A stretch of DNA of 64,000 nucleotides. Origin: Paramecium tetraurelia. Taxonomy: Eukaryota. The notes under the pieces were generated by a model. It was not told the DNA's origin and ran no database searches. It saw only the letters and a list, made by a program, of their open reading frames with translations. Where the stretch lies: assembly GCA_000165425.1 (NCBI GenBank), contig CT868207.1:372001-436000 (forward strand), given 5' to 3'. The position numbers and the translations under genes were made by a program. This document shows positions 1 through 64,000 of this stretch, one piece after another. The number at the start of each line of letters is the position of its first letter. Position 1 is the first letter of the stretch.

Positions 1-3000
1 TTAAAAAGAGAGATTGAAAATCCTTAATTGGAAACAATTTATTTGATTTAGCATATTCTAAGCCAAAGTTAAAGATATAAGAATTTGCAAATCAAAATTT
101 TAGAAATCGTAAAACAAGATGAGAACGAAGAAGAAGTAGATGACGATAAATATTTCAATCTAGTGCTGGATTTAATTAACCTTTATATAGATTAAAATAA
201 TATCTAACAAGCAAAAAATTGGTCAAAACAATTGAAAAAATATGTACAAGGCATCTAATATAATGAATCTTTGTTGTATCTGGTTGAAAATCTAGATAGC
301 ATGCTTTAATCCAAGTAAAAAAATATTGATTTGAAAGAACAAGTAAATAAGTTGTTTATGAAAGCTTCAAACATATGAAGAATTGTCTGAATTGGAGAGA
401 AAGACTAAATATTTTGAATAGGATGGTATGCCTGCCTACTTGATACCAACTAGATGGTTCAATAAGTGGAAAAGTTATGTAACTGACACAGCCTTAGAAT
501 TGCCTAATGAAAATTTGAATATCGAGAAAGAAATAGAGGTCTTAGAGAACATATTTAATGTTTCAAACGATCTTGACATTGAAGAATAAATTACTGCTCC
601 AGGTCCGATCAATGGATTTTAATTGATTTAGGCTCAGTCTACTCTTGAATTGGATCCCTTTGGTCCAAAGTCATATACGAATTATATTTTAAAAGAAAAT
701 ATAAGAGAAGGAGCGGATTTTATATTGGTTGGACACAAAATATTAGAATATTTCAAGAATATTTATGGTGGATTTGAGATCAAAAGATTAATAGTGGAAC
801 ATAGCCAAACACATTAAAAATATGTTGATGTAATAAGCTGATTAAAATATGAATAGTTAGTACCAAGGATGATACAATATATCATATTACCAAACGAGGA
901 GAAACATAGAATTAGATTAATAACTGCAAATAGTAGTGATTTAATTTTAGATTTGTGTAAGAAAGTGAATAGAATATTGAAGTTGAATAATGAGGTGAGA
1001 TGGTGGAAATTTAATGATTCTTAGAGTCAACAGGACTTTATAAAGAACCTATAAAGAAGAGAACTATATAAATAGATATCTGCAAAGGTCCTAGAAAAGA
1101 CCACAATGATCGATGAAATTAATTTCTCAAGTTCAGATTTATTTATTTGTGAAATTAAATATGGTAGGGATTGGTAGATGAGTGAAATTGATACAAAGTC
1201 GATGTCTTCTTTCAAAAGTAAAATTAATATATCTGATGTTCCTAAAATCATAAATGATTCTCGTAAAGGTGTGACAGGTCTATAAAATCTAGGCAACACT
1301 TGTTTTATGAATGCTGCCTTATAGTGTTTAAGTAATACTTACGAATTAACTGAATACATGGTTAGCAACGAATTCTTTTAGCATTTGAATTGTGATAATC
1401 CTTTGGGAACTAAAGGAGCCTTGGCAACTGCCTATGCTGAATTGATGAAGATAATGTGGTATGGAAATAACTCAGCAGTTAGTGCTTACGATTTAAAAAG
1501 AGTGATTGGTAAGTTTGCTCCTCAATTCTATGGGTATGGCTAATAGGATTCACACGAATTCTTATCATATTTATTAGATGGTTTACATGAGGATTTAAAT
1601 AAGGTTCTCGTTAAACCCTTTGTGAAAGAAGTTGAAATAACAGATGAAACTGATTTTGAAGCCTCTCGAATATTTTGGAATAATTATATTCTTAGGAATT
1701 AAAGTAAGATTCAATAATTGATGGTTGGTCAATATAAGTCAACTCTAGTTTGTCCAAATTGTCATAGAGTTTCAAAAACTTTTGATCCCTATATGAGTCT
1801 TTCGCTTCCAATCCCATCATACACATTAATACAATTATCCATGTATTTTATATATCAGAATGGGAAGATACCTTTAAAAATATAACTTAATCTTACAAGT
1901 GATCAAGATGCCAATTACATTGGATAGGAATTGTAGAAATCTTTAAATATTGAATAAGAATAGATGAATTTTATTTTATTAAAAGATCATTTGATAAGGG
2001 AGAGAGTTAAAAGAAAATAGAATGTAAAATGGATTCAAGAACATGAAGGACAATTGTTTATATATTAAGTCGAAAAAGAATTTCATTAATTATCAGATGA
2101 TCAAGTTCATGTTGATTTCTTTTATTGTAACAAGACGGATCGATCGAATGTTAATGAATAGATCATATCTTACCCAAGACAATTTGTATTAGCGAAACAG
2201 AAAAACATAATTGATATTTACTTTAAAATTTATCAGCAATTCAAACCCCACCTTATATTGGTTATCTAAGAACTTGCCGATTCATTACTAAATGAAGGTG
2301 TGAATATTGAAGAGTATTGCCAGAGTGTTCCTGAGACTTTAGAAGAATTCATTGAAGAGATGAAGCAATTCAAAGTTGAACTATACAAATTGGTACATAA
2401 TGGTAAGACATTGGAATACTTGAATTAAGATACGATTGAAAACTTTAAATAAAAATCACTCTCTATTCATGTGTTTTTGAATCCTCTTTTTGGAAAATCA
2501 GGATTACATAATCTGAAATTCCAGAGATGCAAAGATTTCAACAATGAACAAAATCGATAATTAAGAAAAGGGGAATATACTTTGGAAGATTGTTTACGAT
2601 CATTTGCAAAGGAAGAAGTCTTAGGTAAGGGGGATGAATGGTATTGCAATAGATGTAAACAACATGTCTAAGCCACTAAATAGATGGAAATTTATAGAGC
2701 TCCATAATTGTTGATTATTCATCTCAAAAGATTTAGGTCTGGCAATAATAGGATAAGTAGTTATGGAGGCTTCTTTTATTCTGGTGGTTCTCAAAAAATA
2801 ACAACGATGGTTCATTTTCCTAAAAAACTGAATCTGAACCCCTTTGTGCTTTCAAAAGTCAATGACAGTGATCCTATAGACTATAATTATGAATTGTATG
2901 GAGTGGACAATCATTTTGGTGGATTAGGAGGTGGACATTACACTGCCTGTGCTTATAATCAATTAATAAACAAGTGGGTTGATTATAATGATTCAAGTGC

Positions 3001-3091
3001 AAGACTCACATCAGCAGAGGTGGAAAGTGAGGCTGCTTATGTGTTATTTTATAGAAGAATAGACTCTCAAAAATGTAGTTTAGGAAGATGA
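1..3091 (+). CDS. Ubiquitin-specific protease with DUSP domain (USP4/11/15-like), 5'-truncated by window edge
   Basis: Code-6 reading gives DUSP motifs [22 protein letters not shown] and YGGFEIKR (~430-790), a Cys box [18 protein letters not shown] (~1277) and a His box [12 protein letters not shown] (~2912). TGA is at 3089-3091. Tiny introns at 343-364 and 830-856. Confidence 0.93.
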
Positions 3092-3122
3092 TTTATTTTA
3101 TTGGTAATGTATAATATATGAT

Positions 3123-4059
3123 TCAATCTTATTTTTCTTTATATCTTATGATTTTTCTTATCACCCAAGTTAATGTGAACACAATGACGAATGCGATTAT
3201 ACTAAGCAAGTTTAAGTAGATCTCCGAAAACACATAATACCAATTTCCGATGTATGGAAAAAAGGGATCATGGTCTGGTCGACAAAGCATATAGTTTAAA
3301 TTAGCCCAAGTCATTAATGAGATTGGCAACATGTAAATCTAAACTTCAAAATAGTGTACTTACTCTCTAATAAAGGACATGAGAGTCCCATCCGAACATC
3401 TGATGAACAAAGAAGGTCTTCCATTCAAAAAAGAAAAATCTTCCACTTAATGTCAAAGCCAAGGGACCTGCGAATGCTCCAAGAAGGTGTTCTATCCAAA
3501 AGAATTCCACTTCTAAGGGCAATTCCATACCTGTAGTAACTGGGAATTTCAGTGCCTTGAGTTTAGAATATAATTCTATACTGCAAATACTCCATATAGC
3601 CACCTTAATTGGCATATAAAAATGACAGCACTGAATTTATGCTTTTTCGTCAATAACACATATCCCTACATCAATAACACTATATGACATGGGTTATTCA
3701 TAAACACACCTATGTAATTGTCTTATTCTCACATATACCCCTTCCTGTATACAATTTATATCCGGTTTAAACAATAAATGTTCCCCAACATGCCAGACCC
3801 ACCAAGTACTCTAAAATACTAGGCTTCTTCCCCAAAGCTCTTGTCAATTCCTAGGATGTTTTTATTTTCGCCCAGCATTTTTCTTTAATTGATCAAATTC
3901 TTTACTCATCACAAGGAAACAAATTATTGCAGAAATCGTTGAGATTGAAATACGAAAGGTGTTAGTCATATCGTTATAGCATTTTGGTCCACCGTCGGAA
4001 AGGTGTTCATAAGTCTCCGTGTAGATGTTACCATAGAGTCCCCAACGTACAATATCCAT
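3123..4059 (-). CDS. TMEM164-family multi-pass membrane protein (putative acyltransferase)
   Basis: The spliced product has DGGPKC, GYKLYTGRGVFMNNPCHIV, FPVTTGMELPLEVEFFWIEH and NLNYMLCRPDHDPF. These match, in order, the TMEM164 motifs GGPDC, NPCH, LLPFELEIYYIQH and NLNNMLCPAISDPF. Several 23-29 nt introns restore the frame. TGA at 3123-3125. Confidence 0.85.
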
Positions 4060-4072
4060 TAATTAAAATTCT

Positions 4073-7000
4073 ATGACTTATTAACCAACTGTTTATGAAT
4101 AATAGCTGATCAGAGATCAAGGCGAAGATTTCAGAATTAGAGTCAAATCAGCCATCAAGAAATTCGACTCTATTGCTAACTTTCTTAAATTGTCTATGAG
4201 AAACATTATCAAAGAAATGGTTAAAGAATTGTTGTCAGTTGATGATGAAACTTTAGTGAACAACTTCTATTTTGTAACATACTAGAATTTATTCGATAGA
4301 AATATTTCACAAGATATGAGGACTAGCATTTTAGATTTATGATGCAAAGTTTAAATTTCATTTTTGATTAAGAGACTCATTTCGACTTTAATAATGATCT
4401 CAATTATAAATACATTGCTATTATATACACAGAACAAATTAGAAATTACCTTAAGGATCAGAATGACAAAGGATTATCAAGGTTATGGAACAAATTAAAT
4501 TTGCTTAAAAAACAAAAAGAAACCGATGAAGTCGAAGAAGGATTTTGGGATGGATTGGACACTGAAAATTGTAGTTAACAATCAAAGAATAAAAAGTTTG
4601 GCAAAAGTGTAAATCAATTATTCAATATCTAGAATGTAAATGAAAATGAAAATGAATTTTGTCATACCAGAAAGGAAATGCAATTGAAGGACTTATTAAT
4701 TTAATCATTACAGACCAAACTATTCTAGAGAGAATAGAATCTGGTTTAAACGACATAAGGCTATCTCAAAGAGTTGTAATCTTTAAGAGAATAATTATTT
4801 CGAAAAAATTAGACTCTCATAAGTCCAGACGAACCTTTTGAAGTCTCTTTTATGGATTTTACAGAAGTTCTTGATGCAAACATTAAGAAACTATTCACGA
4901 CTCACATAATCGATCTTAAATTCCAATTTAACAACAGGATTATTGATTACATCAAATTAATGTATTTTTGTTATTCATATTAAGATAGGCTCAGAGAGAA
5001 GAAATAAAAAACTATAAATTATAAATCTAAAAACTCAATCAACAAATAAATAATATTGATGGTCCATCTGAACTCTTAAAAAAGCTATTCTTAATTGATA
5101 ATAATCCATATAGAATTTGGAAGTATATTGCAGATTAAAAAGGCAATCAATTTTTCAAAGAAGTATTTGAATAATAAAAAGCTGTGTATGGGATCAACTA
5201 TCAAGAACTGAACAAACTATTAATGACAAACAAAGCCTTTGAAAGAGAGTATTAATTGTACAAGGAATAAATTTTATCAGAGCAATTGGTGTTTTTTGAA
5301 AGAGTTCAATAAGAAATAGAAGACATAAAGAAAAAATATATTAGGCTAGAATAAGAAAAGCAAGCAATTGAAAATCAAAGAGCATCAGAAAAATTCCAAT
5401 ATCTTACATTAGCTGCCTAGTATTATGATGAGAAGATTAAGCAAGAAATAGAAATACTTAATGAAACCAAGTAACAACAATTATAAGCAATTAATTTATA
5501 AACTACTCAGATTGATAAAATCAAAATTAAATTTGCATTCAAATTATGGCTAGTCATGAGTAAAGTTCATAAAAATGAAGATTTAATGAAAATCCTAAAG
5601 GAAAATGAATATTTTGATGAAAAACTAAAAAGCTTATAACTATAAAATTAAGAGATATCTCAATTATTAGCAAACGAAAAGAAAGCAAATACTAATCTAA
5701 TTGCTAAGTCCACTCTCTTGGAATTGGATTTAGAAAAGCAAAAGAAAGACTTAAATCATTATAAATGTAATTTATTAGAAAATTATCATAATAGTTGTAT
5801 TTGATGATTGGCAATAACAAAATTTAATGTTGTAAGAAAAACTAAACCAGAAAGAAAAGGAGTATTAACTACTTAACTCGTTCTCTTAGAAAATTCTAAG
5901 ATTAATTGATTCTAGATTAGCTAACGTAAAATTAATTAGATAATTAGTTAAAACCTTAAGACATAAATTTAGATGATAAATCGAAAGAAGTAGTTAGAAG
6001 TATTATGAACTCAATAAAATAGTTAAATATTAAATCCTTAAGATCTATTGAAGAGATAAAGTAATAAGGCTAATTGAACTTAGAAGTTTATGTATTGATT
6101 ATTTGTTAATTTTAAGCAAACTTTAACTTAGGAACTAAAAAAGCATTAAAGTACATAAACTGAAGGAATAGTTCCTACTTAAACAAAAGTAACAGAATCT
6201 TCAGATGAATAAAATAAAAAGGCAAATATAATATAGTAATCATAACATACCTAAGGTGAGGAACTGACTCAATAGCAATAATCAGATTAAGTAATTAAGA
6301 AAAATCAGTAGTAAATTAAACCTAAATTGATCGTCAATTAACCTCATGATAGTTAAGAAGAAATGTAATAGTAAAAAGAATTTGAAGAGTAATCAACTAA
6401 ATTATCTCCTTTAAAAGTATTGTAGAACTTTGATTATAAAAATGCTATCCCTTAAAAAAAGTAATCTCCAGATAAAACAGGAAAAAGATTTTAAGAGTAT
6501 TAAGATTATTAAACAGATTAAGTGATTTAACTTTTAGAAGTAAGTGAATAAGTTGAACAAGAATAAAATCAACTTCAAAAAAAAAACTAAAAAAGAGCTG
6601 AACAATCAAAATCATAAAATTAAAATAGAAAAAACTGTTTTACTAGTTAATTATAGAAAAGGTAGGATGATTCAAATCAACAAAATTTAATGTCGTCAAC
6701 AAGAAATAGCAGATCATTTAGGCTCAGAGCTAGTTCATAAAATAACAATTCTTCAATCCCAGTTGTTCATGAGAAATTATATGCCGATAGTTAAGAGAAA
6801 TAGGAAAGGATTAAAAATTTGAAGGAAAACCTAGAACTTTTGGAAAAAAACCATTGGGATAAGATTTTGGATTTATTTAGTTAATAGCCATCCGGCAATT
6901 ATGTTTTGAATAAATGCATTCCATCCAAAATTGATGAGGCTTAATTTTAGTTTCTTGAAACATCAACATATTTCTCCTAATAACATAAAAAATACTACAA

Positions 7001-7190
7001 TTCAACAAAAAGTAGAACACCAAATAAGGAAAAATATAAATCATGGATTATGAAATAAACAGGATGTATAGATAAAATGTTTGAAACTTTAAATAGTATA
7101 TCAAAGCCAAATTCTAATTAAGCAGATTCTATTATCAATTAGTCAACTTTATTACCAAATCACATTTTTGCTTTTAAAAAGAAATCTTGA
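4073..7190 (+). CDS. Hypothetical ~1000-aa coiled-coil / Gln-rich protein
   Basis: ATG at 4073 (MTYQPTVYEQQLIRDQGEDFRIRVKSAIKK) opens a long code-6 frame with tiny introns (e.g. 4274-4299, ~4962-4984) and Q/K/E-rich heptads. It ends FAFKKKS-TGA at 7188-7190. Internal exon structure was only partly traced. Confidence 0.7.
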
Positions 7191-8479
7191 TTATATTTAT
7201 AGCTAATAAAATTTATCAACATTTTTGAATAGCTTATTATCTGATCTTCAATTATTTGATTCTCTTTTTTTTTGATTTCATACTATTTTTAGAGATCATT
7301 ATATCTATTTATATAAGATCCTAAATCCATCATAGTGTTCAAAATTATATAATCCTTGAAATCCAAAAGGATTTAAATTTTGAAAATTATTTCTTTAACA
7401 AAAGATATCTTTTTACTTAATAGCAATCATTTAAGGATATAAAGGATTCTCAGTAAAAAATAATGAAAGGATTTAAATTTACTGATTTTGGTTTAATCAT
7501 ATCTCAGGATTATTTACCTAAAATGATTGGTGTGTATTATTTTTGTTGAATACTATCACAATTAAATTTTTATTAAAAAAGATTCTCAAAACAATTACTA
7601 TTCACAATTAATCAAAAGTAAAGTTTGGATCATCATCAAATAAATATATTCAGAATTAAAAACTTAATTATCATTTTAAAACGGAAATGCTTCCTTAACA
7701 ACGAGTATACTATAAATTATTTTCTATTTAATATTATTTTTTTTATGTTATTTACAATTTTAGATTCTTTGTAGTTTGACTTCTCTTAGCTTTTTCTCAC
7801 GAACTTATTCTTATTAATAGAGCATGATTGAATAAGTATTAAATGGATTAAAAATCAATAATTGATTTCAAAAGAAATTCAAAATTAGAATAGATAACAA
7901 ACAAGGGATAAATGTTATTGAATATTAGTACGTTAGGCTGCTCTAAAATAATTGGATCGGATTCGATTTTCAATACTTTAAAATGGGTAAGTCAAAATTC
8001 TTAAGAATTATTAATTTTGATAAGGCTACTTTGCTAATTAATTTTACTTTATTTCTATAATAATTCTTATGATATGAGTGGTGTAGGCACCACATTCATT
8101 AAGATAGTATAGTTAAATATAAAAAGAACTGAAATGTTTGCACATTATTACTTAAAATTTGATTGAAAGGTACCATAAAAATTGTTTAGTTTTCATATAC
8201 GATTTATCTAATTAGATAATGCTATTTGAAATAAGATACATTGAAATGTTAGAAAGAATATTTTATAATTTTAACGATTATCATAATTTTGATAAAAATT
8301 GTTTTGTGATAATTGGATAAGCGACAGGTCTAGCATGGGGAGAAGTGTTAATATGCTTATAATAATAATATATATAAAAAAAGTATTAAGTCCCCCCGGT
8401 TGGCTTTGTAATTTTTAACCTGATGTAATTGAGGATTTGATATTAATATTATATTTAATTACTTTTCAATATCAGTTAC

Positions 8480-11400
8480 ATGTTGAATAGTAAGAGAGCG
8501 CGTTGGATATTCCAAACAATTGCTGATTCATTTCGATTGAAGGATGCAAATTTGGTGGCGGTGAGTTTTGTTGTCTTATTTTGTTAGGAATTCTTAAAGG
8601 ACAAGACTAAACTTGAAAAATTCTTAGAGGGAGAAGGTCCATCCAAGATAATTATATACTACCAGATTTAGGATAACCAGCAATCTGATGATATGAAGGA
8701 GAATCAAAATGAGCCTTCACTCTTTATTTAATCTGGAGATTAAGAAAAAATCAAAGAGAAAGCCGTATGGTTTTTAAGAATGTAAGTACAGACATACATT
8801 TGTTTATCTATCATCTTCCTTATATTTTAAAATTAAATCTTTATGAATTTTATTTAGGACTCCAGAGGGCAAGACCGCCGTGAATCTCAATGAGACATAC
8901 GATAACTAAGTGATTTGGGGAGAAGTTTCACCCTCCTCGATTTCCTAATTGCATACAGTGATGGAAAATGTGTACTACCCATTGATAATTAACATGATGG
9001 ATGAGCGGGAATGGGGATAATGTGATGAAGAATCCTTAAAGGAATTCCATAGTCACACCAAGAAGTTTTCTTAGGAAGTATCAGAGGCAGTCAAACTAAT
9101 GAGGCCAGGACAAGAATTATTCAAATTCGATCCTGAAGAAGTGTAGAAATACTCCAATTCAAATAATGAATAAGAAAAAAACTAATTTTATGAAAGAAAG
9201 TTTGCCTAATGGATTGCAATCATTAATAACAAATTAGCTGAAGATCAAAATCCAAAGAAGGATAGTCCAGATGCAGGTCCAGAAGTTGAATTGAATTATT
9301 GGAAAACAAGAATGTAAGAAATTACTAATTGGTCTGAATAATTAAAGGGCAAAGACTTTGTGACTGTAAAAACTACACTCCAAAGAAACAAATAACATGA
9401 TAAGTCAACTAATAGAGGAGAGGAGAATATCAATAAACTCATAATGGAATATAGTAGACTTGATCTTTTGCTTACTGACAAATTAAATGAAGCCAAGGAC
9501 AATGTTAAGTATCTCTCAACTTTGGAAAAGTTCCTTGATCCATTATACAAAGGAACTCCTCAACAAATTATTGACACATTACCAGCACTTATGAATGCTA
9601 TTAAGATGATCCATACTATTGCTAGATTTTACAATACAAATGATAAAATGACTGGCTTGTTTGTCAAAATTACTAATCAAATGATTAAGAATTGCAAAGA
9701 GAGAATATTAAATGGAGGAAAGAATTAAGATATCTGGAATAGAGATCCATCTGAATTAAATGAAGTTCTTAGACAATGCATACAACTCAATAGAGAATAC
9801 AAGGATAGTTATAAAGAGACTAAGGAGAAAGTGGCTGATATGCCCAAAGGTAAAACATTCGATTTCCCAGAAACACAGATATTTGGTAAATTTGATACTT
9901 TTGTCAGAAGATTGGTTAAACTAATTGACATATTTTAAAATATCTAATAATTCTAGGCTTTGGCTAAACATAACCTAGAAGGTATGGAATAATTGACTGC
10001 TAAATTCAATTAAATCATTAAGGATTTCAAAGCCAAAAATCATGATTTGTTAGATACAAACAGTAATAAATTTGATAGAGATTGGGTTGAATTCAATGTT
10101 GAAATCTCCCATTTGGATATGTAATTACAATCATTCATTGATAATAATTTCAATAGATTGAGAACTATTGAATATTCACTTAAATTATTGAAGAAATTTG
10201 AATAAACAATCAAGAGAGATCAATTGAAAAATTCATTGGTATCTAAATATAATACAATATTGCACAACTATGCAACAGAATTAGACAAGATCTAACGTAT
10301 ATTTACTGATCAAAAATCAAGTCCTCCCATTGTTAGAAATATACCACCTGAGGCTGGTAAGATCATTTGGGCTAGACATCTATTTTTAAAAATCACAGGG
10401 CCTATTACTAAATTCCCTGAAAATGCTATTGATTAAGGAGAATTGAAAAAATATTATGGTGGATACAACACTTTGGGTAAATAATTGACAATCTATGAAA
10501 TGTGGTATTATTAGAATTGGTCAAATGAAATTGAAAGAAGTAAGGCTGCATTATAAGCCACTTTGATTGTAAGACATGATGAAAACAAAAAATTATATGT
10601 TAACTTTGATGTAGAAATAATGCAATTAATTAGAGAAGCTAAAGTATTGGATAGATAAGGAATTGAAATCCCAGAAAGTGCAAGAATCATTCTTTTATAA
10701 GAAGATAAATTTAAGATGTATTACAATGAATTACTTTATGTTCTGAAAGAATATGAAAGAATTATTTCAAAAATAAAACCAATTTGCAAAACATTGATTG
10801 GTCCACATGTTGAAGATTTAGAATTGAAATTGAGACCTGGTATGGTTACATTGACTTGGACATCAATGAATATTGATAGTTATTTGTAAAGTGTTCATGC
10901 AGGATTAAATAAATTGGAATAATTGATTATCACAATAAATGACATCATTGAAAATAGAATTGAGAACAATTTGAAAAACATTAGTAAAGTATTGTTGGTA
11001 CATTTACCATAAGAAAGCAAACCTTTGACTTTGGATCAATTTGTTAATTTGTAAGAGGAATACATAAAGACCAAGACAGATTATTTGATGAGTAAGAATT
11101 TGGAAGTCGAAAGAGCAGTTGATGATTTACTCTCTGTGATTAGAGAATATAAATTAGATCCACATGTTGAATATGCTGATCCTACAGAAACCATCAGAAT
11201 CAAGAGATATTACTTCTGGTATTTGTATTAAGCATTACTTAATTCAACTTAAAATTCACTCAATGCCATGAAATACAGAGTATGCGGAAAGAAAGGACCA
11301 GGACAATCAAGCACTTAAAATTTGAAACCATTCTTTGAAGTCGATGTTCAATTATTCAATAATCAAGTTAGATTGAATCCAAGTTTAGATGAAATATAGA

Positions 11401-14400
11401 AAGCAATCAATAGAGCAGCCACTGCAGTTTTGAGATGTTCTAAGAATCTTTATAGTTGGAACCTGTAGTAAAAGGAAAGCAAAGGATCATTTTATGAGAT
11501 GATTGCTCAAGATAAGGAAATTGTAAAAGTCATATTGTTATTGACTGGTTCAATTTAAGGTACAAGAAACAAAGTTCATGATTTCTTATCATCATTCAAG
11601 AAGTTCTCATGGTTGTGGACTGAAAACATTTAAGATAACATCAATAGTTTCAGTAAGAAGAATCCAACTTTGTAAGATTACGAAGATGCCTTGAAGAAAT
11701 TCACATCAATTGAAGAAGAAATCGATAAAATTGAAGCATCTCATAAAATTGGTGCCATGGAATTAAAGACAGGAAATTTATGTAGTGGATTGAAAGTACA
11801 TGCAAAAGATTGGAAAAATTTCTATTGTTAAGATCTTCATAAAAGAGCTAGATAATTATTAGACTAATTGACAGATTTAACTAATTAATATTCAACTAAA
11901 TTATCCAAGGAAGTTAAGGATATTGATTCTTTAGGATACGTTATGGAATGTTTAGAAGATATTCGTAAGATTCAAGCAGAAATCGATTTGAAATTTAATC
12001 CAGTTTAAGACATGTATGCTCTTTTGGATATCTATTTACCAGGTGGTATTTCAGATAAGGATGAGATGGATCAAAGATCTATGTTAAGAAGAAATTGGGA
12101 TCAATTGATTAGTTAAGCTGAAATTAAAGGAAAGGAATTACAATAGAAATAAAAGAATTATCTCAAGTAATTGAAGAAGTCAATTAAGGAATTTATTTAA
12201 GAAGTTAATGATTTCCGTAAGGATTATGAATTGAATGGACCAATGGTTGAAAATATTGCACCAAAGGAAGCAATGGAAAGATTACGTAGATTCGAAGATG
12301 AATTTTCAGTTAAATAGAAATTCTATTAAATTAATAGGAAGGGTGAAGATCTGTTTGGTCTATAAAATTAATCCTATCCAGCTCTTAAAAAGACCTAGGA
12401 TGAATTAGCAAACTTGAAGAAATTGTATTCCTTATTTTCAGATGTCATTGATACAATTAATAGATGGAAAGAAGAATCTTGGGCTGATGTTTCAGTTGAA
12501 TCATTGAATTAGATGGAAGAAAATTTCACAAAATACACTGCTTAATGTGGTACATTACCAAGAGATTTAAGAGAGTGGTAAGCCTATAAGGAATTGAAAT
12601 TAGAATTAGATAATTTAAATAAGATTTTGCCAATCATCAAGGAATTGAAAAAACCATCCATTAAACCAAGACATTGGATGAAGATTGTTGAAACAACAGG
12701 AAAGCAATTGAATTATGAAAATCCAGATAACTTCTTTATTTCTGATATCATAAACTGTGAGTTATTGGCTCATGAAGACGATATTGTAGATATCACAGAT
12801 TCAGCAGATAAATAAATTAAGATTGAGACAAGTTTGAAAGATATCGTAGATAGATGGTCTACACAAGAATTCAAATTCTCAATTTGGGGTAAAAGAGAAG
12901 TACCATGTATGCTTAATGGTTTGAGTGTGTAAGAAATTACAGAAACTTTGGAAGAGGATCAAATGACCTTATCTTCATTGAATGCTCAAAGATATGTTGC
13001 ACCATTCAAAGTTGAAGTTGAAATCAAAATCAGAGAATTCTCAGATGTCTCAGAAACATTGGATATGTGGATTAAAGTATAGAAGTTATGGACTGCATTG
13101 GAACCAGTATTTACAGGTGGTGATATTGCTAGATAAATGCCATTATAAGCTAAGTAATTTGCAGCTCTTGATAAGAATTGGATGAAAATTATGGAAAAAG
13201 CATTTGAAAGCAAAAAGGTTATTATCAGTTGTTAAAACGATATGTTAAAGGACTTTTTACCAGATTTGTAAAAGAAATTAGAAGATTGCTAAAAGATGTT
13301 GGAAGCCTATTTGGAAGGTAAAAGAAAGAAGTTCCCAAGATTTTACTTTGTGGCTAATCAAGATTTATTAAAGATTTTATCTCAAGGAAGTGATCCAAAG
13401 AGTATTCAAGAAGACTTTGAAAAGTTGTTTGATGCCATCACTAAAGTCACATTTGGAAAGAATACAGAGAAGAAAGGATCTACTGAATTAGTGATCCAAT
13501 AAATTATGTAAAGTGCAGGAAAAGATGAAGAAATTGTAGATTTGAATTAAAATGTTAAGTGTGAGGGAAATATTGAAGGTTGGTTAAAGACTTTAGAATT
13601 ACAAATGTAATCTACACTAAGAGATATTACAAGAACAGCTTGTAGTGCTTGTTTCACTATGGGATTAAAGGATTTCTGTAAGGCTTATTGTTCTTAAGTT
13701 GCTTTGTTGGGTATTCAAGTCATTTGGACTCAAAAGATCACAGAAGCATTAGAAAAGACAGGAAGATAAGAGAATAAGAATATCATGGAAACAAAGAGAG
13801 CTGAAATTAGAGACATGATGGCTGTATTATCAGCGATGTGTTTGGAAGGATACAAAAGTAATTTAGAAAGAACAAGAGTTGAAACTTTGGTCACAATCCA
13901 TGTCCATCAAAGAGATATTGCTCAGGAATTGAAATGCAAAGACATTAATGATTTCGATTGGTAAAAGTAGACTCGTCTTTATTGGAAATAAGATTAAGAC
14001 ACTTGTGTTATTTCAATTACAGATTGGGATTAAGGATATGCCTATGAATTCTTGGGATCTAAGGAAAGATTGTGTATTACTCCTTTGACAGATAGATGTT
14101 ACATTACATTGGCTTAAGCTATGTCTATGTATTATGGTGGTGCTCCTGCAGGGCCAGCTGGTACTGGTAAAACTGAAACAGTTAAGGATTTGGGTAGAAC
14201 TTTGGGAGTCTTTGTCGTTGTCACAAATTGCTCAGATTAACACAGATATAGAGATATGGCTAAGATTTTCAAGGGATTATGTTAATCAGGTTTATGGGGT
14301 TGTTTCGATGAATTTAATAGAATTGATTTGGAGGTGCTTTCTGTCGTGGCTATGTAAGTGGAAGCTATTACAACTGCAAAGAAATAACATCTCAAAGAAT

Positions 14401-17400
14401 TTATGTTCCCTGAAGAAGTTGCTCCAATTGAATTACAATAATAAGTAGGATACTTCATTACAATGAATCCAGGATATGCTGGTAGATAAGAATTACCAGA
14501 AAACTTGAAAGCCTTATTTAGAGGAGTGTCTATGATGGTTCCAGATAGAGAAATTATTATTAAAGTCAAGTTGGCTTCTGTTGGTTATAACTCAATCGAT
14601 GCATTAGCCAAGAAATTCAATGTTTTATATCGTTTATGTGAAGAACAACTTTCAAAATAAAGACATTATGATTTTGGTTTACGTAATATCTTATCAGTGC
14701 TAAGAACAGCAGGTAATACCAAAAGAGAAGAACTTAAATCTGACGAAGAAATGCTTTTAATGAGATCCTTAAGAGATATGAATTTGAGTAAGTTGGTGGC
14801 TGATGATATTGCCTTGTTCAATGGATTGTTACAAGATATCTTCCCTAAATAAAGTGATATCAAAAAGAAGGAATATCCAGATGTTGAGAAAATGATCCCA
14901 TAAGTCATCTAAAGAAAAGGAGGTTTAATCAATAATGATAAATTCCAATTGAAGATCATTTAATTATATGAAACAGCTTTGGTTAGACATGGTTTTATGT
15001 TAGTGGGACCATCAGGCAGTGGTAAGACCACAATTATGTCTGTATTGACAGATTCATTAACTGATTTGGGTCTTCCTCACAGAATCACAAGACTTAATCC
15101 TAAAGCCATTACAGCCTAAGAAATGTATGGTGTCAAGAGTGAAATCTCAGATGATTGGATTCCAGGTATCTTCAGTACAATTTGGTAGAAATCAAATAGC
15201 AGAAACAATAAACATACTACTTGGATTACTTGTGATGGTCCAGTGGATGCTATTTGGATTGAAAATTTGAATACAGTGTTGGATGACAATAAGATTCTTA
15301 CTCTAGCCAATGGTTAGCGTATACCAATGACAGAAAATTGTAAATTGGTGTTTGAGGTAGAAAATCTGAATAATGCTTCACCAGCAACAGTCAGTAGATG
15401 CGGATAAGTTTATATTTCACCAACAGATTTAGGATATGAACCAGTATGGAAAGGATGGATATTACAAAGAAAATTAGATGCAAGAGTTGATGAATCAGAA
15501 AAATTGAATGTTCTACTCAATAAATACTTTAACACTCACCTTATCTTAGAAACAATAGACAAGACATGCAAGAATCCAGTTATGGATATCTCTTATGTAT
15601 TAAGGGTCTATCAAACCTTAAATCTTCTCAATGGTATTTTGAGACCATTAGTAAATGCTAACAAAACATTGACTGAATAAGACTATGAAAAAGTAGTTGT
15701 CTTTGCAATGACTTGGGGAGTAGGTGGCATCTATGAAGTACAAGATAGAATCTTATTCCATGAATTCCTTAGCCTAAAAAGGTGCCCCAATTCCATACAA
15801 AGCTAAAGATGGTGAAACAGTCTTTGATTACTACATCTACTTGGATGAAAGAGGTACTTGTGAATGGAAACTCATATAACCAGAAGAATGGAAAGCTCCA
15901 GATAAATTTTATTTCTCTCAATTACTCATGCCTACTGTCGATTCATTCAGAGCTGAAATGATCTTATCATACATTCTTAATCAACCAAAGGCATCCCCAT
16001 AACCACCAGTCAGTTGCAGTTATGTTATCTTAGTGGGAGGTAGTGGTACAGCCAAAACATCAAGTGTGCTTATGTATGCCAACAAATTCAACAAAGAAAA
16101 GATGTTGTTCAAGAGAATCAACTTTTCATCTGCTACTCTACCTAGTCACTTCTAGGCTGCTATTGAAGCTGAATGTGATTTCAAAATAGGTAAAGATTTT
16201 GCTCCTCCTCAAAATAAAAACATGACTGTATTCATTGATGATCTTTCTATGCCTTTTGTAAATAAGTGGGGAGATTAAGTCACCTTGGAAATAGTTAGAC
16301 AACTCATCGATTAGGGTGGTTTCTATATGTTAGACAAAGCCTAAAGAGGTAACTTCAGAGGTATCAAAAACCTTACATACATCGGAGCCATGTAACATCC
16401 AGGAGGTGGTAGAAATGATATCCCTAACAGATTGAAGAGATAAGCAGTCATTTTCAATATGATTTTGCCACTCTCAGTTGAAGGCATTTATGGTCCCATC
16501 ATCAAACATTAATTCAAGGCTAAATACTTCTCAGCTGATGTCAATAGAGCTATTGATACATTAACTGGTGCAACCATTTAAATTTGGAATAAAGTCAAAG
16601 CAACTATGTTACCAACACCAGCCAAATTCCATTATGTGTTCAATATGAGAGATCTATCCCGTGTCTTCAAGGGTATCTTATCAGTAAGAAAGGAAACAAT
16701 AAACACTGCTGCTTAAGTTGGACCAATGAAATCAGATGTATTTTTAGTTGGATTGTGGATGCATGAATGTGAAAGAGTCTTTGTAGATAAAATGACTAAT
16801 CAAAAGGATAAGGATCAAGTATGTAATTACATTAAGGATATTGCTTTGGATCTATATAACCATTTAGATAGTGAAATCTAAGATAAATACAGCAAGGAGA
16901 AGTTATTCTTGATGTGCGATTTCTTGAAGGAAGATATAAAGAATGAAGATGGATTAGTTGAAGTTGAAGCTGAAAAGATTTATGAGGGAGTCAATTCTAT
17001 TGACAGATTAAGATTAAGATGTAATAGTCTTTTACAAGATTACAATGATAAATACCCAGCAAAGAAGATGAGTCTAGTGCTTTTCGACGATGCTATCAAA
17101 CATTTGTTGCGTATTTCAAGATTAATTAAATAACCAAGATCCAATGCTTTATTAGTAGGAGTTGGTGGTTCAGGTAAATAATCCTTGACAAGATTGGATG
17201 CTGATATCTTGAAGAACGTATGCTATTAAATTATTTTGACTAAAAATTTCAGTGAGAAAGACTTGAAAGAAGAAATTAAGAAATTGTTTGATTGGGCTGG
17301 CCATCTTGGTAAATAGGTTACGTTTATATTGACAGATAGTGAAGTGAAGAAAGAGGAATTCTTAGAATATATCAATATGATCTTATCAACAGGAGAAGTG

Positions 17401-20400
17401 GCTGGTTTATTGGCTAAGGATGAAAAGGAAGTTTGGTTGGCTGATGTCAGAAATGATTATGTCAAAGAGAAACAATTGGGTAATATTGATCCTCCTTAGA
17501 GTGACTTATATGCCTATTTGGTTGATAGAATAAGAGATAATTTGCATATTATTTTGTGCTTCTCACCAGTAGGTTAGAAATTCAGAGACAGATCTCGTAA
17601 ATTCCCAGCTTTATTCAATGAATGTACAATTGATTGGTTCTTGCCATGGCCTGAAGCTGCTTTGGTTAGTGTTGCTGAAACATTCATCAAGAATTTCAAA
17701 GAATTAGACACAACTAATGACATCAAGGAAGAATTGATGAAACATATGGGTAATGTACATATCATGGTTAATTCTGTTTGTGAACTTTACTTCCAAAAGA
17801 TGAGAAGACAAGTTTATGTTACACCAAAGAGTTATCTTTCTTATTTGAATTCTTATAAGGAATTGTATTTGAAAAAATATGCTGAATTAGATCTTCAAGA
17901 AAATTCATATAAGATTGGTTTGAATAAGATTAATGAAGCAGCTAAACAAATAGAAAAGATGGGTGTGGCTTTGAGAGAAGAAGAAGCTTAATTAAAGGAA
18001 GCATCAGAAAAGACTGAAAAATTATTAGAAGACTTGGAAAAAGAAAGCAAGAAGGCCAATTAAAAGAATGATGAAGTCGAGGCTACCACTGCTTAATGTA
18101 TGAAATAAGCATAGATGATTGCAAGTGAAAAATAAGCTGCCGAGAAAGATTTGGCTGCTGCTATGCCTGCTCTCATAAGAGCTTAAGAAGCCGTCGATTC
18201 TTTGGATAAGAAGGATATTGATGAAATGAAGGCCATGAAGACTTTGATGGACATTATGAAAGCCATTATAGACTCAATTGTTGTATATTTCATGGGTAAA
18301 TTATTGCCAGTTCAATCATTCACTGTGAAGATCAGTAAGGTCGATTATCAATTCTTGAAAGATTCATTTGATGAAGGTGGTAAATCAGTTCTTTTTGATA
18401 TGAACTTCTTAAACAAATTGAAGGGATTTGAGAAAGATGGTATTAATGAAGAGACTATCGAATTATTGTAACCATACATGTCATAAGAATGGTTTAGTGA
18501 AGAAAAGGCCCAGAGTGCTTCAAAGGCAGCTTAAGGTCTATTGAAGTGGGTTAAGGCTATTTATGAATATCATGAGAAGTCAAAGATCGTTAAACCCAAG
18601 AAGGTCTATTTGTAAATCTAAGAGGGTCGTCTTGAGATGGCAAGAAAAGAATTGGCAAAAGCTGAAAAAGATTTGAATGAAATCAAGGAATATTTGGCTA
18701 AATTGAAGGAGACATTCAACAAGTAAATGGAAGAGAAATCATTTTTGGAACAGAAATCAAATAAAACTAAAAAGAGAATTACTACAGCTAGATAATTGAT
18801 TGAATCACTTTCAGATGAAAAGGCTAGATGGGGATAAGGAGCCACAGAAAATAGCTGATCAAAAACGTAAATTAATTGGTAATTGTTCATTGGCTACCTC
18901 ATTTATTTCTTATTGTGGTCCATTCAATGCAGAATATAGATAGTTATTGGCAGGAGATTATTTCGTAAATGATCAAAAGAGAAGAGGTGTTCCAGTTACA
19001 CCAGGATTGAATCTGACATAGTTTTTAGTCGATGATGCCACAGTAGGAGAATGGAACTTATAGGGATTGCCTAAAGATGAATTGTCCATTCAAAACGGTA
19101 TCATGGTTACCAATTCAACCAGATATCCTTTGTTAATTGATCCATAAGGACAAGGTAATTACTGGATCAGACAAAAGTTCGCTGACAAAATTGAACCCTT
19201 CAGATGCATTACTACATTGAATCATCCTAAATTCAAAGATAACTTCTTAAAACCATGTATGTAAGATGGATTATGTTTGATTATTGAAAATATTGAAAAT
19301 GAAGTAGATCCTATGTTGGATCCAGTACTTGAAAAGTAAATCTAAGTCAAAGCCAAGAAGAATAAGTATATTGAAGTTGGAGGTACTTAAATGGACTTTG
19401 ATGATGGATTTAAATTGTTTATGTTTTGTAGATTAGCCAATCCTACATTCTCTCCTGAATTATCAGCCAAGACAACCATTATTGACTTTACTGTTACTCA
19501 AGGTGGTTTAGAATAATAATTGTTGGGTAAGGTCATCAGTAAAGAATAAAAAGCTTTGGAAGACTCTCTCAATTAATTATTGGCAGATGTCAATTAAAAT
19601 AAGAAAGATCTATAAAGATTAGATAAGAATTTGTTAGAAAGATTGACTCAATCTTCTGGTAACCTTCTGGAAGATGAGGGTCTCATTGAAGTGTTGGGAA
19701 GCACTAAAACTTAAGCCAAAGAAGTTTCAGTGAAATTGTTGGATGCTGAAGTCAAGACCAGAGAAATTAATGAAAAGAGAGAATAATATAGACCAGTTGC
19801 AATCAGAGGTTCAGCCTTGTATTTCACTATTTTGGAAGTCTCATTAATCAATTGGATGTATAATTCCTCTTTGGAATAATTCTTGAAGTTGTTCAATGAT
19901 TCTATTGATCAATCTGAAAGAAATACATTACCCTCGAAAAGAGTTGATAACATCATTAAATATCTCACTTTCCATGTTTATAAGTATGTCAATAGAGGTC
20001 TATTTGAAAAGGATAAGATTTCCTTCATTTTAATGATGTGTTTCAAAGTTAAACAAACAGACAAAAAAATTAATGCTGGAGATGTATCACAATTCTTGAA
20101 GAGTGGTGCTGCTTTGGATCCTAAAACAGAGAAATAAAAGCCATTCTAATTCTTGGATGAGAAATAATGGCTCAACATTTTAGCCTTGTCTAGACATCAT
20201 TTCAATGGAGATCAAATGGCCTTCTTTAGAGATCTACCAGAATCCATTTCTAGAAATGAACAACAATGGAGATAATGGAATGATAGAAATGATCCTGAAA
20301 ATTCACCAATTCCAGATTTTGCTGAACGTATAGCAGCAGACAAAGAAATTGGTCCATTCATTTCCTTATGTCTCGTAAGATCACTTAAAGAAGATAGAAC

Positions 20401-22434
20401 CTTAGTTGCTGCTACTCATTTTATTAATGCAACTCTTGGCAAAGAATTTACTGCTCCTATTTCATATCCTATCGATTCTATTTGGGCAGAAAGTTCCAAA
20501 ACTGATCCAGTATTATTCTTATTGTCTGCTGGTGCTGATCCTACTTCATCTATAGATGATCTCTCAAGAAAAAAGAGAAAAGTATTTTGTGAAAAAGTGT
20601 CAATGGGAGAAGGTCAAGAAGAAGCTGCCAGAAGAGTCATTAAGAATGGTTTCGAAACTGGTATGTGGGTTATTCTCTAAAATTGTCATTTGGGTCTTAA
20701 ATTCATGGAAGAAATCGAAACCATTGTTAATCCAGAGGCAACCATAAATGATGACTTCAGATTGTGGATTACTTGTGAATAGCATCCTAAATTCCCATTG
20801 GGTCTCTTATAAAAGACTATCAAAGTTACCAATGAACCTCCTAAGGGATTGAAAGCAGGTTTGTATAAGACCTTTACTACAATCATCACATAAGAATTCT
20901 TGGAAAAGGTTGAACATCCAAATTGGAGAAGTCTTATCTATACAATTTGTTTCTTACATTCAATTGTCATTGAAAGACGTAAGTTTGGTCCTCTTGGATG
21001 GTGTGTACCTTACGAATTTAATAATCCAGATCTTGAAGCCTCCCTTGCATTTATTGAAAAATACTTGAATTCATTCCTTAGTGGACCTCCTTCATAATCA
21101 CCAAACTTGAATTTGAATATGAATGTCATTAGATACATGATTTGTGAAGTGTAATATGGTGGTCGTATTACTGATGATTTGGATAGAGAATTGTTTAATG
21201 CCTATGGTGAAGATTACTTAAAGGAAGCAATCTTTGGAAACGAGTATGTTATAGCTGAAGCACCATTTGATGCAGGAGGTGGTACTAAACCAACTAAATT
21301 CTAATACAAAATCCCTGCCACAACTTAAATGCCAGAACTCATTAAGTATCACGATGTCATTAAGTAATTACCTGACATTGATAATCCTGAAGTATTTGGA
21401 TTACATGTTAATGCTGATATAACATTTAGAAAGAAAGAATCTACTGAAATGATTATAACAATTATGGACACTAGACCAAAGGATTCCGGCGGTGGCGGTG
21501 GTAAAACAAGAGAAGAAATAGTCTAGGATAAAGCTAGAGAATTATTAGCTAAATTACCCTCAGACTATGTTGATCTGGAAGTTAGAGAACAAGTTCGTAA
21601 ATTAGCAGGTCCAAAGAATCTTCCAGATAAGGGATTGACTGTGCCACTTAACATTTTCTTATATCAAGAAATCCAAAGAATGCAAATAGTTATTGCCATT
21701 TGCAGAAAAACATTGTCAGATGTCATTGATGCAATTGATGGACAGATCATCATGACTCCTGATATTTTAGAAGCTATCAATTCGATGTATGATGCCAAGG
21801 TTCCACTTACCTGGGTTTATGATGCTACAGGAGTAGAAATCTCATGGATCTTGCCCACTCTAGGAGCATGGTTCAGTTCATTGATAGATCGTAATAAGCA
21901 ATTAAACGATTGGTTGAAGAGCAACAGACCCAATCACTTTTGGCTTGGTGGTTTCTTTAATCCTCAAGGTTTCTTGACTGCAGTCAAATAAGAAGTCACT
22001 CGTATGCACAAAGGTAAACCAGGAGACAAGGATGCTTGGTCATTGGATGATGTTGTACAATCCACATAAGTTAAAGAAAGAGAATATGAACAAATCAGAG
22101 ATATTCAATCAGAAGGTGTCTATGTGAGTGGATTATCTCTTGAAGGATGTAAATGGAGCAGAAATGGACTTGACGAGTCTGAACCAAAGAAGATGTTCGC
22201 TCCTTTGCCCATCCTTTATGTCACTGCTATCAATAAGAAGAAGGGTGCTGATGCTGAAAAGAATTCCTCGACTTATAGTTGCCCTGTTTATAAGGTATTA
22301 TTTTATGTAATTCATCTTAGTATCCAAGAAGAACTGATAAATATCTCATTTGTAGAGTTGGATTGCCTTGCGAAGGTACAGGTGCTCATAAATGGAAGTT
22401 AAGAGGAGTAGCACTCTTATGTTCAACTGAATGA
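8480..22434 (+). CDS. Axonemal outer-arm dynein heavy chain, gamma type (DNAH5/DNAH8-like)
   Basis: N-terminal tail ([25 protein letters not shown]) followed by four P-loops: GPAGTGKT (~14151), GPSGSGKT (~15006), GGSGTAKT (~16036) and GVGGSGKQS (~17158). Stalk present; C-terminus [16 protein letters not shown]. Introns at 8561-8587, 8782-8857 and 22295-22320. Two +1 frameshifts (~15774, ~18850) must be bridged. Confidence 0.96.
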
Positions 22435-22927
22435 GATTTTAATATATATTATATATTATTTTATGAACAACATGAATAAAATGGGGTATCCATTCCTTAA
22501 CAAGTTTTAACTCAAATATTTTTTAGAATTACTACAGTATTAATTGTATCATAATATTGTTAACTTTTTTAATTATAAATTGAGAGTATCTATTTTAACA
22601 ATGCTGTAGGAAAGTTATTTTTGGCTTATGGAAGATTATTTTGAAGATCTCAAAACGAAATTATTAATATTTCTATTCTAAGCTTTAAATTTGTCAGGTA
22701 GATTTTTTTATTATTGAGAGAATATGTAATTGAGAATTCTTCTGGATAATAATTAAATTCTAAAAATAACAGATTAGAAAATACAGTTAAAATTGGCTAT
22801 TTATTATAATTAGTTAATAAAGCAAAATTTCTTACTTTTTGATTAAATCCTACAATTCAAACTTAGATTTTAATTTTAAAAGTAGATTTAAAATTGATTG
22901 ATATTAAATAAAACATATCTTATAATA

Positions 22928-25644
22928 TCAAATGAATGAAATGTTCCAATTCTGAATGAAATTAAGCTTTTCCTATCCATCTTTATAATCTATGTCATCA
23001 AGGTCCTAAAAATCCTACAAATTAGAGTACATTTTTATTTTCTAAGAATTTAAAGCCGTTTCTGCTGTTATTACAATTGTTTCGAAGTGTTAACCCTGGA
23101 GGCTTATATTACTTAGCTTGCAGTCTTGTCCAATCTATCTCAGCAAAGAACAAATGTTTCTTTATTTTATGAAGGTCTACTTAGGCTAATCTTTCCTTAG
23201 GAGATTTAACAAGCAATAATCTTAAAAGGTCTGCAGCTGTAGCACTAATTCCTTTGGGAATTTATAATGGTTCTATAATTTAAAAATTATTTAATTTACA
23301 ATATTTGATATTTTCAATTAAAGTCTTAATATTGGTGTTAAAATACGGAGGATAGCCAGTAAGCATTTCAAATAAAATAGTTCCAATTTAGTAAATATCA
23401 GTTGCTTTGGATGATCCAATACCTTCAATCAATTCAGGTGGAAGATAGGCTGGAGAGCCACAGAAGCTTTTGGCAATAATCTCTTAGCCTACATGACCTT
23501 GTTTGCATAACCCAAAATCTGTAAGTTTGATATACCCTTCTGAATCAATCAAGATATTTTCTGGTTTGAGATCTCTATAAAGAATGGATTTGGAGTGAAG
23601 ATATTCGACAGCCAATACTATTTGAGCAACAATGAATTTGGCAGTATATTCATCCAAGATCTTGCCCCTAGTCATATACCTAGCTAAGTCACCTGCAGGA
23701 CACAGTTCCGTAGCCAAGTATAAGTAATTTTATGTCTAGAATTATTGGTATAAAAACTTAGAAAGCAAAATACAAACGAACAATGAAAGGATGCTTAATG
23801 GTTTTTAGAATTTGAAGTTCTAAAAGTGTATAGTTTAAAAAGTCATGTTTGATTAACATGCTCTTTTCTTATTATTTCAAAGCGCAATAAAGATTCTTGT
23901 ATTTAGCCTTGTACACCTTTCCAAAACTGCCTTTACCAATCAATTCAAAACTTGATAAGCTTGATAAACCAATATTACTTAATTTTTTTTAACTTCCCTT
24001 TTCGTCAACAAGATCGATCTCATATTCTGCTTCACTTACACTGGCTAATGATTATTTAAATTTTTCCTTTTTTGCTTTCTATTGCTATTAGATATATCGT
24101 TTTTATTCGATTGCTGGTGAATCTAAGATATTCATAATTTAATTAGGTTTCTGTAACATTAAATTGTAAGCTCGTCTGGCATTCTTTATTTCATCAGTAG
24201 AACCTCTTATTAGGAAATTTTAGTTGATGTAACGAGCATATCCTACACAATTCTTCAGACCTTCATACCATCTACGAGCAGCATTTGTTTCTTTGAATGC
24301 GATAAAGAGATGGTTGCCTGAGTATTTGATTTCTAAGTAATGATATTAATCTTCCTAGAACCACTCATCTTTTGCCACTCTGATCTCATTTATTTAATCT
24401 AATGCAATTACTTCACTTAAAATATTAGGTTTCAATACTTTGGATTATTTGGAATGTCTTTCTCAGTTTTGAATCTTACCAGTGTTCCAGAATCAGGATC
24501 AGCAATCAGAAATCTTTGATACATAATCAATTTGAAATAATTAACCTTCAATACTTTTCCAGTTAGAATTGGTGGCCTAGTTGGTTTGTTTATTATAAAA
24601 GTCTCTTTTATACAAAATCATTATACATCTTTCTACAAATCCTCCAGATTGATTCCATTCATTGACTTCATAAATGAGTTTCTATAGACTGTGTTCAACT
24701 TCAATTCATTTTCGTATTTTAATAGTTATCTAACTTGTGTACCTGCAATTTCAATTGGTCTTCTATTAGTCTTATCTTGAATACTGAATTTATTAATGAT
24801 TAACTACTTTACATCAATATTCGGATGTTGCAACAGAGACATTGTTATGTCAGCATCGTCTATTTGGGCAGCCAAATGCAAGGCAGTTCCATGTTTGCTT
24901 GCTTTGTTGATGTTGATATCTGGTTATCCAATTAAAAACAATACAACTGATGATAATTACAATCGCAATACTTTATTTTAATTTTAGACAAACAGCCAAT
25001 GAGAGACAATTCCATCCATCATTTGTCTCTAAATTCACATCAGCCCCTTCACTTAATAGCCATAAGACTATCTTTTCATATCCAGTTACTATGGCTACAT
25101 GTAGAGATGACCATCCAAATACGGATAGGTCATTTAGGAGCAGGGTCTTATTCTTATCATAATTATCTAATAAGTGTTTTGCTTTCTAAAAATTATTGGT
25201 CTGAATAAACTCATAAAATTTTTCAATGTCATTATGCTAATTAATATTGGTACTCGATTTAAATTGATTATTCTTAAAGGAGTTACGAAAGGAATCATTC
25301 AAAGTGTTCTGTAGATCTGCAGCGAGACTATTTGAATTGCAGGACTTAAATTATTATTATTATTTTTGAGAATTAAAAGAAGAGTTTATGCTAAATTAAT
25401 CATCAACATTTTTGACAAATACTATCGATTCTGGACTGAACTGAATCGAACTTAAATAAGAGTGCTTTTCAATTTCCATCATTTGAGATTTAGTGAATAA
25501 ATACAATTTTTGATTACATACCTCAATTTATGTGACCTTCTGTATTTCAGCCTACAAATCATCCACTGTTCCTTTTGAAGGCACCTTAATGATACAAATT
25601 TATTCTTCTCCCCAATCATCGTAATACTTTAACTTGATTTTCAT
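22928..25644 (-). CDS. AGC-family Ser/Thr kinase with N-terminal ubiquitin-like domain, ankyrin repeats and PH domain
   Basis: Kinase motifs [31 protein letters not shown] and HLFFAEIDW. Ankyrin motifs [16 protein letters not shown] and [10 protein letters not shown]-like segment from GKVLKVNYF to [12 protein letters not shown] at 25644, TGA at 22928-22930, several 22-25 nt introns. Confidence 0.88.
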
Positions 25645-25830
25645 TTAATTAAATTTATGTTAATTTCTGAATTACTTAATAAACTAGAAAATTATGAAGA
25701 AAACTTTTTATGAATCACTTTTTAATAATAATTGTACATTAATATTAATATTAAATTAAAAAGTATGTGTGCAATTAAAGAACCTCAATTGAGTTTTTTG
25801 TTTTACTTTGAAATAAATTAAAAATACTAA

Positions 25831-28374
25831 TCAATATTCCATCATCTCCCTTTATTCAGTTGTCAAATGTTCCAATTTTTCTTGTTTCATCTTCTGCTTT
25901 TTGATAGTCTGTAATTATTATTCAAAACTTTCATCCAATTACAACTCTATATGACTGGGAGCTTAGAAAGACTAATTTAAAATTGATCCTCTCTATAAAT
26001 ACTTAATTTCATTCTTACTTCATTATCTTCCTTCACTTAAATGTCATCTAAATTTATTATTCCATTTTAATTGTTCTAATTGGATAGATTGTCCTTAAAT
26101 TGTTTCTTAATCTTCTCGAAATCAATCGTGCTTATGGAGTTGCACTTCGATAATATTTCTTGAATTTCTGTGTTAATGTTATTTTTCTATAACAAACTTG
26201 CCAAATCCTAACTTTTAATGACATTTATATTTACTATGCACCAAATCCTTTCTTCTTATATATTTGAAACTATGCACCCAGAAATGAATACAAAAGTTCA
26301 TTGAAATCCTTAGACATTTCATCATCCAGAAATGAAATTAACTTAATTATCATGCACAACCTTAACTCTTTGTCTTTATAAATATCAAAGTTAACTTTCC
26401 TATTAGACTTTGTTAATTTGCTATTTCCTAATTTAATTGTGGAATCATCGATCAAATAAGCAATAATAGAAACTATTTGTTGATTTGTCAATCTACCAGG
26501 AATGAAGTCAAAAAATTAATTGATTAGTGTTTTTACATATTCTGGCTCATTATAACTAATTAAAACAGAGTTTGATAAAAAATATGCGCTCAATCCAATA
26601 ATATTGGAATTGGGTACAATATAGGAATTGATCTCATTATTTTCATTTGAGTTTATTTTTCCTGCTTGTAGAAATAACGATGTTAAGATCTAAGCACATT
26701 TTAATGAAATCTAATGATCATACTCAGCTATTTCAATTAGCATAACAATCATTTCTTCGGTTATAATGATTGTCGAGTTGAATGTCTCTATTTTTAATAT
26801 GCATTCGTGTAAAATGATTAATAAGTTAATTAGAATATCAAGGTTAATGGCTGTGTTATTCATTAAACTTAAGTTGTAATGATAAGTAAAAGTAAGTGTT
26901 TATTGTATGAATGACTGTACACTATTGGTATCTGATGATATTTATTTGAGTAATGCGATTAAGCAGAGTTTGGTATCATCAAAGGTTTCAGCATCTGGAT
27001 TAATTCTTAAATTATTAAGAACAGCCTTTATAGTTTAAGTTTGTTGAAATAAAATAAACTAATTTGTTTCAATTGAATTGAATAGACTAATTAATAATTT
27101 GATGATTGAGTTTTTCACATTTGAAGTGACATGAAAGCTTTTATATTCCGAGGTTTTCTTCATCAAAGCTGGGGCACTTGGACTTTCAAATGGATTCTTG
27201 TCATTGGGACTATCTAAATAATCAACCAATTTAGTAAATATAAATAGCTCAGTATTAGACAATTAATTGATTTCTTTGGCTACTTCTAAAACTAGGAAAG
27301 TGATATCAAAGATATCCTAAGGATTCTTCCAATAATCTTCATCAAAATTATTGAAAAGCATTTAAAACAATTCTTCATATAACTACTAATTTAAGGCTCT
27401 TTCTAGAAATGTTTCTGTCAATTTGTGCCAAATAGGTTGAGATGCAAACTTCTTATGATCCTTCATCAATATATTAAATAGAGCTTTTTAACTTTTTGTC
27501 ACAAACAATCTTTCTTGGGGTATTCTTAAAAAGGCATTCTTATATACAGACATCACTACAAATGGATCTGAAATGAGATCAAGTAATTCTTAGACTGCTG
27601 ACATTTCTTCATTTGTCTTGGTTACCCATTCACTAATATAAGACTCATTATTTACAATTGATCAGAGTAACCTAACTTAGTGCCTATTATATATTCTAAG
27701 AATGTCAAAATGCATTGAATGTTTTCGCTTTAGAACTATTTGTTGGCTTTCTTGTTTGAAAACGATTCCAAGGTTTCCAAAAACTAAGACCACCAAACCC
27801 TTAAGAAATTATATTATTCTTACATTGCATATGTCATTTTGTCATTAATCAACTAGGAGATTATATTAGAGAATGCTAATTCAAATTTTAAAAAGTTATC
27901 TGATACTTAGGTTAAGGTTTATAGGTGCTCTATTTGAATAGACCTCTGACTTATTTCAATCTTAGATTCCTCATACAATTAATTCTAAACTGGAATTTCT
28001 TTCAACTATATAAACTTATCTAAGTTAAGTATGAGCTCCTGTAATATGTGCATGCACATTTTGATGATAATGGGATTTTAAGACAGTTTCTAATTAATTG
28101 TTTTTATTATTACTATTTTACTTTCTACATATAATGCAGAGTCAATCAGTCTAATTTTATAAGATTCGATGTGATCTATCAATGTTTTTACTTCTAACTT
28201 AAATTGCGGCTATATCTTTGCCCAGTCAAACTCATTAAAGTATTTCATTATTTCAGATTTCTTGTTGAATTCCTTTAAAGTTTCCTCTCTCGGCACTAGT
28301 TCAAAAATCTCTGTCAGAATAGCAGAGAATGTTGGCTATTACAAGTTTCGAGAAGTACTTCCAATACAACCCAT
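25831..28374 (-). CDS. Alpha-solenoid protein with N-terminal MGC lipidation signal, EFR3-like (tentative)
   Basis: Starts MGCIGSTS. The N-terminal helices TFSAILTEIF, VKTLIDHIESYKIRLIDSALYVE and IIKMCMHILQELIL resemble the EFR3 N-terminus. About 800 helical, Leu/Ile-rich residues; TGA at 25831-25833. The gene is well supported, the family call is inference. Confidence 0.6.
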
Positions 28375-28560
28375 ATTATGAATATATTAATATTATATTT
28401 ATGATAATCGGTTATTTCATAATATCTCAAACAACTTAAATCCATAAAATATCCAGTATCAACTCAGTGTTTCAAATTAAGAGGCGATATTTCTGTGATA
28501 ATGAATATACTAATCAAATATGAGACAATTTAAAAATCTTTTAAATTTGTTATTTTTAAA

Positions 28561-30005
28561 TCACAACAAAATTTGATCTTAAGCCATCTCCTTTGAAACC
28601 GCATCCAAATATAATCCATTCAAACTTATCAGAGCGATAAATTCATTGTATTATTCTAAGATTAGTTTAAATTCGGTTTCATAATCCAAAGATTCAATGA
28701 AAAAAGCTACAGCTGTTCTTTTGAATGGAACAGCCTTCTTCAACTATTAAAACAACCCTATTGTTAATACACAGAAGTCATCTCCTTAAATGGCTGATGA
28801 TCCGCCTTTAACCTAAGATATTACAAGAAATTTATACTCCAATATGATCATATTCTTTAGCCAAAGCTGGATTTTACATAGAAACATATCCCATCAAAGC
28901 ATAAAAATGTGAATAAAACTGTTCATTAAACCAAAAACCATTATTTAATTTATCAAGCATTTTAGAGTATTCTGAAGTTGTTGATTTTGTGAAATATTTT
29001 GATTGAATTTTTAAAACTTCCCCATCTAACAACTACTTACCTCTACTTAAATAATCTTTAGCTAAATCATTATTTTGATTCAATTAATCATGTATTTCCA
29101 TGCTTTTTAAATATACCTCATTTTAAGATAGCTTCTAAATATTTTATATGAATTCTTCCTTTTTGCTTTGTTCGTCTTTTGTGAATACCGATAAAAACGA
29201 GCTTAAATAGAAGATTTAACTTTATTTTAACCCCAATTAATCGACCGTATTTTCAATAGATTGTAAAGTCAATAGAGTTTGTAAGTATTCAGTACAAGCA
29301 TTAGAACTTAATGCTATCATTCCTATTGCGATTTCCTTCAATTACAATTACCCTTCTTTTAACTTACCTTATTGTTCCCAAATTTACAAAAAATTAGCAT
29401 GAGACAGATCTAATTCTTTTATGTAAAACTTATTAACTTCATTTAAATTAATCCAATCTTCTTCATTTATTTTACCTTCGTTTAATTATTTGCAATATTC
29501 TATGGCAACAATTATTTTGAAAACACTCATCAAAGTTTATTCTCTATAACCGAAATAGTCTGCTATTACTTTGTTATCTGCAATAACAGAAAAAGAGAAT
29601 TTATTTGGATAATGCTTTATCCATTAAATCATTGATGGTTACATATGATCATTCATACTGAAAGAGGCAATTTTACCTTTTTGATCATATGACCAAAATA
29701 AAGTACCAGTTCCCAAATGTTTCTAAAAGCCTAATAGAACGCTTGGTTTTTCTTTATCCACAGTTGAATAGACCCAATAAGATATAATTCCTTATCTATT
29801 TCTGATTGCCTCTATTTGTGAAGAGAAAATTTCTAATGATGTAGCCTTTTGTGTGTCTCTAGAAAATAAGTTATAAATTAATGCTGCATTGCCTTAAAAC
29901 TTGATTTTATGTCTTACCTTCATTGTATGCACTCTTTAACAGATCAAAATAGGCTAGATTAGATTCATCAGAAGCAACAAATACCCCTTCAACAAGATTT
30001 ATCAT
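28561..30005 (-). CDS. Beta-lactamase/penicillin-binding-fold serine hydrolase (SxxK family), bacterial-like, ~464 aa
   Basis: SxxK motif MSVFKIIVAIEY (29516-29530), SxN motif GMIALSSNACTEYL (29300-29308) and KxG motif GVKGGSS (~28801-28812). Two 25-nt GT-AG introns (29893-29917, 28813-28837). ATG at 30005, TGA at 28561-28563. Confidence 0.85.
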
Positions 30006-30485
30006 AAAAATGCTGAATAAATAATACAACATAGATTAAAAATATTTTCATTTATGGAATATAATTTATCATTAAAATTCAATAATATTTAATGAATAAG
30101 TAATCTATCCATAAGAATTTTCATATCAACCAATTAATAATTATTAAAATTCTTTTAGACTGATTAAAAGCTATTTCTAATAAAAAAAATCAATAACAGA
30201 ACATATCATAATATTTTTATATATTAACACATCTTTGTTTATAGAAAGATAATAACAAATAATAGTTTTGCTAAACATTTAAAATGCTATCTTTTAATAT
30301 ACTGTTAATTCTTTCAAATAATCAAGATTACAGTTAATTTCTGAAAGCATTTAGATATGAAATTCATATTAATTCTAATAATAAGAATTCTAGATAATAG
30401 GTTTAATTGGGTGAGTATATCATATATCTATATTCATTAATTGTTTTAAATATATTATAGCAATTTGATTTATATAAATTATATT

Positions 30486-32210
30486 ATGAAACCATAAATT
30501 TGTTTATTAGGCATTCAGAAGTTTGCTAAAGATAAATAGGTTTTGAAATAATTGTAAGAATAATTAGGAGATAAATTTATTAAGCCTAGCGAAATTATTA
30601 AACCTAAAATGAAACCATTTTGTTTTTTGTAATTTAGTGATGAGGATTAAAAAAATGTAATAGTTAAATTAATTATAAAGAATTTCGTTAAGTTAATTGA
30701 AGATAATCCAGAATTGAAACTTAGGATAGGAGAGGTCCATAATGAGAATGCTTTTGAAAAATAATTAGAGAAGAAAATTAAGCAATAAAAATAAAATGAA
30801 GATGAAGTCAAGCAATTTTAAGAAAAGCATTAGAATAGAGATGTCATTGAAAGAAAGGATAATGAATTAGCATTATAAACAGCTCCACTTTATTAAGTTA
30901 AATATGAAGAATAAGTTGAACAGAAGATGGCTGAACTAAAAAAGGTAATTAAAAAATTAAGAAATTAATTTATTTAAAAAAATGGTAAAGAGTATGCCCC
31001 TGATTGGATTCTAGAGTAATTATATATAAAATACTAGTACGAATTTAATTAAGCTAAATGACCCTATAACTTGTGATGAATAATTTAGATTTAATTATAG
31101 AAACAAATGTGAATTTACAATCAGCTATAATAGTTAAAAAGAAGTTTGTGTCGGTTTTAATGTGGGTTCAGTTCAAAAAAATAATGATAGTGTTGAATAA
31201 GTATTAAATTATCAATATAAAAGCCCAACACATGTCCAGTAACACCTGCTGTTGCTATGGAAATTGCCAATAAATTTTAGACTTACTTATAATCCTCCAA
31301 GTTTTAACCTTTTAATAGACAAAATGGGAGTGGAGTATGGAGGATGTTGAGTGTTAGAAAGAGTGATAGGACTAAGTAATTATTAATAAGTGTAAGCATA
31401 AATAAGGACAACTTATAATAAGATGAATATGCTGTGGTTTGTGATGAATTAATGACACTATTTAGCACTTCTTATGGCGAATTCAGCTTACAAGGATTAT
31501 TATTAATGCATTCAAATAAATTGGGTTAGGATTTAGCTAGTTCTGCCGATGACACAAAAATATTATTTGGAAATTCATATTACTAAGAAATCATTTTAGA
31601 CAAAAAAATCAATATATCATACAATGCTTTTTCTTAAAATCATACACCTCAATGTGATAAGTTATATTAAGTAATTATTGATCTTTGTAAAAACAAAAAA
31701 ATCACCAAATTTTTAGATTTGTGTGCTGGTAGTGGTACTATAGGGATTTGTGTGAGTGATTAAATTCAAGATATTTTAGCAATTGAAATGAATAAGTCTT
31801 CATGCGAGGATGCTTGTGAAAATTATAAATTAAATAATCTTCAAAATTGTTAAATTATTTGTTCAAAGGTGGAAGATGTTATAAAAAAGGTTGCCCAAGA
31901 TTTAAAGAGTTTTGAAGGAAAACAACAATTGATGGCTTGTTTAGATCCCCCAAGAGCTGGAGTCCTTAATAATGTTATTGAAGCTATCAGAACTTGTAAA
32001 GGTATAGATCACATTATTTATGTTTCTTGTTCTCCTCCTCAGGTAATTGATAATTTAATTTAACTCTGCTTACCTCAGTGTAAAAAGAACAAAGCACCTG
32101 GATTTAAGTTAGTCAATGTGACATTAGTTGATATGTTTCCTCAAACAAGTCATTTTGAAGCAGTATTCTATTTGGAGAGAGATTATGGTATATTATCTGA
32201 GCTGATGTGA
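30486..32210 (+). CDS. tRNA (uracil-5-)-methyltransferase, TRMT2A/TrmA family
   Basis: RRM-like N-terminus, then YRNKCEFTI, SAM-binding LDLCAGSGTIGI, LDPPRAG, catalytic IYVSC, and VDMFPQTSHFE. TGA at 32208-32210. Confidence 0.92.
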
Positions 32211-33005
32211 GATAAATATAAATTTGTTGTATAATAAGAATATAAAATGATATTTCTAAGGAATTTTCACCTTATGTTAATTTAGATGTGAATGATTCAA
32301 ATATTTAATAATCTAAGATATATTTGTATGATTAATATCCTAAAAAATAGTGGTAATCTCAAATCTAAGCAATATTTTCATCTTTTTTGTGAATTTAGAA
32401 TTTGTTCATTTGTGTTTTATTCAATATCATCTTCATTTTTTTATATTCATTAGTTTTTAATATGATGTCAATATGATGACATATTTTTTGTTATCCTTTT
32501 AACACATTTATTACGAAATCAGGTTTTCTTATTTTGTGCAATGCAAGTTTAAAGCTTAATTTATTTAAGGGAATTAATGCCTTATTCAAAATAAGGCTCT
32601 CATAAAGAATATCCATTTATAAGTAACTCTTTCGATAGTATTTAAGTGTTAATAAGTAAGAAGTCGGGATTGTCTACCATTTTGGATAAATAGCTTCTCA
32701 TAATTGGTTAACATTTATTTATTCCAACACTTTAAACAAAGTCTAGAAATTAGATTGAATAGATGGACATGAATATGTTGATTTTCTTTTAGTTTAATAC
32801 TAGACATATATAAAATCGCTGAATTTTCAGAGATTAGTAAATCCTGAGGTATTCAAATAATTGGCAGTTTCTGATTCTCATTGTAAATCTTAAATTTATT
32901 AATTTGAATATCAATTTTCGAAAATCGTAAATATCATAATTACATTTTTTCTATTATAATAATAAATTATTATTGTAATAATAAGAATAATTAAGAGAGG
33001 AATTA

Positions 33006-33518
33006 ATGTCGGATAAATTAGAATATAATAATTAGTTGGTGCAATATGGTTTTTAAGGCAAGCAATTTCCAGTGTCAATTAAAGCAAAATAACTATCAAA
33101 TTATCCCCTTGTTATGGCATCGCTATTAGTAATCACAATTAAGTTATAAAAGTAAAAATAATTCCCACGTAAGATACAGTTGTAGTCCCCTTTGAATAGG
33201 AAGATATCAAATCATTCATTCAAGAAATCATTGAGTATTAAAAGGATTTCCACTCCCAAGAGGAAAAACCCAACTTATGAAGACGCATTATTCATAACGT
33301 TGAAACCTCTGACATTTAATCAGATAAATGATTCAAGAGCCTAGACTGCTCACTAGTTTAGACCAGAATAGGACAGTCTAAAGGACACTGGAAAATTATG
33401 GTCTTGCCAATCAAAGAGAGCATCCCATTTTTTTCGTTCAAGAAACAGATCTGCTCACTGTAATTAGAATCAACAATAATTCAAAATAACTAGAAATGGT
33501 AGAGTGGAATTTTTATGA
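33006..33518 (+). CDS. Small basic hypothetical protein (~160 aa)
   Basis: ATG at 33006 (MSDKLEYNNQ). One 24-nt GT-AG intron candidate (~33129-33152). Open code-6 frame to TRNGRVEFL-TGA at 33516-33518, flanked by AT-rich spacers. Confidence 0.6.
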
Positions 33519-34054
33519 ATTTTTAATTTACTATATTTGTTTATTGCATACTTCAATATCTCATCTATCTCATTATAATATAGCATAATTGATTCAGATG
33601 TAAATTCAATGATGTAAAATCAGATAAATTTTAAGATTTTGATTAAGGTATTTATATTATTACATATAATGTAAATAAAATATTCAAAATAAAAAATGTA
33701 TGAGTTTTGGTGAATTATGCTGAAACTTGTTGGTGTGTGTATTGAAAATCTCAATTATCAAAAATAAATTGAAATAACTATTAATTTAGTAGTAAAATAT
33801 AAAATTAAATTTATTTTAAACATGTAATGTTGCAAGATACTTTAACATTAATTCTAACTTTGAAAATTTTACAAATTGGAATTGCATGAGAAGGGGGAAT
33901 AAAATTAGGTGGTGTATGATAAATGGCGTCATTCAGTGTAAATAAATGAATCGAATTTTGATGATGACACATTTTCAAATAAAAGTTTAATAAGAAGAGA
34001 GTATTAAATAAGAAAATCAATGAATTTTTGATAATAAAATTTTAATTAAAAATA

Positions 34055-37000
34055 ATGGCATCTTAGCTAGATGAGAATCTTCTGGTTGGAAGTACATTGT
34101 CTGACTTTGGAATGACAGCAAAAGAATTATCGTAAAAGATATATTGAATATTAAAGCAACTTGTTTATTTCAGAAAGTGTGAGAGATGGATCAAGTCTGG
34201 TATAGTTGGGAAGACATGGAAAGATAGACGGGTTGATGAAGAAGTTGAGAACAGATCCAAAGGTATATCAGAAAATATATATGTATAGAAAGGGTTAGAT
34301 AGCAGCAATATCAATGATATGGAATTGAGAGTCAAGAAGTAAGATATGTATATTTAACAATAGTTTTGGTGACAACAAGCCTGAAATAAAAGAACCAAAG
34401 GCACTTTTGGAATATGTAAATTTATTAATTGATGGATTAGATCCTTGAAAACTTTGAAGATCCAATGCTTAGAATTCTGTGTTTGGCTGCAGCTGTGAAT
34501 TTGATCATCGGTGTATGGACAGAGGGATGGAAAGAAGTATTGATTAATAAGATTTGATTAGGGATGGATGGATGGAATGGCAATTTTCATAGCAGTTATT
34601 ATAATAGTATCGGTTACAGCAGGAAATAACTATGTGAAAGACTAGCAATTCAGAAAATTGAATGCAATAGCAGAAAATAGAAATGTGAATGTGAAAAGAG
34701 GTGGTAAAATAGTGAGCACTAATATATATGAATTGGTTGTTGGAGACATTATGATAGTAGATACAGGTGAGAAGTTGCCTGTTGATGGAGTTGTTATTGA
34801 ATCAAGTGATTTAACAGCAGATGAGTCTTCAATTACAGGAGAGACAAATCCTATTAAAAAGAATGTTCCAGTCATATATGAATAATAAGATAAGGCTAAT
34901 CCATTTTTGATAAGTGGGTCATCAATCATTGAAGGAACAGGTGAAATTCTGATTTTGGCAGTTGGAGAAAACTCTTAATGGGGAATTTCTAAAAAATTAA
35001 TGACTCAATAAGCTAAAGATGATAAAACACCTTTGTAAGAGAAGTTGGGAATTTTGGCTGATTAAATTGGTGAATATGGGTTAAAGGCAGCCGTAATTAC
35101 ATTTATTGCAATGACACTTCATTTACTTTATGATGCAGTGTTTAATGAATATCCATTGTTCTCTGCTCATGCCATAAAAGAAATACTCAACTTCTTTATT
35201 GTCTCAGTTACAATTATTGTTGTTGCTGTCCCTGAAGGATTACCATTGGCTGTTACAATAGCTTTGGCATATTCTGTTGGTAAAATGAAGGATGAAAAAA
35301 ATCTCGTTAGATTTTTATCTGCATGTGAAACTATGGGAGGTGCAAACAATATTTGCAGTGATAAAACTGGTACATTGACTGAAAATAAAATGACTGTCAC
35401 TAATTTATATGTTGAAGATACTGATTTTAGTAAGTTGGATCCTAAAGCCATTAAAAATTCAACTTTAGAATTACTATGTGAAGGTATCTGTTTGAATTCT
35501 ATGGCACATCCATAAATAGATGAATCAGGTAAATTTGAACATATTGGTAATAAAACTGAGTGTGCTTTATTGGAAATGTGTTACAAATTTGGATATGATT
35601 TCAGATAAATTAGATAGAATATGGGAGAAAAGATCAAGAAGAAGTTCCCTTTCAGTTCAGAGAAAAAGAAGATGACAATCATTTTAGATCCAAAAGGGGA
35701 CAGAACACAATTCAAAATTTATACAAAAGGTGCTCCAGACATGCTTTTAGATAAATGTTCTCATTATATTAATGCTGAAGGAAGAGCTGTTGTGTAATTA
35801 TAAATACTAATATTTTTAGGATTACCAATGATTATAAACAAAAAATTAATAGTATTATTAAGAATTATGCATCCTAATCATTAAGATCAATCTTATTGTT
35901 GTATAGAGAAACTATGATCTAAGGTAGACCATCAAAACCAGAAGAATTTAATAATGTGGAAGATTTAATTGACAAATCTTATACAATCATTGGAGTGACT
36001 GGCTTGTAAGATCCATTGAAAGAGGGAATCGTCAAAGCAGTTTAACAATGCAAGGAAGCAGGAGTAACTGTAAGAATGGTTACAGGTGATAATTTTGATA
36101 CTGCAGTTGCCATTTCTAAGAAGGCAGGAATCTTACCACCAAACTATGAACATCATGATGATTCACTTGCTGTAATGGAGGGAAAGACCTTTAGATAAAT
36201 GGTTGAAGGATTAGGGTATGAAAAAGATGAAAAAGGAAATGAAATACCAAAAGTGAAGAATTTATAGAATTTCACCACAATTGCTTAAGAATTAAGAGTC
36301 TTAGCCAGATCTTCTCCAGAAGACAAGTTTTTATTGGTTACTGGTCTGAAATAACTTGAGAATGTTGTAGCAGTAACAGGAGATGGTACGAATGATGCAC
36401 CAGCACTAAAAAAGGCAGACGTTGGATTTGCAATGGGAATCTAAGGAACAGAAGTTGCAAAGGAAGCAGCAGGTATTATACTTCTAGATGATAATTTTGC
36501 TTCAATTGTTACAGCCATGAAATGGGGTAGAAATATCTTCGATTGCATCAGAAAGTTCCTTGTATTTTAAGTCACTGTCAATGTAGTTGCAGTTACTATG
36601 GCATTTTTGGGAGGAGTCTTCCTAAAAGAGTCTCCATTAACTAGTATTCAAATGTTGTGGGTTAATCTCATTATGGACACATTGGCATCTTTGGCTTTGG
36701 CCACTGAACCTCCCACTGATGAATTATTGACTCGTAAGCCTTATGGAAGAAAAGAACACATGATCACACCTGGAATGTGGAGAAGCATTATATGTTAAGC
36801 AGCATTCTAACTATTTGTTCTTTTGATCATTTTATTCAGTGGAGATTCCATTTTTGGTATCGAATCTAGTAGAGGACATAGATTGGATGAAGAATATAAG
36901 TATCTATAATAATTTATCTTATTTTAGCCCTGTCTATCAAGAACATTATACTATCTTCTTCCATATTTTTGTGTTCTTGCAAGTCTTCAATGAAATCAAT

Positions 37001-37470
37001 GCTAGAAAATTGAAAAAGACTGAATTGAATGTATTTGATGGATTCTTTAACAACTATCTTTTCATAGGTGTTATTGTTGGAACTATTGTTGTTCAAATTC
37101 TTATTGTGTAAACTTTTATCTTATAATCTAATTAGTTAATTTGGTGGAAAAGCAATCAAAGTCACTCCTCTTGATTTTGGCCATCATGTCGCTTGCATTA
37201 TTATTGGAATGTGTAGTTTGGGTGTTGGATACTGTATTAAATAAATTCCTGATCAATACTTCTAATCCATTGAATTATTTAAAGAACAAGTTGCTCCTGA
37301 AGCCGATCCTGATACTATATAGGTACGCTTATGAATTCTATTAATTTTAGGGTAAAATCAAAAGACCCTCAACATTCCTGAGAAAGAAGAGAGCCATAGA
37401 AAACAAATAACCACGCAAGGGTTCTTAAGAAATAGAAATGAAAGCTGGAAACAGTGGTTTTAAATAATGA
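34055..37470 (+). CDS. Plasma-membrane Ca2+-ATPase (P2B, PMCA)
   Basis: Motifs [20 protein letters not shown], phosphorylation site CSDKTGT (~35355), [27 protein letters not shown] and [11 protein letters not shown]. Many 23-28 nt introns. TGA at 37468-37470. Confidence 0.97.
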
Positions 37471-37517
37471 AATTTTATTATTTTAAGATTAAGAATTTAA
37501 ATTATAAAACTTAACTA

Positions 37518-39573
37518 TCAAGCTTATAAAAATGATCTCTATTACGTGTATTTAATGAATGATTGTGTCAACTAGGTTTAATCTGTGTAAATGTAGAAAC
37601 TAATCTTATTTTAATACAGGGTTTGTTATTAAATCAAGTCTTACATAGGGGGGTATTGCATCAATGTTTATTCACATTATTGACCGCAGTAGATACTTTA
37701 AGAATATTAAATCGAATTGTAAGGGCCAATCTTCTTTAGTAAAAAATTAGTAATAGGTTGATTTAGTTGTAATTCCTAACTGTTGTTAAAATGAAAATCT
37801 TCATAAGTTTATGGATTCAAAATTAAATTGGTTTCTAATTTTAAATCAATCTTCTTGCTTGTCAAAAACGAAAACTCAAATTTGATAAGCTTTTAAACTT
37901 CTATTTTACTCTGACTCTATTGCGATTCATCAGCCACCTTTTTTATAAATTCTAAATCTTATTGGCATTTCTTTTCCAAGGTGTTATTATTTTGTAATGG
38001 ATTCAGATTCAATTCATTTGTAATATTCAGATTTATTGTTGAATTGGAATTTGCTTACTTCAAACATTATTCAAAAATGTTAACTATAATTTAGGAAAGG
38101 AATTTAGAGTTTACATTAACCTTAATATCCTCTAAATACAATTGGTAATGAAATTTCATTTTTTATTTCATACTCATATAGGAAAAGTGTTGTTACAAGT
38201 TAAAAAGAAAGGTTTTAATGTTGATTTTGCTATAAGCCGCCAAAGCATTGTTGATTGAAGCGGAATGAACAAAAAAGAAAAAGTTTTAAAACTGGTTCAT
38301 TATAGATAAATTCATGCATTTAATTTACCAAAATTTATGATTATCCAATGAACTCAGCTTTAATCCTATTATTTCTTTATAAAAATTTTAGTGTGCAACT
38401 GAAAGTTGATTGGAAGCATATTAAATGACTTTGCTTAAGAATCGTATTTGTTCTTCGCTTTTAGGCAATTGTTAAAGTGGTTTTTCTTCCTTAACGACAA
38501 TCAGTAAATAGTTCTTGCCATAATTCATAGATTTGATATCAATATTCACAATTATATTGCTTCCTTTGATTTAATTATAAAACACGCCTTCCATTTATTC
38601 AGTCTGTTCGTTAGATTATTATTGTTCATCTGAGGAATTTTATTTACACTTATAGAAGGCAAATTCTTCCAAGGTTTATTTCTTATTGCCTAGTCGTCTT
38701 ATAGACAATTCACTTGATTTTTAAATGTTTATGTTTTATAAATCAACACAAGTGGGTATTTAACCTTTGGGAACAACATAGGTGTTTCTCAACATTTCAA
38801 TTAAAGTTTTAGTATCTTCAACATTTAAGTTTGTTTGACTGATTTGATTTTGGAATTCCAGCTAGAAAGAATTGTTTCTGGCATTAAGACTTATTGCTAT
38901 AAAGGAATGTGGAATGTATCCCTGAGATATGTCTCTTATTATAAAATAGGTAATTACTTCAGTTTAAGATTGTAGATCATATACGAAAATGCCAAGCGAA
39001 ACATGAATTCGTTATAATGAGAATAGAGTAAAATCAGAAATTACGTCATGAATGTTAGAATGATGTTTCCAAAATCTTAGACAGTAAATAATCCTAAAAT
39101 ATAAAGTTAGACAGCTGGTACAATTAGTAGAGTCAGCATCCTCAATTTAATATGACTAAAGAGGAATTGGATTATTGCGATTATCGCTGTTGCCTATCCG
39201 TAAAGAAATTACTATCTTAAATATATTGATCAACAAATTACTTTTGCTAACTTTGAGATGCTATGTATAAGCTTATTGCTAAGGACAAGATATACATTAA
39301 AAAGTAATAGTACCCAACTTTTGAAGCAAATTTCTGAGCGTAAATCAAAGCTAAGAAAATGACTAGACTCGAAAATGCTAATATCACCATTACAACGATT
39401 TATCCTCCTTAGAGCAAATAAAATATGAAGAAGAAGATGCACAATAGCAAAATGGTTACATCTATGATCCTAAAGTATGATTGTCTGTATTTAATCATCT
39501 CAGACTCATAAAGATCCTCGTATTATTTGCTAATGAAACTTAGGGTCCATTTATTAAATGGTAAATTATTCAT
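37518..39573 (-). CDS. Multi-pass membrane protein with large cytoplasmic C-terminal region (possibly degenerate sensor-kinase-like)
   Basis: ATG at 39573 (MNNLPFNKWTLSFISKQYEDLYE) is followed by about 6 hydrophobic helices and then a long hydrophilic region. Tiny introns restore the frame. The stop is placed at TGA 37518-37520, but the 3' third was not fully traced. Function is inferred. Confidence 0.65.
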
Positions 39574-39583
39574 AATTATATGA

Positions 39584-40520
39584 TCAGCTGCATGACAAAG
39601 AATATAATAATATTATACTCAATCCAACTTAGACTCCTAGAAATCCATATCCGACCTTTCGACAAATACTCTCATAATCCCCACTCTAAGGCACTTCGAT
39701 CAGACTCATGGCTATAAACAATCCCCCCAAAAAACCTCCCAATTCGCCCAAATTGTCATAAAAACTATTTTATCCTGATCCAAAAGTGAACATCATTACA
39801 AATATTACCACCATAGCGACAAAACAAACTAAAGCACATTTCATATCTCCCAATGCATCTAATTTTTGCCAATATAAAATTATGTACTATTAAATATAAT
39901 TAATTATATACTCCTATCAAAAACCCTACACAAGCATAGATACAAGCAAAGGTTTCGGAATATGTCGTATATTTGCAAATGTTACACAAATCTCCAAATA
40001 TTGCACCACTTACACCTGCTCCAAAAAAAACTACCATTGTTAAATGCAATCCTTATGTGGCCTCTACGATTGAATAACAAATTATTATCATAAAGATTGC
40101 AATCACTAGATTATAGAAGTCTGTAACCAAGAATAAGGATGTCACCCATCTGAAAACCTCAAAGTTATATTTAACATCATTTGGATCATTTCCACCAAAA
40201 TCCTTCAATGTTTTCTAGTAAACTGATAAAAATCGATCCTATTTATTGACTCCTCCCACTCCTAGCATTGTGATATATAGAATTATAATCAGAGCTGAGA
40301 TTATTGTAGTAAACGAAATAGGTTTAAGTTTTGGACAGAACGATTTCTTCAGCATGTGAAAAAAATTCTCACCTCTTGGGTCTCCATCAATTCCTCCTAA
40401 TGGTTTTAGATGAAGTCAATTACCAAACATCGACATCATCTATGATCCTCCATTGCTCCTTATGTTCTGATAATTATCTTACTGGTCGTTGTCATCACCC
40501 AATCTGTGTATATTTGCCAT
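39584..40520 (-). CDS. Rhomboid-family protein lacking catalytic residues (pseudoprotease), ~294 aa
   Basis: Rhomboid scaffold EVFRWVTSLFL, GAGVSGAIFG and DNLGELGGFLGG. Introns of 27 and 25 nt give an exact multiple of 3. TGA at 39584-39586. Confidence 0.8.
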
Positions 40521-40758
40521 TTTATATTTAAATTATTCAATTTTATAGATTATTATAAATTATACAAATTATTAACTGATTATAGAAGCATGAAAAAGAA
40601 ATGTTAAAAATATTTATTATTCTAAATATTTTCTAATTTTTTATGAAAAACTAAAACTAAATTAAACCATAAATGTTATATAATATTTTGATAAACCATT
40701 GCAATATTTGTCCTACTTAAACATATATAGGGCTCTCATAATAATTAATTTAACTATT

Positions 40759-41352
40759 ATGAATATAAAACATCCAGTTGAATTATTGAAGAAAAAGATC
40801 GATCCTGAAGCCATCATGTATAAGTTTAGATGGAGTAACAACTCAGTCTCAATCGAACCCATGACATAATTAACTCCTGAAATGCTGGTTCTAGTCCACG
40901 ATTACGAATTAAAACAATTAGGCCATGACCCTCAAGAACCTAAACCTCAAAAACACATTAAATAGGATACTTAACCAATAACTTAATTTGCCAATGGAAA
41001 AAAACCAGAGGAACAAAAAAGGGAAAAGAAATCAAATGAAAAAGTTGATAAAGCAGAAAAAGTTGTTGAAAAGCCTTAAGAAAAATAAAAACAATAATTA
41101 TCATAGAAAGATCTTGATAATGCACTTAATAATAATATAGGAAATGGTCCTCATAAGCCTCGAAAGAGTAAACCTTGCTAAGTGAAATAAGTTAGACATG
41201 ACAATGGAAGAGTAGATTTTTTGGTGTGTTTCGAAGATTCTGCTGATTAAAAGTGGATCTCATTAGATGAAATGAAAGAAAAGGCTCCTGTAGCCGTTTG
41301 CGAGTTCTTATTAGGGAAAGTGAAATATGGAGGGACAATGAACAAAAAGTGA
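40759..41352 (+). CDS. HP1-like protein (degenerate chromodomain + hinge + chromoshadow-like domain), 197 aa
   Basis: Intronless code-6 ORF. The N-terminus PVELLKKKIDPEAIMYKFRWSNNSVSIEPMTQL is chromo-like, followed by a K/E-rich hinge. The C-terminus HDNGRVDFLVCFEDSADQKWISLDEMKEKAPVAVCEFLLGKV is chromoshadow-like. Confidence 0.72.
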
Positions 41353-41775
41353 TTGAGTAATTATCGTATTAAATAATTATCAATATTAATATAATATAAA
41401 TTTAACTTTTCTTGCTCTTTGAGATTATTAAATTTAAATTATATTTAGTAAACCAAATAATTAATATTTATGATAATATCGAGAAAAACAATAAAAATAA
41501 AAATTCAATAATCGTATAATCATTCCTATCACCTCAGATTTATGTTATTAAATATCGATTCATTTTCAATAAAAAAATAATTCATTCAATCTGAAAGAAT
41601 AATATAGGTTGAGTATAATTAAACATTTAGGTTGAAGAAAGAACTTAAATTATATAATATCTAAAGAACGATTAATTATAAAGGTGTTTTGAAATGTTAA
41701 TTTTTAAATGTAAATTATTAAAAATTGATAATAATAATAAAATATTTGAATCTCATTGATTTATCAGGAGTCATA

Positions 41776-42419
41776 TCAAAATTTAATTAAACTAGGAGAA
41801 GCATTTTTTCTGTTTACCAATTTAGAAAAGTCAATATATCTTCTTTAGAAATTAGGTCTTTTTTAATTATTAAGTACTTCAATTTTAAATACGTTTGTGC
41901 CACTTTGCCGTCATCTATTTGATGATTGTATTTGGGTCTTTCTTTATTATATGTAGCTTTAGTATAATTAACAAAGCAAATAGGTTTAGGTTTTTAGTAA
42001 TCGGCAACTGGATCATGAAGAACTTATAAAGTGAACCAAGGTTTTCTCTTGGTTTACTTGTTTAAGGGGATAGGTTTCTGAATTGGTTCCCAGGATAGAG
42101 AAATGTTGAGTCCTTGTTATTGAGAAATGTCTCTCTTCTCATCAAAGATAGTGACCCTAGGCTTGCAATTAAATGATATAGAGGGAGTACGCGGGCGTAT
42201 AAATTTCCAATTCGAATCAGAATTTTAATCAATTCTGGTTTTAAAACAGGGAATGGAGACAAACTCTCTTCCTGCTGTTGTATGAAAATGTTGGCTAAAT
42301 GATTTTAATGGTGTAATATCCTCATCTTTTTAAATAGATTCTATGGGTCTATCGACTTTTAGAATTTAACCTAGAGATTTGTCAAGAAGTATTTATTTAA
42401 TTTTTGATTTTTCTAACAT
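41776..42419 (-). CDS. Hypothetical basic protein (~205 aa)
   Basis: ATG at 42419 (MLEKSKIKQILLDKSLGQ) opens a code-6 frame. A 20-nt intron near 41858-41877 gives the ending NASPSLIKF-TGA at 41776-41778; the 3' end is uncertain. Confidence 0.55.
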
Positions 42420-42443
42420 TAAAAATAATATAATTTACGTGTT

Positions 42444-44469
42444 ATGCTATCTGTGCTTCCAGATAAAATTGGCAAAGCATTTGGAAATGGTACACTTTCG
42501 ATATCCTCAAACAGAAACAATAAATTGGCTGAACTTATCAATTCTAAATACACTGAAGATCTGGTTGAAGCAATCAGAATTTTGTATTGCGTATCCATCT
42601 TATTTATAAATGTAGTAATATTTACAAAACAAAGATCTAACTCTATATATGTCTAGAATAATTAATTTACTTCCAAGAGAGGATCTTGAATTAAAGAGAT
42701 TATGCCAAATATTGATTAGTGAATTTGCAGCTTAGGCAAATGCAAGAACAAGCAAATCTCAAGGGGATGTCCTAATATTGGCTACTGCTCCTATTTTTAA
42801 GGATTTAACTAATTTAAACACGTCAATAAAATTAAATGCTCTGAAAACATTGTCAAGTTTGAGAATCTAAGAACTCACTCCAATGTTATTCACAGCAATA
42901 AGAAAGATATAAGCAGATAAAAATCCATTGGTAAGAAGAAGTGTTGCATTATCAATTCTGAAAATGCATGATTTGTGTAGTGATGATGTTTAGCCTGATG
43001 ATTATAATGATATTATCAATTTTCTGCTTAAAGACACTCATCAAACAAGACTATATGCTATCTATGTGATTTTCAAAATTACGGGAGATCTTTCAATATT
43101 ACATAAATATTATTTTTAACTTATCAAAGATTTGTTAAATTTTAATAACTTTGATTTGGAAAGAGCACTCCAATTATTATATTAATATAGTGTAATGTAC
43201 TTCAAAGAAGGAGATAAAGATCTAATCAAATTATTGGATGCTTGTGAAATCCTTCTAAGATTACCTTATCCAGGCATCGTTTTAGCAATATCTAGATTAT
43301 ATCTTTAGTTCCCACAAGAATCAAGAATTAAGAAACTTATCAGAACTGTTGTTAAATTTTTAAATATAGGATCTGAATCCAAATTTATAATCCTTTAGAT
43401 GTTACATCAATTAGCTCTCTCATATCCTTAATATGTGAAAGAACATTATAGAGCACTTTCTATCCTTTAAATCGAAAAACTATATTGTAAATTACTTAAA
43501 TTAGAAATTCTATCCTTATTGATAGATGAGAATAATTTTAATAATATTCTAGAAGAATTGTTATATTAAGCTAGATCTAATTAGCCATAATTGGTAGCTG
43601 TTGCTGTTAAGCTATTATCAAAAACAACGATTAAATTCCCAAAATTCATTAAGCGTACTATTAAATCTCTTCTTGATATTCTAAAAACGGGTAGTTCTGA
43701 TACTAAAAATCATGTGGTCGCTTCTTTTTGTAATTTGATTAGCACTTAAGATAATAAATTACCTCTTCTAGCTATTTGCCTTTAAAATATAGATGATATT
43801 AGTGATATTAGATATAAGGCTACTGTTATTAAGCTTCTAAGATAGGAGATTGAGTAAATACCTACCATTGCTGCTGAAAACTTAAGAAAATTATCATTAA
43901 ATTTTTCTTAATAACATGAAAATGTTAAATATGAAGTAAGCCTATTTCTTATTTTATAGATTTTATTGCTTAGTCATTAATTATAAACTATTCATTAAGA
44001 ATAATAAGTTGAATTACTTCATTAATACATAATGACTCTAGCCAAATTTGACTCAAGCCTCTTGGTTCGAGATCTATTTAGAACATTAGCAAAATCTGTG
44101 GATTTTAAGGAAGACAATGTTTAAGAAGAAGAAAAAAGTTCTGCCCCTCCTGTAGAAACCTAAAAACTTCCTATCGGATCATTATCGCATTTGGTTGGTA
44201 TACATTTGCCTGGGCTTAAGTTGCCAACCTATTTAAACGAAGATACAAGTGAGAAAAGAAAGGCTGAAATAATAGTAGCACCTTAAAAAGTTGAATAACC
44301 TTAATAACAATAATAACAACAATAATAAAAATAATAACCACAATCCTAAAAATAACAATAAACATAATAAGTTGAAAATAAAAAAGAAGTTCTCAAAAAA
44401 GTAGAAGAAGATGTTAAAAAGCATTATTAAAATTTAGATTAAGTTTTAAATGACTTCTTTACCGATTGA
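42444..44469 (+). CDS. Adaptor-complex beta subunit (AP-3 beta-like adaptin trunk, no evident appendage)
   Basis: Adaptin-N motifs DLELKRLCQI, IKLNALKTLSSLRI, DKNPLVRRSVALSILK, KLLKLEILSLL, DSSLLVRD and IGSLSHLVG, then a Gln-rich tail. TGA at 44467-44469. Confidence 0.8.
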
Positions 44470-44528
44470 TATTATTAATTTATGTATGCTAAGTATTATC
44501 AAAGTAATAGCTAATTTTTAATTATATA

Positions 44529-46701
44529 TCAAGAACATTCTCTAATAAAAATCTTTGATTCAGAAAGAATTATAATATCTTCTTCTCTATATTGCTGATC
44601 AAAGATTTCTTCAGGGAGGATGAAAATCTAACCATATTGATATTTAATACTTGATATGAATTTTGTTACTGATGAGTTATTTATTAAACATTCCAGATCA
44701 CTTGCAAGTTTTCAAATTAAGCTGCAATAACCTTATTTTTTTTATCCATCCTAACATGTTAAAAATTTGGATAATTATATATTCCCATCAAAATCAAATC
44801 TTCAGGGTGTAACTAAATTATAATTGGAGATGGCTTCATATCTAACTTTTACTTATAACCATTCTAATGATTTGTTATTATTTACTAATATTGGATATAT
44901 TAAGAATTATTAATTATGATAAACCTATTTTACGACTTATATTTTACTGTTCATCTGTACTTAATACAATATCTTGGATAAGATCTCCTAATCCTTCGAA
45001 AGTATTTACTTATTTCATCGTTTAAATATTATCAAATACAAGCACTAAACCTTAAAATTTGCCTATAATAATAGATCCATTAATCGAGCATCTTATAATT
45101 TGGTAGTTATCAATCAAATTTTAATCTATTTCATTAACTAATAATATCAATTTTAATTTTACTTTTTTAAATAGATTTCCCCTCAATTAAAACATATACT
45201 GATTAATTACCTAATAATATAAATTACTTTTCATAAGAGCAAACATCTGCAATCTAAAAATTTAATTTAATAATATCGTGAGTTTCAGTTCCTAAATCAA
45301 TTATGTGTAATACATATTAAAACTATATATATAAAACTAACTTTTTAGAATTACTGTCAAAATATGTTTTATCAAATTTAATATGTTAATTAATTTAATA
45401 GGTTCTATTATAATTGATAAATGAAATCGTTTTATCTTCTAAAATTATTAGAGTATCAGCTTCATTTTATAAAATCTTTTTAGTAGTTGCCTTCTTTAAA
45501 CCTCCTTTTATTGTAGATAGATCATCTTTATAAATGTATTTCTTTTATTTTTTAAATTAAACTTATTAGTTATACGATTCATTTACATTAATCGTAGTTA
45601 TTGAAATTTAACTAAATGAAGAAGAAGTCTCTAATAATAAGTTTTGTTTCTTTCTCATGCTTATTTTTGATTTCGATAAAATTGAAGCCATAGATTTAGC
45701 TCCATCTAAAGTATCAAATTTCAAATATAAAACAATCTAATTTTATCCATCAAAATTAACCCAACTTAGAAAGTTCTCAATTGTATCTACTTAAAAATTG
45801 GCTAAATCTTTTATCGATTAAATTAATAGTAATTGTCTATCTTAATTGTATAGTTCTATCCTACTCTCTGTATTAGATGCAATATTTAAAGTCATAATGA
45901 CCAAAGGGCTTATTAGCCTTATTTCTGCCGATGATGTGTAGAGTATATATAATTTACCTGCATAAATTTATTATATAGAGTTATCGTCTTGCTGCAAAAG
46001 GTAATTGATAACATCTCCTATAGTTTCTTAATCTAAAATAGTTCTAGTAGTTGATAATGATAAAATTGATCTATCTACTCTCATGTAGGTGTTATTCATT
46101 TATTTTTAGTGTACTTAAATAGGCATCTCAAATTTGGAGCATTACTTTGAAGGAATCAAATTATCTAGTTCAGTTATACTTTTTGGGAGGGCCTTTTTGG
46201 TTTTTTGAATCCAAATTAATTTATTTAAATACAATTTAAAATTTAAAATTTTTAAATTGTCTTATTTTGTGTTTTTTGGGAAATGGATCCTTACACTCCA
46301 TTTAATGCCTTTAATGTCTCTATTTTTAAGTTTAACTGATACATCAAATCTATACTAAACTCATCTATAGAATCGTTTAACGGTTAATATTGTATTGATT
46401 TAAAAAATGAAATATTAAAATAAAAGTCTCCTTCCTTTGAACCAACTGCGTTATTATAAGATTTAGAGGCTCTGTGTAATCGAACAATCAGAATATGATC
46501 AAACTCATCATTTGTTAATTTATCAAACACAAATTCTGAATTGGATGATCTAAGCATATCAAAATTTAAATACAATTTTGTATATTTGGCTTCATCTTAT
46601 TTAAAGATTGTTCCTAAAATTACAAAATCAAAAATCTCTTATTCTACTAATGGTTATTATGTTCCTACGACTTTATTGAATATATCCTTAATAAATTGCA
46701 T
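44529..46701 (-). CDS. VID27-like (vacuolar import/degradation) beta-propeller protein
   Basis: C-terminal motifs TFEGLGDLIQDIVLSTDEQFII, PSPIIIQLHPEDL and VIWNVQQI..SYQI follow the VID27 pattern LPGLGDPI..DV / P.P..L.L.PE / V.WN. ATG at 46701, TGA at 44529-44531. It needs a 35-nt intron or a 1-nt indel at ~46145-46184. Confidence 0.65.
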
Positions 46702-46714
46702 TTTAATATTATAA

Positions 46715-47938
46715 TCATTTTTTAATTTTCCAAATAGTAAAAATATAAATTAATCGAGCATGCATTAATAAATTTTTCTGGACAACATTCATCTAATTTT
46801 GATCTAATTTTCCTCCTGGGGGGGACCATGGTTTAGCTTTAAAGTTAAGTAAGATCTAGATTTAAATAGATATATTATTTACTTTAAAACAATCATTAGA
46901 ATTCGATTTGAATGCATAATATAAAGGTGATAACTATTTATTATCTAATGCTTCAATATTACTGCAATTTTTAATTAATAATTTAACCAAAAGTGCATTA
47001 TTACAAATACAAGCAATATGTAATGGAGTTTACCCATCTTTGTTTCTGCTATGAACCAGATATGGATCTTCTGATAAAGTATTAATTATCTTATCATAAT
47101 TGCCTTCAATTATTTGTTCATAAAATGAGTTATTATACTTGATTGGGTATTCAAACCAGAAATTCACTCGACATTTATATTTGGCTACAAATAAAACCTG
47201 TTTGAGAATATTTATAAATCTCTCTCGTACTTTGTGAGAACAACTAATGAGTCTAGTCCTTGATTTAAGCATTTTATGAGATGTAATTGGCACTCTTTTT
47301 TTGCTTTATTCATTGGTAAGATGTTAAATCTATTAAAACACAGATTTAAATGTAGATTATTTCATATTTACCATATCATTTATTTGGTTATCATATTTTT
47401 TCTCTGGTACAAGTTATTTATTTGATTAATGAAATTGAAATCGAATTTATTAGTTTTGAATTGATTTAATTTAAGCTGTAACCATTTCTTTATCTACATC
47501 TTCAGCATAAATCTAATTGTCTTACCTAGATAAACTTCTTTTATGGATTAAGTTACAAATCTCATAATTCGATAAAAATCTACTTAATCTTCTTCTTGAT
47601 TATTCATCAATATAATCTTCTCGAAATTACTTTTTATTTGTTAATCTTTTGAAACCTAGCTAACTTAGTTAGTTTATCTAGATTATCTTGCTGTTTTAAT
47701 TTAGGATTCATATCCATCAACAACAGAATNNNNNNNNNNNNNNNNNNNNNNNNNNNNNNNNNNNNNNNNNNNNNNNNNNNNNNNNNNNNNNNNNNNNNNN
47801 NNNNNNNNNNNNNNNNNNNNNNNNNNNNNNNNNNNNNNNNNNNNNNNNNNNNNNNNNNNNNNNNNNNNNNNNNNNNNNNTAGGATTATTTTGGTTTATCT
47901 CCCCAAGTATAGTAAAAGTATTTTTAATGAGTTTCCAT
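46715..47938 (-). CDS. Ankyrin-repeat protein (spans assembly gap)
   Basis: Ankyrin repeats DGQTPLHIACICNNALLVKLLI and PLYYAFKSNS, then AKPWS. TGA at 46715-46717. The start at 47938 lies across the N gap and is tentative. Confidence 0.72.
47730..47879. other. Assembly gap (N run)
   Basis: 150 consecutive N. Confidence 1.
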
Positions 47939-47969
47939 ATCAATCTTATAAATAAAAAATAAATAACAT

Positions 47970-49360
47970 ATGTATTAAAAGTATAATTAAGTTAAACAAA
48001 ATAAATTATAGATCAGATTAATTTAAGATAAAGAGTGATCTCTAATATAAAAAATACAGCTAAATTACTTTTGCAAAGTGACCAAAAATTTAGTTACATA
48101 AATGAAACTCCATTAATATTATTTGAGAAGCATAGATCCATATAAGAGCTGAGAAAATATAACTGCTAACAAGAATAAAATTTAATTAAGCTAAAACTAT
48201 AGGTGATTTACTATTAAATAAGGCTTTAAACTATAAGATAGTTTTACATTAAAAAGGTACATTTATGAAGTAGATATCAATAGAAAAAGTTTTGATAAAA
48301 TTATATGTCGCTTTGGAAATATTTTATAAACCAAAATAATTTTATATTTAAGATAGTTAGGAATTAATTGATGGAATGCACTTTTAAGCATTAGAGATTC
48401 TTTGATTTAAAATATCAAGGAATTTAGATAAATTTTAATATTGATAAAATTAGGAGTAATAAATAATTAAATTATAATTATTAGATAATTCTAATGGTGA
48501 ATAGTTTTTTTGATTAACAAGTCTACTCAACCAATAATGTGAACTTCAGAAACTTACTTATTTATTATCTATATAACTATATTTATCAAAGTTAATTCAT
48601 ACTCTAGAAAACTTAAAAATAAGAATTGGCAACTATAATTATGTAAAACTAAAAGCATTTCAAAAAAAAGAAAATAGAGTCAAGTATTCAGATAAGATAA
48701 AATGTTCAATTACTATAAGGATTATATAAGTCATGAAGTAAGCAATCCAAAGATTTTTATTAATTTCTAAATTCGTTTTTAGAATGATTCCTAATTTAAG
48801 GATAGTAGAATGTAATATAATTTTATAAAACTTTGCATCCTTGTACTTTACTATATAAGAAGGTTATTACGGATTATTGGACATTCCATTGGTAAGTGTA
48901 GCTCATAATTCGTATCTTCCTAATGAATCGACCCATTAATTTACACTTATTTTAGACATGGATGAAACATTGATTCATTTTGTCAATTAGACAAAAAGTA
49001 TGAGATTGGAGTATTTACTGCTGGATTAAGAGATTATGCAAATTGGGTTCTTGACTAAGTCGCTTTTAATAAATAAATCTAATTTAGATTATATCGATAA
49101 CATGCCATGTAATATCAATAACACTTTGTAAAGACTTATCAAGACTGGGAAGAAGCATAGCTAAATGCATAATAATAGATAAAATAGCAGCTAACTATCA
49201 ACATTAAGAAGAAAATGAGATTTAAATTAAGATTTGGTGCAACGACCCTGAGGATAAAGAATTGGTCAAAGTAGGAGCAATTTTAAGACAACTAGCAAAA
49301 GGTAATTGTGAGGATGTCAGAGATGCTCTTCAAATGTATAACAAAGCTTATGTATAGTGA
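47970..49360 (+). pseudogene. Decayed CTD small-phosphatase-like (FCP1/SCP, HAD DxDxT) gene
   Basis: Motifs LILDMDETLIH (~48946), YEIGVFTAGLRDYA, RLYRQH and KDLSRLGR are present but lie in different frames. The conserved RP..FL segment is deleted at ~48998 and a second frameshift occurs at ~49130. The 5' boundary is approximate. Confidence 0.75.
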
Positions 49361-49410
49361 TTCTCTTTATCTAATTAATAAATATCTAAATAAAAATTAA
49401 TTAACTAACA

Positions 49411-52400
49411 ATGTCTTCATTTAGGCCACAATCTTCTTAGGTTATTTCAGTGAAATCACCCAGCAGAAGTGAGTATACTAAATTTTATATTAGTTATTCC
49501 TGCTATTGCGAATATGGGGAGATCATATGTTATACCTGCTGCCCAGAATTTGCCTACTACAGTAATTGTAAAGGAAAAGAATCCAGGATCCTACAATAAT
49601 GATAAAGAGGTTGATGAAGGTGCAAGGGATGAATTGGAATTATGGAAGAAAAAGTATTTTTCATTAGAAGCTCGATTAGCTAAATATGAGATAGATAATG
49701 AAATTGTACTGAAATTATGCAATATTTTTAGAAAGATGAATTATAATCTAGGATATTAGGTTCATAGGAGGATGTTAAAAAGTTTTAGATAGATTATACT
49801 AAAGCACAAGCTGATTTGGATAATTAGAAATCTGAGATGAATAAGTTGATTATTGAAAATTAAAAATTGTTAAATTAACAAGTTGAGGTTGATAGATTAA
49901 AAAAATTAGTGGCTGAAAGGGAGGATACAATTAGCCAAGTATCTAATAATATTACTTATTTAGCTATTACAAAAATGCAAAGAATATCAAGAGTAATTAT
50001 AAGAGCTGGAAGCTTTTTAATAGGCTCTTTAAGATATGCATAATCAAAATTAAGGAAAAGAATAGATGATTGAGTCATGGAAATAAAAATATACTGAAAA
50101 TGACAGCAAAAAGTAAAAAGAAATTGATGATCTTAAATCCAAACTTGCAGAGTTTAATCCTGCAGAAGTTCAAAACTTAAAAGATTAATTTTAAAGAGAA
50201 AGACAAGAATCATAAAATCAATTAAAAAAATAACAAACAGATTTAGCTGATGCCCTTAAATAATTAGATTAATGGAAAATTAAATACAATGTAATTCAAT
50301 CTTTAATGATAGAATCTTGATCTCAAACACCAATAATTATCATCTGCTCAAAAAGAATCTATTGCAAGAGTTGAGACTTTGACTTAAGAATAAAATAAGT
50401 TGTCAACTTAGATTCATTAACTTAATGATGATAAACAAAAGTTGTAGATTGAACTGGAACAGACAAAAGGATAACTTAAACTTCATTAAGGCTTGATTGG
50501 AGAATTGGATAGGATTAAAAGACTATTATCTGATAAAAGTACTGAGTTATAGCAAACCTTGTAATAATCACAGTAGAAAGACATAGATTTAAATAATGCA
50601 GAATTGACTATTTCTGAATTGAATCAAAAGATCAAATCTTTGTCACTTTTACAATAAGAAAACTAAAGATTATAAAATGAAATAGAAGAAATTCATAGAG
50701 AAAATGAAAAACTTAGCCAAGACAATTCCTAATTATTAAAAGATATTGATAAGTTTAAGCTCTTAGAACAAGAGAAATAGTAATTAGAAAGTAAAGTCAG
50801 TATGTTGGCATCAGAAATAGAGAGATTGAAAGTTTAACTTAAATAAAAGAATGAAAAGATTTTAGAATAATAAGAAGATTTGAAAAACTTATAAGAATAA
50901 TTAAGAGAAATTGAAGAATTAGAAAATTAAAATCAATAATTATTAAAGGATTTGGAATAAAAAGATAAAATCATTGAAGAATTGGAATAGAAATTGTAGG
51001 AACTCAATGTTCTTGAATAAAAATTGGCTGATGCTAATAATAAAATATATGATTTAGAAAACAAAGTAGCAATGTTGAGTGCTGAATCCTAAAGATTGAG
51101 ATATTTGAATGATCAAAAAACAGAACAATTGAAAAATGCAGAAGAGTAATTGTCTGATTTAAATATATTAAAAGAAAAATTGAGTCAATTATAAAATAAA
51201 TATGATGCATAACAATAAGTTAATCAAAATTACTAAGATGAATTAGAAAAGCTTAGAGGCTAATCAAATTAAGCTAATACGAATATTGCTGAATTAAAAA
51301 GATAATTAGAAGAATAAAAGGCCCAAAATATAGTTTATAAACAATCAAATTCTGAATCTGTAATTGCAGAATTGCAATAATAGCTTAGTTCATTGTAACA
51401 AAGTTACAAGAAGGTTTCAGAATCAAATTTAGCTAATGAAGAGGATCCAACATTAGATTTACAAAATAGATTAACCCTACTTAAATAAGAAAATCAAAGA
51501 TTGAACCAAACTATTTAATAAAAGAATTAAGAAGTCCTTAATCATTAATAATAGAACCAAAACATATAAAAAGAATTATTAGAATTGGACTCATTAAAAG
51601 TATAAATCAAAGAGTTGCATGAATCTAATAATGTATTATAGGAACAACTGTAGAATGAGGTTAAAGGTAGACAAGATTTAGAATAAAAAATTCAATAAAC
51701 TGAATCCGAGAAGTATGATTTATAGAGTAAATGTGCTATGTTATCCACTCATATAGAAGGAATGAAATATAAACTAGATAAGATGGAAAATGTTGATGAC
51801 CTCAAAAAAAGAATTCAAGAATTAGAAGGCCAATTAGCTGAAATGTAAGCATTGGAATTAGAAATTGAAAGCTTGAAAGATAGAATTGCAGAGTTAGAAA
51901 AAGAACTAAAATTATGGAAATAAAAGCATGATCAATTAGATTAATCGTATTAATAATTATAGATGACTAAAGAATAGATGGAGAATAAATTGGCTATGCT
52001 TTCATCTGAAATAGAACGACTAAAGGTTTTAAATAAGAAAAAGCAAGATGAAATAGATGCTTAGAATTAAGAATTAATTAAATTAGATTAAGAAATGAAT
52101 GACTTACATAATTAACTTGAAGATATTAATGAATTAAGAACAGAATTGGGTTCTCTTTAGAATTAATTATAATAATAAATTGATGATAACTAAGATAAAT
52201 TGAATGAAATTACTCATCTTAAATAATAAGTAGCAGAAATTGAAGGCTTATTAGTAAATCAAGAAGATTTACAAAATTAAATTAAAAAGTTGTAAACAGA
52301 ATCAGAATCCAAAGATGAAATTATAAATTAATTTAAACAAAAACTAACATAATTAGAAAGCAAAATTGCTGAACTTGAAGATATAAAAGTAATTAGCAAT

Positions 52401-52779
52401 TTATATAATAGTACAAATATGAAGATAAAATGGCACTTTTAAGTAGTGAGGTTAAAAGACATGAATTCAAATCTAAAAAATTGGAAGATAAATCTAATGA
52501 ATTAACAACCCAAGTCGATCATTTAACTGCAGACTTGAATGAGGCAGATTCAAAAATTGTTGAATTGGAAAAAGTACTATATTTACTTACTTTTAGGATT
52601 TAGGTTAATGGAAGTTTGAATATTCAAAATTAAACAGTCTTCAATACAAGATTGATGAATATAGTTTCTTGCTTGTAGTTTCGTTTGCTGAAATTGAAGC
52701 TTTAAGATCTTAAGTTAATTCATTAAATGAGCAATTAAATGGTCATAATAAAACCAAAGTGGCATTAGCATTAGCTTGA
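49411..52779 (+). CDS. Large coiled-coil (cytoskeletal-type) protein with recurring K(V/L)AMLSSEIERL-like motif
   Basis: ATG at 49411 (MSSFRPQSSQVISVKSPSR), tiny introns, about 1000 aa of Q/E/K/L heptads. Ends KVALALA-TGA at 52777-52779. Confidence 0.8.
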
Positions 52780-52816
52780 TGAACATTATATAATAATACA
52801 ATAAACAAATTTATTT

Positions 52817-54267
52817 ATGAATAAAATTCTAAGAGGGTTTTCAACAGTAAAATCAATGAAATTCATCAAAGATAAATAACCAATCATAAAGATTAGTGAA
52901 TTACCTTCTGGAATTAAAATATTTACTGAATAAACTGCTTTTCCATTTGCTTCAGACATTGGAATTTGTTTCAAAGCAGGATTAAGAAATGAGCTCCCTT
53001 CAGAAACAGGATCATTATTTAGTCTAAACTAACACATGTATCATATCTCAGAGAACGATTGTCTTGAAAATTTGTAACTATCTAAGCTATTTAGTGAATA
53101 AACACTTCGAACAGGATGCATGTTGGATTAAACTTATGACTCAGAATTATCTTATTGGAAGTGTTAATTCATACAGGAAGACTTTGATATGATTGTAGAT
53201 GTCTTATTGAAATTGGCTTTAACAACCAAGAGAATTGCAAAAGAAACAAGAGATTAATTTAGCTAAATGAGTATTCCTTAAGAAAGAGTATTAAATCGAA
53301 ATATTTAGATGACTGTAGATGAAGCAATAAAAATGGCTGCGTTTGGAAAACATCCATTAGCAAATGCTAAAACATCTGCTTAAATACTGCCAAAGTAGGA
53401 AGACTTTTCAAGATTTTGAGAATAAATGCTTACTAGTTAAGACATGATAATTGGCTATGCAGGAGTTTGGAGTCATGAATAATTTAGAGAGTACATTGAA
53501 AGGAAATTAGTTAATCATTAATAATGTAATAATGTCAAAATAATTGGTAGTTTTCTAAAGACAATTAAGGAAATAAACAACTCCAGAATTCCTTTCTCAA
53601 GCTTATGCCTTAAGTGATGAAAAAAATGATTCTATTGATATTGCTCTACTTTTTAAAGGGAATAAATGGAGCGATAAAAATATGGCTACTTAGCATATAT
53701 TGAATTAAATTTTAGGATCTTCAAGTATTTATAGTATCTCATAGGTTCCTGGTCAACTGGTGGTCCTGGAAAAGGAATGAGGTCAAGAACAACACTCAAT
53801 CTAATGTAATCAATATCGTCTGTGGAAGAGGCTTCAGGTGTTTCATAATTGTTCTCTGATGCTGGTATATTTGGTTTGAGAGTTCAAGGACCTCCTACTT
53901 CAAAATAAGAACTATATTCATGTTTAATAGATGAATTCAGATAGTTAGGATAGCCAATGAGTGATGAAGAATTTCTTAGAGGAAAAAACATAGCTATAAC
54001 TTTAATAAATTTGAATTTAGAGAGATAAGCAGATCGACTAGAAGAACAAATCAAAACTGTAAATGATTCAAATTATGTAAGACATTCTTGATGGGATAAA
54101 ATGCTGTACCGCTTTATGAAAGTTTGCTTGAAAGTGTCACTAAAGAAGAACTTTAAGATTACATAAAGAATCTTATAAATAATTCTGAACCTACTCTCAT
54201 GTACTACGGTAAAAACGTATAGGATATTCCAACTCTTCAACAAATTAAAAGAAATTTGAGAAGATGA
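52817..54267 (+). CDS. Mitochondrial processing peptidase alpha subunit (M16B, non-catalytic)
   Basis: Basic presequence MNKILRGFSTVKSM, ISELPSGIKI, the alpha-subunit Gly-rich loop SWSTGGPGKGMRSR and FSDAGIFGL. No HxxEH motif. TGA at 54265-54267. Confidence 0.88.
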
Positions 54268-54517
54268 TAAGTATAGTATTGTTTAATATATATATATGTA
54301 TTTTTTTATCTTTAAATCATAATTTTTGGCTTATATATTTTGATTAACAACGATTATCTGCAAATTTTAAGACAAAATCTATCTCTAAACGAATTAGAAT
54401 CCTATTTTGAATTAGCTAATATTTACAATTACTATTAATAAATAGCATTTAAGTTAACTATCTTATTTTAATTAAAATATTAAATAGAGTCAATATATGA
54501 TTGAAAAATTATAGTTG

Positions 54518-57500
54518 TCATTATAATCGTGGTAATTTGACTTTAGATCTACATTTAATTTCCTTAAACTTTTATGAGCGTTCATCTGTGATATCATAAA
54601 TCTCTAATACAGTAACAAATCTTGAGGCAGCATTACATTCAGCCTTTATAAATAATAAAATAATTTACTTCTGATAAGAAGATTTTCGGATCTGAATTGC
54701 AAATTGCCTTGCTTTTTAAGTTTTATTTGTACAATTTCTCAAATAATTGAGGATCTACTTTTTTAGCTTGTTTTTGTACTCCACTTTTAAATAAAGGTGG
54801 AACTTATGTAGATTTCCCTTAAGGAGTCAAATTACCACCCTTGCTTCCAAATTTATAATTTTCTTAATAGTCTGAGTGTTATTATTTTAATTCTTTAACT
54901 ATATCACTTTAATTAATCAAACTATCCAAATTCATTTATTAGTTTCCTCTTTATGAATTTGGATGTTGATCTTTGGATTGCACCTTATATCTTGACAAAA
55001 CTTATTCTAACCTAATTTTTTGATTGAATTATGGTGGGGCCTATTAATAATTTGAGTGATTATTATTAGCCTCGTCATCCTTTATTATTGGTTTATGATT
55101 GTTTTCAAATTGTTTGTCTTCTTCTAATTGTCCATTCTACACTTTAAAATGTCTATTGTGAATTCCTTATTTAACTTATTTTTCATGTACTTCCTTCTCT
55201 TTCATTTTGACTTGGTCAAATAAAGTTTTAATCTTCTATTCGTATTTTTCATAATATTCTTTAAATCCTATTTCTAACTTCCATTCAGGATTACTCTTTA
55301 GAGTTGTTAATTTAGATTAATCTATCTTTTCTAATTAAAAAAAGGGATTGAATTCTTCTTGAGGAGATTTAATTAATCCAAGAGGATCTTAAATCTTCTC
55401 CTCTATATATTAAATTTACTGTGCTTAACCAGTTTATTCCTCTGATTATTGTTATTGTATAAATTAAGTGTATTTGAGATCTACTCTCTCATTTAATTCT
55501 ACATTATAAATCTCCTCCGTTCCACTTCTTTTAAGGGCAATAGGCCTTGGTTCTTTTCGGTCATAATTTTGTTGAAATGAATCTATAAATTTACCAGTTT
55601 CTGCATCCCATAATTTGACTTTCTTATCAAAAGCAGTAGTGATGAGAAAATCTTCTTTTTCTACGTACTCTAAAGATTTAATAACTTCATAGTGAGCTCT
55701 AGTAATCCATTTTATTTTAACTTCTCTTTAAGCAATTTTAGGTAATACTAGCATTTGCCTTGCATTTTAGGTAGTTTTGAGTCCCTTAATTCTTTTTGTA
55801 GCAACATCTTCCTTATCTTTTTCATTGACAACATGAATCAAAAAATCTACAAGCCAATCAACTTCAAAGCATTTAATAAATCCTTTATCATCACTTAAAA
55901 AAAGCATCTTTTTTTCATAACTGAAAACTGCATTTGAAATTCCTAACAATTAACTAGGAATTTCAGGATCCACATTAGTAAAAGTAAATATCTTGACAAA
56001 TCTATGCAATACAGGAGGCATGGACATAATTGAAATTCTTCCTTAACTATTTGTAACAAACATAAATGGTATTCCTTTAATTAAATTGATAGAAGTAATT
56101 TCTTCGCCTTATTTGAATTCATTGGCAACTCCATGCAATTTATTTGTATCAGTTTCATAAAATCTAATCTACCCAGAATTAGTTCCTGCCAATAAATGTT
56201 TCATCATAGGATCATAATTTAAGTATGTTAGTTAACCATCTTAAATTATAAAAGCTCGCAATAATTCACTTTCTCCAAATTCATTATCTAAACTCATAAA
56301 TACATTATTATCCATTGATCCAGTAAAGAAAGCTCCAATATCTGAGGCATGAACAATAGTAACTACTTCACCTGAATGCTTTGGAAGATTCTTGATTTTT
56401 GCTCCATTAATCACATTAAATAATGCCACTGTTCCACTGCTGTCTCCAATAATAAATCGTTTATCCAAATTATCTAACTTAAATGCTGTAATTTCAGTTG
56501 TAGTTATATCACTATATATCTTCTTCACATCACCAGTTAGAGCATTCCAAATTTTTATCTTAGTTCCTGCAGGCGTAAAGAATGCCATTTGATTTTCTAT
56601 GAACTTACAACACACAGCAACATAATCATCTACTGAATTAGGATTATAATTCTTATCGTATTCATAAGAATAAATTGATCTACCCCCGAATATCAACTTT
56701 AATGGCTTAGGTATATAGCATAAGCTTGATGGGTTAAACTTATGTTTTTCATCTTGTGTCTCTACACTAAATTATTAGACACAATTAAATTTTTTTGTAT
56801 CCCAAACCTTTACGATACCTTCCTAATCCAATGAAACTATCTAAGAAGTTCCTTCTATTACTAAAACTCCAATTACTGGACTGCTATGTCCTTAGATTTT
56901 AAAAATCAAACTTTCAATATACGGATTCCAGACACATAAATTATGGTCAAATCCAGCAGAAAATAATAATATTAGGCTCTCATTAAATGCTAATGATACT
57001 ATGCCTCTTGTATGTTCTTTATATGTTCGCTCTCTTTTTTTTGATAAGGTATTCCACAAAATTAAATTATGATCTAAACTAGCTGATGCCATAAACTGTA
57101 ATTTTGGCATAGCAATCATGTCCATTACCACATCAGTGTGACTAATATCTTCAAATTAAATTTCAGTATCATTTTTTAAGTTCCATATGTTAATTTGACC
57201 TTCTTTTTAACCACAATACAAAATTTCATTTATCCCATCCCATGTCATACTATAAATGTCGTTGTTAAAATGATGTTCTATCATTTCCTCATCATTATCA
57301 GGTTAATTGGCTTAAACAAATCCTGAGGATTAATATCTCCACCCTCTCACATAACCATCGTGAGTTGATGTCAATAGTATTTGATACTTAGGATCATCAA
57401 TATAAAGCATTGCCAAAATTTATGTTTTTTTCTCTATTGTGTCTTCCTTCTTTACAATAATAAACTAGTTCTGAATTAAGTTTATATACATTTTATTTAT

Positions 57501-58139
57501 CTTTATCCTTTTTTGCTTGAGTTGTCACAACCTTATCACTGATAGGAACAATTTTTAATGGTTTCAAACCGAAACCTCCATCAGGTGTCATAAATTGAAT
57601 TTCATCACTTCCTTCTTCAAAAAATGCAATTTTATCTATTTCCTTAATGTAGATTACACGAGTGATGATTTATGTGAATTTTTTATATGGTTTCATATTG
57701 GATTTTGTGTAAAGTTTGATTTCATCTTGTTTAGACTTAATATTATTTAATACTGTTGCTTTTTCAATTATGTAGTTTGTGAATTCTTCCCATTCTAACT
57801 TCCCATTTCCATTTAAATCAATCTCCTCAAAAAGATTAACAAGTTATCTTATTATAATATTATCAAATACCTAATCAACTTAATATCTCTATTTGAAATT
57901 TCTAATTGCCAACTTAATAAATGTTCCTTAACAACTAAAATGAATTCTGTCACTTCCATAGATCCTTATCGTATTAAAAATTCTGTTCTCAAAACATTAA
58001 TTGTGAATGGATCAAAATTCAGTGTAAGATCCGCTAACAATGTTTCATCAGTATGTAAAATTTATTTATATGTTGAACGAGGAGAATAGATTGGCACTGT
58101 GTGATCTAACTTCGATAGTTTTTTGATTTGAGTTGTCAT
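54518..58139 (-). CDS. EF-hand + WD40-repeat protein (EFCAB8/WDR49-like architecture)
   Basis: EF-hand FEEIDLNGNGKLEWEEFTNY (~57780-57830) followed by WD repeats (HTDVVMDM..ASASLDHNLILWN, FSAGFDHNLCVWN, TTAFDKKVKLWD). ATG at 58139, TGA at 54518-54520. Confidence 0.85.
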
Positions 58140-58455
58140 TTAATATTAATTATATAAATTAATCATATTTTAATACCAAATTCTTAATAATTCTTTGTGT
58201 CAAATCGAAATACTTTGTGATCAAGGTGAAAGAAAAGTATAATTTTGATAGCTATTCTGGTCTACTCTATAAATATAATTTAAGAAATAAAGTCATACTT
58301 TATGGTTACTTTAAGTTCGTTAAAAAGTATGTAATAATTTACTAATTCTATTAAATATTTTAGCTTTCTATAAATCTCCATTTCTATTTATATTTTATTT
58401 TAAGTAATTGAGAGCAATTAATTCAAATAACAATAATATATTTATATTAAAAAAA

Positions 58456-59637
58456 ATGTACCAATCAAAAGTCAAAAATTACTCAATTATGAAAGAATTA
58501 GGCAAGGGAGCTAATGGATAAGTATATCTTGCGATTAGAGATGAAGATAATTAATAATATGCTTTAAAACTATAATAATCTGAAATTACAAAGTATGAAT
58601 TAGAAATTATAAAGTACATTTTACTCATTTATTTAATAGAGAATTAAGAAATTATGATCTAAAAAATGTAGTAAGAAGTTATGAGTATTTTGAATATCAA
58701 CAAGGTTTTATGGAATACTATTGTATTGCCATGGATTATTGTGATCAAGGTGACCTATAAAATTTTCTAAAAGTGCATCGAAACTCTGCTAAAATATAAG
58801 AAATAAGAGATATGATATTTTAAGTAATTTTTATTCAATTACAAGATTGCCTTTGGAATATGGGAGCTACATTAATTCAACATCATTCATAGAGATCTCA
58901 AACCATTAAATATATTAATGCACATCCAAGATAATGAGCTCTTCCTAAAAATATGTGATTTAGGCCTTTCAAAAATATCTAAAGGCATCGATTAACATAC
59001 AGTGAATATAGGTACTCCTTATTACATGGCTCCGGAGTTAATATAAAATGATGATGATTTAAATTATGATAGCTCTGTTGATATTTGGGCTTTGGGAGTG
59101 ATTATATTTGACTTTTTCTCAGAAGAATAGCTTTTTTCTGGAAAAAATATAAATAACATTTTTCAAAATATTAGAAATTCAGATTTTACACATAAATTAG
59201 ATAAAATTAAGGATAAGGAGTTGAGAGAAATTTGTGAAAAATGTTTAAAAAGGGATCCCAAATAAAGGGTAAAAGTTGAGGAGATACTCGATTGTTTAAA
59301 TAAATAAAAATTTGAAAATTATTAAAAAATCCTCCACGCTGAATCAAATTAAATAGCATAAAGTTAAATAAGAATTAGCAATACTATCACTCAAAATTAA
59401 TAAGATCCAAAATATATCTAATCTAAAGTTTAGCAGCCTAGCTAAATACTTGAATAAGGTTCATAATATCATAAACAATAAATTTAGTTGCAAGTTTCGA
59501 TTTTATCAAAAATAAGGGATAAAAAGTTTGCCAATTAATTAGTTTTTATGTTAGGTGAAAAAAACGAGGCTGAAATTTTGAAAGAATTAAAAATAAAAGG
59601 AGACTAGCTGATTGAAAATTCATAAGCATAATAATGA
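58456..59637 (+). CDS. Ser/Thr protein kinase with Gln-rich tail
   Basis: Motifs LGKGANGQVY, YALK, IHRDLKPLN, ICDLG, GTPYYMAPE and SVDIWALG. Tiny introns at ~58614 and ~58824. TGA at 59635-59637. Confidence 0.9.
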
Positions 59638-60145
59638 AGTCTAAATTTTTGTTTGCAAATCTGATTTTAACTCTATCTAGCTTTCGACTTAAAATTATAA
59701 ATATAGTCACCAAAAATAGCAAAATAATTTATAGAAAGCCAAAGCGATCCTCTAAATATTTTTAATTTAATATTTTTTCATTAAATTTATTAATTAGTCG
59801 TTATCTGCCTTCATGTCGAGATTCTGTACCTTGCTATATCATTTTGGTCAATTCTAAAAATACATTAAACAAATTTAAAACATAAGCATCTAATAAGAAA
59901 TTGATATACATGGTTAATTCTAATGTTACTTTAATTTCATTACAATTTAATGGTAAAATATTATCTCATGTTTATTTCTCCTCTTACTTTTCTTCATTTT
60001 ATGGTAGCCCAAATTCTAAGAATATAGAACAAGAATCAATTTTATAAGTAAAAAGATACTTAATACGTTTTAAAGATAATTATAATATAATTTCTTTATT
60101 TATTCCAAATAAAGAAATGAAAAATTGGTTTCTCACAAAATTTTT

Positions 60146-61157
60146 TCAAAGGAATAGATTCTATTTGAGTTCTTCTCTTTCCATAAAAGATTCATTTAAC
60201 TAAATTATTTAAATAATTAAATACATAGCTTTATTGTTAACTATATTTAAAACTGCTATGACTTAATCTTCTTTATTTATTGAATGCTGCAGGTGTGTAA
60301 TAGTAATCATCACTTAATTTTAATATAGGAATATTGTTTACTTTTCATATTTCTAAGGAGTTTAAGTCCATTGTAGCATATATTATTTATTTGAATTAGC
60401 ACCATCCTTTTGCTACTTTTTGAAAAGAAGATATTTTTTATGCATTCGATTTCTTCTAGGATGCTTGAGAATTGTTCTTATTTTTGAATCGTTCTTTAAT
60501 TAATAATCAATATTACATAATGCTACTTTCTTAAAGCAGTGCTCTCTTTGCTTTAAAGGACTGGTTATTTTTTAGGTTCTTCATTCTCTTCCTCTGAATC
60601 TGTTATCAAACTAACATAGGTTTTATTTAAAAAAATGATTTCAAGAGCCTTTTTTTCAAATTCAATCTGAAACTGATCAAAATAAGAAGGTCTTTCTTCA
60701 TAAAATTATAAAATACAACCCTTTTAGAATAAACTATTATTTAATATTCTATAGTTTTTCAATGAATTCTGAGATTCTCTTCTTCATACCTGAATTCCAA
60801 TGATTTTTTATTGCATTATCTGTTCTTCCTTCCAAATGTTTAGCAATTTCTGCCCATTTATTACTAATTGCTTTATGATATAGAAATAGTATCCATTCTT
60901 CATCAGGATCCCAAGGTTATTTTTTTATTAGTGGATTCAAATGGTTATGCCATCTAGTAATATTAAAAATATGATTATTACCTTTCTCTGCATTATTTTC
61001 CTATTCTTCCTGGTAATTTAGAAGCAATAAAAGTCCATTTATGAGGACCATGCAATTCAACTAACTATATAACTTGTGAATCCTCATAATCAGTCCAAGG
61101 TTCTAAAATTTGATAGGAATAAATACTTTTTTTTGTTTTCTCTATTTTCTTTCTCAT
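60146..61157 (-). CDS. Two-repeat (R2R3-type) Myb transcription factor
   Basis: Repeats [38 protein letters not shown] and [33 protein letters not shown]. Several tiny introns. The start (61157, or in-frame ATG ~61217) and the 3' end are less certain. Confidence 0.88.
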
Positions 61158-61714
61158 TTTTATTTTTTTGAATTAATTTATTTAACTGATTAATAATACT
61201 TCTAAAATCAAATACATTATATATTCAAAAAGATGAAATTTGACTAAGTAATCAGTAGTTTTATTTTAATTAGTTCTTGTCTTAGAATTAAATTGAGCTT
61301 TGATAATTTGTACCATTCATCAAAATGATTAAAATACAGATTGCAATGCTAATTCTGTGTTGATTTGAATTTTAGTAGTAATGCCCATTTTTGGTTTAAT
61401 GATTGATAGTATTATGATACTAATCAACATAAATATTCAGAATTTGAAATTCATGAATAGCAGAGATATCAAATGAACAAGATTTTTTAATAGAATTTCA
61501 AATTCTTATAGCATTTCTTACTATTGCCTACCAATTATTTTGAAAAGAATCATGCAAGATTCTTAATTTAGATTTATAAACATATATAATAAATATGAGC
61601 TGTTTTCTCAATCTGAATGAAGAACACTTAAATATTAGAAAATGGGAAATTTAGAAAAGTATTGGATTATCTTAAATGAGCTGTGCCGTGACCTTTTGAC
61701 TCCTTCTATAGATT

Positions 61715-61818
61715 NNNNNNNNNNNNNNNNNNNNNNNNNNNNNNNNNNNNNNNNNNNNNNNNNNNNNNNNNNNNNNNNNNNNNNNNNNNNNNNNNNNNNN
61801 NNNNNNNNNNNNNNNNNN
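61715..61818. other. Assembly gap (N run)
   Basis: 104 consecutive N. Confidence 1.
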
Positions 61819-61822
61819 GACG

Positions 61823-62985
61823 ATGTCTAATCCTTCACACCTCAAAATTAATTCTATTGTATACATAATATAAGCGCCTCTTGGATAAGGCACATTTGGT
61901 AAAGTTTATAAGGCTCAGTAATTCAGTTCCAAAAAGGTAGTTGCCATTAAAGTTCAAAATCAAATTAATGAATCTGAGAAGGCGTTGTTATTATAATTTA
62001 AAGAAAAGAATTTCAAAAATCTTGTGAACATTTACGATTATGAAGAATAACACAATCACACTTATATAGTGATGGAATATTGTTCTCATTCACTTTACGA
62101 TCAAATTCAAACAAACACAATTAATCCAAAAGATACAAGATACGTATTCAAATAAATCTCAAATGGCTTATATGAGCTTCATTCATAGGGTTTGGCTCAT
62201 AGAGATCTAAAACCAGCAAATATACTCATATGTCAACTCTAGGATCGTGGCCATGTGTAAGAAATGTATAAATTATGTGACTTCGGAACTTCTAAAAACT
62301 CACAAAGATTAACAACAGCATGTGTTGGTACTCCTTATTATCTAGCTCCAGAATAATTATAATAATAAACGTATGATAAAAGTGTTGATATATGGGCTTT
62401 AGGGGCTGTTATGTATGAATTATTTACAAATACTCCTCTTTTTTCAGGTATTTATATATTGATTATGAAGGTTCGACTGTTCTTCAAATTTATGATAAAA
62501 TTAAAAATTATGAAATAAATGCATAAATTGATAATCTTAATGATCTAGATATTAAGTATAAGAATTTACTAAAGAGTATGCTAAAGAAAAACCCATAAGA
62601 GAGAATTAGTATAGAAGAAATACGATAGAAAATAGAAGAACGGGTTTCCATGAGTGTTGAAAGAAAACCTTAAACTAATCCAGCTAATTGCTAATTTAAA
62701 GAGTTAAAATCATTAAATCTATCTAAGCCAATTAATATCCCAGGCTAAATTCAAGGCTAAAAGCCTCCACTTAATTTAAATGTCTATCCTAAGAAATAAC
62801 CTTAATTTTAATAACCAAATAACACTTAACCTCCTATATTGTAAAACCAACTTTAAAATTTCAACCAAAATACTTAAACATAGAACTAGAATTTAAAATA
62901 ATTCCAAATTCCATCAGAATTTTAATGGTAATAACGTAGGTCTGTGCCAGAATTAGCTTAAAACAGTTCTAAGATAGGAAAATGA
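61823..62985 (+). CDS. Ser/Thr protein kinase with Q/N/P-rich tail
   Basis: Motifs LGQGTFGKVY, VAIK, AHRDLKPAN, LCDFG, GTPYYLAPE and SVDIWALG. Intron at ~62447-62470. TGA at 62983-62985. The start abuts the N gap. Confidence 0.9.
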
Positions 62986-63054
62986 TAAAATTGTAAATGA
63001 TATTATATTTCTATAAAATGATAAAATTTTTTATCTTATGAGAATAAACTTAAA

Positions 63055-63544
63055 TCAAGAGATGGTGCATTTTTGACACCAACGACAGCTGGAATTCTAA
63101 TCTCCCTCGACTTGAACAACCTCAGGAATAGTGATTTCATAAACTAACACAAATTAGTATAACATTTTACAAACTTCCTCAATGTACTTTTTATCATAGG
63201 GTATTGCAAAATGCTTTTCTATTTCTTATAAAACATCTTCAATATGAATTATTAGTGTAACTATTTATTCTCTATTATTTGTGTCTGAATTATCTATGAA
63301 ATCTTTCATTTGTTGCATTTTAAATCCTAAAACTTCTGCATATATTTTGCTTTAATTTGATAATAAATTACTTAATAATGGGTTCATATTTGATAATAAC
63401 CTAATTCAAATGATTTCTCTCTTCGTATGCTTATTTAATTGAACTAATAAATGTTTTTGAACTCTTCTCTGCAAATTCCTATAAAAGACTTTGGGTTATA
63501 TTTTTTTATTGATTTTATAATTTATTGATATTCAATATTTTCAT
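63055..63544 (-). CDS. Small hypothetical protein ending in a CaaX box (…CRWCQKCTIS)
   Basis: ATG at 63544. Introns of 22 and 27 nt give a continuous frame ending SSCRWCQKCTIS-TGA (63055-63057). Confidence 0.65.
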
Positions 63545-63583
63545 AATAATATTAAATATTATTAATATTAATATTCGTTTTTA

Positions 63584-64000
63584 ATTAGAGCAACATCAAT
63601 ATTGTTTTTACTTCTGATAAATAATATTATTTGCACTAAATCAATATATGAAATATCATAGAATGAATATGGAAGAACAGTACTGTAAGCAATCTAATTA
63701 ACTTTCAATGAAGAACCAGCCTCATTTGAGAAGACTATTGATTATACTATAATAGTTAAAAAAGAAATCCAAAATGATTAAGATGAAGATACTGGACTTT
63801 TGTCTGAATAATTGGAAACATGCGAATCTCATATTTCTTCAAATTCATTAACGATCTCAAATTCACAAATCAATTTGGCATAAGCCTAAGAACAAGTAGG
63901 CCCACTAGAATAAAAGTTATTTGATAAAAGTCATCAGGCAGAGGATAAGGAAGGTGAGGAATAGAGAAACAAATGATATATTAATAAGTTGATTTAGTAA
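63584..64000 (+). pseudogene. Trichocyst matrix protein-like precursor, apparently pseudogenised; runs off window
   Basis: A hydrophobic signal-like segment RATSILFLLLINNIIC precedes EISQNEYGRTVLQAIQL..EIQNDQDED..C, typical of trichocyst/granule matrix precursors. The expected ATG reads ATT (63584) and there is an in-frame TGA at 63974-63976. Confidence 0.55.

What the first reader, a model, noticed from the sequence alone, without database searches (positions are those of the whole stretch)
28561..30005. Bacterial-type beta-lactamase-fold serine hydrolase domesticated in a ciliate genome (candidate HGT)
Seen: all three penicilloyl-serine-transferase motifs are intact (SVFK, SSN, KGG). The gene carries two 25-nt Paramecium-style introns and uses TAA/TAG as Gln, so it is a native nuclear gene and not contamination. 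Recalled knowledge: the blocks KIIVAIEYCKQLNEGKI and LKEIAIGMIALSSNACTEYL closely resemble class-A-like 'Beta-lactamase2' serine hydrolases of Firmicutes/Bacteroidetes. The ~110-aa N-terminal domain (YNEGNAALIYNLFS…DQKGKIASF) resembles the DUF3887-like domain fused to such enzymes. Inference: a horizontally acquired enzyme in a bacterivore, possibly acting on prey peptidoglycan D-Ala termini, beta-lactams or endosymbionts. No signal peptide is evident.
Basis: partly seen in the sequence, partly recalled or inferred. Interest (0 to 1): 0.72.

Follow-up and report, generated by a model that had tools for sequence, protein, structure and literature searches.

The report
Bacteria-derived serine hydrolase in Paramecium
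This ciliate carries a genuine, spliced nuclear gene for a bacterial-type enzyme of the penicillin-binding/beta-lactamase fold, probably taken from bacteria long ago and since duplicated, that most likely cuts ester or amide bonds in prey-derived molecules rather than destroying penicillins.

Summary
Confirmed: a three-exon minus-strand gene (30005-28561, code 6, two 25-nt introns) encoding the 464-aa Paramecium tetraurelia protein P0001 (PF13354), transcribed at low level on the right strand. The genome holds four paralogues with shared intron positions; one is a conserved pseudoenzyme. Orthologues occur in four other P. aurelia-complex species. All other close relatives found are bacterial-like (Bacteroidota, Bacillota, Ignavibacteriota), and two share the DUF3887-plus-catalytic architecture. 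Ancient horizontal acquisition is likely (~0.85). The donor phylum is unresolved: 24 of 61 placements were not rejected, and no usable root exists.

Its closest structure is Streptomyces Cpe/Orf12, a cephalosporin esterase with KAG/KGG and no omega loop. An in-frame ATG at 30032 gives a possible signal peptide, and the paralogues carry clear ones.

Best reading: an exported serine esterase/amidase acting on prey-derived substrates; the substrate is untested. No description was found in the searched literature.

The parts
30006..30032 (-). Possible 9-codon N-terminal extension from an in-frame ATG; with residues 1-7 it forms a signal-peptide-like leader. Use not shown.
   Evidence: hydropathy 2.24 versus 1.81 for the annotated start; nearest in-frame upstream stop at 30050; paralogue leaders
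29918..30005 (-). Exon 1 (from the annotated ATG)
29893..29917 (-). Intron 1, 25 nt, phase 1; same position in the paralogues on C624, C666 and C74
   Evidence: splicing not seen directly in reads
28838..29892 (-). Exon 2
28813..28837 (-). Intron 2, 25 nt, phase 0, just before the KGG codons; same position on C624 and C74
   Evidence: 25 letters left out here in one contig of run X9
28561..28812 (-). Exon 3 with TGA stop
29651..29966 (-). N-terminal DUF3887/NTF2-like domain (about residues 14-110; spans intron 1)
28591..29638 (-). Class A-like serine hydrolase domain (about residues 115-455)
29516..29527 (-). SxxK motif: Ser152 (nucleophile), Lys155
29399..29410 (-). Family-specific Asp191...His194 element (98% and 90% in 298 non-Paramecium rows; kept in all Paramecium rows, pseudoenzyme included)
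29300..29308 (-). SSN motif (Ser225, Asn227)
28982..29218 (-). Helical insert (about residues 255-333) in place of the class A omega loop; no Glu166/Asn170
28798..28809 (-). KGGS motif (Lys383, Ser386), lacking the Thr/Ser of K[T/S]G

Best explanation
An ancestor of the P. aurelia complex took up, once, a bacterial gene for an exported two-domain protein: a DUF3887/NTF2-like ligand-binding domain plus a class A-related serine hydrolase of an uncharacterised KGGS subfamily. The gene acquired ciliate codon use and an intron, then duplicated into at least four lineages, one of which lost catalysis but stays conserved. The enzyme works by acyl-enzyme chemistry: Lys155 activates Ser152, and Ser225, Asn227, Lys383 and Ser386 line the site. 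It has no Glu166 to hydrolyse a beta-lactam acyl-enzyme quickly and no Thr/Ser235 to grip a substrate carboxylate. It therefore most likely works like Cpe, as an esterase/amidase, here sent through the secretory pathway to food vacuoles or the cell surface to cleave acyl bonds in prey-derived molecules (envelope D-amino-acid esters or amides, or small metabolites). SHOWN: gene structure, transcription, paralogues, motif state, fold, distribution within the databases searched. INFERRED: direction and age of transfer (about 0.85), catalytic activity (about 0.85), export (about 0.5 for this copy, higher for paralogues), esterase/amidase type and prey substrate (about 0.45).
For: Native context: eukaryotic neighbours; the region is colinear with the whole-genome-duplication sister region on C557 on both sides; GC3 24%, within the 23-36% of four neighbouring stretches; strand-correct reads in three oligo-dT runs of one study. 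Single old origin: all 12 Paramecium rows form one clade, support 99-100; intron 1 is shared by all four loci; paralogues are 29-55% identical. Bacterial family: of the top 150 of 958 HMM hits among 1.84 billion representatives, 3 are Paramecium and 0 of the other 147 are closer to Paramecium than to a named bacterial protein. GTDB hits are 48 Bacillota, 30 Bacteroidota and 1 Ignavibacteriota of 79 used. P0016 and P0020 carry DUF3887 above cut-off plus PF13354, and a Paramecium N-terminal profile ranks them first and second of 2444 targets (E 2.7e-5, 0.02). Catalytic residues are kept in 10 of 10 non-degenerate Paramecium rows. Cpe likeness: Foldseek ranks 1-10 are all Cpe chains (E 2.3e-14); VIA Z 23.1, 295 aligned, rmsd 3.6; the top Atlas cluster is PF13354 with ORF_12_N in 51% of members. 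KGGS occurs in 260 of 298 relatives, K[ST]G in 5 of 298. PMC6478378 (Discussion read) reports KAG/KGG, no omega loop, esterase activity and no detectable beta-lactamase activity for Cpe.
Against: No tree places the clade inside a supported bacterial group: its sister changes, the careful search never finished, 24 of 61 placements survive the AU test, and outgroups are too distant to root (33 bits or less versus 330-494). 808 of the 958 HMM hits were not visible, and organism names were obtained for only 5 of the 24 bacterial-like representatives looked up. Cpe is tied in Z with a Chitinophaga beta-lactamase (6v4w, Z 23.1, 257 aligned), is only 10-15% identical, and is cytoplasmic. All five orthologues of this copy are annotated from the downstream Met, without a full signal peptide. 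Several residues near-invariant in bacteria are changed in Paramecium (Ala151 to Met, Trp197 to Phe, His254 to Ser/Thr, Trp326 to Gln), so the substrate may have shifted. Expression is low (mean depth 1.3-1.7). No activity was measured.
Confidence: 0.5

Rival explanations
1. Horizontally acquired DD-carboxypeptidase/endopeptidase that digests prey peptidoglycan in the food vacuole.
For: Some bacterial relatives are auto-named D-alanyl-D-alanine carboxypeptidase. The relatives inspected begin with a hydrophobic leader or anchor in both monoderms and diderms. The best sequence match among solved structures is PBP-A, tll2115 (E 1.1e-8). PMC2266909 (passages) hypothesises this role for eukaryotic PBP homologues.
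Against: K[ST]G is found in only 5 of 298 relatives. P0001 has no PF00768 hit. DD-carboxypeptidases score Z 17 or less (staphylococcal PBP4 18.1) versus 23. No recurring cell-wall gene among 122 neighbouring ORFs of 32 bacterial loci. The names are automatic.
Confidence: 0.2
2. A beta-lactamase or beta-lactam sink that protects prey, symbionts or the ciliate's food supply.
For: Class A fold. LpqF, reported as similar to Cpe (PMC6478378), is labelled by a carbapenem probe and hydrolyses nitrocefin above buffer (bioRxiv 10.64898/2025.12.15.694292, passages and section 10).
Against: Leu259 and Leu263 align with Glu166 and Asn170 of a class A enzyme, and there is no conserved acidic column in residues 245-340 of the Paramecium rows. 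No NCBIfam class A hit for P0001. Cpe has no detectable beta-lactamase activity. The ciliate has no beta-lactam target of its own (general knowledge).
Confidence: 0.1
3. Bacterial in origin but repurposed: this copy is a cytosolic enzyme or a ligand-binding protein with a ciliate-internal substrate, unrelated to prey.
For: Five of five orthologues are annotated without a full leader. Family-invariant pocket residues are replaced. A catalytically degenerate paralogue is as conserved between species (93.7%) as the active ones (90-93%), so the fold has a non-catalytic use.
Against: In-frame upstream ATG with a hydrophobic leader. Start annotation is inconsistent in the C74 group, where P0197 shows the full leader that P0006 and P0162 lack. 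All five catalytic residues are kept.
Confidence: 0.15
4. Ancient vertical inheritance (eukaryote ancestor or mitochondrial endosymbiont, LACTB-like) followed by loss elsewhere.
For: The Paramecium stem is long (0.7-1.3 changes per site) and an unrooted tree cannot exclude a root on it. Ciliate sampling in the protein collection is unknown.
Against: No other eukaryote among the hits. The genome's own PF00144 genes score below 0 bits on the family profile. LACTB scores Z 14.7 and has SxxK/YST/HTG motifs. No alphaproteobacterial clade of relatives among the GTDB loci (one truncated gene on a MAG titled Thalassobius).
Confidence: 0.04
5. Bacterial contamination or assembly artefact.
For: Bacterial best hits.
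Against: Code 6, introns, four paralogues on four large contigs, orthologues in five species, strand-correct poly(A) reads, synteny with the sister region.
Confidence: 0.01

Closest known systems
Cpe/Orf12 of Streptomyces clavuligerus (PDB 2xep, 2xf3; cephalosporin esterase)
   Same: N-terminal isomerase/cyclase-like (NTF2-type) domain plus class A-like domain; SxxK, SxN, K-G/A-G-S; no omega loop (PMC6478378). Best structural match.
   Different: 10-15% identity; no sequence-level hit; no ORF_12_N hit in P0001; Cpe is cytoplasmic and sits in a clavulanate cluster. In the rigid superposition mainly the catalytic domain aligns.
Uncharacterised KGGS subfamily of PF13354 in Bacteroidota/Bacillota ('serine hydrolase', 'class A beta-lactamase-related serine hydrolase')
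   Same: Direct parent family: 25-33% identity over the whole catalytic domain, same insert, same Asp/His element, same KGGS. P0016 and P0020 also share the DUF3887 domain.
   Different: Most bacterial members lack the N-terminal domain. Paramecium replaced several family-invariant residues, gained introns and code 6, and evolved a pseudoenzyme.
PBP-A (tll2115) of Thermosynechococcus and class A beta-lactamases
   Same: Fold, SxxK and SxN motifs; best sequence matches among solved structures; Z 20-23.
   Different: They keep KTG and a short omega-loop region (SxN-to-K spacing 101-104 in L166/L167 versus 158 here); class A enzymes have Glu166.
LACTB family and the genome's own PF00144 genes
   Same: Eukaryotic serine enzymes of the PBP/beta-lactamase superfamily.
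   Different: Different Pfam family, motifs and origin; no profile similarity; Z 14.7.
Beta-lactamase-annotated HGT candidates of the ciliate Pseudocohnilembus persalinus (PMC4614350, table passage)
   Same: Precedent for beta-lactamase-like genes of bacterial origin in a ciliate.
   Different: Their family was not determined here; no such protein was recognised among this family's hits.

Membership tests
Pfam PF13354 Beta-lactamase2 | Score above gathering cut-off (22 bits) | tested here: met
   38.7 bits, E 8.7e-10
Class A beta-lactamase | SxxK and SxN motifs | tested here: met
   SVFK, SSN
Class A beta-lactamase | K[T/S]G motif | tested here: not met
   KGG
Class A beta-lactamase | Omega-loop Glu166 and Asn170 | tested here: not met
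   Leu259/Leu263 align there; about 80 profile positions stand against 16 in PBP-A
Class A beta-lactamase | NCBIfam bla_class_A cut-off (200 bits) | tested here: not met
   No family at E <= 0.01 for P0001; relatives 26 bits or less
Class A beta-lactamase | Beta-lactam hydrolysis | not testable with these tools
   needs assay
DUF3887 (PF13026, NTF2-like) | Score above cut-off (31.8 bits) | tested here: inconclusive
   No hit for P0001; homologues 15.8-22 bits, best E 2.7e-4; linked to true DUF3887 domains of P0016/P0020; Atlas top three clusters DUF3887 but score 0.77-0.79, a lead only
Cpe/Orf12-type proteins | NTF2-like domain N-terminal to a class A-like domain | tested here: met
   Helix-helix-helix then four strands in residues 14-110; full-length Foldseek alignment, 443-492 columns
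Cpe/Orf12-type proteins | KGG/KAG followed by Ser; no omega loop | tested here: met
   KGGS; Cpe features from PMC6478378
Cpe/Orf12-type proteins | ORF_12_N Pfam domain or sequence similarity to Cpe | tested here: inconclusive
   No ORF_12_N hit at E <= 1; Cpe not among the 10 profile hits; structural identity 10-15%
Cpe/Orf12-type proteins | Location in a clavulanate biosynthetic cluster | tested here: not met
   Neighbours are a tRNA methyltransferase, ankyrin, dynein and unannotated ciliate genes
Cpe/Orf12-type proteins | Cephalosporin esterase activity | not testable with these tools
   needs assay
Low-mass PBP DD-carboxypeptidase (Peptidase S11) | K[T/S]G motif and PF00768 match | tested here: not met
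   KGG; no PF00768 hit for P0001
LACTB family | PF00144 domain with SxxK, YxT/N, HTG | tested here: not met
   No PF00144 hit; motifs per PMC2266909
Bacterium-to-eukaryote horizontal transfer | Gene physically in the host genome and ameliorated (introns, code, synteny, transcript) | tested here: met
Bacterium-to-eukaryote horizontal transfer | Narrow eukaryotic range, wide bacterial range | tested here: met
   Only P. aurelia-complex species among named eukaryotic hits; limited to the top 150 of 958 hits and to unknown ciliate sampling
Bacterium-to-eukaryote horizontal transfer | Supported nesting within a bacterial clade in a rooted tree; donor identified | tested here: inconclusive
   Sister group unstable; 24 of 61 placements not rejected; no usable outgroup

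The most novel reading that the evidence does not exclude
The only known eukaryotic branch of an uncharacterised Cpe-like serine hydrolase family, used by a bacterivore as a small secreted toolkit: three active paralogues that cleave a bacterial envelope linkage or prey metabolite not yet assigned to any PBP-fold enzyme, and a conserved catalytically dead paralogue that acts as a binder or sensor of the same bacterial ligand (a prey-recognition receptor built from a bacterial enzyme).
Probability: 0.15. Interest if true: 0.8.

Novelty: new variant of a known kind. Interest (0 to 1): 0.5.

Why it matters
Bacterial genes in ciliates are known, beta-lactamase-annotated ones included, so the transfer alone is not surprising. 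The value lies in the enzyme type. It belongs to a large bacterial subfamily (hundreds of 50%-identity clusters) with no solved structure and no characterised member found here, and its nearest structural relative, Cpe, still has no known natural substrate. A genetically tractable predator that has kept three active copies and one conserved dead copy gives a direct way to find the substrate. It also allows a test of the idea that PBP-fold enzymes help phagotrophs digest or recognise bacteria. The database label 'class A beta-lactamase' is misleading for these proteins.

Tried and rejected
Contamination: rejected. LACTB kinship: rejected. Donor assignment: four trees gave four different neighbourhoods. 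FastTree joined the clade to long branches P0132/P0142/P0158/P0159, which the mixture model did not repeat. The careful search did not finish in two runs. A tree forcing Paramecium with P0016 scored 11.4 log units above the free quick tree (p-AU 0.71), but on a fixed backbone that placement ranked 17th of 61 (p 0.16) and sisterhood with P0020 was rejected (p 0.005); no donor is claimed. Rooting with class A, PBP-A-like and DacA sequences from five genomes was dropped because they barely align. Rows dropped from trees: proteins under 300 aa (L019, L133 pieces, L117 and the short representatives); subsets of 56 and 36 rows were chosen by diversity plus forced key rows. Gene neighbourhood: 122 of 140 picked ORFs from 32 of 80 GTDB loci gave no conserved functional context. 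Metagenome scan: 80 best of 190 confirmed loci, 79 with one uninterrupted table-11 ORF and one split (L133, not examined), none ciliate-like. Profile word search with A2 found only 13 proteins and added nothing. PF13354 search of the own genome gave no candidate although four loci exist, so that search is insensitive. No listed sequencing run that holds the stretch is on record as RNA. Single-sequence fold of P0016 failed (pLDDT 36), so the N-terminal domain was not searched on its own. Synteny among the four paralogue regions: none beyond scattered kinase-like and low-complexity matches, so the duplications could not be tied to a genome-doubling round. Literature: no paper held the gene identifiers; none held all of lateral gene transfer, ciliates, lactamase, Tetrahymena, Paramecium; the listings showed no description of this family, and the passages read in PMC4614350 and PMC13198582 do not name it. 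Supplements were not read; genome-wide transfer screens may list the gene there. Three look-ups of earlier scan findings returned nothing.

Full report
Observation. Exons 30005-29918, 29892-28838 and 28812-28561 on the minus strand give 464 codons plus TGA in code 6, with 24 of 35 Gln codons TAA/TAG and 25 stops in table 11. Both introns are 25 nt and GT..AG. The product is identical to P0001, named by its sources as a Paramecium tetraurelia protein and by UniRef as 'Beta-lactamase class A catalytic domain-containing protein', so the fold is already auto-annotated. PF13354 scores 38.7 bits against a cut-off of 22.

Native and expressed. The window lies on a large contig of a 72-Mb assembly among ordinary ciliate genes. 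CDS GC is 28.5% and GC3 24%, within the range of four neighbouring stretches. The sister region on C557 is colinear on both sides at 81-88% identity but lacks 28446-33920, which holds this gene, the tRNA methyltransferase and the next stretch; I read this as loss after duplication. Three oligo-dT runs of one study show reads over most bins of the gene, all in the orientation of a minus-strand transcript, at mean depth 1.25, 1.25 and 1.65, and none in 30041-30403. One contig of run X9 (RNA is a guess there) lacks exactly the 25 letters of intron 2. No raw-read joint reached the listing threshold, and intron 1 was not seen spliced; its support is frame restoration and conservation.

A small old family. 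The genome has four loci: C224 (this gene), C624, C74 (with a 416-nt N run over its SxxK region) and C666. Intron 1 sits at the same codon and phase in all four, intron 2 in three. Paralogue groups are 29-55% identical, and P. tetraurelia/P. octaurelia orthologues 90-94%. Named homologues come from five species: tetraurelia, octaurelia, primaurelia, pentaurelia and sonneborni. The C666 group is degenerate: NSN for SSN and no KGG in all three rows seen, and Pro for the nucleophile in two of three. It is nevertheless as conserved as the active copies (93.7%), which suggests a maintained pseudoenzyme.

Start codon. An in-frame ATG at 30032 adds nine residues and gives a hydrophobic leader (9-residue hydropathy 2.24 versus 1.81; clear paralogue leaders 2.6-3.3). 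In the C74 group, P0197 shows a full leader that P0006 and P0162 lack, so start annotation is inconsistent. Against this, all five orthologues of this copy are annotated from the downstream Met. No signal-peptide predictor was available and read depth cannot place the 5' end. I put export of this copy at about even odds.

Relatives. A profile search of 1.84 billion representatives gave 958 hits, 150 listed. Three are Paramecium; none of the other 147 is closer to a Paramecium protein than to a named bacterial one. Of 24 looked up, 5 yielded organism names, all bacterial. GTDB gave 122 confirmed loci, 80 kept; the 79 used were 48 Bacillota, 30 Bacteroidota and 1 Ignavibacteriota. The 80 best of 190 metagenome loci read in table 11, 79 uninterrupted. 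The family is discrete: members score 330-494 bits on its profile, other PF13354 proteins 33 or less, and the genome's PF00144 genes below zero. Two unnamed metagenome proteins, P0016 and P0020, have a leader, DUF3887 above cut-off and PF13354, align with P0001 over nearly its whole length and are the two best of 2444 targets for a Paramecium N-terminal profile. PMC3924330 (passages) describes DUF3887 as NTF2-like, without conserved polar catalytic residues, possibly ligand-binding, and reports N-terminal fusion of these DUFs to hydrolases including a beta-lactamase.

Phylogeny. The Paramecium rows form one clade in every tree (99-100; 97 and 100) on a long stem. Its neighbour is unstable: Bacteroidota side, Bacillota side, P0065, P0011. 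A tree forcing it with P0016 was not rejected. Of 61 placements on a fixed backbone 24 survive the AU test, including Paenibacillus-side branches and P0016, while P0020 is rejected. Transfer is therefore inferred from distribution and architecture, not from supported nesting, and the donor is open.

What kind of enzyme. The model (pLDDT 94.7, pTM 0.93) matches Streptomyces Cpe/Orf12 best: Foldseek ranks 1-10, VIA Z 23.1-23.4 with about 295 residues aligned versus 234-257 for class A enzymes, tied in Z with a Chitinophaga beta-lactamase in the wide search; LACTB scores 14.7. The Atlas independently returns PF13354 clusters carrying ORF_12_N. Ser152, Lys155, Ser225, Asn227, Lys383, Gly385 and Ser386 are kept in 10 of 10 non-degenerate Paramecium rows and 92-99% of 298 relatives. 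The third motif is KGGS in 260 of 298 and K[ST]G in 5. Leu259 and Leu263 face Glu166 and Asn170 of a class A enzyme, and the SxN-to-Lys spacing is 158 versus 101-104. About 80 profile positions, helical in the model, replace 16 residues of PBP-A. PMC6478378 (abstract, passages and whole Discussion) reports the same departures in Cpe (KAG or KGG, no omega loop), in vitro esterase activity, no detectable beta-lactamase activity, and an unknown natural substrate. LpqF, reported there as similar to Cpe, binds a carbapenem probe and turns over nitrocefin above buffer (bioRxiv 10.64898/2025.12.15.694292, passages and one section), so slow acylation by beta-lactams is plausible. The protein works like a Cpe-type serine hydrolase; it is not a member of the class A beta-lactamases, of S11 DD-peptidases or of LACTB, and it is not Cpe itself.

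Mechanism. Most likely an exported acyl-enzyme esterase/amidase, with the N-terminal domain helping to hold a small ligand, acting on prey-derived material in food vacuoles or outside the cell (0.5 overall). Rivals: peptidoglycan DD-peptidase (0.2), internal repurposing (0.15), beta-lactam hydrolase or sink (0.1), vertical inheritance (0.04). Bacterial neighbourhoods gave no clue. Several pocket-region residues invariant in bacteria differ in Paramecium, so the bacterial substrate need not be the ciliate's.

Novelty. Ciliate genes of bacterial origin are known, including two beta-lactamase-annotated candidates in Pseudocohnilembus (PMC4614350, table passage) and peptidoglycan amino-sugar enzymes in anaerobic ciliates (PMC13198582, passages). 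I found no description of this family in the ten searches run; supplements were not read and most subscription papers are outside the library. Verdict: real, a new variant of a known kind, interest 0.5.

Noticed in passing
L004 (G000:C666:325.3-326.7 kb), proteins P0164, P0081, P0211: Paralogue with degenerate catalytic motifs (Pro for the serine in two of three species, NSN, no KGG) yet 93.7% identical between two species: a probable conserved pseudoenzyme, auto-named 'transmembrane protein'.
   Followed up: partly
window 8847-22717 (+): Axonemal dynein heavy chain; 14832-22470 is 97.5% identical at DNA level to its sister copy on C557 (394360-402000) while flanking sister DNA is 81-88%, suggesting gene conversion or strong constraint.
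   Followed up: no
window 28446-33920 versus G000:C557:388231-389257: A 5.5-kb block (this gene, the tRNA U5 methyltransferase and the next stretch) is missing from the sister region; the methyltransferase gave a single match in the genome.
   Followed up: partly
L184 (C694:81.8 kb), L185 (C91:53.0 kb), L186/L187 (C676:345.3 kb): Three PF00144 serine hydrolase genes in the same genome, unrelated to this family; L184 has hydrophobic N- and C-termini like a secreted, membrane-anchored protein. Their origin was not examined.
   Followed up: no
L003:2065-2480 (G000:C74): A 416-nt N run covers the SxxK region of the C74 paralogue, whose database protein (P0013, 248 aa) is only the 3' part.
   Followed up: partly
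P0132, P0142, P0158, P0159: Divergent bacterial-like members in which the DGGAH element and some catalytic motifs are altered (P0158 and P0159 lack the SxxK serine/lysine pattern): possible bacterial pseudoenzymes of the same family.
   Followed up: no
P0009 (P. sonneborni): A fifth paralogue lineage, 42-47% identical to the others, with no counterpart found in this genome.
   Followed up: no
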